A stretch of DNA of 64,000 nt. It comes from an uncultured Gemmatimonadota bacterium (GTDB lineage: Bacteria; JAAXHH01). The number at the start of each line of letters is the position of its first letter. The first letter of the stretch is position 1. Shown piece after piece: positions 1 to 64,000 of this stretch. The notes beneath the pieces are model-generated. The model did no database searches. It was not told the DNA's origin and saw only the letters and a list, made by a program, of their open reading frames with translations. The position numbers and the translations under genes were made by a program. Location: contig OX638340.1 in assembly GCA_951812955.1 (NCBI GenBank), positions 320,001-384,000 on the forward strand, read 5' to 3'.

Positions 1-122
1 GCGGTTACGGAATTCAGCGTGTCGTACAGTGCTTCTGTATGCATTGATCGGTATCCTTTCATCTGGCGGCTGCGGATCAGCCAGACATCGGGTCGACTCG
101 GTGAGTCTCCAGGCCACCGGCC

Positions 123-965
123 TCAGGGGCTGTACACGGTGGACTGGTTATACGGAATGATCAGGGGTTCCGGTCCGCTTTCCGGCAGATGGGATGCCCA
201 TTCCCGGGGATCGTAGTCACGGGCGACGAAACAGGCGTAATGGGCGGGCACGGCAGTTTTCAGTTCAATGGAAACGGCGATGCGGGCCGATCCGTCGAAG
301 AAGGGGAACTCGCCCTCGTTCGGGTGATTGGTCAGAAACCCGATCTGCGGACGCAGGTCCCGCACCGGTGCGAGCAGGGATTCGTGGTTGCCGAACGTAT
401 TGACCGGGTCGCCGGAGATGTACACGCGGACCGGTCCCATTTCGACGACGTAGCCCAGGTGCTGTACATCTGGCGGGGAGATGCCGTCATCGGGAAGGCC
501 GCCAGGTGGTTTAGCCCATACCGTGTGCGCCTTCGACGATCCCATTTCCGCGGTGTCCCCCGCCGTGACGACCGTCATGCTCCCGCTGTCGAATCCCGCT
601 TCCTTGAGCGCGTTTATGCTCTCGATCGGACCCACGAAACGTACATCCGGAAAGGCGGCCGACAAGCGCTCAAGCGATTCCACGCAGGTGTGATCGCCGT
701 GGTTGTGGGTCAGGAGCACATAGTCGGTCTTCAGCGTCCCCTCGTCCAGGGGCGGACCGGTGTGGACGAAGCGGTCCGCAGGCCGTTCACGGGGGTAGTA
801 GGGATCGACCTGAATTACCGTGCCGTCCGGATGCTTCAGTCCGAAAGAGCTTTGTCCGAACCAGTGTAGGCCCACGCTACCGTCGGGCACGTGCAGGTCT
901 TCGAAGGGATGCATGCGGTTATGTCCTTTCCCAGGTGTTCTGTGAAATCCATTCGCCAGGTGCAT
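123..965 (-). CDS. MBL-fold metallo-hydrolase (UlaG-like beta-lactamase superfamily)
   Basis: HxHxDH zinc motif (THNHGDHT) in the translation, with typical MBL-fold length. The N-terminal 38 aa of the ORF-track frame look like GC-rich read-through, so the start is placed at the internal ATG (Met39 = 965). Start is uncertain; alternatives are 1079 and 914. Confidence 0.72.
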   Translation of the reverse strand: MHLANGFHRTPGKGHNRMHPFEDLHVPDGSVGLHWFGQSSFGLKHPDGTVIQVDPYYPRERPADRFVHTGPPLDEGTLKTDYVLLTHNHGDHTCVESLERLSAAFPDVRFVGPIESINALKEAGFDSGSMTVVTAGDTAEMGSSKAHTVWAKPPGGLPDDGISPPDVQHLGYVVEMGPVRVYISGDPVNTFGNHESLLAPVRDLRPQIGFLTNHPNEGEFPFFDGSARIAVSIELKTAVPAHYACFVARDYDPREWASHLPESGPEPLIIPYNQSTVYSP

Positions 966-1202
966 GAAGGGCACGGAGAACTTAGCGTCCAGGCCATTGC
1001 GTGTCAAGCAGGGTAGGGGCCACGCAAGAGTTGTCCGAGCGGTAGGATTCGGCGAGGGTCCGCCAGGGCTCCTGGTCATGGACTCGTCGTGATTTGCCTT
1101 GCTCCGGCCAGGGGGCCAACTTAGACTGAACGGACCATGCTGCTATCTCGTTTTTTCAAGAAAAAAGGACGGGGTGCGGGCCCTGTTTCCCCCCAGGATC
1201 GG

Positions 1203-1796
1203 ATGATCGAGGAGCAGATCGTCGGGCGCGGCATCGACGAACCCCGGCTGATCGAGGCCGTGCGCGCCGTGCCGCGGCATCGGTTCATTCCCGAGGCGTT
1301 CAGGTCACACGCCTACGAAGACTGTGCCGTGTCTCTCGACCTGGGACAGACCGTGTCCCAACCCTATATCGTGGGACTGATGACCCGGCTGCTCGATGCG
1401 AAAGAATCGGACCGGATCCTGGAGATCGGCACGGGATCGGGCTACCAGACGGCGATCCTGGCCCGGCTCGCCCGATCCGTATACACGGTGGAACGGCTTG
1501 CCGTCCTGGGCTGGCGGGCGCGGGAGACGCTGGAATCCCTGGGGTACGACAACATCCATTACCGGATCGGAGACGGCCATGGGGGTTGGCCCGCGGAAGC
1601 GCCCTTCGACGGAATCATGGTGACGGCGGCGCCTAGGGTCCTGCCCGATGCACTGTTTCGCCAATTGAAATCCGGAGGGCGGATGGTCATCCCCATCGGG
1701 GAGGAACTGTACACCGTAACGCGATCGGGGGAAGAGACAATCAAGGTACACCATGGCGGCGTGCGGTTCGTGCCCATGGTGGAGGATGGGGCGTAG
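1203..1796 (+). CDS. pcm: protein-L-isoaspartate O-methyltransferase
   Basis: Full-length PIMT pattern: (EEQIVGRGI..AVRAVPRHRFIP..GQTVSQPYIV..LEIGTGSGYQTAILA..GDGHGGWPEAPFDGIMVTAA). The start is chosen at MIEEQ (1203), which has an AGGA 4 nt upstream. The ORF extends to 1137, giving an alternative K-rich N-terminus. Confidence 0.9.
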   Translation: MIEEQIVGRGIDEPRLIEAVRAVPRHRFIPEAFRSHAYEDCAVSLDLGQTVSQPYIVGLMTRLLDAKESDRILEIGTGSGYQTAILARLARSVYTVERLAVLGWRARETLESLGYDNIHYRIGDGHGGWPAEAPFDGIMVTAAPRVLPDALFRQLKSGGRMVIPIGEELYTVTRSGEETIKVHHGGVRFVPMVEDGA

Positions 1797-1841
1797 CGGT
1801 TTACTACTGCGATCAGACGACGCCCAGGTTTACTAATATAA

Positions 1842-2849
1842 TCAGGCAACCCCCAACACCTCGCGCGCGGCCTGCGTGGTTTCCCGTACCTGGTCCAGGG
1901 TCCCCATCCCGAACATAGAGGCCGAGACGCCGATCTCATCGAATACGTACTCGAAGGCCTTGTGTCCCAGGTAGCGGCCGCCGGCCATCGGCTTGATGGC
2001 GATGACGGGCTTGGTGGACTGCCTGATGGCGTCGATGGCTACCTCGCGGGTCGGGAACATGAAGGTGCCGGGGGCATTTACGGTGGTCAGGTAGCCGTCG
2101 ACGGGGATGTTCTCGGCCTCGAGCAACGGCAGGGTGACCCCGGCGTGGTGAACGCTCGTGATCACGGTGTCGAACCTTTCCCTCAAAAAGCCGAGGTACT
2201 CCCGGATCAGATCGAAGCGCCCGGTCATCGCGAGCAGGTCGATCTCGGCGCCCGGGTCGGCGACGAGTATATCGCACCCGGCGAAGAAGCCCAGGTATTG
2301 CTCCAGGATTCCATAATCGATCTCGAAACGGGCGGCGTCCGCTTCCGTGTACGGCGGCACGGTCTCCGGCGTGACGATGCCTTCAAAGGTGTCCCCCAGG
2401 TTGTAGCGGATGATGTCGTCGCGGCTGAAGTGGTCACGGAAGGCCTGGCCGGCCAGGCCTTCGTTACGGCCGTAGAAGGTCGAATGGGCGCGATCCGAAT
2501 AGGAGACGATTTCGCCGTCCAGCGTGACCGGGATCAGGATATACGCCACGATGCCCAGTTGCGTGGCGGTCTGTTGCTCGGTTTCCCAGATGGCCTGCAG
2601 ATGCAGCCGGTCGAGTTTGGGCAGCATGTGATCCACCTGGATGGCCGTGATGCCGCCTTCCTCGACGGCGTATCTAAGCACGTCGGCCACCGATTGTACG
2701 CGGCTGAAGGAGCGGAAATTCGCCGCATCCCGCGCCTTGTCCTGGTAGGAACAGCCATCATAGGGATGGATGCCCATGATCAGGCGGGGGACCTCGGCCT
2801 GGCCGATTCGTGTCGTGGGTACGCCGCAGCCTTCCAGATATGTCTTCAT
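1842..2849 (-). CDS. hypothetical protein (335 aa, no recognised domain)
   Basis: Long ORF with genome-typical codon bias, read divergently from the SMP-30 gene. No motif I can assign. The antisense ORF 1962..3080 is a shadow. Confidence 0.5.
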   Translation of the reverse strand: MKTYLEGCGVPTTRIGQAEVPRLIMGIHPYDGCSYQDKARDAANFRSFSRVQSVADVLRYAVEEGGITAIQVDHMLPKLDRLHLQAIWETEQQTATQLGIVAYILIPVTLDGEIVSYSDRAHSTFYGRNEGLAGQAFRDHFSRDDIIRYNLGDTFEGIVTPETVPPYTEADAARFEIDYGILEQYLGFFAGCDILVADPGAEIDLLAMTGRFDLIREYLGFLRERFDTVITSVHHAGVTLPLLEAENIPVDGYLTTVNAPGTFMFPTREVAIDAIRQSTKPVIAIKPMAGGRYLGHKAFEYVFDEIGVSASMFGMGTLDQVRETTQAAREVLGVA

Positions 2850-2971
2850 TGCATCCCGGTCCCGGACTCAGTGATTCATTCCATAGAAACCGAACGTAAC
2901 TACAGACCTAATACTGCTTTGTATATAACTCTTCAGGTTTGGATAATATACACCTTTGAATACCTGGTATG

Positions 2972-3012
2972 CAAGTCCCGGCCGTCTTGGAATACAAGTC
3001 CCGGCCGTCTTG
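2972..3012. repeat. direct repeat (18-21 bp x2, period 23) in divergent promoter region
   Basis: CAAGTCCCGGCCGTCTTG at 2972-2989 and 2995-3012, each preceded by (T)ATRC. It lies between the divergent starts of the 335-aa gene and the SMP-30 gene. Confidence 0.6.
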
Positions 3013-3204
3013 CCACACACGTTCCCGGAATCCCGTGCCGGCCCCATCGGATTTCCCCCATGTCCCGCCTTGACCCTTGACATCTTTTGGTATATATACT
3101 TGCAATCCCGTCGATACGTCCTTCCCCGGCGGTACCGCACGCGTACATTTCTGTTCTCTGGCAGGTCGATTTCTGCCTTCATGACCGATCAACCGGAGTA
3201 TGCC

Positions 3205-4119
3205 ATGTTGGCGACCATTGAAAAGATTGCAGAAGTAGATGCGATGGTGGGCGAGGGGCCCGTCTGGGATCCGGACAGCGGGACGCTGATGTGGACCGAC
3301 ATCCGGACCGGCAGGTTCTTCTCGTATGACCCGGCGACGAATCAGAACCGCCAGGTGCACGACGGCTTCAACGTCGGCGGGTTCGCCTTCAACGAATACG
3401 GCGGCCTTGTGGCCTGCATCTGGGACGGCGTCGTACTATGGAACTCCGACGAGGACTGGGTGCGCATTTTCGACGAGACCCATGAAGGAGAACCGTTGTG
3501 CTTCAATGACGTGACGGCCGACCCCGGCGGCCGGATGTTCGCTGGCTCCCTGATCGACGGCGGTCTGGGTAAACTGTACCGCTTCGATCCGGACGGCGGG
3601 GTGGAAGTCATCGAGGAGGGGATCGGGTGCAGCAACGGCATGGGTTACTCGCCGGACGAATCCATCATGTACTACACCGATTCGGCCGTGCGGACGATCT
3701 ACGCCTATAACTACGATCGGGCGACCGGCTCGGTCTCCAACCGGCGGGATTTCGTCAAGCTGCCCGATACGGCGGGTGTGCCGGACGGGATGACCGTCGA
3801 TTCTGAAGGTTACGTCTGGACGGCGGTCTGGTTCGACGGATGCATTATCCGGTTCGACCCGGACGGCGTGGAGGAGCGTCGCATCGCGCTACCGGCTATA
3901 CAGACTTCGAGCGTCATGTTCGGAGGTCCGGATCTGACTGACATCTACGTCACGACCGCCGGGATCGAAGTGGTACCCGGCTCGCCCCTCGACCCCAAGG
4001 ACTACGATTGGGAGGCATACGGACAGGGTTACCGCGGCGGCGGCCTGTTCCGCGTACGGCAGGACATTCAAGGCAAGCCCGAATACAAAGCCCGTTTTCC
4101 GTGGCCTGATAAATCATGA
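3205..4119 (+). CDS. SMP-30/gluconolactonase/LRE-like (regucalcin family) beta-propeller hydrolase
   Basis: EGPVWD...LMWTD... repeated propeller-blade pattern. GGAG sits 7 nt before the ATG at 3205. Alternative ATG at 3181 (MTDQPEY). The ORF-track start at 2956 is upstream read-through. Confidence 0.82.
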   Translation: MLATIEKIAEVDAMVGEGPVWDPDSGTLMWTDIRTGRFFSYDPATNQNRQVHDGFNVGGFAFNEYGGLVACIWDGVVLWNSDEDWVRIFDETHEGEPLCFNDVTADPGGRMFAGSLIDGGLGKLYRFDPDGGVEVIEEGIGCSNGMGYSPDESIMYYTDSAVRTIYAYNYDRATGSVSNRRDFVKLPDTAGVPDGMTVDSEGYVWTAVWFDGCIIRFDPDGVEERRIALPAIQTSSVMFGGPDLTDIYVTTAGIEVVPGSPLDPKDYDWEAYGQGYRGGGLFRVRQDIQGKPEYKARFPWPDKS

Positions 4120-4131
4120 CAGGAGGAATGA

Positions 4132-5676
4132 ATGGCCTTCGACGTCGTCATTCGCGGCGGTGAGGTGATCGATGGTACAGGGAAGACCGGCCGGTACCGG
4201 GCGGACGTGGGACTGCGGGACGGCCGCGTGGAGGGGATCGGAGACCTGGCGAATGTCGAGGCCGCCCGGACCATCGACGCCGGGGGCCACATCGTCTGCC
4301 CCGGCTTTATCGACGTCCACGTACACTCCGAGAATTCCCTGCTTGGCGGCCGCGACCAGATGGGCGGTCTCCGTCAGGGCGTGACGACCCACTTGCTCGC
4401 GCCGGATGGATTCGGCTGGGCGGGTTTGGCTCCCGAGGATGCCCTGCCCCTATGGCACTACACGCAGTTTGCCTACGGCGAGCCTTTGGAACCGGTCAAT
4501 TGGCCCACCATCGAATCCTACCTGGACCTCTTTCCCGGCCGCTCGCCGGCCAACGTGTATCCGCAGGTTCCGCACTGCGCCGTCCGCGTCAAGGCCATGG
4601 GCTGGGATCCCGGGCCTCCGAGTCCGGACCAGTTGAGAGTCATGGAAACCGAGACCCGTGCGTGGATGGAAGCCGGCGCCGGATGCCTCTGCCTGGGACT
4701 GGACTACCAGCCCAGCGCCAACGCGCCTTTCGAGGAACTGGTGGCGCTGTGCAAGGTGGCCCTGGAATACGACGGGATCTACGCCGCACACCTGAGGTAC
4801 CAGATCCTGGGAAGGGACCGGGCCTGGCAGGAGATCATCGACCTGAATCGCGCAAGCGGCATACCCGTTCATGTATCCCACGAACGCGTCGACGGCATGA
4901 CGGGTCCGATCCTTGAACAGGCGATGAAGGACGGTGTGGACATCACCTTCGAGTCCTATCTCTACCCGGCCGGCATGACGCATATCACGATGCAACTGCC
5001 CATGTGGATCCAGACGGGCAGTCCGGATGAAGTCCTCGAAAAAATGCGCCAGCCGGATACCCGCCGCGAGGCGCTCGAATATCTGAAATCGACGAACCTG
5101 GCTGACAGGCAGTACATCGGATATACGCGATCCGGCAAGTTCGCGGGGATGACCCTGGGCGAGGCCGCGCGGAGCGTGAACAAGTCCAACGAGGAGTTTG
5201 CCTACGACCTTGTGCTCGATGAAGACGGAATACAGACGTTCATCATGTTCTGGCCGGTTCCACAGGAGGAAGTCGACACCGTGTTGAACCGGACGGCGCC
5301 CCATCCCCTCATGATGGTCGCCAGCGACGGCGTCTATGATTGTACCCATCCCCATCCCCGGGGGCAGGGATGTTTCGCCCAGATGCTCAGGAAATTCGTA
5401 AGGGAGCGCGATCTGCTCTCCCTTGAAGAAGCCGTATACAAGATGAGCGGCTTCCCGGCGGAACGTTACCGGTTGAAAGACCGGGGCGTGTTGCGCGAAG
5501 GCGCTCCGGCGGACGTGGTCGTCTTCGATCCTCAGACCGTGGCCGACCGGGCTACCTTTGAAGCGCCGATTCAACCTCCCGACGGCATTCCCCATGTTTT
5601 CGTCAACGGCATTCCGGTTATCGAAGACCACGAGCCCACGAAGCACCGTCCGGGCCAGGTCCTGCGCAGAGGATAG
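4132..5676 (+). CDS. N-acyl-D-amino-acid deacylase (D-aminoacylase) family amidohydrolase
   Basis: N-terminus DVVIRGGEVIDGTG...GHIVCPGFIDVHVH gives the metal-binding HxH of the amidohydrolase fold. About 510 aa, typical for D-aminoacylases. AGGAGG precedes the ATG. Confidence 0.85.
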   Translation: MAFDVVIRGGEVIDGTGKTGRYRADVGLRDGRVEGIGDLANVEAARTIDAGGHIVCPGFIDVHVHSENSLLGGRDQMGGLRQGVTTHLLAPDGFGWAGLAPEDALPLWHYTQFAYGEPLEPVNWPTIESYLDLFPGRSPANVYPQVPHCAVRVKAMGWDPGPPSPDQLRVMETETRAWMEAGAGCLCLGLDYQPSANAPFEELVALCKVALEYDGIYAAHLRYQILGRDRAWQEIIDLNRASGIPVHVSHERVDGMTGPILEQAMKDGVDITFESYLYPAGMTHITMQLPMWIQTGSPDEVLEKMRQPDTRREALEYLKSTNLADRQYIGYTRSGKFAGMTLGEAARSVNKSNEEFAYDLVLDEDGIQTFIMFWPVPQEEVDTVLNRTAPHPLMMVASDGVYDCTHPHPRGQGCFAQMLRKFVRERDLLSLEEAVYKMSGFPAERYRLKDRGVLREGAPADVVVFDPQTVADRATFEAPIQPPDGIPHVFVNGIPVIEDHEPTKHRPGQVLRRG

Positions 5677-5697
5677 GAAGGGAAGAGTTTCAACTAC

Positions 5698-7500
5698 ATG
5701 GATTGGGATCTGGCTTCATACTTTCCTGCTTTTGACGGACCGGAGATGCGCCGATTCAAGGCCGACCTGAAGGCCGACCTGGATGCTTTGCAGTCCGAAG
5801 CATCGGACACGGCGGTACTGGACTCCGGTAACCAGGAAGCGTGGGAGCGTATTGTCCTCTCCTTCGAAAGTGCCGTCACCCGGTTGAGGCACCTGGGTTC
5901 CTATGTCTCCTGTATAAACTCCGCCGACGCGAACAACGAAGATTTCGCCGCCGAGGAAGGCGCGTTGAGCCTGCTGGACGCACGGATGTCGAAGGTTCAC
6001 GTCGAACTGCAGCGGGGGTTCGAGTCTTCTTCAGACGAGGATTTCGAAACTTTCGTTACCCGTCCCGCGCTCCGCGACGCCCGGTACCGTATCTCGCGTA
6101 TACGGGAGCAATCCCGGCATACCATGTCCACGGAAAAAGAACACCTGGCATCGGACCTGGGCGTAGACGGTATCGAGGCCTGGGGCCGTCTATACGACCG
6201 GATATCGGGCAAGCTGACCTTCGAGATGGCTTATCCGGACGGCCGGCGGGAAGAGATTCCCATGTCGCAGCGACGGGCCCTCATGGAACACCCCGACCGG
6301 CGGGTTCGCCGCGCCGCCTTCGAGGGGGGCAACGAGGCCTGGGCGTCTGTCGAAACCGTGCCGGCAGCCGCGTTGAACGCCATCGGGGGCACGCGGTTGA
6401 CGCTGTACCGCCATCGAGGCATGGACCACTATCTCGACCGGGCCCTCTTCCAGGCGGCGATCTCACGGGAGACGCTGGAAGCCATGTTTGAAGCCGTTTT
6501 CGCTGAGATCGACATCGCCCGGAACATCCTGGCGTTCAAGGCGAGCCTCATGGGCGGCGAAAATTTGGGCTGGTACGATATCTCGGCGCCCCTGACTGTA
6601 CCGCACCAGGACGAACCTTCCTGGGATGACGCCACGGCCCTGGTGCATCGGGCCTTTGCGGCCGGGTATCCGGCCCTGGCGGACTATACGGCCGAGGCTT
6701 ACGAGAAAAAATGGATCGACTGGTCGCCACTACCGGGCAAGCGCCCCGGAGCCTTCTGCACCGGATCTCCCCTTACGAAAGAGTCCCGGGTCTACATGAC
6801 CTACAACGACAACATGGGCGACGTGCTGACCCTCGCCCACGAGCTGGGACACGCCTTTCATGGCCATTTGATGCGTTCGGAACGTACGCTGAACCGCGCC
6901 TATCCGATGACCCTCGCCGAATCGGCTTCCACCTTCGGCGAGATGCTGCTCATGCGCGGGTTGCTGGATGAGCCAGGGGTCGGCGCGGAGACCAGGGCAT
7001 TTCTGCTCAACCTGGAGGCCAGCGACGGGGCCACCTACCTGCTGGACATTCCCGTGAGATTCGAGTTTGAGAAAGCGTTTCATGATGAAAGGCCGAACGG
7101 CGAAGTCGCTGTCGGACGGTTGAAGGAACTGATGGTCGACACACAGCGCCGCGTACTGGGGGACGTACTGGATCCCGCGGGCGCCGATCCCTATTTCTGG
7201 GCGTCCAAACTCCATTTTTACATCACGGATACCACGTTTTACAATTTTCCCTATACCTTCGGCTTCCTGCTCAGCCGGGGTCTCTTCGCCCAATACGAGC
7301 AGGAAGGCCCGGATTTTCTACCGAGATACGAACAATACCTGAAACTGACTGGTAGCGACACGGCCGAAAACGTGGTCCAGCGAACCGTTGGGATCGACCT
7401 CACCGAACCTGGGTTCTGGTCCGACGCCATACGCAGCCTGGAGGGCGTTCTGGATCAGCTCAAGGCCAGTGTGGCTGATAGCCGGGCCGTGTTGAACTAG
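5698..7500 (+). CDS. pepF: oligoendopeptidase F (peptidase M3B)
   Basis: HEXXH zinc motif (HELGHAFHGHL), about 600 aa, M3B PepF architecture. SD is GAAGGGAAGAG. Confidence 0.9.
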   Translation: MDWDLASYFPAFDGPEMRRFKADLKADLDALQSEASDTAVLDSGNQEAWERIVLSFESAVTRLRHLGSYVSCINSADANNEDFAAEEGALSLLDARMSKVHVELQRGFESSSDEDFETFVTRPALRDARYRISRIREQSRHTMSTEKEHLASDLGVDGIEAWGRLYDRISGKLTFEMAYPDGRREEIPMSQRRALMEHPDRRVRRAAFEGGNEAWASVETVPAAALNAIGGTRLTLYRHRGMDHYLDRALFQAAISRETLEAMFEAVFAEIDIARNILAFKASLMGGENLGWYDISAPLTVPHQDEPSWDDATALVHRAFAAGYPALADYTAEAYEKKWIDWSPLPGKRPGAFCTGSPLTKESRVYMTYNDNMGDVLTLAHELGHAFHGHLMRSERTLNRAYPMTLAESASTFGEMLLMRGLLDEPGVGAETRAFLLNLEASDGATYLLDIPVRFEFEKAFHDERPNGEVAVGRLKELMVDTQRRVLGDVLDPAGADPYFWASKLHFYITDTTFYNFPYTFGFLLSRGLFAQYEQEGPDFLPRYEQYLKLTGSDTAENVVQRTVGIDLTEPGFWSDAIRSLEGVLDQLKASVADSRAVLN

Positions 7501-7551
7501 CAGGATCGCCGAATAAAAAGGACCGAGCAGGAAAGAAAGGACCGGTAGTGT

Positions 7552-8304
7552 ATGACGAAGGTGATCGCGGGGGCACGCAACCGTTTCCACGGCGTGGAAG
7601 TTGGTTCCGAAGACCTGCCCGATACACCGGATGGATTCAGGGAGCGCCTGGACCATTCGATCCGGGAGTGGAAGGCGGAGGATCTCCAGGTTGCCTGGTT
7701 CAAGGTTCCACTTTCCCGGGCCTTCCTCATTCCCCCACTGGTGGACGCGGGCGGAGTATTCCATCATAGTACCACCGACTACCTGATGCTGACGCTCCGC
7801 CTGGCCGAAGGCGCCTTCGTGCCGCTGTACGCTACCCATTACATCGGCGCGGGCGGCGTGGTGATCAACGAGAAGGACGAACTGCTCGTGGTCTGCGAAC
7901 GGTTTCGCGGGGGACGGGCGCCGTATTACAAGCTGCCCGGAGGCGCGCTACAGCCGGAGGAACACCTGGCCGAGGGCGTGGTCCGGGAAGTATTCGAGGA
8001 AACGGGCGTGCCGACCAGTTTCGACGGCCTGGTCTGCTTCCGGCACTGGCATGGCTACCGGTACGACAAGTCGGACATCTATTTCGTCTGCCGGTTGAAG
8101 CCGCTGCACCAGATCATCAAAATGCAGGCCACGGAGATCGAAGAGTGTTTCTGGATGCCCGTGGATACTTATATGGGATCTGAAAACGTCAGCCAGTTCA
8201 ACAAGCTCATCGTCAAGGCCGCGGTGGAAAACGAAGGCCTGAAGGAAACATGGGTCGACGGATACGGCGACCCGGACCGGTACGAGTTTTTCATGCCGGA
8301 GTAG
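7552..8304 (+). CDS. NUDIX hydrolase
   Basis: NUDIX box GGALQPEEHLAEGVVREVFEETG (Gx5Ex7REUxEExGU). Confidence 0.85.
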   Translation: MTKVIAGARNRFHGVEVGSEDLPDTPDGFRERLDHSIREWKAEDLQVAWFKVPLSRAFLIPPLVDAGGVFHHSTTDYLMLTLRLAEGAFVPLYATHYIGAGGVVINEKDELLVVCERFRGGRAPYYKLPGGALQPEEHLAEGVVREVFEETGVPTSFDGLVCFRHWHGYRYDKSDIYFVCRLKPLHQIIKMQATEIEECFWMPVDTYMGSENVSQFNKLIVKAAVENEGLKETWVDGYGDPDRYEFFMPE

Positions 8305-8376
8305 TTCCGCGGTTTTTGGACCGATTCTAACTGAGGGAATGTCAACCGGTCAACTTATCTCAACGAGGACCAACCC

Positions 8377-9783
8377 ATGGCTAAATCACGCCGGCGAAGG
8401 AAGAAGCGTCCCAATATCGTATTGCTGGGCGTGGATTCCCTTCTGGCCGATCACATGAGCTGTTACGGATACCATCGGCACACAACGCCCCATATCGACC
8501 GGTTCGCCGAGGGCGGCGCGCTGTTCGAGAAGACGTACAGCGCCCATATCCCCACGACAAGCGCCTATGCCTCCATGCTGACCGGCCTGGACGCCTTTGG
8601 CACCCAGGTAGTAGCCCTGCGTCACAAGGGCGGACTCCGGGAGGACGTGCAGACGCTGCCCGAGATCCTGCGGGAGCACGGATATGCGTCCACCTGCGTG
8701 GGTTTTGGGGGAAACCCGTCCTCGCGAGGTTTCGACAAGTACATCGAGTATCCGAGCTGGGGCAGCTGGAACGAGGGGCGCAGTCCCAAGGCGCAGAATC
8801 TGAACGACGTGGCGATTCCGGAGCTGGACCGGCTGGCCAAACGGCGCGGACCTTTCTTCCTTTTTCTGCGCCACATGGATCCTCATGCGCCGTACCTGCC
8901 GCCGGAACCCTACGAACGCATGTTCTATCACGGCGACGAGTGCGATCCGAAAAACAAGTCCATGGATCCCGTCAAGGCGTTCAAACCCTTCTGTGATTTC
9001 TTCGCCGCGTGGATGCCGCCCGACATCACCGACAAAGACTACGTCATAGCCCAGTACGACGGCGCCGTCGCGTACATGGACGCCTGTATCCAGACCATCT
9101 TCAACGCCCTGGAAGCCCACGGTATCATGGACGAAACGATCGTGATCCTCAACGGGGACCACGGCGAGACCCTTTACGACCACGAATGCTGGTTCGATCA
9201 CCACGGACTCTACGATGTGACGCTCCACGTGCCGCTCATCATCCGGTATCCTGGCAGGATCCCCGGGGGTAGCCGCATCAGCGGGTACAACCAGCACAAG
9301 GATCTCGTACCCACCATCATGGATTTGGCCGAAATCGATGCGGAGATCGACTACGACGGGGACAGCCTGATGGCGCTGGTCGACGGCACGGTTTCCTCCT
9401 TCGACAGCGAGTTCTATATCACCGAGTGCACGTGGATGCGCAAGCACGGCTGGCGGACGCCGCAGTGGAAGCTGATGGTCGCCCTCGAGCCGGATTTCCA
9501 CTTCAAGCCGCCGGTCGAGCTGTACAACCTGGTGGAGGACCCGGACGAGAACCGGAACCTGGCCGATGAGCTGCCGGAAGTGGTCAACCTGCTCAAGCGG
9601 CGGATGAACAACTGGATACGGAAACGGGTGAAAGAGACCGGAAAGCGTAATCCCATGCTTACCCAGGGGGACTGGCATGGGCACGAGGGCGTGGGTGCCT
9701 TCAAGACATCGCAGCAGGCCTACGACACGATGCACATCGGCGACCCCAATCAGGCCGCCAGTCTGCAGGCGCGCAGCAGGTAG
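8377..9783 (+). CDS. sulfatase-like hydrolase/transferase (alkaline phosphatase superfamily); formylglycine Cys replaced by Thr
   Basis: N-terminal sulfatase-domain pattern (PNIVLLGVDSL...CYGY...TPHIDRFAEGGALF...YASMLTG), with metal ligands later (NGDHGE). The C-x-P-x-R FGly motif is T-T-S-A-Y here. The N-terminus is strongly basic (MAKSRRRRKKRPN). Confidence 0.8.
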   Translation: MAKSRRRRKKRPNIVLLGVDSLLADHMSCYGYHRHTTPHIDRFAEGGALFEKTYSAHIPTTSAYASMLTGLDAFGTQVVALRHKGGLREDVQTLPEILREHGYASTCVGFGGNPSSRGFDKYIEYPSWGSWNEGRSPKAQNLNDVAIPELDRLAKRRGPFFLFLRHMDPHAPYLPPEPYERMFYHGDECDPKNKSMDPVKAFKPFCDFFAAWMPPDITDKDYVIAQYDGAVAYMDACIQTIFNALEAHGIMDETIVILNGDHGETLYDHECWFDHHGLYDVTLHVPLIIRYPGRIPGGSRISGYNQHKDLVPTIMDLAEIDAEIDYDGDSLMALVDGTVSSFDSEFYITECTWMRKHGWRTPQWKLMVALEPDFHFKPPVELYNLVEDPDENRNLADELPEVVNLLKRRMNNWIRKRVKETGKRNPMLTQGDWHGHEGVGAFKTSQQAYDTMHIGDPNQAASLQARSR

Positions 9784-9953
9784 AGCGCACCGCGCCTCGC
9801 GCAGCAGGTATAGCGCACCGCGCACCGCGCCTCGCGCACCGAAGTCGAAACCTGGTGTTTAAAACCCGGCTGTTTAATCTGCACAAGTAACGGTAAACTA
9901 CAGTTTAACGCGCGTAAGACGAACACGGAATACCCGCAAAGGAGTGTTAGAAG

Positions 9954-10949
9954 ATGGGTCTGAATATCGCGGTGGTAGGTATGGGCGGCATAGGAAACAA
10001 CCATGCCCGGAACTACCAGGCACATGAAGCGTGCAAGGTCGTGGCCGTTTGCGACGCCCTGAAGGACAAGGCCGATCAGGCAGCGCAGGACTATGGCTGC
10101 AAGGCGTTCTACAGCGTCGGCGACCTGCTGAACAGCGGACTGAAGGTGGACGTGGCCAGCGTCTGCACCGCTGGCGTGGAGAACGGCGGGGATCACTACG
10201 AACCGACGATGGAACTGCTCGGTGGCGGCATCGCCGTGCTGGGCGAGAAGCCCATATCCAACGAGATCCCGAAGGCCAGGGAGATGGTCGCGCTGGCGCG
10301 GGATCGGGGCCTTCGCTACGGGATCAACCTGAACCACCGCTTCACGCCTGCCGCGCTGCGTGCGAAGGAGTGGGTCGAGGCAGACAGACTGGGCGAACTG
10401 AATATCATCAATATGACGATGTGGATCAACAACCCCAACGAGAGTTCGCCTCATTTCCACATGCGCGCGCTCCATCCCCATTCTATCGACGTGATGCGCT
10501 ATTTCTGCGGCGACGTGGAAAAGGTCCAGGCCTTCTTCAAGAAGGGCAGGGGCCGGAAGATCTGGTCCAACGTACAGGTAAACATGCTGTTCGAAAGCGG
10601 TGTTGTGGGTCACCTGACGGGAAGCTACGACGCCGGGGGCAGTTATGGACTGGAGACCTGTGAGGTCGTGGGCTCCGACGCACGTTTCGTCATACGCGAA
10701 GCCTGCGAGCAGCTGGAGTTCTATCCGCGACACTCCCGGGAAGTAGAAACTTTTCAATACCTGGGCGGTATGATGGGATTCTCCGAGACTTTCGGTTCGC
10801 GGATATCGCGCTGGATCGAACAGAACCTGGAAGGCACGGCGCCTGAGGAGATCGACGCCAAAGCCGAGGATGCCTTGCGCGCCCAGTTGATTATTGAGAG
10901 TGCCATTGAATCCTGGGATACCAATACCGTGGTGACGGTACAATACTAA
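9954..10949 (+). CDS. Gfo/Idh/MocA family NAD(P)-dependent oxidoreductase
   Basis: N-terminal Rossmann IAVVGMGGIGNNHARNY, conserved EKP motif (VLGEKPIS), about 330 aa. SD AAAGGAG 7 nt upstream. Confidence 0.85.
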   Translation: MGLNIAVVGMGGIGNNHARNYQAHEACKVVAVCDALKDKADQAAQDYGCKAFYSVGDLLNSGLKVDVASVCTAGVENGGDHYEPTMELLGGGIAVLGEKPISNEIPKAREMVALARDRGLRYGINLNHRFTPAALRAKEWVEADRLGELNIINMTMWINNPNESSPHFHMRALHPHSIDVMRYFCGDVEKVQAFFKKGRGRKIWSNVQVNMLFESGVVGHLTGSYDAGGSYGLETCEVVGSDARFVIREACEQLEFYPRHSREVETFQYLGGMMGFSETFGSRISRWIEQNLEGTAPEEIDAKAEDALRAQLIIESAIESWDTNTVVTVQY

Positions 10950-11063
10950 TGCCGTGGTGACGGTACCATACTTAACGAGAAACCGGACCATACCGCCCGT
11001 TCCGGTTATCGAGGGTCAGCCCGTTGCCCGTTCCAATGCGTGAAAAACACTAAAGGAGAGACC

Positions 11064-11861
11064 ATGAAACTCGGCGCCAACTCGGTACTGTTCGGTGGAT
11101 ACGACATGAAAACGGCTTTTAAATACATGGCCATGGCCGGGTATGATGGCATCGAAGTGTCTGCGATCAGCGGCATGAGCGAGCATCTCGTCCTGGCGGA
11201 CTGGCGGGCCATCGCGCCGGAGATACGACGGCTTTCGAAAGAGTATGACCTTGAACTGTTAGCCATGGAGCAGCCGTCTCAGGATGAGGACATCATGGAA
11301 GCCGCATTCCAGGCCGCGGCCGAGACGGGCATCCCGATCATCAACTGCGGACCCGGTGGAACTTCAGGCGACGAGGATAGCCTGCAGTCGTCCATTGACT
11401 CCCTTGGCCGGCTGGCGGACAGGGCGGAGACCTACGGTGTTACGCTCTGCGTCAAGGCCCACGTGGGCGCCAGTATTTTCGATACGCCAACGACGCTGCG
11501 GGCCATGGAAGCCATCTCCTCGCCTGCGTTCGGAATCGACATGGATCCGTCCCATATCCACCGCGCCGACGAGAACCCCGTGGAGGCCATCAAGGCGGTG
11601 CTTCCTCGCGTTCGGCACGTTCACATCCGCGACTGCAAGGGGCGTCAATCCGGTCCCGGCGCGCCGGAGGACCAGGCCAACGGCCGCGGCGATATCGACC
11701 TGGTTGGCTATGTGCGGGCCTTGCACGAAGGCGGGTTCGACGGGCCACTGAACCTCGAGGTCATCGGGGCAAAAGAGTATTCGCTCGAGCAGTGCTGCGT
11801 CATCGCCGCAGAGACCCGGGGACACATGCAGGCGTGCCTGCAGGCGTGCGGGGCAAGGTAA
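11064..11861 (+). CDS. sugar phosphate isomerase/epimerase (xylose isomerase-like TIM barrel)
   Basis: AP-endonuclease/XI-like TIM-barrel pattern (MKLGANSVLFG..., ...VRHVHIRD...). Perfect SD AAAGGAGAG precedes the ATG at 11064. The ORF-track GTG at 11040 is upstream. Confidence 0.8.
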   Translation: MKLGANSVLFGGYDMKTAFKYMAMAGYDGIEVSAISGMSEHLVLADWRAIAPEIRRLSKEYDLELLAMEQPSQDEDIMEAAFQAAAETGIPIINCGPGGTSGDEDSLQSSIDSLGRLADRAETYGVTLCVKAHVGASIFDTPTTLRAMEAISSPAFGIDMDPSHIHRADENPVEAIKAVLPRVRHVHIRDCKGRQSGPGAPEDQANGRGDIDLVGYVRALHEGGFDGPLNLEVIGAKEYSLEQCCVIAAETRGHMQACLQACGAR

Positions 11862-11890
11862 CGCAGACCACTATTCCGGAAAGGCGCAAC

Positions 11891-12994
11891 ATGAAAATCA
11901 CGAAGCTGGAGACGTTCCTGGTCAAACCCAGGTGGCTCTTTCTCAAGATACACACCGACGAGGGTCTGATAGGACTGGGCGAACCCATCCTGGAGGGTCG
12001 GGCGAAGACCTGCGCACAGGCCGTGGCGGAACTTGAGCCGTACCTGGTCGGGAAAGACCCTACGCGGGTGGTCCACCACTGGCAGGCCATGTACCGCCAC
12101 GCCTTCTACCGGGGTGGCCCGATCCTGACCAGCGCGCTCAGTGGGGTGGAGCAGGCGCTGTGGGACCTCGCAGGAAAGGCCCTGGGCGTGCCGGTCTACA
12201 AGCTGCTGGGCGGTCCCACGCGGGACCGGATCCGGCTATACAAGGGTGGCGGCGATCCAGCGACCATAAAAGACTGGATCGCCAAGGGTTTTACCTGCTT
12301 CAAGACCGGTCCGTACAAGGAACGCCCGTCCCGGATCATAGAAAACAAGGCGTTTATCGACACGGCAGCCGATCATTTCGCGCGATTACGGGAAGTCGCC
12401 GGTCCGGAAATCGACCTCGCCATCGACTTCCACGGCGCGATCAGCCCCCAGACGGCCAAGGTACTCATCAAGGAGCTCGAACCCTACCAGCCTTTCTTCG
12501 TGGAAGAGCCCGTCCAGTGCCAGAACGTCGACGTACTGGCCGAAATCGCACGCGGTACTCATCTGCCGATCGCCACGGGTGAACGCGTCTTCACCAAGTG
12601 GGGGTTCCGGGAGATATTGGAGAAGCAGGCCGCGTCCATTCTGCAGCCGGACCTGTGCCACGCGGGGGGCATCTTCGAAGTTAGACTGATCGCGGGCATG
12701 GCGGAGGCCTACTACGGTGGCATCGCGCCGCACAATCCCCTGGGGCCCATTTCTCTGGCAGCCTGCCTGCAATTGGACGCCTCGATCCCCAATTTCGTCG
12801 CCCAGGAGCACACCACGCTGGGCGAGGGATACCTGAAAAAGCCCTTTGTCTTCAGGGATGGATTCGTGGAACTGCCCACGGAACCGGGGCTCGGGATCGA
12901 ACTGGACGACGATGCCATGGAGGACAAGATCGACCACGACTGGCGGAACGGAGAGAGTTACCTGGCCGACGACGGATCCGTGGTGGACTGGTAG
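11891..12994 (+). CDS. enolase-superfamily dehydratase (mandelate racemase/muconate lactonizing family; D-galactonate dehydratase-like)
   Basis: MKITKLETFLV N-terminus typical of DgoD-type members, plus KxK and metal-ligand D/E/D region (IDFHG...FVEEP...). SD GGAAAGG. Confidence 0.85.
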   Translation: MKITKLETFLVKPRWLFLKIHTDEGLIGLGEPILEGRAKTCAQAVAELEPYLVGKDPTRVVHHWQAMYRHAFYRGGPILTSALSGVEQALWDLAGKALGVPVYKLLGGPTRDRIRLYKGGGDPATIKDWIAKGFTCFKTGPYKERPSRIIENKAFIDTAADHFARLREVAGPEIDLAIDFHGAISPQTAKVLIKELEPYQPFFVEEPVQCQNVDVLAEIARGTHLPIATGERVFTKWGFREILEKQAASILQPDLCHAGGIFEVRLIAGMAEAYYGGIAPHNPLGPISLAACLQLDASIPNFVAQEHTTLGEGYLKKPFVFRDGFVELPTEPGLGIELDDDAMEDKIDHDWRNGESYLADDGSVVDW

Positions 12995-13758
12995 AGGGAG
13001 CGAACAAGCCGGAAACCATCAGCTATGGCTGCCAGCGGGTCGGGAAGTCCGGGGTTCATTTCCAGGCTCACCGGACCGTCGTACCGGATTTTGACGAGGG
13101 CAGCCAGCGTATCCGTCAGTATAGCCTCGGAGAGTACACCGTCGAGCAGGGCCCAGTGGAGATCGGACGCGCCGTCGTTGTCGTCGAGATGGAAGTAGCC
13201 CAGTCGGTCACCCGCCTTTTCAACCGCTTCGGCGGGATCTTCCTGCGAAATCTGTGCGTGCCCGATGTCGAACAGCAAGTACAGGTTGTCGTTCCCCAGT
13301 TTCGCGATGAACCCAAGGGTGTCGCGCACCGTCGGCAGGGCCTTACCCGGAAAATGCTCGATGCACAGTTTGATGCCGTATCCTGCGGCGATGCCGGCGA
13401 GTTCGGCCACGGACTCCCCGTACCTGTTCAGCGACTCACCACCATCATTCTCTCCGGGCAGCAGGTAGGCCCTTCGGATGCCGGTCTCATGGGCATATTC
13501 AAGGGCTCGCATGGTATACTCAACGGCCGCGTCGCGGGCGTCGGCATCAGCCGCGTCCAGCGCCGCGCCTTCCGGCATGCCGAAACCCGTCGCCATGCAC
13601 GTGGGCGTGAGCTCGAGTTCGGAGATCAGGCGGCAGGATTCGGCGGATCTGAAATCAAAGGGGCGATGGTCGATATGGCGCAGACCCGTCGAGGCAATCG
13701 CATTCAACACGTCCGCTTCCGATCCCCCTAGTGCCCAGGTGCAGCATGAAATCGTCAT
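12958..13758 (-). CDS. sugar phosphate isomerase/epimerase (xylose isomerase-like TIM barrel)
   Basis: XI-like TIM-barrel motifs (LCIEHFPG..., LFDIGHAQI..., GYFHLDDNDG). The ATGA start overlaps the stop of the upstream aldolase (translational coupling). Its 3' end overlaps the convergent dehydratase gene by 37 nt. Confidence 0.8.
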   Translation of the reverse strand: MTISCCTWALGGSEADVLNAIASTGLRHIDHRPFDFRSAESCRLISELELTPTCMATGFGMPEGAALDAADADARDAAVEYTMRALEYAHETGIRRAYLLPGENDGGESLNRYGESVAELAGIAAGYGIKLCIEHFPGKALPTVRDTLGFIAKLGNDNLYLLFDIGHAQISQEDPAEAVEKAGDRLGYFHLDDNDGASDLHWALLDGVLSEAILTDTLAALVKIRYDGPVSLEMNPGLPDPLAAIADGFRLVRSLYQSTTDPSSAR

Positions 13759-14537
13759 GACCCGTCCAGGGCCTTGCGCATCTCGTCGCCCTCACGACCC
13801 CAGTAACCGTGCAAAATATGCACGTCCGTGCCGATGCAGAAGTGACGCACGCCCAGATCCAGGTAGTACCGGGCATCGTCCGCGGTATTGATTTCCGCAC
13901 GGGGGTTTCTGCCCGCGGCCAGAGACTTTTCGAGTACCACGCGTTCGACGCTTTTCACTGCTTCTCTCTGACCGATCTTGCCCACGTTGACGGAATAGTC
14001 GGCCGGCCCCCACTGGATCATGTCGATCCCGTCTATTTCGAGGATTTCGTCGAGGTGGTCCACCGCGGGTCCTTTTTCGATCATCACCGCCACGACGATC
14101 TCATCCAGGGCGTTAACGTAATCCTGGCCGCCGCCGTACCCCATGTAGGAGAACCGACGGGTCGCCACACCATAGGTTCCCCGGGAATCGGGCGTATCCG
14201 GCCGTGCGATTTCCACGCAGGCACGGAATTCGTCCGGGGTCCGGCAGTCGGCGAAGAGCACGCTCTGAAATCCGGAACCGATGGCTCTTTGTGCGAGGAA
14301 CCCCCGCGGCTCCTGGTCGACTTTAATCATCATACCGAGATCGTGCAATTCCGCGGCGCGGCCGAGGTTGTCCAGGTCGTGGAGATCGTAGGGACCGTAC
14401 TCTCCCACGAATTCGACGTAATCGTACCGGCCGGTGTGTCCCACGAGTTCGACCACGGAGGGCCACACCGTATGTATATGGGTGGCCAGGGAGGGCTGCC
14501 CATCGTTCAGAATGCTCCTGAGCCTGTTCGGTCGCAT
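13755..14537 (-). CDS. HpcH/HpaI family aldolase (2-keto-3-deoxy sugar acid aldolase-like)
   Basis: HpcH/HpaI fold pattern: N-terminal RLRSILNDGQPSLATHIHTVWPSVVEL, DYVEF(V)GE, and C-terminal metal-binding region. About 260 aa. Confidence 0.85.
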   Translation of the reverse strand: MRPNRLRSILNDGQPSLATHIHTVWPSVVELVGHTGRYDYVEFVGEYGPYDLHDLDNLGRAAELHDLGMMIKVDQEPRGFLAQRAIGSGFQSVLFADCRTPDEFRACVEIARPDTPDSRGTYGVATRRFSYMGYGGGQDYVNALDEIVVAVMIEKGPAVDHLDEILEIDGIDMIQWGPADYSVNVGKIGQREAVKSVERVVLEKSLAAGRNPRAEINTADDARYYLDLGVRHFCIGTDVHILHGYWGREGDEMRKALDGS

Positions 14538-14600
14538 TGGTTTCTCTAGCCTTTCCGTTTTTCGGGTTGTCGATACCAGGTTTACACAAACCAGGCATGT

Positions 14601-15164
14601 CTATGCTTTTTTCGACTTCAGTGCTTCGAAGGCCGCTATAGCCTCGCCCGCCCATTCGATATGCATCTGGATCATGGAAATCTCCCGTTGCAGTGAAAGG
14701 GCGTAATGCAGAGAAGACTCGGTCCGCGCTCTGGTTTCCGATTTGAGGATGCTGAAATAAGTCTTGGCCTTACGACGAAAGTCCGTAAGAAACCGAAGGG
14801 TTTCCGGGTCGCTTGCGGTTTCTTCCATGAACCGGAACCTGAGCATCAACTCGGAAAGGTTGTCCCTGATATCAGATACGGCGAGCCGCTTGAGCAGCCA
14901 CGCGTGAAGCGTCTTCTTGCCTTTCTCGGTCAGGTGGAATACTTCTCTCGGCTTCAGCCGTGAGCGGTGGAAGATCTCGCTGTCGATAAACCCGTTTTTT
15001 TTCAGTAACTGAAGCGCGGGGTAGATTGAACCCGGGCTGCTGCTGAAGTTTCCCAGGGACGTCGTCTCCATCTCCATGCGGACGTCGTAGCCCGATCGGG
15101 GTAGCTGATTCAGCAACCCCAGCAGGACATATCCGAGTAGGGTGGGTGAGTACTGTCTGGCCAT
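14601..15164 (-). CDS. PadR family transcriptional regulator
   Basis: PadR winged-helix signature (LLGYVLLGLLNQLPRSGYDV...GSIYPALQLLKKNGFI), about 190 aa with a C-terminal dimerisation helix. First gene of a minus-strand operon with the aldolase and TIM barrel. Confidence 0.85.
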   Translation of the reverse strand: MARQYSPTLLGYVLLGLLNQLPRSGYDVRMEMETTSLGNFSSSPGSIYPALQLLKKNGFIDSEIFHRSRLKPREVFHLTEKGKKTLHAWLLKRLAVSDIRDNLSELMLRFRFMEETASDPETLRFLTDFRRKAKTYFSILKSETRARTESSLHYALSLQREISMIQMHIEWAGEAIAAFEALKSKKA

Positions 15165-15359
15165 AGTGTAATATGGAAAGAAATAGTACGAACCGTTCTA
15201 TATAAATATACAAAGATAGCACATATTCGCCAAGCACAAAAAGTCCGGCCGGCAGAAACGAGCGACTTGGATCCCAATTCTGCAGGGATCCGATTTGCGT
15301 AATTCCAGTATTTCGGCTGTAATGACAGGGTCTGGTGCTACTTGCTTGTTACGTGCTTA

Positions 15360-16181
15360 CTACGGGTCATCCGTGGTCTGCTGCTGTCGCCAGACCTCGA
15401 ACTCGGCCGTCATTTCGGGAGTCCACTCGCGGTCGATCTCGCCAGGCGTGTAGTGGCCCTCCCGTAGTTGCTGGTGACCCCAGGCGTCCCGCATCCTGGT
15501 TTCTTCCGATTCGACGACGACTTGTTCCGCCAGGTGCGGCGGAATGAAAATGACCCCTTCCCGCGTACCTAATACGATATCGCCTGGTACACAGGTGGCC
15601 TCGAGTCCGATACGCACGGGTACATTTATGCCGAGCAGGGTTACGTCCGCGATGGCCGTGGGATCGACGCCGCGGATGTAGGAGACCATGGGTATCTCGT
15701 ATAGCCTCTGCAGGTCCCGGATTCCTCCGTCGATGACCATGCCGTTGCCGGTCTTGGCATAGATGGAATTACCGAGGTTGTCGCCTGCAAAGGTTCCGAA
15801 CTTGACCTTGCCGAACAGGTCGATGACGATCACGTCGTTGGGTTCGAGCGTATCGATCACCCAGGAGTTCTGGCCGCCAATGCAGCCATGTTTCGCCCCT
15901 TCGGCCTGAATAGCCGTTTCCAGGTCGGGCCGGGTAGGCACGTAGACGCCGGTTACCGCGCGGCCGACCAGGGTACGGTCCGGATGGAGGATCTGCCAGT
16001 CTCCTGCGAACTGGTGGTTGTATCCCTTCCCTCCGATGACGCCCCAGGCTTCCTCGATGGTCACCTTCTTCATCCGCTCAAGAATGCCGTCGGGTACGAC
16101 GGGGCGTCCGTCCGGACCCCGTTCGCCGTCCCACTGCGTGGTGACGGCTCGCGTGAACTCCGGACTGTTCAGACCGATCAT
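15360..16181 (-). CDS. RraA family protein (RraA/MenG fold; putative 4-hydroxy-2-oxoacid aldolase-type)
   Basis: RraA-family core: GDVIVIDLFG...AGDNLGNS...GMVIDGGIRD...PMVSYIRG...NVPVRIGLEATCVPGDIVLGTREGVIFIP. Confidence 0.8.
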   Translation of the reverse strand: MIGLNSPEFTRAVTTQWDGERGPDGRPVVPDGILERMKKVTIEEAWGVIGGKGYNHQFAGDWQILHPDRTLVGRAVTGVYVPTRPDLETAIQAEGAKHGCIGGQNSWVIDTLEPNDVIVIDLFGKVKFGTFAGDNLGNSIYAKTGNGMVIDGGIRDLQRLYEIPMVSYIRGVDPTAIADVTLLGINVPVRIGLEATCVPGDIVLGTREGVIFIPPHLAEQVVVESEETRMRDAWGHQQLREGHYTPGEIDREWTPEMTAEFEVWRQQQTTDDP

Positions 16182-16247
16182 GTATGGCTCCTGTCTCCCT
16201 GGAGGTCGTCGGGTATATGGGCCGTACCACCCTGAATCGCGGTTTCG

Positions 16248-17072
16248 TCAGTTAGAAGTTCTGGCTCCCAGGGTTTTCAGGTCGATAAATGGCATGGATT
16301 GGCCAATGACCTGCGGGAAGTGACCGTCCCATTTCTCGATCGCCCGCAGTTGCAGCAGGGTCGGAGTAATCGTGGCACGCTGCAAACGCTGGGACTCGGC
16401 CTCCGCCTCGGCAGATGCGATTTTCTGCTCGGCTTCAATACGGATCCGCTCAAGGTCACGCTGGGCCTTAAGGGCCTGCTGCTCGGCCATCTGCTTGGCT
16501 TCGATCGCCGTGTTGAAGTTGTTGGAGAAAGCAAAATCGACAATGTTGAACTCGTCCACGATCATGTTGAAGTTCAGGAGCCGTTGCGTGAGGGAAGCCT
16601 TGATCTCATCCTTGACGACCTCGCGGCGCGTAATCAGTTCCTCCGCGGTGTACTGTGCGGACACCGCTTTGACGGCCTCCTGGACAGCGGGATCGATAAC
16701 ACGCTCCTTGAAGAAAATGCCGATTTCCTGGTAGACCGTATTAACCTGACCCGGATCTACGTGGTAGTTCAACGCGATGGTGGACGAAACCGTCTGCAGG
16801 TCCTTGGTAGAGGCCGTGGCGGCGGTCTCCGCCTTCTTGATCTTGACGTCGACAGGAATCACGTCTTCGATAAAGGGCGTCTTGAATCTTATTCCTTCGT
16901 CGAGGATCCGTTCCTGCACGCCACCGATCTTGCTGAATACTACCCCGCGCTCGCCGGCGCCGATCACGGCGTAAGAATTGTACAGCACCAACAGTACGAA
17001 GATACCGATGGCGATCTTCAGATAGGGGATGTTGCTGCCGGGAAGCTGCTCCCGGATATCGTAGTCAGACAT
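16248..17072 (-). CDS. SPFH/band-7 (prohibitin/HflKC-like) membrane protein
   Basis: N-terminal TM (IAIGIFVLLVLYNSYAVIG), then the SPFH core and a C-terminal coiled-coil rich in A/E/Q. Strong SD GGAGGAG. Confidence 0.85.
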   Translation of the reverse strand: MSDYDIREQLPGSNIPYLKIAIGIFVLLVLYNSYAVIGAGERGVVFSKIGGVQERILDEGIRFKTPFIEDVIPVDVKIKKAETAATASTKDLQTVSSTIALNYHVDPGQVNTVYQEIGIFFKERVIDPAVQEAVKAVSAQYTAEELITRREVVKDEIKASLTQRLLNFNMIVDEFNIVDFAFSNNFNTAIEAKQMAEQQALKAQRDLERIRIEAEQKIASAEAEAESQRLQRATITPTLLQLRAIEKWDGHFPQVIGQSMPFIDLKTLGARTSN

Positions 17073-17125
17073 TTCTACTCCTCCTTAAACTTGATGGAAT
17101 AACGAGATGACTCGTTGAAGTGGTT

Positions 17126-18154
17126 TCAGGCGTTTATCTGAATCAACACTTTCAGGGAATCCCGGGCGGCGGCGGTGACCTCCATGCCCCGCCGCGTCTC
17201 CGACAATGGAAAGCGGTGGGTAACGACCTGGTCGGAAGTCACCACACCTGCTTCGATCAGGTCCAGCGCCATGCGGGTGTCGTGCGGACCGCAGGAATAG
17301 CTGCACACGATCGATACATCTTTAAAGTACAGGTCATAGGGCTTGAAGGCAAGCACATCCTCCTCGGGTGAAGACATGAATAGCAGGACGATTCCTCCTT
17401 TGCCCACGCAAGTCAGGCCGGTCTGCATCGCGGGGATGCTCCCCGGGCCGACGATGACCGCGTCGGCCATGACGCCGTCCGTAATTTCATGCACCGACTC
17501 GGCCAGATCATGCTCACGCACATCCACTGTGTGGTCCATGCCGAGTTCGAGCGCTTTATTCAGCCGATAGGGTACCCTGTCGGCGCCGATGACGGTCTTT
17601 GCCCCGTAGTGTCGGGCCACGATCCCGTTCAACATTCCCATGAGGCCCAGTCCGATGACGAGTACGATGTCGCCAGGGCGGATGCGGGCGCGTTCGATCG
17701 CCTTCACGGAACAGGCCACGGGCTCGATCAGGGCTCCGTCGTCGAAGGATACCGGGTCCGGCAGAACCAGGGTGTCATAGCGGAGATTGATCTCCGGGAC
17801 CCGGACGTACTCGGCCGCGCCGCCGGGGTCGAGCCGGGTTTCCTTCCAGGTGGCGCACATGGTGAAATTGCCGCGGCGGCAATGCCGGCACCTGTAGCAG
17901 GGCGCATGGTGGTGAATGAACACCCTGTCTCCCACGGACAGCCCTACCACCTCGTCGCCCAGTGCTTCGATGACACCGGTCGGTTCGTGTCCAATGACGA
18001 TGGGCGCCTTCCGCCGGATGTACCAGGGCGTTACGTCTCCGCTGCAGATTCCGCAACTGTGCATCTTCACCAGGGCGTCCCGCTCCGTGATGGCCGGCGT
18101 GTCCATTTCCTCGATACGGATATCGTCGATATCGTAGATTTTGGCGGCTTTCAT
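17126..18154 (-). CDS. zinc-dependent alcohol dehydrogenase (MDR family; threonine/sorbitol dehydrogenase-like)
   Basis: Catalytic zinc CGICSGD...GHE, structural zinc CxxCxxCxxxxxxxC (CYRCRHCRRGNFTMC), Rossmann VIGLGLMG. Confidence 0.9.
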   Translation of the reverse strand: MKAAKIYDIDDIRIEEMDTPAITERDALVKMHSCGICSGDVTPWYIRRKAPIVIGHEPTGVIEALGDEVVGLSVGDRVFIHHHAPCYRCRHCRRGNFTMCATWKETRLDPGGAAEYVRVPEINLRYDTLVLPDPVSFDDGALIEPVACSVKAIERARIRPGDIVLVIGLGLMGMLNGIVARHYGAKTVIGADRVPYRLNKALELGMDHTVDVREHDLAESVHEITDGVMADAVIVGPGSIPAMQTGLTCVGKGGIVLLFMSSPEEDVLAFKPYDLYFKDVSIVCSYSCGPHDTRMALDLIEAGVVTSDQVVTHRFPLSETRRGMEVTAAARDSLKVLIQINA

Positions 18155-18172
18155 GGGCGGCGCCCCCGGGGA

Positions 18173-19201
18173 TCAGGGAATGATCGCGAACTTCATCGTA
18201 TTACTCCCCAGGAAGTTCCGAAAGGCCTCCGGCACCTCTTCCAGCGTACGATCGCCGGTGATCAGGGGCGTGACGTCGAGTCGTCCGTCCGCGAGGAGTT
18301 GGTAGGATCTGCGGACTGCTTCCGGGGTATAGTGAAAAACGCCCTTCAGGGTGATCTGGTCGTAATGTAGCCTGGTGGTGTCATAGGTAACCGTCGTGCC
18401 GCCGGGGCACCCTCCGAAAAGGACGACGCAGCCGCCCCTGCCGACCATGGTGACAGCTTCTTCCCAGACGGCCGGCAGCCCGGTGCACTCGAAGACGACA
18501 GGCGATCCGTGGCCCCCTGTGGCTTCCAGCACTGCTTCGGTGGCATGCTCCCTTTCACTGTTGATGACGAGGTCCGCCCCGACCTTCCTTGCCGTCTCGA
18601 GACGGTAGTCGTGACGCCCCGAGACGATTACCTGCTTCACGCCCATTTCCTTCAGCACCATGACGTGCAACAACCCGATGGCGCCGGCACCGATGACGAC
18701 CGCTGAGTCAGAAGTTGCATCGGGCGCCTGCCCTATGCCGTAGACCACGCAGGACAGCGGCTCCAGCATGGCTGCCTCGCGATAGTCCAGTCCATCGGGC
18801 TTGGGATACATGTTCGCGTCGACGACCGTGGCCGGAACCCGCAGGAATTCGGCGTACGCGCCCAGGGCCATCGTCTCTGTCAGATGCGGACACAGGTTCT
18901 GAAGCGATCTGTCGCAGTAGAAACACTCCCCGCAAGGCGCCGTATGTACAGACATCACGGGTTGCCCGACGGAAAATTGCTCCACCCTGTTACCTTTGTC
19001 GGCAATCACCCCCGAAAACTCGTGGCCGAACAGCGTCGGGGGCGGCATGAGGTGGTGCCCTCGCCGGTATGCCTTCAGATCGGTACCGCAGGTCAAAGCG
19101 GACTTGACCGCCACGACCACGTCGTCCGGCCCCGCGACGGGCATGTCGACGTCGTCGCGGGTTTCTATCCGTCCGGGTTCAACTAGCACACATGCACGCA
19201 T
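18173..19201 (-). CDS. zinc-dependent alcohol dehydrogenase (MDR family)
   Basis: CGTDLKAY...GHEFSG catalytic zinc site, structural zinc CGECFYCDRSLQNLC, Rossmann VIGAGAIG. Tandem paralogue of the preceding gene. Confidence 0.9.
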   Translation of the reverse strand: MRACVLVEPGRIETRDDVDMPVAGPDDVVVAVKSALTCGTDLKAYRRGHHLMPPPTLFGHEFSGVIADKGNRVEQFSVGQPVMSVHTAPCGECFYCDRSLQNLCPHLTETMALGAYAEFLRVPATVVDANMYPKPDGLDYREAAMLEPLSCVVYGIGQAPDATSDSAVVIGAGAIGLLHVMVLKEMGVKQVIVSGRHDYRLETARKVGADLVINSEREHATEAVLEATGGHGSPVVFECTGLPAVWEEAVTMVGRGGCVVLFGGCPGGTTVTYDTTRLHYDQITLKGVFHYTPEAVRRSYQLLADGRLDVTPLITGDRTLEEVPEAFRNFLGSNTMKFAIIP

Positions 19202-19364
19202 AGGTATTTATCCGTAACTGCCGGTACGATCGCCCTGAACGGAAACTCCTTACCATATAAGACGAATAGACCACGATCCGGGTTTCACGGACGCCTATTA
19301 TACGTCCTGGGCGAAGTAAGCGCAAGGACAGGCGATCCACGCATATCAAAAAGGAATTCCAGGG

Positions 19365-20501
19365 GTGAATTGTGTTGACACCTCTCCAAACGCCCGGTAT
19401 CGTTTTTCCATGCTCATATTTGACGGCGACTATCCCATGGCGTATGGGGGCGTCGAACTCAACCGGGATCTTACGCTTTCGCTGGCTAAAGTACGCGCTG
19501 CTGACGATAACCCGGGCAACATCGCTTTCGCCTGCCTGCCAGAGATGCGCCGCGGCCGGGTAGCGGCCGCCCTGATGAAATTCACGGTGCGGCGCAAACG
19601 CGAGCACAGTATATTGCCCGGTCTCCGGGGTACCGCGGCGGTCCACGGCGCCGCCCGAGGCCAACTGGCATACTACCACGTCCTCGAGGAAGAGGGTGAA
19701 GGTGTCGTACTCACTGACGGGGAGTCTCTTGCAAAGCACATAGACTCATGGGACAAGGCGGACGTCACCGAAGGACTGCCTGTGGGGTTTGTCCTCGGCA
19801 TGGAAGGCGCCGATCCCATCCTCTCGCCCGGCCAGGTGCATGAATGGTTCGAGATGGGTGTCCGCGTGGTGAGCCTGACCCATTACGGCCCGAGCACTTA
19901 CGCCCACGGCACGGGTTCCGAGGGCGGCCTGCTTCCTCCCGCAAAAGACCTGCTGAGAGAGATGAGTGCCTGCGGCATGTTGCTCGATCTCACCCACATA
20001 TCGGACGAGAGTTTTTTTGAAGCGGTGGATTTGTATGACGGTCCGGTCCTGGCCAGTCACCAGAACTGCCGCGCTGTCGTCCCCGGCCAGCGCCAGTTCT
20101 CCGACGAACAACTCCGGATCGTCATTGAACGGGACGGCGTCATCGGCGCGTCCATGGACACCTGGATGCTCTGTCCGTGGTATACCCTCGACTGGTCGAA
20201 CACCGGGGGATACAACCGCCGGGACTATTACCGTCGCGAGGACATTACCCTTTCCCACGTGGCAGATCATATCGATCACGTGTGCCAGTTGGCCGGAACG
20301 GCCGATCATGCGGCGATCGGTGGCGACACCGACGGACAGGGCGGTATCGAAGGCGCGCCGTCCGAAGTCGATTCCATCGCTGATTACCAGTTGGTGGTCC
20401 CCATCCTCGAAGGGCGTGGATATGCCAGGGATGACATCGAGAAGATCATGTACGGAAACTGGGTTCGATTTTATACGGAACACCTGCCGAAGAACGACTG
20501 A
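19365..20501 (+). CDS. membrane dipeptidase (peptidase M19, renal dipeptidase family)
   Basis: M19 motifs VDLTHISD, ASHQNCRAV, VIGASMD. The N-terminal region is divergent (IFDGDYP instead of DGHND). The ORF-track start is GTG at 19365 with AAGGAA upstream. Alternative ATG at 19410 (MLIFDGDY). Confidence 0.78.
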   Translation: MNCVDTSPNARYRFSMLIFDGDYPMAYGGVELNRDLTLSLAKVRAADDNPGNIAFACLPEMRRGRVAAALMKFTVRRKREHSILPGLRGTAAVHGAARGQLAYYHVLEEEGEGVVLTDGESLAKHIDSWDKADVTEGLPVGFVLGMEGADPILSPGQVHEWFEMGVRVVSLTHYGPSTYAHGTGSEGGLLPPAKDLLREMSACGMLLDLTHISDESFFEAVDLYDGPVLASHQNCRAVVPGQRQFSDEQLRIVIERDGVIGASMDTWMLCPWYTLDWSNTGGYNRRDYYRREDITLSHVADHIDHVCQLAGTADHAAIGGDTDGQGGIEGAPSEVDSIADYQLVVPILEGRGYARDDIEKIMYGNWVRFYTEHLPKND

Positions 20502-20548
20502 TGGACACCTGCAACGGAACAGCAAACGGAACTCTCCGAGGTTTCATC

Positions 20549-22261
20549 ATGCAATGCCTGAATCGTACATGCCTGAATCGTACACGCTACGCCCTGATTG
20601 TCCTGCCCCTCCTTTTCTTTAGTGGATGCGGCGGCGAAGACAACATCCCGCAGTCCGGCAACCAGACATGGGTTAATTCCATCGGCCGCCAGCTTCCGGT
20701 GGACGCGGCCCCGCCGGACCGGCAGCAGTTCCGGTACATGTTCCGCGAACCTTCCACGCTGGATATAAGCGTGGCGGCTTACGAGGCCGATGGCACGTAC
20801 TTCGCCTTCGAACGCCTGGTGCTGCTGGACGAGAACAACGAACTGGTGCCCGCGGCGGCGGACCGGTGGGAAGCATCGGACGATGGACGTACGTGGACCT
20901 TCCACCTCCGTGAAGGGGCTCGGTGGAGCGACGGCAGGGCGGTCACGGCCCACGATTTCGAGTACTCTTTCCGACGCATGCTGGATCCGGCCAGCGGGAA
21001 CATCTACGCCTTCCTCTATTACGTGATCAAGAACGGCCGGGCCTTCAACCAGGGTGATCTGACCGACGTGGAACAGGTAGGCATACGCGCGGTGGACGAA
21101 CTCACCTTTGAGATCGAGACCGAGGGCCCCTGTCCATACCTGCCTTATATCGTCTCCTTCATCACTTCTTCGCCCGTTCCGCGGTGGCAGGTGGAGAAGT
21201 TCGGCGCAAAATGGACCGAACCGGAACACTGCGTGTCCAATTTCACCTACAGGCTGGCGGAATGGAATACGGGTTCCGACATGACGTTTGCGCTGGATCC
21301 GTACTACAACGGCCCGCACAAGGCGTATCTGGAGGAAATCATCGTCAAGTTCGTCGGGGCCCAGCGGCCGGGAACCCTGCCCTATGAGAATGGTGAGATC
21401 GACGCCTATCGCCTGGATCCCATCGACTACGAACGGGTGCGCAGGGACGAACGACTCGTGCGTGAAGTCCACAGGATGTCCGAGTTCACCACCTGGTATC
21501 TATTCTTTCAGACCCGGCAACCTCCCTTCGACGATGCGCGCGTGAGGCGGGCTATTGCCCATGCCATCGACCGGCAGTCTCTAAGCAGCACGGTGCTGAA
21601 TGATCTGGCCATACCCGCGTACTCCATGTTGCCTCCCGGTTTTCCGGGGTATTCGGCGGAACAATTCAGGGCGTCCCAGACCTACGATCCGCAGGAGGCG
21701 AAGCGGTTGATGGCGGAAGCCGGCTATCCGGACGGAAGGGGTTTCCCCCGTACGGAATTCTGGTTGCGGGTGGCCGATACGAGCATCAATCGTATCGCCG
21801 GAGAAGCGGTACAGGCCATGCTCATGGAGACGCTGGGTATCGAACTGGAAATCAAGTACCAGCAACGCAAGTTGTTCAACGACAACATGTTTCAGTGGCA
21901 GATCCCCATGGGCATGCTTGTATTCGTCTACGATTACCCGGATCCGTCCAACATGCTCGGTCTCCTCTGGCGATCCCAGCCCAGGGGATATGCCCGCCAC
22001 GACTGGCTGCACGCGGAATTCGACGACCTGCTCGACCGGGCCAATACCCATATGGCCCCCGAGGTCCGCTACGACCTGTACGCGCGGGCAGAACGCATCC
22101 TGGCGGAGGAGGCGGGTGCCGTGTTTTTATTCCATCCGGTGATCACCGAGCTTAGAAAACCCTATCTCCGGGGTGTAAAACAGGACCGGGACGGCCGCGT
22201 GGTGCCGATTATTTCCATTCAGACCGTCAATTTCACGGAGATGTACATCGCCCGCGATTGA
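20549..22261 (+). CDS. ABC transporter substrate-binding lipoprotein, family 5 (peptide/nickel, OppA/DppA-like)
   Basis: Lipoprotein signal (basic n-region, ALIVLPLLFF, lipobox FSGC), about 570 aa of family-5 SBP-like sequence. Start is moved to 20549 (GAGG 9 nt upstream), because a 20501 start would give a 30-aa n-region. No cognate permease or ATPase genes adjacent. Confidence 0.82.
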   Translation: MQCLNRTCLNRTRYALIVLPLLFFSGCGGEDNIPQSGNQTWVNSIGRQLPVDAAPPDRQQFRYMFREPSTLDISVAAYEADGTYFAFERLVLLDENNELVPAAADRWEASDDGRTWTFHLREGARWSDGRAVTAHDFEYSFRRMLDPASGNIYAFLYYVIKNGRAFNQGDLTDVEQVGIRAVDELTFEIETEGPCPYLPYIVSFITSSPVPRWQVEKFGAKWTEPEHCVSNFTYRLAEWNTGSDMTFALDPYYNGPHKAYLEEIIVKFVGAQRPGTLPYENGEIDAYRLDPIDYERVRRDERLVREVHRMSEFTTWYLFFQTRQPPFDDARVRRAIAHAIDRQSLSSTVLNDLAIPAYSMLPPGFPGYSAEQFRASQTYDPQEAKRLMAEAGYPDGRGFPRTEFWLRVADTSINRIAGEAVQAMLMETLGIELEIKYQQRKLFNDNMFQWQIPMGMLVFVYDYPDPSNMLGLLWRSQPRGYARHDWLHAEFDDLLDRANTHMAPEVRYDLYARAERILAEEAGAVFLFHPVITELRKPYLRGVKQDRDGRVVPIISIQTVNFTEMYIARD

Positions 22262-22355
22262 TTCGACGCCAGATGCATGGAATCAATCAACGTATTGCAT
22301 ATCGCCCGCGATTTATTCGCTTTGGCCATCCCCACCTTGACCATCCGATCTCCCC

Positions 22356-23612
22356 ATGGACAAGACCGACGTACTGATCATTGGGGGCGGCGCCGTAGGC
22401 GTCTGCGCCGCGTACTACCTGCGTGAGGCGGGATACGGGGTCACCCTCGTGGAACGCGGGAAGATCGGATCCGGCGCTTCCCACGGCAACATGGGACTCA
22501 TCGTACCCAGCCACAGCGTGCCGCTCGCAGCACCGGGCGTGCCGGTGCGGGGCCTGAAGTGGATGTTCAACCCGGACAGCCCCTTCTACATCAAGCCGCG
22601 GCTGGACCCGTCGCTGATCCGCTGGCTCTGGGAATTCTGGAAGGCCAGCAGCGAAGGCCGGATGCGCAGGGCCATTCCGCTGATCCGGGACATGAGCCTG
22701 CAAAGCCTTTCGCTATTCGATGAACTGGACGGTCTGGACGGCGTGGATTTCGACTATCACCAGCGGGGCGTCCTGGCCGTGTATCGAACGAAGGAAGGCC
22801 TGGCGGAAGGGGAAGAGGAACGGCAACTCCTCTCTTCGTACGGGCTCGAAATCGACGAGCTTACATCCGATGGGGTGGCAGAGGCGCTTCCGGGGTTGGA
22901 ACTGAATGCGCTGGGCGGCCTGCACTTCAGGCAGGATGCCCACTTGACGCCCGGAAAGTTCGTGCGTTCATTGGCGGATCATGCGGTGCGGCGCGGCGTG
23001 ATCGTGCGCACCGGGTCAGAAGTGACGGGGTTCACGAAAGATAAGGGGCGCATCGCGGCTGTTCATACGACGCAGGGGGACATCGCGGCGGGAGAGGTTG
23101 TGCTCACGGCGGGTTCCTGGTCGCCCGCCCTCGGAATAGTCGCCGGAATCTCGCTGCCGATCCAGCCAGCCAAGGGGTACAGCGTTACGATGCGCCGGCC
23201 TGCGGAGTGGCCGGAACTTCCCATTATGCTCGCGGAATCCCGAGTAGCCGTCACGCCCATGGGCGACACGCTGCGTATCGGAGGCACCCTGGAACTGGCT
23301 GGCATGGACCTTTCCATCAACCGCCGACGCGTAGCCGCGATTCTCCATGCCTTGCCCAGGTACCTGCCGTCTTTCGACATCGATGCCCTTGAGATCGTCG
23401 AAACCTGGTGCGGACTGCGTCCCTGCACGCCCGATGGCCTGCCCTTCCTGGGCCGGGCTCCCGGCGTTCCCAATCTGATCGTGGCCGCCGGCCATGCCAT
23501 GATCGGGGTGTCCCTGGGGCCGGTGACCGGTAAACTGGTGAGTCAGATTGTGGCCGAGGATCCGCCCGGTATCGATATCGATCTCCTCGCGGTAGACCGA
23601 TTCGCCCGCTGA
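22356..23612 (+). CDS. FAD-dependent oxidoreductase (D-amino acid dehydrogenase, DadA-like)
   Basis: N-terminal FAD fold VLIIGGGAVGVCAAYYLREAGYGVTLVE, about 418 aa, C-terminal G(H)AMIGVSLGP typical of DAO/DadA-family enzymes. Confidence 0.85.
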   Translation: MDKTDVLIIGGGAVGVCAAYYLREAGYGVTLVERGKIGSGASHGNMGLIVPSHSVPLAAPGVPVRGLKWMFNPDSPFYIKPRLDPSLIRWLWEFWKASSEGRMRRAIPLIRDMSLQSLSLFDELDGLDGVDFDYHQRGVLAVYRTKEGLAEGEEERQLLSSYGLEIDELTSDGVAEALPGLELNALGGLHFRQDAHLTPGKFVRSLADHAVRRGVIVRTGSEVTGFTKDKGRIAAVHTTQGDIAAGEVVLTAGSWSPALGIVAGISLPIQPAKGYSVTMRRPAEWPELPIMLAESRVAVTPMGDTLRIGGTLELAGMDLSINRRRVAAILHALPRYLPSFDIDALEIVETWCGLRPCTPDGLPFLGRAPGVPNLIVAAGHAMIGVSLGPVTGKLVSQIVAEDPPGIDIDLLAVDRFAR

Positions 23613-23618
23613 GTGAAT

Positions 23619-24962
23619 ATGCGCCCTGCGAAAGCTACAGCCACCACGACCGCCCATCCCTTCTCAAATAGACCCCACGCCACACTCATTCGGCTAACTT
23701 TTCCCGTTCTGCTCTCGCTGATCGCGGAACCGCTTACCGGCCTCGTGGACACCGCCTTCATCAAGCAACTCGGCGCGGAGTCCCTCGCCGCCCTCGGCGT
23801 CGGCGCCGTCGCGCTATCTGGCCTCTTCTGGGTCTTTAACTTTCTCGGTATCAGCACCCAGACGGAAGTGGCCCAGGCCGAGGGCGACAACGACAGGAAC
23901 CGGTCCGTTTCCATGAGCAGCCTGGCCCTCTGCATGAGCATGGCTTTCGGACTGCTGATCATCGTCTTCGGCGTTCCGCTTACGTCGTATCTCGCGACGC
24001 TACTGGGCGCTGCCGGCGCAATACACGACGGGGCCGTGGACTACATCTGGTGGCGGTGGTTCGGTGCGCCGGCCATCCTGATCACGCTGACGGCCAGCGG
24101 AGCCTTGCGGGGACTTCAGGATATGCGCTCGCCGCTCTGGATCGCCCTGGGCATCAACGGCATCAATATCGTGCTCGATCCCATGCTCATATTCGGTGCG
24201 GGACCTGTGCCCGCGCTGGGGATCACCGGAGCGGCAGTAGCCAGCGTCATCGCCTATTGGATCGGCGCCGCCTGGTCGCTCTGGATCATAAAACGCAAGC
24301 TTGGCTGGTCCCTGCCGGCTGATTTCAGCGCGGTTGGCCGACTGATGCGCACGGGCACCGATCTTTTCATACGCACCGGCGTACTGAACCTGTTTCTCCT
24401 CCTGACGACCCGCGAAGCCACGCACGGCGGCGCAGACGTCGGGGCCGCACACCAGGCGATCAGGCAGGTCTGGATGTTCGGCACGTTCGTACTGGACGCG
24501 CTGGCCGTCACGGGACAGAGCCTGGTCGGTTACTTTCTCGGCGGCGAACGGATCAGAAGCGCCAGGAAAGTGGCCCGAATCGTCTGCCTGTGGAGCGTAT
24601 GGTCCGGATGCCTGCTTGGGTTCGTTCTCTGGCTGGGAAGCGGGTTCGTGGTCGATCTGCTCGTGCCTCCCAGCGCCGCTCCCTATTTCCATTCGGCCTG
24701 GATCGTCGCCATCGCCGTACAACCGCTCAACGCCCTGGCCTTCGCCACCGATGGATTGCACTGGGGATCGGGGGACTACCGGTACCTGAGAAACGCGGTG
24801 ATCCTGGCGACCGGCGCCGGCGCGGCCGGACTGCTGGCCGGCCCCCACTCCCTGGACTGGATCTGGATAATGACGGCGGTCTGGATCAGCGTCCGCGCCA
24901 CGCTGGGGGTGATACGGATCTGGCCCGGGGTGGGGAACAGTCCGTTTCGGGTGGAGGACTAA
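23619..24962 (+). CDS. MATE family efflux transporter
   Basis: Twelve predicted TM segments with the 2x6 MATE layout and N-terminal FPVLLSLIAEPLTGLVDTAFI. The ATG at 23619 is used; the ORF-track GTG at 23613 abuts the dadA stop. Confidence 0.85.
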   Translation: MRPAKATATTTAHPFSNRPHATLIRLTFPVLLSLIAEPLTGLVDTAFIKQLGAESLAALGVGAVALSGLFWVFNFLGISTQTEVAQAEGDNDRNRSVSMSSLALCMSMAFGLLIIVFGVPLTSYLATLLGAAGAIHDGAVDYIWWRWFGAPAILITLTASGALRGLQDMRSPLWIALGINGINIVLDPMLIFGAGPVPALGITGAAVASVIAYWIGAAWSLWIIKRKLGWSLPADFSAVGRLMRTGTDLFIRTGVLNLFLLLTTREATHGGADVGAAHQAIRQVWMFGTFVLDALAVTGQSLVGYFLGGERIRSARKVARIVCLWSVWSGCLLGFVLWLGSGFVVDLLVPPSAAPYFHSAWIVAIAVQPLNALAFATDGLHWGSGDYRYLRNAVILATGAGAAGLLAGPHSLDWIWIMTAVWISVRATLGVIRIWPGVGNSPFRVED

Positions 24963-25361
24963 TTATGCCTGCCAAACTATTGATTGTACGACTTCGGCTA
25001 AGTCCTTGTCGAAGGTTTTAACGTCACTGACACCTCGACGTTGGCAACTCGCCAAGTGGCAGAGGTCTCTCGCTTTAAGTTTGGGATACTGAAAGTGAAG
25101 TTGGTGGGCAAGATACACGTCTCCACCCTCAAACGGCCAGACTACAATTCCCCGATCCGAAATGAATTCTACCGCTTCCCCGAAAGTTGGCAGTCGATTT
25201 GTGGCAAGGTACACATGCAACAGTTCCTGCAAAACTTCTGTGGAAGTACATAACTGATTGGGTTTGCGGACGGACGCACGAAAGAACTCCCGTGCTTGCT
25301 CTCTCCGTGGATGCTCCTTGCCGACCGCATACATGAAAACGTTGGTGTCGACAAAGATCAT
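24963..25361 (-). CDS. PIN-domain ribonuclease (VapC-like type II toxin)
   Basis: Canonical PIN acidic tetrad spacing: D5 (MIFVDTNVF), E43 (TSTEVLQE), D98 (ARDLCH), D116-118 (DKDL). 132 aa. GC about 50%, below the genome norm. Its start overlaps the upstream gene's stop (ATGA). Confidence 0.82.
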   Translation of the reverse strand: MIFVDTNVFMYAVGKEHPRREQAREFFRASVRKPNQLCTSTEVLQELLHVYLATNRLPTFGEAVEFISDRGIVVWPFEGGDVYLAHQLHFQYPKLKARDLCHLASCQRRGVSDVKTFDKDLAEVVQSIVWQA

Positions 25362-26344
25362 GTATTCGTGGTTCCGCTTCCTTTCGACTGCTTGATGACT
25401 TCAAGTTGCTCTTCCCAATCAGGTTCCGATTTGGGACCAGGGAGGTCGTCGCACTTGTCAAAAAAGGTATCCAGTTCAGCCAATTTCTCGATGGCTTCCT
25501 TCTCTGATAGAATGTAGTTCTTTCTTTGGGTATGGAGTTCCTTGAGCCATATCTCGAATTCGTCGTGGCGGTCCCGTCGTTTTCGGTCGAAAAACCCGTC
25601 AGTATTCCTTATCTCGTTAAAAAGGGTGTACGCTATGCCCGCGATACTCGCGAGATAGTAGTACTCCTGGCCTTCATAGATGGAAATCGGGTATTCTGTT
25701 CCTTTCATCGCGTACCGTTCAAAGTTTATGCCGATCGCAATATCGTGTCGTCTCTCGTCTTCGCTTGAGGCATTTCCGAATACTTCGGCCAACCAAGTGT
25801 TTTCCGGGTATGCACCCAATATGTCTTCTTCTTCGGATTGGTTCTCGTATGGGATGACGACGCAACGTTCGAATTCAAGGCTGTTTTTCCTAGCGTCTAT
25901 GAGCAACTTCTGGATGTTATGGCCATAGTTCCCTTTGAGATCAATCGGCAATATCCTCTCGTCCTTGAAGAGCATGTATGCCTTGAGACCCAACTCAACA
26001 CCGTGTAGGAAGTTATATACCGTCGATTGATGAGTTTCCGGAAATAACAGATCGAATGATTTCTTCCAGTCGCGAGATAGTTCATTGCGCGCTATCCGTA
26101 CGAACTCCTTTCCATGTTCGAAAAACTCCCTATGGCCGAACCACTGCTCACCGATGGGCGTATGAGTGAACTGGGATTCGTTCTTCTTGTCATTACGAAT
26201 ATGTAGATTAATGAGTTCACGGGCTTCATCCCGGTCCAACGATTTGCGTTTTCCGGTACCGTCTTGTTGATAGAATCGGCCTTCCGTGTCACGTACTACC
26301 GTTATGTTTGGTGATGTATTGAAATGGTACTGTTTTAGTTTCAT
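25358..26344 (-). CDS. hypothetical protein (328 aa, K/E-rich, low-GC) translationally coupled to the PIN nuclease
   Basis: Clean ORF with SD AAGGA 9 nt upstream of the ATG at 26344. GC is about 45% against about 62% in flanking genes. Stop overlaps the PIN start by 4 nt. No recognisable catalytic motif: no Fic, NTase, P-loop or HTH. Possible weak HEPN-like K-x4-H (KGNYGH). Confidence 0.7.
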   Translation of the reverse strand: MKLKQYHFNTSPNITVVRDTEGRFYQQDGTGKRKSLDRDEARELINLHIRNDKKNESQFTHTPIGEQWFGHREFFEHGKEFVRIARNELSRDWKKSFDLLFPETHQSTVYNFLHGVELGLKAYMLFKDERILPIDLKGNYGHNIQKLLIDARKNSLEFERCVVIPYENQSEEEDILGAYPENTWLAEVFGNASSEDERRHDIAIGINFERYAMKGTEYPISIYEGQEYYYLASIAGIAYTLFNEIRNTDGFFDRKRRDRHDEFEIWLKELHTQRKNYILSEKEAIEKLAELDTFFDKCDDLPGPKSEPDWEEQLEVIKQSKGSGTTNT

Positions 26345-26522
26345 TTGGCGATGTCCTTCTAAATGCTCTCCTTTGATGAATTGGCCGTACTATTGACTAT
26401 GCATTGAAATTCGCAGAATACAGGGTAGCCGTCAAACGGAATTTGATCATTACATTCTGGATTCATGATTACTGTTTGTGAGCGTGGACTGTACGCGTGA
26501 TTATGACATCTGAGTTCTCTGC

Positions 26523-26840
26523 TCAGTCGAACTGGTCCAGGAGTTCCTCGATAGGTTCTTTGCCAGGCCATGCGCCTGCAAGTTCAATAGGATCGAGATT
26601 TCGTGCGTGCTCCGCTTTGTCCGACAACAGATCATGCGGTTGTTGAGTTTCTACGGATGGTATTACCTCGAATGCGCCTTCCTTTACCAGTCGACGGCTG
26701 ATACGGCGAACTTCGATCAGTCTCGCCTGACCGTTGGGCCTGAAATGTACCATCCCTTCGACAGTGACCTGCTTACCCCATAGAAAACGCCGGGCCTCAA
26801 TTTTCAAAGGCTCGGCGCATATCCTTCCCGAAGCGAGCAA
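26523..26840 (-). CDS. hypothetical small protein (doubtful; 76-105 aa)
   Basis: The ORF-track ORF starts with TTG; the first ATG gives 76 aa (start 26753). Intermediate GC. It lies between the 583-aa gene and the low-GC PIN module. No motif and no SD. Could be a gene remnant. Confidence 0.3.
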   Translation of the reverse strand: MLASGRICAEPLKIEARRFLWGKQVTVEGMVHFRPNGQARLIEVRRISRRLVKEGAFEVIPSVETQQPHDLLSDKAEHARNLDPIELAGAWPGKEPIEELLDQFD

Positions 26841-26882
26841 GCGGGCAAGTTCGCTTGTAATGACCGCGCTTGAACCAGTGAT

Positions 26883-28634
26883 TCAGCTCCACGGAAACTC
26901 GAAGGTCGGCCGGTTCACGTACCGTTCCATGGCGATCTCTATCCGAACCCCAGAACCGGGCGCGAGCAGAAGTTTGAGATAGTCGCCGGTCACTTCCACG
27001 GTCCCCCCATTCCCTTCCGCTGCGTCGCGACCGACTGTAAACGATTTCAACGTGTGCTCCCGATAGGCGCCGCCCTGGATGACGACCTCCGAGGGCTCCA
27101 CGGGATTTACATTGACCAGGGTTACTGCCGATTCCGTATCGCCGACCGTATCCACAAGGGCCGCCACGTCCTGTGGAAGGCCTGGCCGGCGCTCCACGGG
27201 ATCGAAATACCGGAACATGCAGTGAACCGCCTGGGCGCGCTTCGGGGCGGGACCGCCCATGGTCTGCTGAAAGAGTGTGCCCGGAGTCGCCGGGTTGACG
27301 GCATTCGTGTTGTCTGACAGGCGCGTGTCCGGCGTCATGGTATCGTTGCGTATCCATTCCACTTTTTCGCGGACGGACGCCAGGTCGGCGTGCAACGCCT
27401 CCTCGGGGTAATTGGGGTTTTCGCCGCTCAGGTAACTCATCCACGCATCATCCGGGCAGCGCGCCCGGGCCTCCTCCGACATCGACCAGTACCAGGTCTC
27501 CATCGTGCCGACACGGTAGGGGTTCGGTGTGTAGTTGTACCATCCGTCGTCCCCGAACTTGTTCGGGTACTGCATCTGGCCGTCCACTACCCGTCCGTTT
27601 TCGTTGATGAGGTCGATCATCTCGCTCCACGGCGCCGCGTAGGAGCGGTCCCCGGTCAGCAGCAGCGCGTGACTGAAGCCCGACAGGCCCAGTTGGATCG
27701 TGTCGCGGTGCACGATCCGGCCGTCCTGGGGCGCGACGGTCGTGAATCCCCATCCATAACACCCGCCGTACCACTTGCCGTCGCAGGCGCCGCCGATGGT
27801 GCCGTCCAGTCCGATATTGGTGGGGATGATGCCGCCGTTCGCCCGGGTGCGTTCGACCCACGAGTCCACATATTCCAGGATCCATTCCCGGTATTTGTCC
27901 TCGCCCGTCAGCGCGTAGGCATTGAAGGCCAGTCCCGTCGCGAGCATGTTGGAGGGATGGTCGCCTATCACGTCGGTATAGTCTTTGAAATGGCCCAGCA
28001 TTTCCTCGAAGTTGCGCTCGCCGTGGGCCAGGACGAAGCGGCCCTCCTCGATGGGATCGCCCGCCCAGTCGATGGGCTCGGCCTTGCGCAGCATGGGGCC
28101 TCGGCTCCCGTTGAACAGGCTGCGGATGATCCGGTGTTCCGGGTCGTAGTTACGCGCCCCGGGATCCTCGTCCATGTAGAAACCGGACCACTGCCGCACC
28201 CGCCGCTCGAATTCCTCCGCGCCCGGGTCACAGAGACCGAGGTCGCCGAAGACCGACATGCTCTCGCCGTTGTGAAGCCAGTCGAACATGACGGGGAATT
28301 CCTTGTAGTACATCCCGTCCCGGCAGAAGGGCACGTCCACTGTCTTCGCCTCGGTGTACTGGAGGATGTGGCCGTCCTGCGCCTGGTTGCTCATGTCGAG
28401 CAGGTTCTCCGGACCGCCCATCATGTACAGAACAGGCCATCCGGTCAGGTTTTCGATGGCGTCGTCAGGACCGTCGTCGCCGCCCCAGCGGGGCACGCAG
28501 CGCATGTAACCCCGCTCGTCGAAGTAACGGTCGTAGAAGTATTCGCAGGCCCGCGCCTGGGCTTTAAGGGACTCCTTCTGCAGGAGGGCCCAGGATGGGG
28601 GTGGCATCGGTGTGGTGATGGTCAGGGTGGTCAT
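26883..28634 (-). CDS. hypothetical protein (583 aa, no recognised domain)
   Basis: Long ORF with genome-typical GC and codon bias, Trp/Gly/Asp-rich. No confident motif. Antisense ORFs 27054..27317 and 27390..28646 are rejected as shadows. Confidence 0.65.
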   Translation of the reverse strand: MTTLTITTPMPPPSWALLQKESLKAQARACEYFYDRYFDERGYMRCVPRWGGDDGPDDAIENLTGWPVLYMMGGPENLLDMSNQAQDGHILQYTEAKTVDVPFCRDGMYYKEFPVMFDWLHNGESMSVFGDLGLCDPGAEEFERRVRQWSGFYMDEDPGARNYDPEHRIIRSLFNGSRGPMLRKAEPIDWAGDPIEEGRFVLAHGERNFEEMLGHFKDYTDVIGDHPSNMLATGLAFNAYALTGEDKYREWILEYVDSWVERTRANGGIIPTNIGLDGTIGGACDGKWYGGCYGWGFTTVAPQDGRIVHRDTIQLGLSGFSHALLLTGDRSYAAPWSEMIDLINENGRVVDGQMQYPNKFGDDGWYNYTPNPYRVGTMETWYWSMSEEARARCPDDAWMSYLSGENPNYPEEALHADLASVREKVEWIRNDTMTPDTRLSDNTNAVNPATPGTLFQQTMGGPAPKRAQAVHCMFRYFDPVERRPGLPQDVAALVDTVGDTESAVTLVNVNPVEPSEVVIQGGAYREHTLKSFTVGRDAAEGNGGTVEVTGDYLKLLLAPGSGVRIEIAMERYVNRPTFEFPWS

Positions 28635-28892
28635 GGGACAGACTAATTCAGCTGCTAGGAAGTCTTTGATATTGGATCTTGCTAATGCTCAATTGCCGTG
28701 GTATTCAGGACTGCGTCTGTATGACTTAGTCTCATATAGACTATACAAAAAGTCAAGTATTGAAGGAGTTTCCTTATCGCCAACTTCGTTCAGGAAAGCA
28801 TACCTTCACGACTAAGCGGACTAACATAGAAGCCGGCGGTGATGCGATGCGTGAGCATTTGATATTGCGACGGAGGTCATGGAGGGCATTGC

Positions 28893-37914: not shown

Positions 37915-39426
37915 GTGGTCGCCAAAATAAACCTCGGGACGTACGTCGGATACGGACTGGACCGAATGGGCAGTCCCGTACATGCCCTGCCTGTCGACCT
38001 CTTCAGGATACTGGCGGGACTGTTGAGTTGCGCCTATTTCGCAGCGGCCTTCGGCGAAGTAAACGACATAAGCGGACCCGGTGGTCTGGTCGATCATCGA
38101 CTCTCGCTGGAGCTGTTTCCCTACACGAAATGGAGCCTGCTTCAGGGTGAAGTTCCCACCGTTCTGCTCCGGGCCGTCTTTGCGGGAGCCATCCTGGTTT
38201 CCGGCATACTCGCGGCTGGATATCGGCCAACGCTTTGTGCGGCGGTGCTGTATATACTGGCGGTATCGGCCTATCGACTGAATTTCCTGGTACTCTACGT
38301 CGATGATGCCGTATTTCACTGGATGCTCCTGTGGCTGATCCTTTTGCCCACGGGGAGCACGTTGACGTGGAAGGACGTCCGGTGCGACGGCAAGGCGGCC
38401 ATGGATCGCTGGCGCAGCCGGACCGTGCCGGGACTGGCCGTACGATGTTTCCTGGTCAATCTGGCCCTGCTTTATGCCTTTTCAGGTCTTTGGAAACTGA
38501 CCAGTCCCATGTGGTTGGAAGGGACGGCCCTGTACGTCATCCTGAAACTGCCCATTGCATGGTTTCCTGATCTGTGGGATGCCGGATCACTGCCGTGGAT
38601 GAAGATCGCCGGCTATGCGGCGTTGGCGTCGGAACCCCTGTTCGTTTTGCTGCTGTTTCTCAAGCCGGGACGACCGGCCAGGTGGATGATCATTGCCCTG
38701 CTGATCGCCTTTCACGCGGGTATAGTCGCGACCCTGAAGATCCCCTTCGCCAACGTCGCCTGCCTGGCGGGGGTAGTACTCTGGTGCCGCCACGAAATCA
38801 TGAACGCGATGGGGAGGAAGACCGTCCCGGAAGGAAGGGGAAAGGTTACCTGGCGCGGCGCGGCGGCCGTGGTGGTCACGGGCATGCTGGGTTTGCAGGC
38901 CGTCCTGGATTTCGCAAAGCCGCAGTGGCGTTACGACGACTGGGAAGTGGGCAGGCCCGTCCCGGCGCAGCAGAAATGGCTGGACGGTCTTCACCTTGCC
39001 GTGTACGGTGCGCTGTGGGCGGGTGGACTGGCGCAGAGCTACCGCCTGCTCGACTGGGTCGACAGCCGCAACTATACGCTTGATTACCGGGTAAGGGAAA
39101 GACGGCCCGAAGGACCTTGGAACGAAGTAGAACCGGAAACCCTCTTTCCCTCTTCCATGCGGGGAATCCTGCTTCAATCCTATCTGCATGGCGTGGTCTG
39201 GCGCAAGTTTCCCCCGGTGAAGGAAGCCGAATTGCGGGCGGGGTTGCGGCAGCGCTTCGCCGCTCGCTATTGCAGAGGGCGGCCAGGCACCGATCTGGTG
39301 GTAGACGTGGAAGTACGGATCGACCGTGTGCTTCCTGACACGCCGCGGCCGGAAAGCGGTGTTTACACTCCCCTCATGCGTTTTGCCTGCGGGAAAGGCG
39401 GGGCGCAACTTCTGGAGATCGAGTAA
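37915..39426 (+). CDS. polytopic membrane protein with C-terminal soluble domain (HTTM-like / SdpB-like, tentative)
   Basis: About 280-aa N-terminal region with about 7 TM helices, resembling HTTM-domain proteins, then an about 200-aa Arg/Trp-rich soluble domain. Its stop overlaps the start of the downstream AsnB-like gene (TAATG). The ORF-track start is GTG at 37915. Alternative ATG at 37966. Confidence 0.6.
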   Translation: MVAKINLGTYVGYGLDRMGSPVHALPVDLFRILAGLLSCAYFAAAFGEVNDISGPGGLVDHRLSLELFPYTKWSLLQGEVPTVLLRAVFAGAILVSGILAAGYRPTLCAAVLYILAVSAYRLNFLVLYVDDAVFHWMLLWLILLPTGSTLTWKDVRCDGKAAMDRWRSRTVPGLAVRCFLVNLALLYAFSGLWKLTSPMWLEGTALYVILKLPIAWFPDLWDAGSLPWMKIAGYAALASEPLFVLLLFLKPGRPARWMIIALLIAFHAGIVATLKIPFANVACLAGVVLWCRHEIMNAMGRKTVPEGRGKVTWRGAAAVVVTGMLGLQAVLDFAKPQWRYDDWEVGRPVPAQQKWLDGLHLAVYGALWAGGLAQSYRLLDWVDSRNYTLDYRVRERRPEGPWNEVEPETLFPSSMRGILLQSYLHGVVWRKFPPVKEAELRAGLRQRFAARYCRGRPGTDLVVDVEVRIDRVLPDTPRPESGVYTPLMRFACGKGGAQLLEIE

Positions 39427-41324
39427 TGTGCGGCCTGGCAGCCATCATGAGCCGGGGCGGCGCCTGGTCTCGAGCGGCGCTCGAGCGCGCCACGGATACG
39501 CTCCGGCATCGCGGTCCGGACGGCAGGGGGACCTGGGCCGGACCGGGAGGAAACATCGGCCTGGGACACACCAGGCTGAGTGTGGTCGGCCTGGATAACG
39601 GCGCCCAGCCCATCGCCAGCGAAGATAGCCGGCTTCACCTGGCGGCCAACGGCGAATTCTACGATTTCGAGTCGATCAGGCGGGATCTCGAAAGCCGGGG
39701 TCATGTATTCTCCACGAGATCCGACAGCGAAATCGCCCTCCATCTCTACGAAGAGTCGGGCCGTGCCTGTGTCGAAGATCTCCGCGGCGAGTTCGCTTTC
39801 GTCCTGTGGGATGAGGACCTGCAGATGTTGTGGGCGGTCCGCGACCGATTCGGCATCAAGCCGCTTTACTATGCGGAGGAGGGCGGGGTGCTGTACCTGG
39901 CCTCGGAAGTGAAGGCGCTGCTGGCCGCAGGATTGCCTTCGGCCTGGGACGAGGAGACGGTCTTCCAGCAGATGTTCGCCTGCTTCGACGCGAACCGGAC
40001 GCTCTTCAAAGGTGTCCGGCAGGTACCGCCCGGGCACGGCCTGATCGCCCGGAAAGGAGAGCTCCGCCTTGAGCGGTACTGGGATGTCACGTATCCGCGA
40101 GGGGCGTCCGGAAGTGAGTGGGAGCCAGCGGCTTGTGCCGACGAAGTCCGCCATCTCCTCCACGAGTCGGTCCGCCTCCGAATGCGTGCCGACGTTCCCG
40201 TGGGTTGTCTCCTGAGCGGGGGAATGGACTCTTCGGCATTACTCGGGATCGCCGCCCGGGGCGCGTCTACCCCTAAAGCCTTCACCATCGCCTTCGATCA
40301 CGCCGACTACGACGAAGAACCCGTTGCCCGCCGCACGGCCCGCCATGTGGGGGCCGACTACGAGGTCGTGCAGGCAACCCAGGCGGACTGCGCCGACTAT
40401 TTCGCAGACGCGGTGTGGCACGCCGAGGCGATCCAGGCCAACGCGCACGGAGTGGCCCGGTTCGTACTGAGCCGCGCGGTGCGCCAAGCTGGATTCAAGA
40501 CCGTTCTGGCGGGTGAAGGCGCAGACGAACTCTTCGCCGGCTACGAATTCTGCAGGCCCGCTTTGCATCGGGGCCCGCGTCGCCCTTTCATCGACCTGTT
40601 TCGAATCGCCCGAGCGGTGATCGGCGCACACAGCCCCGCGGAAAGAAAGGTGGCTCTGGTCTCGCCCTGGCTGGTACGGGTAAGCCGCGTACTAGGCCTG
40701 TCGAAGGAGGTCATGGAAGCACTTGCCGGACAGCAGGGCGTCCTGCGCAGTCTGCTGGCGGCGGATTTCCATGAAAGACATAGAGGCCGCGATCCCTACA
40801 GAGTCTTCTTCGACCAGTTCGATTATCGTACGCAACTGGCCGGCCGCGAACCGGTGAAGCAGGTGCTCTACCTGTGGCTGAAATCCCTCTTCCCGGGCTA
40901 CAACCTGGCTGCCGAGCGTGTAGACATGGCCCACGGAGTGGAAGTCCGTCTCCCGTACCTGGACCACCGCCTGTTCGAATACGGCAGCAGGATCCCGGCC
41001 GCGCTTTTGTTCCGGGATGGACAGGAAAAACATCCGCTGCGCGAAGCGGCCCGGCCGTACCTGACGGACGAAGTGTACGCGGGTCCGAAGAAACCGTTTC
41101 TCGCGCCTCCCGCGACGGCCCGGGTGGGAAATAGGCTTTACGAGATGTGCCAGGATACCCTGCGAGGTCCGGGTATGCGGGATCTGCCCTTCTTCGATCC
41201 GGCGTCCGTTGCCCTTCTGCTTGACGGACTGCCGCGCATGGAAGACAGGGCGCGGGCCACGCTGGATCCGTTGATCATGGCCCTGACCTCCCTTTGCGTG
41301 ATCCAGGAGCGATACGGTATGTGA
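39426..41324 (+). CDS. asparagine synthetase B (glutamine-hydrolysing) family amidotransferase
   Basis: N-terminal Ntn glutaminase with Cys2 (MCGLAAI). PP-loop ATP pyrophosphatase motif SGGMDSS. About 630 aa. Context (PhyH + membrane protein) suggests a tailoring role rather than housekeeping AsnB. Confidence 0.88.
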   Translation: MCGLAAIMSRGGAWSRAALERATDTLRHRGPDGRGTWAGPGGNIGLGHTRLSVVGLDNGAQPIASEDSRLHLAANGEFYDFESIRRDLESRGHVFSTRSDSEIALHLYEESGRACVEDLRGEFAFVLWDEDLQMLWAVRDRFGIKPLYYAEEGGVLYLASEVKALLAAGLPSAWDEETVFQQMFACFDANRTLFKGVRQVPPGHGLIARKGELRLERYWDVTYPRGASGSEWEPAACADEVRHLLHESVRLRMRADVPVGCLLSGGMDSSALLGIAARGASTPKAFTIAFDHADYDEEPVARRTARHVGADYEVVQATQADCADYFADAVWHAEAIQANAHGVARFVLSRAVRQAGFKTVLAGEGADELFAGYEFCRPALHRGPRRPFIDLFRIARAVIGAHSPAERKVALVSPWLVRVSRVLGLSKEVMEALAGQQGVLRSLLAADFHERHRGRDPYRVFFDQFDYRTQLAGREPVKQVLYLWLKSLFPGYNLAAERVDMAHGVEVRLPYLDHRLFEYGSRIPAALLFRDGQEKHPLREAARPYLTDEVYAGPKKPFLAPPATARVGNRLYEMCQDTLRGPGMRDLPFFDPASVALLLDGLPRMEDRARATLDPLIMALTSLCVIQERYGM

Positions 41325-41545
41325 CCGAGCCGGAAGTCTTTTGCCGGCCTCGGCCTGTGGGGATCGACCGCCGAATCCGCGCCGAATCCCGTCTTTCCCG
41401 CGCGCGCTCGTAACGATCGGGAGGCGCGGGTGTCGGAATCCCTTGACCCGGTGGCGTGTCCCGTTACTTTCATTATCCTTAAAAGATTGAACCAAAACTT
41501 CCAAGCAGCAACCATCCCGAACTCTTGAAAGAAGCCGACTCGTAT

Positions 41546-43312
41546 ATGAACAGGGATAAAACAGACCGTCAGTCAAGTGTCCGCTACGAAGCGAACGAGC
41601 GTCCACCGCTCCTCTTGGCCATCGGGCTCGGCCTGCAGATCGCCCTGCTCACGATCGGAGGTGTGGTCCTGACCGTAGCCATCGTGGGCCGGGCCGGCGG
41701 CGCGACCGAGAGCTACCTGACCTGGGGTGTTTTCGCTGCCGCGGCAATTAGCGGAACGACTACCATCATACAGGCGCTGCGTATCGGGCGCCTGGGAGCA
41801 GGCTACGTCCTCATGATGGGAACTTCCGGCAGCTTTATCGCGATCTGCATTTCGGCACTCGCGCAGGGCGGTCCGGCACTGATGGCGACGCTCATCATCA
41901 TTTCTTCGCTATTCCAGTTTTTATTGTCAGCCCGTCTCTCCCTGCTCCGGAGAATACTGACGCCAGCGGTTTCAGGTACGGTCATCATGCTGATATCGGT
42001 CACGGTGATGCCCATAGCGTTCAACATGCTGGGAGCGGTCGACGAAGGGATGTCGACTTCAGCCGCACCGGTCACGGCAATGGCCACCGTGCTGGTTACC
42101 ATCGGAATCGCGTTGAAGGCGAGATCATCCGTGCGCCTCTGGGCGCCCGTGATCGGCGTGGCCGCGGGATCCATGGTGGGGGGTTACTTCGGCCTGTATG
42201 ACACGGACCGCGTGCTGGCTGCTTCGTGGGTCGGACTTCCGGAAGGCTACTGGCCGGGAATTGATATCTCTTTTGGTCCGGCGTTCTGGGCACTGCTGCC
42301 CGCCTTCATGTTCGTAACGCTGGTCGGCGCAGTTGAAACGATTGGTGATTCGGTCGCGATCCAGCGCGTATCATGGCGCCGGCCGCAGGCAGTGGATTAC
42401 CGGGCCGTGCAGGGCGCGGTGGCTGCGGACGGGCTGGGTAATCTCCTATCCGGCCTGATGGGCACGGTACCCAATACGACTTATTCCACGAGTATCGCGG
42501 TGACCGAGTTGACCGGTGTGGCATCCCGCATGGTGGGTGCGGTCGTGGGGATGGCATTCATCCTGGTCGCGTTTATGCCCAAGTTTCTGGCGGTAGTCCT
42601 CGCCATTCCCGATCCCGTTGCCGGAGGATTCCTGCTGGTCTTGCTTTCCATGCTCTTCGTCATAGGTATGAAGCTGGTCGTGCAGGATGGCATCGACTTC
42701 AGGAAGGGACTTGTAGTGGGTGTAGGGTTCTGGATCGGCGTGGGGTTTCAGAATGACGCGATATTTCCCGCGATGCTCTCCGACTTCGCAGGTGGACTGC
42801 TGCGGAACGGAATGACCGCAGGCGGATTGGCGGCAATTTTGATGACCCTCTTCCTGGAGTTGACTTCACCCCGCCGTCATCGCATGGAGACCGACTTCGA
42901 TCTGGCGGCGCTTACGAAGATACGGGCGTTTTTGGAAGCTTTCGCCTCAAGGCAGGGATGGGATCGTGAAACGGCGGACCGGCTCATAGCTGCCAGCGAA
43001 GAAACACTGTTGACACTGATTCCACAGGATGACGAAACCAGTCAGCGGCGGCGGTTGCTTATGGTCGCTCACCGCGAAGGCGAATGCGCGATCCTCGAAC
43101 TTGTCGCGGCGACCGGAGAGGGAAACCTGCAGGACAGGATCGAGCTGCTTGGCGACGAAAGAGCGGTGGAAACACCCGAGGAAATGGAAGTTTCGCTGCG
43201 TCTCTTGAGGCACTTTGCTTCGTCGGTACACCACCAGCAGTACCACGACACCGACATCATCACCCTTCAGGTGGACGTCCCTAAATCCACCCAAGCGACC
43301 GAAGCGGATTAA
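41546..43312 (+). CDS. NCS2 (nucleobase:cation symporter-2 / xanthine-uracil permease) family transporter with about 170-aa C-terminal cytoplasmic extension
   Basis: NAT signature region PNTTYSTSIAVTELTGVASR (compare QNNGVIQLTGVASR of XanQ), with about 13-14 TM segments. An extra C-terminal soluble domain (residues about 420-588) has no assignable motif. The ORF-track start is TTG at 41525; the ATG at 41546 is used. Confidence 0.8.
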   Translation: MNRDKTDRQSSVRYEANERPPLLLAIGLGLQIALLTIGGVVLTVAIVGRAGGATESYLTWGVFAAAAISGTTTIIQALRIGRLGAGYVLMMGTSGSFIAICISALAQGGPALMATLIIISSLFQFLLSARLSLLRRILTPAVSGTVIMLISVTVMPIAFNMLGAVDEGMSTSAAPVTAMATVLVTIGIALKARSSVRLWAPVIGVAAGSMVGGYFGLYDTDRVLAASWVGLPEGYWPGIDISFGPAFWALLPAFMFVTLVGAVETIGDSVAIQRVSWRRPQAVDYRAVQGAVAADGLGNLLSGLMGTVPNTTYSTSIAVTELTGVASRMVGAVVGMAFILVAFMPKFLAVVLAIPDPVAGGFLLVLLSMLFVIGMKLVVQDGIDFRKGLVVGVGFWIGVGFQNDAIFPAMLSDFAGGLLRNGMTAGGLAAILMTLFLELTSPRRHRMETDFDLAALTKIRAFLEAFASRQGWDRETADRLIAASEETLLTLIPQDDETSQRRRLLMVAHREGECAILELVAATGEGNLQDRIELLGDERAVETPEEMEVSLRLLRHFASSVHHQQYHDTDIITLQVDVPKSTQATEAD

Positions 43313-43408
43313 GCTCCCGCCTGCCCCGGCTGCCTACCTGGCCAGATTCTCCGCGCCTTACGACCTAAGCCGATTAAGCTCCCGCCTGCCCCGACTGCCT
43401 ACCTGGCC
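43307..43408. repeat. 37-bp imperfect direct repeat x2 (period 65 bp) plus partial third copy
   Basis: GATTAAGCTCCCGCCTGCCCCG(G/A)CTGCCTACCTGGCC at 43307-43343 and 43372-43408, with a degenerate partial copy at about 43411-43426. Copy 1 overlaps the NCS2 stop codon. It sits in the convergent intergenic region. Confidence 0.7.
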
Positions 43409-43418
43409 GGACGGCTGC

Positions 43419-44201
43419 CTAGCCAGCTGGAGACTCCGCTCCTTCTCCTGCCACGATTACTTCGGGTCTGAAGGACTTGAACGGACTGTTTTTCGAAGAT
43501 CTGCAGTGCGTGGAAGCGTAATGGTACTGCAGCGCCCTGCGGCGCCGATCGCTTTTGTTCGGCGGCGTGTAGTGGTAGGTTTCTCCGTGAAATACGAGGG
43601 CGTCGCCGGCCTTCATGTTGCAGGCGATCGCGTTGTTCTGCGCAGGTGCCGATGACAATCCGTAATCGTCTGCCACGCCACCGTGTTCCCCGATGCCTTC
43701 TCGGTGCGAACCGGGTATGACATGCATGCATCCGTTTTCGACATCGGTATCGTCGAGAGCGATCCAGAACCCGAAGACGTCGTTGGGCTCCAATCGGAAA
43801 TATGCGTTGTCCTGGTGCCAGACTTTCTGACCGCCGAACCGGGGCGGCTTCATCAAAAGCATGCTTTGAAACAGGGCGACATCCTGGCCAATCAGTTCGA
43901 CGGCGATACCCACCATGACGGGATGGTGGGCCAGGGACCGGAACAACTCGTTGTGCAAGGTCATCCTGAAGAGCTTCCTCACGCCGAGTTCCACGCTTTC
44001 TGGCTCTACCGACCCCCGTCGGACGGCGGGTTCGATCTGCACCAGTTCCTCCGGTACGTCCGGGTACCGGTCCACGATCGCGGTGATCTCCCGCTGTATG
44101 GACTTGACTTCGTCGGCTGAAAGAAACTCCTCCGCGACGAAGTACCCGTCTCGTTCAAATGCGGCTTTATGTGTTTCTGACAACACCGTCCCTGTAGTCA
44201 T
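43419..44201 (-). CDS. phytanoyl-CoA dioxygenase (PhyH) family oxygenase
   Basis: PhyH pattern (FERDGYFVAEEFL, WHQDNAYF, HxD...H). Third PhyH paralogue in 11 kb. Confidence 0.85.
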   Translation of the reverse strand: MTTGTVLSETHKAAFERDGYFVAEEFLSADEVKSIQREITAIVDRYPDVPEELVQIEPAVRRGSVEPESVELGVRKLFRMTLHNELFRSLAHHPVMVGIAVELIGQDVALFQSMLLMKPPRFGGQKVWHQDNAYFRLEPNDVFGFWIALDDTDVENGCMHVIPGSHREGIGEHGGVADDYGLSSAPAQNNAIACNMKAGDALVFHGETYHYTPPNKSDRRRRALQYHYASTHCRSSKNSPFKSFRPEVIVAGEGAESPAG

Positions 44202-44204
44202 CTC

Positions 44205-45218
44205 TCAGTCCTTCCAGTTGAATACGACCCCCATCATGTTCTTCTCCCGCCGGAATATCATCTCGTAGGCTTCGTTGATGCGGGTAAAGTGCATTCTATG
44301 GGTTACCAGGCGTTTCGGTTCCAGTTTGCCGCCGCGCATGAGGTCCAGCGTGTAGCGGCACATGTTCGTCCATCCCCTCCGGTCGCCCCGTTCCGATGGG
44401 TACAGGTAACCGGTCCGCCCGTTTATGGCAATCAGGGAGATCCCCTTGAAATAGAACCATTCCATGTCCAGCGGGTTGAAATCCAGCGGCGGCTCGCCCC
44501 GTCCCGGCAGGGCCACGATCCCTACCCGCCCGTTGTCGCGCACGATCTGGCACGAAGCGCGAAGGGCGGGCCATGGGTTGGCTGTGAGAATGACCAGGTC
44601 GATCCCCTCGCCACCGGTGAAGTCGTCCAGCTTCTCGTCGAGATCGGGATCGTTGTACAGGAAGGTCGCGTCCGCTCCCATGCGCTTGGCCATTTCCATG
44701 CGGACCGGGCTGTTCGCGATGCCGATCGTGCGGGCGCCGAGGCAGGGCCCGAGTCCTACGGCGCCGAGTCCGAGAACGCCGAGGCCGACAACGGCCACGT
44801 TCTCGCCAGGCTGGAACTGCGACTTGTAATAGCACTGGGCGCTCAATGTGTACAGGTGGCCGTATACGGCGTCCTCGTCATGCACGCCGTCAGGTACCTT
44901 CACGAGTACCTCGTCGTCCCTTGCGATGAACTCGGACTGGTGGGGGTAACGGGATATCACCCGGTCGCCCACGGCGAAATCCGTCACCGCCTCTCCCACG
45001 CCCCGGATGACGCCCAGATTGCTGTCTCCCACCCATCGCGGAAAATCGGGTGCGCCCGGGACCTGCTCCGCGCCCTCATAGTTTCCCCGGTCCGTACCGA
45101 TCTTGAGGGCGGAAATCACCGTTTCGACCCATAGTTCGTGGGGTCCCAGGTTATCCGTGTCCAGCGGATGTTCTTCGATACGAAGATCCCGCGGACCATG
45201 CAGCACGGCGATTTTCAT
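44205..45218 (-). CDS. MDR-family (zinc-binding-dehydrogenase-like) oxidoreductase lacking the canonical catalytic-zinc Cys
   Basis: GroES-like N-domain and Rossmann VVGLGVLGLGAVGL. The catalytic Cys position reads ALKIGTD. Start at MKIAVLHG (45218), with GGAG SD; the ORF-track start is 45275. Confidence 0.78.
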   Translation of the reverse strand: MKIAVLHGPRDLRIEEHPLDTDNLGPHELWVETVISALKIGTDRGNYEGAEQVPGAPDFPRWVGDSNLGVIRGVGEAVTDFAVGDRVISRYPHQSEFIARDDEVLVKVPDGVHDEDAVYGHLYTLSAQCYYKSQFQPGENVAVVGLGVLGLGAVGLGPCLGARTIGIANSPVRMEMAKRMGADATFLYNDPDLDEKLDDFTGGEGIDLVILTANPWPALRASCQIVRDNGRVGIVALPGRGEPPLDFNPLDMEWFYFKGISLIAINGRTGYLYPSERGDRRGWTNMCRYTLDLMRGGKLEPKRLVTHRMHFTRINEAYEMIFRREKNMMGVVFNWKD

Positions 45219-45316
45219 GGATTCGGCTCCGGTTTTTTCGTGCGTGTGAGTTCTATCTTCTTCTTGTCCGATCAATTCCGATCAGGTCCTGCGTTTCACA
45301 AAAGTACCGGACCGCG

Positions 45317-46534
45317 TCAGGCCGACAGGGCGGAAAGGCAGCGGTCGTAGACTTCGAACCGCTCGCCTTCGGTTTCCTCCGGGTCTACCATCTTAAGCCA
45401 CATAGCACTGCCGGGCTTTGCCGAGCTGTAGGAACGATGGCTTCCGATGACGGAGGGATCCTCGCCGTGCCAGGCGATCTCTCCCTCCTGCATGTAGATG
45501 AATTTCCCCCGGTACCGGTCCACGATGTCCTTTCTGTGGTCGCGGTAGAACAGGCCCTGCTCGCAGGCCGTGCGCCTCAGGGTATGAATCAGTTCGGGCG
45601 CTTCGTCGATGTCCGAGTCGAAGTGCGCAACCGGCGCCTGAACGTCGCTTACGAAGTCGATTTCATCCAGGTCAACCGTACCGAAACCCCTCTGCGCGGC
45701 CACCAGCAGGTGATTGCGGTCGCGGCGGAAGGGCGGTGAGGGCCAGTCGGATGCGGGGTCGTGGCCCATCAGGAAAGCGCCGCAGGCGTCGGTGGCCGTG
45801 ATCTGGTCTCCCGCGATCAGCACGTCGCCAACGCGGCCTTCGCCACCCCATTCCCTGCCCTTCTGCCCCACGAGCCCATCGATGATATTCAGGCAGGGAT
45901 CCGTAATCATCGCGAGGTCGGGGAGGACGTAGGAAAGCCTTATGGCGTGGTGGAAGTAGGTGCGTACCCGTCCCTCCGGGCGAACGATGGGTGGTAGCCC
46001 GAAGAGGTTCTTCATGCAGAGCGTGATGCCCATGAAAAGGTGATTCTTCATCTTCGCCACGGAGATCACCTCGTCCGCGTCCTCGAACACGCCGCTCAGG
46101 ACATACCGGTCGAACATGTTTCCGCCACCGGGCACCTCGTATACAGCCCAGGGCGGACGGTTGGAATCATCGTACCTCACGTTGAACTCGCGGAGGTGAT
46201 GGACGTAATTGAACTCGTCCGGCGTGAGTTTATCCGTGGCGTAGGGATTGGTGTCCGTCGCGTAGATTTCCGCATCGGTATGTTCCCGAAGCAACTGAAG
46301 CACGGCCCTGCAGACCGCGTCGTCCACCAGTTCCTGTCGGCGGCCCTTGAACCGGACGACGCTGTCCATGGGCTTCATCATGTTGAACTTGATGACGATC
46401 TTCCTGGCCTTTTCTATGCGCGCCCAGGACTCCTTTAGCGGTTCGGTGATGCGTCTCAGCGTCTCGTAGACGCCCTGATAGTCCGTCTGATGGTCGCAGG
46501 ACGTTGCACGAACGGAGTATTGCTTTACCGGCAT
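45317..46534 (-). CDS. DUF362 domain protein with C-terminal extension
   Basis: DUF362 signature region AKMKNHLFMGITLCMKNLFG and N-terminal IVIKFNMMKP. About 405 aa. GGAG SD. Confidence 0.7.
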   Translation of the reverse strand: MPVKQYSVRATSCDHQTDYQGVYETLRRITEPLKESWARIEKARKIVIKFNMMKPMDSVVRFKGRRQELVDDAVCRAVLQLLREHTDAEIYATDTNPYATDKLTPDEFNYVHHLREFNVRYDDSNRPPWAVYEVPGGGNMFDRYVLSGVFEDADEVISVAKMKNHLFMGITLCMKNLFGLPPIVRPEGRVRTYFHHAIRLSYVLPDLAMITDPCLNIIDGLVGQKGREWGGEGRVGDVLIAGDQITATDACGAFLMGHDPASDWPSPPFRRDRNHLLVAAQRGFGTVDLDEIDFVSDVQAPVAHFDSDIDEAPELIHTLRRTACEQGLFYRDHRKDIVDRYRGKFIYMQEGEIAWHGEDPSVIGSHRSYSSAKPGSAMWLKMVDPEETEGERFEVYDRCLSALSA

Positions 46535-46826
46535 GTCGAGGTCTCCGGAATGACAGTGAAGGCAAAGGAACAGGGAACCTGATGCAATATATAACCGGCG
46601 GCATCAGCCACAAGTGTAAACACCGGGCCGATCCGTGCGCCGAAACAACCGCAGCGGTCGAATTCGAATGTGTCGGTTATTTTGGTTGTCTAATTTCAAT
46701 TGAAAGGTCATATTGAACGACCCCTTTATCCTGTGATTCCCTTTCGGCGAATCCGATACGCTACCGGCAACGCGCCGCAACCGCGGTAAAACGACGGGCC
46801 TGGCCGAGTGCCGAGGCACCAGGAAA

Positions 46827-47414
46827 GTGAATGCGGACTTGAACGTTCTTCGGAAATTCATACGGTTCGTGGACGCGCTCAACGAACGTGTCGGCACGAT
46901 CGTTTCCTGGTTCACGACCTTGCTCGTGTTAACAGTCTGTCTCGACGTTTTTACCCGGTATTTCCTGCGCAGCAGCAGCGTGGCGGTGCAGGAACTGGAG
47001 TGGCATTTCTTCGCGGTGATCTTCCTGCTTGCCTCGGCCTGGGCCCTCAAGCACAACAAGCACGTCCGCGTAGACGTGCTTTACATGAATTTCACGCCCA
47101 GAAACCAGGCCCTCGTCAACCTGATCGGCAGCTTGCTGTTTCTGCTTCCCTTCGCGGTAATCGCCATCTGGAGTTCCCAGAATTTCGTCCTGAATTCCTT
47201 CCGGATAGGGGAGGTTTCACCCGATCCAGGGGGACTGCCTGCCCGCTATATACTGAAAGCCATGATCCCCATAGGATTTTCGCTGATACTCCTGCAGGGG
47301 CTGGCCATGGCGGCACGTTCCTTCGACCGGTTCATTCACGACGGAGAAGACCCCATGGGCGAAAGCGATGAATCTCCCCCTAAGGGCCTTTCAGCCAGGG
47401 AGGACACGGTTTGA
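46827..47414 (+). CDS. dctQ: TRAP transporter small permease subunit
   Basis: Four-TM DctQ-type membrane protein, about 195 aa, directly upstream of and overlapping dctM by 4 nt. GTG start. Confidence 0.8.
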   Translation: MNADLNVLRKFIRFVDALNERVGTIVSWFTTLLVLTVCLDVFTRYFLRSSSVAVQELEWHFFAVIFLLASAWALKHNKHVRVDVLYMNFTPRNQALVNLIGSLLFLLPFAVIAIWSSQNFVLNSFRIGEVSPDPGGLPARYILKAMIPIGFSLILLQGLAMAARSFDRFIHDGEDPMGESDESPPKGLSAREDTV

Positions 47415-48724
47415 CCGAAGCGATGCCGCTCATCCTCTTTGCGGTCCTGTTCCTGCTGCTCCTGATGGGGTATCCCGTCGCCTTCACCCTCGGCGGCGTG
47501 TCCGTATTGCTCGGACTGATGACCTTCGGCGCGGATTTCTTCAACCTGCTGCCCCTACGCATCTGGGGAGTGATGACGAATTACGTGCTCCTCGCCGTTC
47601 CCCTGTTCGTCTATATGGGCGTCATGCTGGAAAAATCAGGCCTCGCGGAGGACATGCTGGAGACCATGGCCCTGCTATTCGGCCGCCTGCGCGGCGGTCT
47701 TGCCGTAGCGGTCGTGGTCGTTGGCGCGCTGCTGGGCGCATCGACGGGTATTGTGGGAGCGACGGTCGTGACCATGGGCCTTCTCAGCCTGCCTACCATG
47801 CTGAGGAGGGGTTACAGTCCACCCGTGGCCACGGGGACGATCGCCGCGTCGGGTACGCTCGGCCAGATCATCCCGCCCAGCGTGGTGCTCGTGCTGCTCG
47901 GAAGCATCCTCAACGTGTCGGTCGGAGATATGTTCATCGGCGCCGTCATTCCTGGCGCGATTCTCGTGGGCATGTACCTGGTATGGCTTGCCATCGTGGC
48001 CATATTCAAACCGGAGGAAGCCCCGGCCATGCCGTCCGAGGAACTGGCCGCGTTCCGGGAAAAGGGGATGTTCAGAAAGATCATCCGGGCATTTCTCCTT
48101 CCCCTGGGCCTGATGACCGTCGTGCTGGGATCCATCTTTGCGGGCGTCACCTCGCCGACGGAAGCGGCTGCCGTGGGCGCGCTAGGCGCGACGCTCCTCA
48201 CCGTCTTCCAGGGCAAGTTCTCCTATGAAACACTGAAGGCGGTCATGAAGGAGTGCACGCATATCACGTGCATGGTTTTCTTCGTACTCGTAGGCGCCGA
48301 AGCCTTCGGACTGGTTTTTCGGGGAATGAGAGGCGATGCGTTCATGACCGCGCTGATCCTGGACGCGAACCTGAGTACCTACGCCTTCATGGCGCTGGTC
48401 CTGGTCATGATCTTCATTGCCGGTTTCTTCATCGATTTCATCCAGATCACCTACATCATCGTCCCGGTCGTCACGCCTATCTTCATCGTTTTGGGGGTCG
48501 ACCTGCTCTGGCTCGGCATCCTGATCGCGGTGAACCTGCAGACGTCCTTTCTCACGCCACCTTTTGGATTCTCCCTATTCTACCTGAAAGGCGTGGCGCC
48601 GCCCGAAGTGCAGACCCGGCATATCTACAGTGGTATTCTACCCTTTGTCGTGATACAACTCATCTGCCTGGGTTTGCTGGTCTACACCCCCGCGCTCGCA
48701 ACGTGGCTGCCCAGCCTGCGCTAG
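47411..48724 (+). CDS. dctM: TRAP transporter large permease subunit
   Basis: About 437 aa, 12-TM DctM pattern (LLLMGYPVAFTLGG..., conserved TG/IPPS regions). TTG or ATG (47423) start, coupled to dctQ. No dctP in the window. Confidence 0.9.
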   Translation: MTEAMPLILFAVLFLLLLMGYPVAFTLGGVSVLLGLMTFGADFFNLLPLRIWGVMTNYVLLAVPLFVYMGVMLEKSGLAEDMLETMALLFGRLRGGLAVAVVVVGALLGASTGIVGATVVTMGLLSLPTMLRRGYSPPVATGTIAASGTLGQIIPPSVVLVLLGSILNVSVGDMFIGAVIPGAILVGMYLVWLAIVAIFKPEEAPAMPSEELAAFREKGMFRKIIRAFLLPLGLMTVVLGSIFAGVTSPTEAAAVGALGATLLTVFQGKFSYETLKAVMKECTHITCMVFFVLVGAEAFGLVFRGMRGDAFMTALILDANLSTYAFMALVLVMIFIAGFFIDFIQITYIIVPVVTPIFIVLGVDLLWLGILIAVNLQTSFLTPPFGFSLFYLKGVAPPEVQTRHIYSGILPFVVIQLICLGLLVYTPALATWLPSLR

Positions 48725-48730
48725 ATGAGG

Positions 48731-50374
48731 TTAATACCCGATCGCGCAACCGTCCTTACGAGGTTCCGACGCGCCGTGCAGCTTGCCTGTTTCCGGGTCG
48801 ATCCGGATCGCCTGGTAACCGCCGTACCCGTGGGAAGACCGGGATATTCGATGGCCCTTCTCCACAAGCCCGCGGAAGGCGTCCTCGCCGATGCCTTCTT
48901 CCACGTTGACCCGGCCTCCACCAGCCTCCATGGGCGTACCCGTAGGTTCGGCCGAACCGAAGTGTTGAAAACGTGGCGCGTCACCCGCCTCCTGCACGTC
49001 CATACCGAAATCGATCATGTTGCAGAGTACCTGAACATGTCCCTGCGGCTGCATGGCGCCGCCCATCAAGCCGAAGGTAAGCCAGGGCTTCCCGTTCCGG
49101 GTAACCATGGCCGGGATGATGGTATGGAAGGGGCGCTTGTGTGGAACAAGGGCGTTGCGGTGCGCGGGATCGAGCGAGAAGAGCTGACCCCGGTTCTGAA
49201 TCGGAAACCCCGTACGCTCCGGAACGATGCCTGATCCGAATCCGTGAAAAATGCTCTGGATGAAAGAGACGGCGTTGCGGTCTTTGTCTACGACCGTCAT
49301 GTAGGCCGTATCCCCGTGCTGCAGCACGGGATCTCCGGCCGGTACGTCGATCGCCGCGCGGCGGGGATCGATGCGTTCGCGCTGCCTGTCGGCGTAGGCC
49401 TTTGATAGCAGGGCCTCGACGGGAACATCCGCGAAGGATGGGTCGGCATAGTACTCCGCCCGGTCCGCATAGGCGAGTTTCTTGGCCTCGATCTGCAGGT
49501 GCAGTGTGTCCGCCGTTAGGCATCCCGTTTCGGCGAGGTCGTAACCTTCCAGCATATTGAGCATCTGCAGGGCCGCAATACCCTGCCCGCTCGGCGGCAG
49601 TTCCCAGACGGTGTGCCCCCGGTATTCGGCGCACACGGGATCGTCCCAGGTCGACGCGTGATCCCTGAAGTCATCGAGGCTGAACAGTCCTCCGACGGTC
49701 TTTGAACAGGCCACGATGGCTTCGGCGATTTCGCCGTGGTAGAACGCGTCGCGACCTCCTTCGGCCAGGATGCGGTAGGATCGTCCCAGGTCCGGGTTCC
49801 TGAAATCGGCGCCGGGTTCGGGCGCCTTTCCTCCGGGCAGGTAGACCCTTGCGGACTCGGGCCAGGGGCTCAGCAGTGGCATGGATCCAGTCCAGTCCCG
49901 CGCGATGATGTCCGAAACCGGGAACCCGTTCTCCGCGTACCAGATAGCAGGTTCCAGTACCTGTCCGAGGGACATCGTGCCGAAGCGATCGAGGAGGCAG
50001 TTCCAGCCGTCTACGCAACCGGGTACGGACCAGCTCAGCGGCCCGGAACCCGGGATGTATTCGTGTCCCTGGCCCCGGTAGTATGCGATCGACGCCCCGT
50101 AGGGCGCCCTGCCGCTCGCGTTGAGTCCGGTCAACCTGTCGCTTCCCGCCTCGCTGACAATGGCGAATAGATCGCCGCCGATGCCGCAGGACATGGGTTC
50201 CACCACACCGAGTACCGCGTTGACGGCGATGGCGGCATCTATGGCGTTGCCGCCCGCTTTGAGGATGTCAATGCCCGCCTGGGCCGCCAGCGGCTGGCTC
50301 GTGGCCACCATGCCTCTGGGCGCTATGACGACCGAGCGTCGCGAGGCTCGGTATTCGTAGGGATCATATCGCAT
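48731..50374 (-). CDS. ggt: gamma-glutamyltranspeptidase
   Basis: GGT family: N-terminal ATSQPLAAQAGIDILKAGGNAIDAAIA, autoprocessing Thr (TT/HTI region, FHTIIPAMV), GGxxQ motif (GLMGGAMQPQGH). Confidence 0.9.
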   Translation of the reverse strand: MRYDPYEYRASRRSVVIAPRGMVATSQPLAAQAGIDILKAGGNAIDAAIAVNAVLGVVEPMSCGIGGDLFAIVSEAGSDRLTGLNASGRAPYGASIAYYRGQGHEYIPGSGPLSWSVPGCVDGWNCLLDRFGTMSLGQVLEPAIWYAENGFPVSDIIARDWTGSMPLLSPWPESARVYLPGGKAPEPGADFRNPDLGRSYRILAEGGRDAFYHGEIAEAIVACSKTVGGLFSLDDFRDHASTWDDPVCAEYRGHTVWELPPSGQGIAALQMLNMLEGYDLAETGCLTADTLHLQIEAKKLAYADRAEYYADPSFADVPVEALLSKAYADRQRERIDPRRAAIDVPAGDPVLQHGDTAYMTVVDKDRNAVSFIQSIFHGFGSGIVPERTGFPIQNRGQLFSLDPAHRNALVPHKRPFHTIIPAMVTRNGKPWLTFGLMGGAMQPQGHVQVLCNMIDFGMDVQEAGDAPRFQHFGSAEPTGTPMEAGGGRVNVEEGIGEDAFRGLVEKGHRISRSSHGYGGYQAIRIDPETGKLHGASEPRKDGCAIGY

Positions 50375-50379
50375 GGTCT

Positions 50380-51192
50380 CTATGCTCTCCGGTCGGTTGA
50401 TCGGTGGAAGCAGGACTCGGCGTTGTGCCGGGGCGCGTAGCCGATCTCTTCCTTCGGGGTCTCAATGTCGAAGATGTTGTAGGTGTTGTCCGAAATGACG
50501 AAGTAATGCCGCGCGGGGGGCAAGCTGCCGTTGCGATGGGCCGTATACGCCGCGTGCACCATGGACGCCGCGTCCCGCTGGTGACACCATACCGCGAAGT
50601 ACCCGCGTTCTTCCATGATGGGCGTATTCCCGGGGTTTACACCTCCCCAGCGCGTCGCCAGCGCGCCACAACCCCGGTCAGACGCCCGTTTCACCCAGGA
50701 CTCGACGTAGGCCTTCTCCCGGCCGTAGTCGTTTATCGGACAGGGCGGCGTATGCGCGGAGAGCGGCGGGGGCCAGTCTACGATCTCATCGAACTTCCGC
50801 TCGGCGATCAACGCGTACGTGCCCGACTCGAAAAAGCGGTAAGCGTCGTCTACCGCGTGCACGGAGCTCGAACCCACGATCATCGGACTGCGGTCCAGGG
50901 CCAGCACCGATTCAAACACCAGGTCCGTCATATGGTTCATGACGGCGAGATCGCCCTTCCGGGCCAGGTAGACGACGAGATCGAAACCGGGCAGCAGATC
51001 CCTGAACCGGTCCGGTTCTTCGGTGATGTCCATATAGATGAACCGGCCTTCAGCGCGGCCCTCGGCCCTGTCGGGGGCTCCGGGCAGGTCGATGGAACAG
51101 AATCGGTATCTTTCGTCCATCTCCGGCAGGTACCGGCGAAGTCCGGATCCGATCGTCCCCCTGCCGCCGATGAGCAACGTATTAAAAGCCAT
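50380..51192 (-). CDS. NAD-dependent epimerase/dehydratase (extended SDR) family protein
   Basis: N-terminal Rossmann LLIGGRGTIGSGL. About 270 aa. The ATG at 51192 has a GAGGGGAA SD. The ORF-track start at 51252 would overlap the upstream gene by 50 nt. Confidence 0.72.
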   Translation of the reverse strand: MAFNTLLIGGRGTIGSGLRRYLPEMDERYRFCSIDLPGAPDRAEGRAEGRFIYMDITEEPDRFRDLLPGFDLVVYLARKGDLAVMNHMTDLVFESVLALDRSPMIVGSSSVHAVDDAYRFFESGTYALIAERKFDEIVDWPPPLSAHTPPCPINDYGREKAYVESWVKRASDRGCGALATRWGGVNPGNTPIMEERGYFAVWCHQRDAASMVHAAYTAHRNGSLPPARHYFVISDNTYNIFDIETPKEEIGYAPRHNAESCFHRSTDRRA

Positions 51193-51202
51193 ACGATTCC
51201 CC

Positions 51203-52366
51203 TCAATAGGCTTCCATATAGAGCGATTTGATTTCGTTCGCCGTGGGAACACGCGGGTTGTTCTGCGGACTTCCCGATAAGAGCGCGTCCTCGGCCATCT
51301 TGTCCAGCGCGCCGGTCAGGGCCTCTTCAGATATGCCACAGTCCCGCAGTCCAGGGATTTCGACGGTATCATTGAGTTTCTGCAGACCGTCGACAAGCAA
51401 ATCGCAGGCTTCGGACGCATTGTGTTCTTCCCCCGCCCACCCGAGCTTCCGGGCCAGGATGGCGTAGCGTTCGGGCGCCGAGGATACGCTGAACCGGGTG
51501 ACGGCCGGCAGGAGGACCGAGTTGCTCAGGCCGTGGGGAAGATGAAATACCGCTCCGAGCGGCCTGCTCATGCCGTGCACGAGACAGACGGAGCTGTTGG
51601 CGAAGGCCATTCCGCCCAGGGAGGCCGCTTCCATCATGCCCTTACGGGCGGCGTGATCGCCGGGTTGGCGCCAGGCCCGCTCGAGGTGCCTGCCGACGAG
51701 GTCGACGCAGGCAAGGGCGAGCGGGTCCGTCATCGTGCCCGCCTTGCGGGAGACGAACGCTTCGATTCCGTGCGTCAGGGTATCCACGCCCACATTGGCC
51801 GTGAGCGGCGGGGGCATGGACAGGGTCAGTGTGTAGTCGACGAAGGCCGCGGTAGGCAGAAGGTGCGCATCCAGCATCATCATCTTCACGTTTCGAATCG
51901 TATCCGTAATGACGGTCACGCGGGTCATTTCGCTCCCGGTACCTGCGGTAGTGGGGATAGCGAAAAGCGGTACGCCGGGCCGGGGTATGCGGTGATAGCC
52001 GGCGTATCCGGACAGGGGTCCGTCATTCGTCGCCATGACAGCGATGCCCTTGCCGGCGTCGATGCTGCTTCCGCCGCCCACCGCGATGACGGCGTCGCAG
52101 CCGTTTGACCGGAATACCGCCAATCCTTCTTCCACGTTCACATCCGTGGGTTCCGTCGTCACGCCCCCGTATACATGGGCATCAAGGTCCGCCTGGCGGC
52201 ATTGTTCCACGATTCGCGCGGGCAGGCCCTGTTCGACCAAATAGGGATCGGAGACCAGCAGGACGTTCTTAAGTCCGCTGCGTCTGGCCTGTGGGACGGC
52301 TTCATCGAATGCCCCGGCGCCGGTGAAAATAATGGAAGGTATATTGATCTGAACGGGGCCGGACAT
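51203..52366 (-). CDS. iron-containing (group III) alcohol dehydrogenase
   Basis: Fe-ADH signatures (AVGGGSSIDAGK; metal-ligand His region HGMSRPLGAVFHLPHG). The ATG at 52366 has a GAGGGAG SD 8 nt upstream and is 3 nt downstream of the kynU stop. Confidence 0.85.
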   Translation of the reverse strand: MSGPVQINIPSIIFTGAGAFDEAVPQARRSGLKNVLLVSDPYLVEQGLPARIVEQCRQADLDAHVYGGVTTEPTDVNVEEGLAVFRSNGCDAVIAVGGGSSIDAGKGIAVMATNDGPLSGYAGYHRIPRPGVPLFAIPTTAGTGSEMTRVTVITDTIRNVKMMMLDAHLLPTAAFVDYTLTLSMPPPLTANVGVDTLTHGIEAFVSRKAGTMTDPLALACVDLVGRHLERAWRQPGDHAARKGMMEAASLGGMAFANSSVCLVHGMSRPLGAVFHLPHGLSNSVLLPAVTRFSVSSAPERYAILARKLGWAGEEHNASEACDLLVDGLQKLNDTVEIPGLRDCGISEEALTGALDKMAEDALLSGSPQNNPRVPTANEIKSLYMEAY

Positions 52367-52368
52367 CC

Positions 52369-53658
52369 TCACGTCACTCCCTCGATCACGTCGCTGTATT
52401 GCCTGAAGGAGCCGGAGGTCACGACCTCGGCCAGCGCCTGCACGGCGTTGTTCAATTCCTCGTAAGTCGTGTAAAGCGGCGCGATGCCCAGTCTGATGTT
52501 GTCCGGCATTCGGAAATCTGAAATGACCTTTTTCTCTTCCCGGATGGCCTGGTCGATGCGGTAACCCTCGTCATGGCCGAATGAGACGTGCGATCCCCTG
52601 CGGTCGCCGTTCCGCGGAGAGTTCAGTCTGAACCCGAGTGGCATCAGCACGGATTCCCAGAGGGATACCAGGTATTCCGACTGATCGATCGACTTGGTAC
52701 GAATGGGACCAATGCCGGCTTCGAGCGTGAGATCCACACCGGGTTCAATCATGGCAAGCGACAGGACGGACGGCGTGCCCGTGAGATAGCGGTCTATGCC
52801 CGCCGCCGGTTCGAATTCGGTATCGAAATAGAATTGTTTCCGGTGGCCGAACCAGCCTGAAACCGGGTTGATCAGCCGGGACTGCAGGTCGTCCCGGACA
52901 TAAAGAAACGCCGGTGCGCCCGGGCCGCCGTTCAGGTACTTGTACGTGGAACCCACCGCCAGGTCGATACCCAGGTCGTGACATGCCATGGGTACGACGC
53001 CGGCGGAATGGCTCAGGTCCCAAAGGATCATCGCGTCCCGCCTATGGGCGATTTCGGTTATCCGCGCAAGGTCGTACATGTAACTGGACTTGTACATGAC
53101 GTGAGAAAGGAGCACCAGGGCGGTATCGTCGTCGATGGCCCGTTCCAGGGTCTCATCGGATACGGCAAAGCCGTTGTCCACCGGGAGAACAACCAGTTCG
53201 TACGCGGGATCGAGCAGGTCCGCCACGGCCTTCAGGATATAGATGTCGGATGGGAAATTAACGCGGTCGGTCACGATTTTACGCCGTCCCTGCCGCTCCT
53301 TGAGCGCGCCGGCAATCAGCTTGAACAGGTTGACCGAAGTGGAGTCGGCGATGATTACTTCGTCCGGCAAAGCGCCGATCAGTCCGGCCAGCTTGGCGCC
53401 GATACGCCTGGAAAGCCCCATCCATTCGTCATTCCAGGCCCGGATCAGGCGGTTTCCCCACTGATGCCGGACCAGCCGGTCCATCAGGGCGACGGAGTCT
53501 TTCGGAACCCGTCCAAGGGAATTGCCATCCAGGTATATCAGGCCGGGGTCGTCAATCAGGAAGCGTTCCCGGAACCTGCCTAACTGGTCACGACGGTCCA
53601 ATGCTCGTGCCTGTTCGAGCGACGTGTCGAAGTCCAAACACACACCTCCACGTTTCAT
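52369..53658 (-). CDS. kynU: kynureninase
   Basis: Kynureninase pattern (IYLDGNSLG, PLP-lysine region VGSTYKYLNGGPGAPAFLYV). About 430 aa. ATG at 53658; the ORF-track TTG is at 53691. Confidence 0.85.
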   Translation of the reverse strand: MKRGGVCLDFDTSLEQARALDRRDQLGRFRERFLIDDPGLIYLDGNSLGRVPKDSVALMDRLVRHQWGNRLIRAWNDEWMGLSRRIGAKLAGLIGALPDEVIIADSTSVNLFKLIAGALKERQGRRKIVTDRVNFPSDIYILKAVADLLDPAYELVVLPVDNGFAVSDETLERAIDDDTALVLLSHVMYKSSYMYDLARITEIAHRRDAMILWDLSHSAGVVPMACHDLGIDLAVGSTYKYLNGGPGAPAFLYVRDDLQSRLINPVSGWFGHRKQFYFDTEFEPAAGIDRYLTGTPSVLSLAMIEPGVDLTLEAGIGPIRTKSIDQSEYLVSLWESVLMPLGFRLNSPRNGDRRGSHVSFGHDEGYRIDQAIREEKKVISDFRMPDNIRLGIAPLYTTYEELNNAVQALAEVVTSGSFRQYSDVIEGVT

Positions 53659-53762
53659 TCCGTGGCGGGAATGGGAGTCGAAGGGACGCAAAAAAGAAAA
53701 TCGAAATGTATACGTGGAGGGAGGTCAGGACAAGTGGAATGTCGGCATCACGCCGGGCGTCG

Positions 53763-53816
53763 AGGTCACATCGCGCTTCGGGGTCACGTCGCGCTTCGGG
53801 GTCACGTCGTGCGGCC
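53763..53816. repeat. 18-bp tandem repeat x3 upstream of kynU operon
   Basis: Three head-to-tail units of (A/G)GGTCAC(A/G)TCG(C/T)GC(T/G)(T/G)CG between the kynU start and the SanA-like gene end. Iteron-like. Confidence 0.65.
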
Positions 53817-53821
53817 GATGC

Positions 53822-54484
53822 TCATCTGCTCGCCCGTTCTCCAGGTTCCATGGAACGCGGCTGGGTATCGAGGATGTTCAGGTCGGCGAATGCCATTACC
53901 CTGGCCAGCGTTTCGCGTCCACGCATCAGCAGGGAACTGGAGTGAGGAGTGTCTTCAGCGCAGAAACCCGTCGCGGCGAGACCGACGCCGTCCGCGAGGT
54001 ATAGCGCCCGTTCGCAGTGAAACTGCTGCGAAACGACCGTGACGCGGTCAAGGCCGAATACCTGCTTCGCCCGGAACACGGAGTCCAGGGTCCTGACCCC
54101 GGCATAGTCGAGCAGGATGTAGTCTTCCGGCACGCCCAGTTCGATCAGGTCAAGCTGCATGGTCGTCGTCTCGTCATAGTACTTCGTGGATGCGTCGCCG
54201 CTGACGAGGATGGCGCGGACCCGGCCGGCGTGAAACAGTTCGGCGGCGGCCTCGATGCGCGTGCGGTAGTATCGATTGACGTTCCCCTCGGCGTACTTGG
54301 AGGTGCCCAGTACGAGCGCCACCTGGCACTCGGGTGTTTCGTCGGCCAGGTAGTACAACCGGGCGGATGCGTTTCGGGTGATGGAGAGGTCGTTCAACAG
54401 GGTTGCGAAGAGACCGATCGCGGCCAGCGCCGCAATACATTTGGTCAAAGACAGCAGATGGCGATAAGCAGGTTTGCTTCGCAT
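53822..54484 (-). CDS. SanA/YdcF (DUF218) family protein
   Basis: N-terminal TM anchor, then DUF218 core (VALVLGTSKY..., ILVSGDAS...). Confidence 0.75.
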   Translation of the reverse strand: MRSKPAYRHLLSLTKCIAALAAIGLFATLLNDLSITRNASARLYYLADETPECQVALVLGTSKYAEGNVNRYYRTRIEAAAELFHAGRVRAILVSGDASTKYYDETTTMQLDLIELGVPEDYILLDYAGVRTLDSVFRAKQVFGLDRVTVVSQQFHCERALYLADGVGLAATGFCAEDTPHSSSLLMRGRETLARVMAFADLNILDTQPRSMEPGERASR

Positions 54485-54723
54485 CGAATCAGACGTTTTG
54501 GCGGGAAATGGTCTTTTTGGAATGAAGGACTGGGGTTATACTAATATACTACCTGTGCGGGGGGTATGCCGTCAAGCGATTAACCCTGGTTTTGTGTCAT
54601 TTCCCACAGGTTTTTTAAAAAGAGGACGTCCCACCCAGGGATACCATGGTCTTGCACAGGATGTGTACGTGAGTTTAACCGCAAAGCACGTCGTTGTCTA
54701 ATTGATACTGGAGTGATTCCACC

Positions 54724-55365
54724 ATGCTTATACCCCTGCTGATATGGCTGCTTCCCATCGCGTCGCCTGACTCTTTCCAGGATCCGGTAAACGGCCGTCC
54801 TCACATGACCGTACTGTTTTATGGAGACAGCCTGACGACGGGCTTCGGGATCGATCCGGACAAGGCGTATCCCCAGGTAATCCAGGAGAAGATCGACCAA
54901 CTCGGCTGGCCATTCCGGGTGATTAACGGAGGGGTGGGGGGCGAGACCACAGCGGGTGGACTGAGCCGAATCGACTGGGTACTGCAGAACAGGATGGACG
55001 TGTTTGTACTGGAACTCGGCGGCAACGATGGCCTGAGGGGCGTCGACCCTCGTGTCACGCGGCGGAATCTGCGGGCGATCATCCGCCGTGTAAGAGACCG
55101 TTATCCCGATACGAAGATCGTTCTCGCAGGCATGCAGGCGCCGCCGAACATGGGTACTGCATTCACTTCGGCCTTCAAGGCGATCTATCCTGAACTGGCC
55201 GAATCGGAAAACACCCCGCTGATTCCCTTCCTGCTCCAGGGCGTCGGCGGCATAGCTGAACTGAATCTGCCCGACGGTATCCACCCGACGGCCGAAGGGC
55301 ACGCGATTCTGGCGGAGAACGTGTGGAAGGTGCTCAAGCCAGTCCTGGAGGACCTGAGTCCGTAA
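54724..55365 (+). CDS. SGNH/GDSL hydrolase (arylesterase / TesA-like thioesterase-lysophospholipase)
   Basis: GDSL block VLFYGDSLTTGFG, block III GGNDGL, catalytic DxxH (DGIHP). Signal peptide. Divergent from the FtsX/ABC pair, as tesA is from ybbA-ybbP in E. coli. Confidence 0.85.
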   Translation: MLIPLLIWLLPIASPDSFQDPVNGRPHMTVLFYGDSLTTGFGIDPDKAYPQVIQEKIDQLGWPFRVINGGVGGETTAGGLSRIDWVLQNRMDVFVLELGGNDGLRGVDPRVTRRNLRAIIRRVRDRYPDTKIVLAGMQAPPNMGTAFTSAFKAIYPELAESENTPLIPFLLQGVGGIAELNLPDGIHPTAEGHAILAENVWKVLKPVLEDLSP

Positions 55366-55369
55366 GTCG

Positions 55370-64000: not shown

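What the first reader, a model, noticed from the sequence alone, without database searches (positions are those of the whole stretch)
24963..26880. Low-GC island carrying a 328-aa orphan protein translationally coupled to a PIN (VapC-like) nuclease: candidate novel toxin/defence module
The segment 24963-26520 drops to roughly 45-50% GC inside a roughly 62% GC genome, with K/E-rich codon usage.

- It sits between a MATE gene, which ends at 24962 with zero spacing to the PIN stop, and a large hypothetical gene.
- It has two genes on the minus strand. The 328-aa protein has a good SD and its stop overlaps the PIN start as ATGA. The 132-aa PIN protein has the full D/E/D/D catalytic tetrad.
- Canonical VapBC pairs have an antitoxin of about 70-90 aa with a DNA-binding fold upstream. 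Here the upstream partner is four times larger, has no AbrB, RHH, Phd or HTH-like N-terminus that I can see, and carries only a weak HEPN-like K-x4-H.
- The architecture, a large sensor/regulator partner plus a PIN effector on a horizontally acquired islet, resembles two-gene anti-phage/abortive-infection systems rather than a housekeeping TA.

The doubtful 76-105 aa ORF (26523-26840), in intermediate GC between the island and the 583-aa gene, may be a remnant of the same insertion.
Basis: partly seen in the sequence, partly recalled or inferred. Interest (0 to 1): 0.72.

Follow-up and report, generated by a model that had tools for sequence, protein, structure and literature searches.

The report
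HEPN-domain antitoxin paired with PIN toxin
The 328-aa "orphan" is a HEPN-fold protein that carries the toxin-binding tail of a small VapB antitoxin and sits in front of that tail's matching PIN (VapC) toxin, so this is an unusual variant of a common toxin-antitoxin pair, inherited at one spot in a clade of uncultured bacteria, and not a wholly new defence system.

Summary
Two minus-strand genes, 328 aa and a 132-aa PIN, overlap by ATGA. GC is about 0.46-0.49 against about 0.63 in the flanks.

**What the 328-aa protein is:**
- A small N-terminal beta domain of unidentified fold.
- A 46-residue C-terminal tail shared with at least 75 small (47-115 aa) RHH- or Phd-type antitoxins. Four of six checked lie directly upstream of PINs 50-58% identical to this one.

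**Tail and PIN go together.** Nine of 11 tail-bearing loci keep an intact PIN. None of 11 tail-less relatives has one.

**Best reading:** a VapBC-type toxin-antitoxin pair whose antitoxin has a HEPN body in place of the usual DNA-binding domain.

**Not a recent islet.** The pair lies beside the same MATE gene in about 10 related MAGs. It also occurs once as a two-gene unit in an unrelated context.

**Defence role unsupported.** There are no PADLOC hits and the neighbours are metabolic genes. The role of the HEPN body is unknown.

Verdict: new variant of a known kind, moderate interest.

The parts
24963..25361 (-). PIN (VapC-like) toxin gene, 132 aa. Acidic tetrad D5/E42/D99/D118.
   Evidence: Pfam PIN PF01850, E = 3e-18. 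D5, E42 and D99 are invariant in 12 subfamily members, and D118 is present wherever the sequence reaches that position. dN/dS is 0.12-0.32 in comparisons between the window and the related loci. It is 50-58% identical to PINs encoded directly downstream of small tail-bearing antitoxins.
25358..26344 (-). Chimeric antitoxin gene, 328 aa: N-terminal beta domain, HEPN-fold body and VapB-type toxin-binding tail.
   Evidence: ORF. 39 homologous clusters. AF2 model with pLDDT 71.5 and pTM 0.71. dN/dS is 0.14-0.27 in comparisons between the window and the related loci.
26177..26344 (-). Residues 1-56: four beta strands plus one helix, with conserved R18, D19, G22, R38, A41 and R42. Fold not identified.
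25514..26146 (-). Residues 67-277: HEPN-fold helical body.
25982..25996 (-). E117-L-G-L-K121: the Ex3[KR] motif of HEPN helix 2.
   Evidence: Invariant in alignments A1 and A3, including the distant relatives. The motif is defined in PMC3710099.
25919..25936 (-). K137-x4-H142: the position of the Rx4-6H-type motif. H142 is invariant. Residue 137 is K or R.
   Evidence: Distant relatives have R-x4-5-H at this position. Some close relatives carry a 7-residue insert between the K and the H.
25361..25498 (-). Residues 283-328: VapB-type tail (..LDTFFDKCDDLPGPKSEPDWEEQLEVIKQSKGSGTTNT). Predicted PIN-neutralising segment.
   Evidence: Homologous to the C-termini of at least 75 small RHH- or Phd-type antitoxins. 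Low pLDDT in the monomer model. Its presence tracks PIN presence.
25358..25361 (-). ATGA stop/start overlap (translational coupling).
   Evidence: The same (A/G)TGA junction, followed by TCTT(T/C)GT(C/A)GA, is found in both the HEPN-fused and the small-antitoxin operons.
26407..26435 (-). Candidate operon promoter: TTGACG, 17 nt, GAATTT. The -35-like box is conserved in all syntenic loci. The -10 is weak in the window.
   Evidence: Alignment A7: TTGAC is invariant in 6 loci, whether or not the orf105 segment is present. The consensus scan did not call it. Function is inferred only.
26523..26840 (-). orf105: 5'-truncated copy of a family of about 138 aa. Probably a remnant and not part of the operon.
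   Evidence: Eight homologues of 109-175 aa. The window copy lacks about 35 N-terminal residues. The segment is present in L020 and, frameshifted, in L014. It is absent in L006, L009 and L011.

Best explanation
This is a type II, VapBC-like toxin-antitoxin operon with a chimeric antitoxin.

**Components**
- The PIN protein is the toxin, a Mg-dependent RNase that is most likely active.
- The 328-aa protein is its antitoxin.

**Proposed neutralisation mechanism**
- The C-terminal 46 residues are disordered when the protein is alone.
- This tail is the same toxin-binding module used by small RHH- or Phd-type antitoxins of this PIN subfamily.
- It is inferred to wrap the PIN and block its active-site groove.

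**The HEPN body**
- The usual N-terminal DNA-binding and dimerising domain has been replaced by a body of about 280 aa, made of a small beta domain plus a HEPN-T-like four-helix domain.
- This body also exists as a free-standing protein, so it has its own function.
- I infer that it supplies dimerisation, as HEPN domains typically do.
- It may also bind RNA or a nucleotide, or have residual RNase activity. That would couple PIN release to whatever the HEPN body senses, or to proteolysis of the antitoxin.

**Shown versus inferred**
- Shown: the homology, the gene architecture, the co-occurrence of tail and PIN, and the purifying selection.
- Inferred: toxicity, tail-mediated neutralisation, and the role of the HEPN body.
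For: 1. **The PIN is intact.** PF01850 at E = 3e-18, with a conserved acidic tetrad.

2. **The tail is a known antitoxin module.** An exhaustive HMMER search matched residues about 250-328 to free-standing proteins of 63-115 aa. They share the motif FFxxCDxLxGPxxEPDWEEHLxVIxxSRxxGxxxT. A tail profile found 62 small proteins of 31-88 aa, most of them not seen in the first search.

3. **Those small proteins look like antitoxins.** Their N-termini are RHH-like, and one is Phd above the NCBIfam cutoff.

4. **They pair with the same PIN subfamily.** Four of six checked are followed, with a 4-nt overlap, by PINs 50-58% identical to the window PIN.

5. **Tail and PIN travel together within the HEPN family.**
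   - Of 11 tail-bearing loci, 9 have an intact PIN, 1 has a remnant and 1 has a deletion.
   - None of 11 tail-less or HEPN-only loci has a PIN.
   - Fisher's exact test gives p = 2e-4, though the loci are not phylogenetically independent.

6. **The pair moves as a unit.** It occurs in an unrelated genomic context in L031.

7. **The junction is shared.** The stop/start junction is identical in the fused and the small-antitoxin operons.

8. **Both genes are under purifying selection**.

9. **Decay follows toxin-antitoxin logic.** PIN is lost while the antitoxin stays (L006, L007), or tail and PIN are lost together (L013, L014, and the tail-less close relatives P0013, P0018, P0023 and P0024). 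A PIN without a tail-bearing partner is never seen.

Against: - There is no experiment and no model of the complex.
- In the L006/L007 lineage the PIN was lost before the two split, yet the tail is still under purifying selection. Its dN/dS is 0.11, the same as the body. The tail may therefore do something beyond neutralising the cis-encoded PIN.
- Two of the six small tail-bearing proteins checked have no adjacent PIN.
- The antitoxin lacks any detectable DNA-binding domain, so the classical autoregulation loop is missing.
- HEPN domains are normally toxins, not antitoxin scaffolds (PMC3710099, PMC2701414).
- Close relatives have K in place of R, and some have a 7-residue insert inside the motif.
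Confidence: 0.7

Rival explanations
1. The pair is a two-gene anti-phage or abortive-infection system. The HEPN body acts as the sensor or regulator, PIN is the effector, and infection triggers PIN release.
For: - Tail-less relatives lie next to Mrr_cat, SIR2_2, a type I R-M S subunit plus DUF4007, HicAB, a recombinase or an IS element.
- The module has atypical GC and is mobile as a unit.
- Many toxin-antitoxin systems do defend against phage (PMC10440598).
Against: - There are no PADLOC hits for either protein or for 10 neighbouring genes.
- The window context is metabolic and transport genes: ADH, M19 peptidase, SBP_bac_5, DAO, MATE, aldolase, PhyH and an enolase-family protein.
- The locus is vertically syntenic in about 10 MAGs, not in a variable defence island.
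- There are no homologues in the phage or plasmid collections.
- PIN has been lost in several lineages without replacement.
Confidence: 0.2
2. The HEPN body is itself an active RNase effector or toxin. The locus is then a dual-nuclease module in which the tail-PIN contact regulates HEPN, or the reverse, and is not a simple toxin/antitoxin pair.
For: - The invariant H114, E117, K121 and H142 sit at HEPN catalytic-type positions, and distant relatives have a canonical Rx4-5H.
- The HEPN body is under strong purifying selection, with dN/dS 0.09-0.25.
- It persists with an intact reading frame after tail and PIN are lost in L013 and in the close tail-less relatives P0013, P0018, P0023 and P0024.
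- The tail remains under selection after PIN loss.
Against: - Free-standing forms have no conserved neighbour that could serve as an antitoxin or as the MNT partner expected for HEPN toxins.
- Most close relatives have K in place of R, and some have a 7-residue insert in the motif.
- The R is required for catalysis in the HEPN RNases where it has been tested (PMC3710099).
Confidence: 0.15
3. The long ORF is an assembly or annotation artefact, or a decaying pseudogene: a HEPN gene accidentally read through into a small vapB gene.
For: - Weak similarity between residues about 250-280 and the RHH helix region of the small antitoxins could mark a fusion junction.
- L012 and L014 do carry disrupted copies.
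Against: - The same uninterrupted ORF of 327-336 aa is present in at least 9 independent assemblies.
- dN/dS is about 0.1-0.3 in all three parts of the protein.
- Residues 250-290 are also conserved in the tail-less distant relatives, so they belong to the HEPN family body.
- No RHH ribbon is present.
Confidence: 0.02

Closest known systems
VapBC type II toxin-antitoxin systems (PIN toxin plus RHH, AbrB or Phd antitoxin)
   Same: - The toxin is a PIN with the acidic tetrad.
- The antitoxin gene lies immediately upstream and is translationally coupled.
- The antitoxin's C-terminal tail is homologous to that of bona fide small antitoxins of the same PIN subfamily.
- The modular 'mix-and-match' of antitoxin N-domains, which is known for these systems, is seen here too: RHH, Phd and HEPN bodies all carry one tail.
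   Different: - The antitoxin is 328 aa, not about 70-100 aa.
- It has no detectable DNA-binding domain.
- Its body is a HEPN-fold protein that also exists independently.
- HEPN is not among the PIN partners catalogued in PMC2701414, which lists RHH, AbrB, PHD, COG2442, COG2886, COG2856-HTH, MerR and others.
HEPN-MNT toxin-antitoxin systems and the HEPN-T (PF05168-like) clade
   Same: - A four-helix HEPN fold.
- An Ex3K motif followed by a ...GH[ND][IL]xxLL pattern, as in HEPN-T proteins.
- The best structural matches are 4nqf, the sacsin HEPN domain, TT1696, AF0298 and MNT-associated HEPN toxins.
   Different: - There is no MNT nucleotidyltransferase partner in the window or in any locus examined.
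- No HEPN HMM hit.
- The protein carries an extra N-terminal beta domain, a large insert and a VapB tail.
- Here the HEPN protein occupies the antitoxin position. PMC2701414 states that HEPN-MNT occurs strictly as a unique pair, apart from a few domain fusions.
Eukaryotic Swt1 (PIN fused to HEPN domains)
   Same: It combines a PIN RNase with a HEPN domain that may be catalytically inactive and serve in binding or sensing (PMC3710099).
   Different: - Swt1 is a single polypeptide with PIN at the N-terminus, and it is eukaryotic.
- Here there are two genes, the HEPN gene is upstream, and the proteins are joined functionally only through an antitoxin tail.
- No sequence relationship was shown.
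Solo Abi-type HEPN proteins (AbiV, AbiU2, AbiD/F, AbiJ)
   Same: - The free-standing tail-less relatives resemble solo HEPN proteins found near R-M or defence genes.
- AbiJ-type proteins likewise have variable N-terminal domains.
- Sel1-repeat genes lie nearby in the window, L005 and L031. PMC3710099 notes the same association for AbiU2.
   Different: - No PADLOC or Pfam match to any Abi family.
- None of these families is known to carry a VapB tail or to pair with PIN.

Membership tests
VapBC type II TA | Toxin is a PIN domain with four conserved acidic residues | tested here: met
   PF01850, E = 3e-18. D5, E42 and D99 are invariant, and D118 is present in every member whose sequence reaches it. 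The NCBIfam VapC subfamily model TIGR00028 scores only 32.9 against a cutoff of 73.6, so this is a divergent PIN subfamily.
VapBC type II TA | Antitoxin gene directly upstream, in the same operon and translationally coupled | tested here: met
   ATGA overlap at 25358-25361. The junction is conserved in 11 related operons.
VapBC type II TA | Antitoxin C-terminal region is the toxin-binding, neutralising segment | tested here: inconclusive
   Homology of the tail to small antitoxins of the same PIN subfamily and tail/PIN co-occurrence support this. Physical binding could not be modelled or tested.
VapBC type II TA | Antitoxin N-terminus is a DNA-binding domain (RHH, AbrB, Phd or HTH) that autoregulates the operon | tested here: not met
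VapBC type II TA | Toxin inhibits growth and the antitoxin rescues it | not testable with these tools
   Requires expression experiments.
HEPN superfamily | Four-helix up-down bundle with the HEPN topology | tested here: met
HEPN superfamily | Ex3[KR] motif in helix 2 | tested here: met
   E117-x3-K121 is invariant in all 29 + 5 sequences. Motif definition from PMC3710099.
HEPN superfamily | Rx4-6H motif (catalytic) | tested here: inconclusive
   H142 is invariant. The window has K137-x4-H142, and some family members have R at 137. Distant relatives have R-x4-5-H. Several close relatives have a 7-residue insert between the K and the H. The pattern may instead correspond to the 'alternative His' of AF0298/AbiV-type HEPN-T proteins.
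HEPN superfamily | Match to a curated HEPN HMM or to PDB HEPN sequences | tested here: not met
   No HEPN family in Pfam for the window protein, for the 29 members of A1, or for the 5 distant relatives. Profile search against PDB sequences was negative.
HEPN-MNT TA | Adjacent minimal nucleotidyltransferase (MNT) partner | tested here: not met
   The neighbours are the PIN, MATE and an unknown 583-aa protein. No NTase was seen in the called genes of any related locus.
Known anti-phage defence systems (PADLOC-DB v2) | Match to a defence-system protein model, or a defence-island context | tested here: not met
   No hits for the 328-aa protein, PIN, orf105, the 583-aa protein or 10 neighbouring genes. 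The neighbourhood is metabolic.

The most novel reading that the evidence does not exclude
The HEPN body is an active sensor or RNase and not a passive scaffold.

- The complex would be a two-RNase conflict module. A HEPN protein holds a PIN toxin through a borrowed VapB tail and releases or redirects it when the HEPN domain meets its ligand, such as phage or damaged RNA or a nucleotide signal.
- The tail would also act in trans on other PINs. That would explain why it stays under selection after the cis-encoded PIN is lost.
- This would be the first HEPN-based 'sensor antitoxin'. It would also be a counter-example to the view that HEPN partners only with MNT.
Probability: 0.2. Interest if true: 0.75.

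Novelty: new variant of a known kind. Interest (0 to 1): 0.5.

Why it matters
**Why it matters if true**
- Type II antitoxins are regarded as small DNA-binding proteins with a disordered toxin-binding tail. HEPN domains are regarded as toxins that pair with MNT.
- Here a HEPN-fold protein has taken over the antitoxin role for a VapC by carrying the tail of a small antitoxin.
- This extends the known modularity of antitoxins to a large body that does not bind DNA and resembles a toxin.
- It gives a natural case for studying how toxin-binding tails are transplanted between proteins.
- It puts two RNase-type folds in one complex.
- It defines two uncurated families: the FFxxCD..EPDWEEHL antitoxin tail, and a HEPN family with an N-terminal beta domain.

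**Why it is of limited weight**
- The system is confined to a few uncultured lineages.
- No phenotype is known.

Tried and rejected
**Searches that returned nothing useful**
- HMM searches of the 328-aa protein against Pfam, NCBIfam, PADLOC and PHROGs gave nothing usable.
- A Pfam scan of all 29 family members and of 5 distant relatives found no HEPN model.
- PDB sequence searches with the single sequence and with profile A3 were negative.
- The PIN has no PDB sequence relative at E <= 0.01.
- The tail profile against PDB sequences found nothing.
- Foldseek against PDB gave no significant hit. HEPN entries appeared only at probability 0.1-0.2.
- The AFDB library was unavailable.

**Mobile-element and RNA checks**
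- No flanking direct or inverted repeats suggest an insertion boundary.
- The consensus scan found no terminator and no promoter upstream of the operon.
- There is no Rfam family, only a sub-threshold SorY hit.
- There are no homologues in the plasmid or phage collections.
- There is no second PIN or tail copy in the window.

**Ideas rejected**
- 'Recent horizontal islet', because of the synteny.
- 'MNT-HEPN pair', because no MNT is present.
- 'Read-through artefact', because the ORF is conserved in many assemblies.

**Left unresolved**
- Whether the tail was gained by the HEPN family or is ancestral to the family of about 300 aa and was lost repeatedly. Loss is clearly frequent.
- The source genome could not be looked up by exact protein.
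Full report
**1. The observation**

- On the minus strand there is a 328-aa ORF (25358-26344) and a 132-aa ORF (24963-25361). They overlap by ATGA.
- The convergent MATE gene (Pfam MatE) ends at 24962 and abuts the PIN stop codon.
- GC falls to 0.43-0.51 between about 24950 and 26750, against 0.61-0.67 on both sides.
- By gene, GC is 0.463 and 0.494 for the pair, against 0.639 and 0.632 for the flanking genes. GC3 is about 0.53 against about 0.80.
- The 132-aa protein is a PIN domain (PF01850, E = 3e-18). D5, E42 and D99 are invariant across 12 subfamily members, and D118 is present wherever the sequence reaches it.
- The 328-aa protein has no hit in Pfam, NCBIfam, PADLOC, PHROGs or PDB sequences.

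**2. What the 328-aa protein is**

It belongs to a small unnamed family of 39 clusters at 42-100% identity. The members come from MAGs labelled Latescibacterota, Gemmatimonadetes, Tectomicrobia, Foliamicus or simply 'bacterium'. The AF2 model (pLDDT 71.5, pTM 0.71) and the alignments resolve three parts.

- The two sequence hallmarks of the HEPN superfamily, as given in PMC3710099, are present.
- The Ex3[KR] motif (E117-x3-K121) is invariant.
- K137-x4-H142 has an invariant His.
- More distant relatives of 120-244 aa from Bryobacterales and Vicinamibacterales MAGs have a canonical R-x4-5-H at that position.
- The local pattern ELGLKA...GHNIQKLL resembles HEPN-T proteins.
- Caveats: no HEPN HMM is matched and Foldseek is not significant. 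Most close relatives have K in place of R, and some have a 7-residue insert in the motif. The fold assignment is good, but catalytic competence is uncertain.

(c) *Residues 283-328.* This tail has low confidence in the monomer model.

**3. The tail is a borrowed antitoxin module**

- An exhaustive HMMER search of 1.84 billion representative proteins matched residues about 250-328 to free-standing proteins of only 63-115 aa.
- They share the motif FFxxCDxLxGPxxEPDWEEHLxVIxxSRxxGxxxT.
- A tail-only profile found 62 small proteins of 31-88 aa, most of them new.
- The N-termini of these small proteins are RHH-like: weak RHH_1, NikA and RelB hits, and one with precomputed RHH_1 and NikA domains. 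In one case the N-terminus is a Phd domain above the NCBIfam cutoff.
- Of six whose contigs I examined, four are followed with a 4-nt overlap by a PIN 50-58% identical to the window PIN. Two have none.
- The stop/start junction, (A/G)TGA followed by TCTT(T/C)GT(C/A)GA, is the same in the small-antitoxin and the HEPN-fused operons.
- The tail and this PIN subfamily are therefore a cognate antitoxin-toxin pair. In the window the tail is attached to a HEPN body in place of a DNA-binding domain.

**4. Tail and PIN go together**

- There are 11 loci encoding a tail-bearing HEPN protein: the window, L005-L012, L020 and L031. Nine have an intact PIN immediately downstream. One has a 38-codon remnant (L006) and one has only fragments (L007).
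- There are 11 tail-less or HEPN-only loci: L002, L004, L013, L014, L033, L034 and L015-L019. None has a PIN.
- Fisher's exact test gives p = 2e-4, but the loci are not phylogenetically independent.
- Several close relatives (P0013, P0018, P0023, P0024, P0026 and P0030) end exactly where the tail would begin.
- I never saw a PIN of this subfamily without a tail-bearing gene in front of it.
- This asymmetric decay, where the toxin can be lost but is never left alone, is what toxin-antitoxin logic predicts.

**5. Genomic history**

- The pair is not a recent islet in this genome.
- In about 10 MAGs it lies between the same 583-aa hypothetical gene and the same MATE and FAD-oxidoreductase genes. 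Those flanking genes are 81-97% identical to the window's, while the pair is 63-91% (HEPN protein) and 67-76% (PIN) identical.
- The pair is equally GC-poor in every one of these loci. This lack of amelioration is unexplained.
- Divergence is mosaic. Against L005, the window's HEPN body has dS 0.14 but the tail 0.37 and PIN 0.47. Against L011, the whole HEPN gene has dS 1.19 but PIN only 0.48. This suggests that tail plus PIN recombine as a cassette.
- The most divergent tail-bearing member (P0028, 58% identity) is followed by a PIN with a GTG start, which the gene caller missed, in a completely different neighbourhood of Rieske, Sel1 and Fic-like genes. The two genes therefore also move as a unit.
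- Both genes, and all three parts of the large one, are under purifying selection, with dN/dS about 0.1-0.3.

**6. Context and defence**

- The window neighbourhood is metabolic and transport genes: two zinc ADHs, an M19 dipeptidase, SBP_bac_5, DAO, MATE, a Sel1-repeat protein, an aldolase, a Kelch protein, PhyH and an enolase-family protein.
- Neither the pair nor 10 neighbouring genes hit PADLOC.
- There are no homologues in the phage or plasmid collections.
- No flanking repeats, terminators or Rfam elements were found.
- The free-standing tail-less relatives do lie in regions rich in toxin-antitoxin, mobile-element or restriction genes: Mrr_cat, a 1268-aa SIR2_2 protein, a type I R-M S subunit plus DUF4007, HicAB, a serine recombinase and an IS transposase. 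They have no conserved partner and no MNT.

**7. Mechanism**

- *Shown:* the architecture, the homologies, the co-occurrence and the selection.
- *Inferred from established VapBC biology:* the PIN is an RNase toxin, and the tail wraps it and occludes the active site.
- *Inferred:* the HEPN body supplies the dimerisation normally given by the RHH or Phd domain. Without a DNA-binding domain the operon is probably not autoregulated in the classical way.
- A conserved TTGAC box 17 nt upstream of a GAnnTT box is present in all syntenic loci, about 90 nt before the start codon. I treat it as a candidate promoter only.
- The HEPN body has its own function, because it survives as a free-standing gene. 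I cannot tell whether that function is RNA or nucleotide binding, sensing, or RNase activity.
- One observation argues that the simple picture is incomplete. L006 and L007 share a deletion endpoint inside PIN, so the loss predates their split. Yet their tails have dN/dS = 0.11, the same as the body. The tail may also serve another partner.

**8. Comparison with what is known**

- The system works like VapBC and meets three defining features: a PIN toxin, a coupled upstream antitoxin gene, and a homologous neutralising tail.
- It fails the 'small DNA-binding antitoxin' feature.
- The body is a HEPN-fold protein but lacks the MNT partner of HEPN toxin-antitoxin systems.
- In the comparative survey PMC2701414, HEPN-MNT is said to occur strictly as a unique pair, and HEPN is not among the listed PIN partners.
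- The only PIN plus HEPN combination I found in the literature is eukaryotic Swt1. It is a single-chain fusion with a probably inactive HEPN (PMC3710099).
- I therefore rate this as a new variant of a known kind.

**9. The 105-aa ORF**

- It is a real sequence family with eight homologues of 109-175 aa at 55-95% identity.
- The window copy lacks the first 35 or so residues and starts 16 codons after the in-frame stop of the 583-aa gene.
- The segment is an indel polymorphism. It is present in the window, L020 and, frameshifted, L014. It is absent in L006, L009 and L011.
- It lies upstream of the conserved TTGAC box, so it is probably a remnant and not part of the operon.
- Its family is unidentified, with only a sub-threshold DUF5818 hit.

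**10. Verdict**

- The best explanation is a VapBC-type pair with a HEPN-bodied chimeric antitoxin (confidence 0.7).
- A defence role and an active HEPN remain open.
- Interest is moderate (0.5).

Noticed in passing
window 26523-26840 (-); also L020 124-438 and L014 about 5566-5724: orf105 is a 5'-truncated member of an uncharacterised family of about 138 aa (P0116-P0123), with a conserved C-terminus ...DPIELAGAWPGxEPIEELLxQLD. Two homologues sit on contigs whose lengths (207,240 and 190,040) match contigs that carry HEPN-family genes P0013 and P0005. The family may therefore often neighbour the HEPN gene.
   Followed up: partly
window 26407-26435 (-): A TTGAC(G) box followed 17 nt later by GAnnTT is conserved upstream of the HEPN gene in all six aligned syntenic loci. 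This is a candidate promoter that the consensus scan missed, because the -10 box is weak in the window.
   Followed up: partly
L005-L012 and the window, 24963-26344: The two-gene module keeps GC of about 0.46-0.50 (GC3 about 0.5-0.58) in every syntenic locus, although dS is up to > 1 and the flanking genes have GC3 of about 0.8. There is no amelioration. Divergence is also mosaic between the HEPN body and the tail plus PIN. Either recurrent recombination from a low-GC pool or selection on composition could explain this.
   Followed up: partly
L006 6987-7145 and L007 7008-7102: The PIN is deleted with a shared right-hand endpoint (AACTGTGGAC...) in two sister MAGs. The antitoxin, including its tail, stays intact and under purifying selection (tail dN/dS = 0.11).
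   Followed up: yes
L012 4250-5245: This copy of the HEPN gene has an in-frame stop at codon 36 and a premature stop four codons before the usual end, while its PIN is intact. It may be translated from an internal start, or it may be an early stage of decay.
   Followed up: no
window 29020-30945 (-); L005 5140-5685; L031 1695-2687: Sel1-repeat protein genes lie near the module in three different contexts. In L005 one is inserted between the 583-aa gene and the HEPN gene. PMC3710099 notes that AbiU2-type HEPN genes form operons with Sel1-repeat genes. The window's 641-aa Sel1 protein also has a long, extremely basic, low-complexity C-terminus.
   Followed up: no
window 26883-28634 (-): A 583-aa protein conserved at 84-89% identity in all syntenic MAGs has no Pfam, NCBIfam, PADLOC or PHROGs hit. 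This is a sizeable conserved protein of unknown function.
   Followed up: no
L004 4925-6882 and 7822-11724; L002 5247-5879; L034 1971-3395: Tail-less HEPN-family genes sit in defence-like contexts. One overlaps by 4 nt with an upstream 359-aa unknown gene and lies next to a SIR2_2 protein of about 1270-1300 aa. One lies beside an Mrr_cat nuclease. One lies beside a type I R-M S subunit and DUF4007.
   Followed up: partly
window 28550-29000 and 30800-31400: Two further GC dips, to about 0.44-0.50, occur in the intergenic regions flanking the Sel1-repeat gene.
   Followed up: no
P0060 (107 aa); P0045-P0115: The FFxxCD..EPDWEEHL antitoxin tail family (at least 75 clusters) has no Pfam or NCBIfam model. 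It occurs on both RHH-type and Phd-type N-domains, a clear case of antitoxin domain shuffling.
   Followed up: partly
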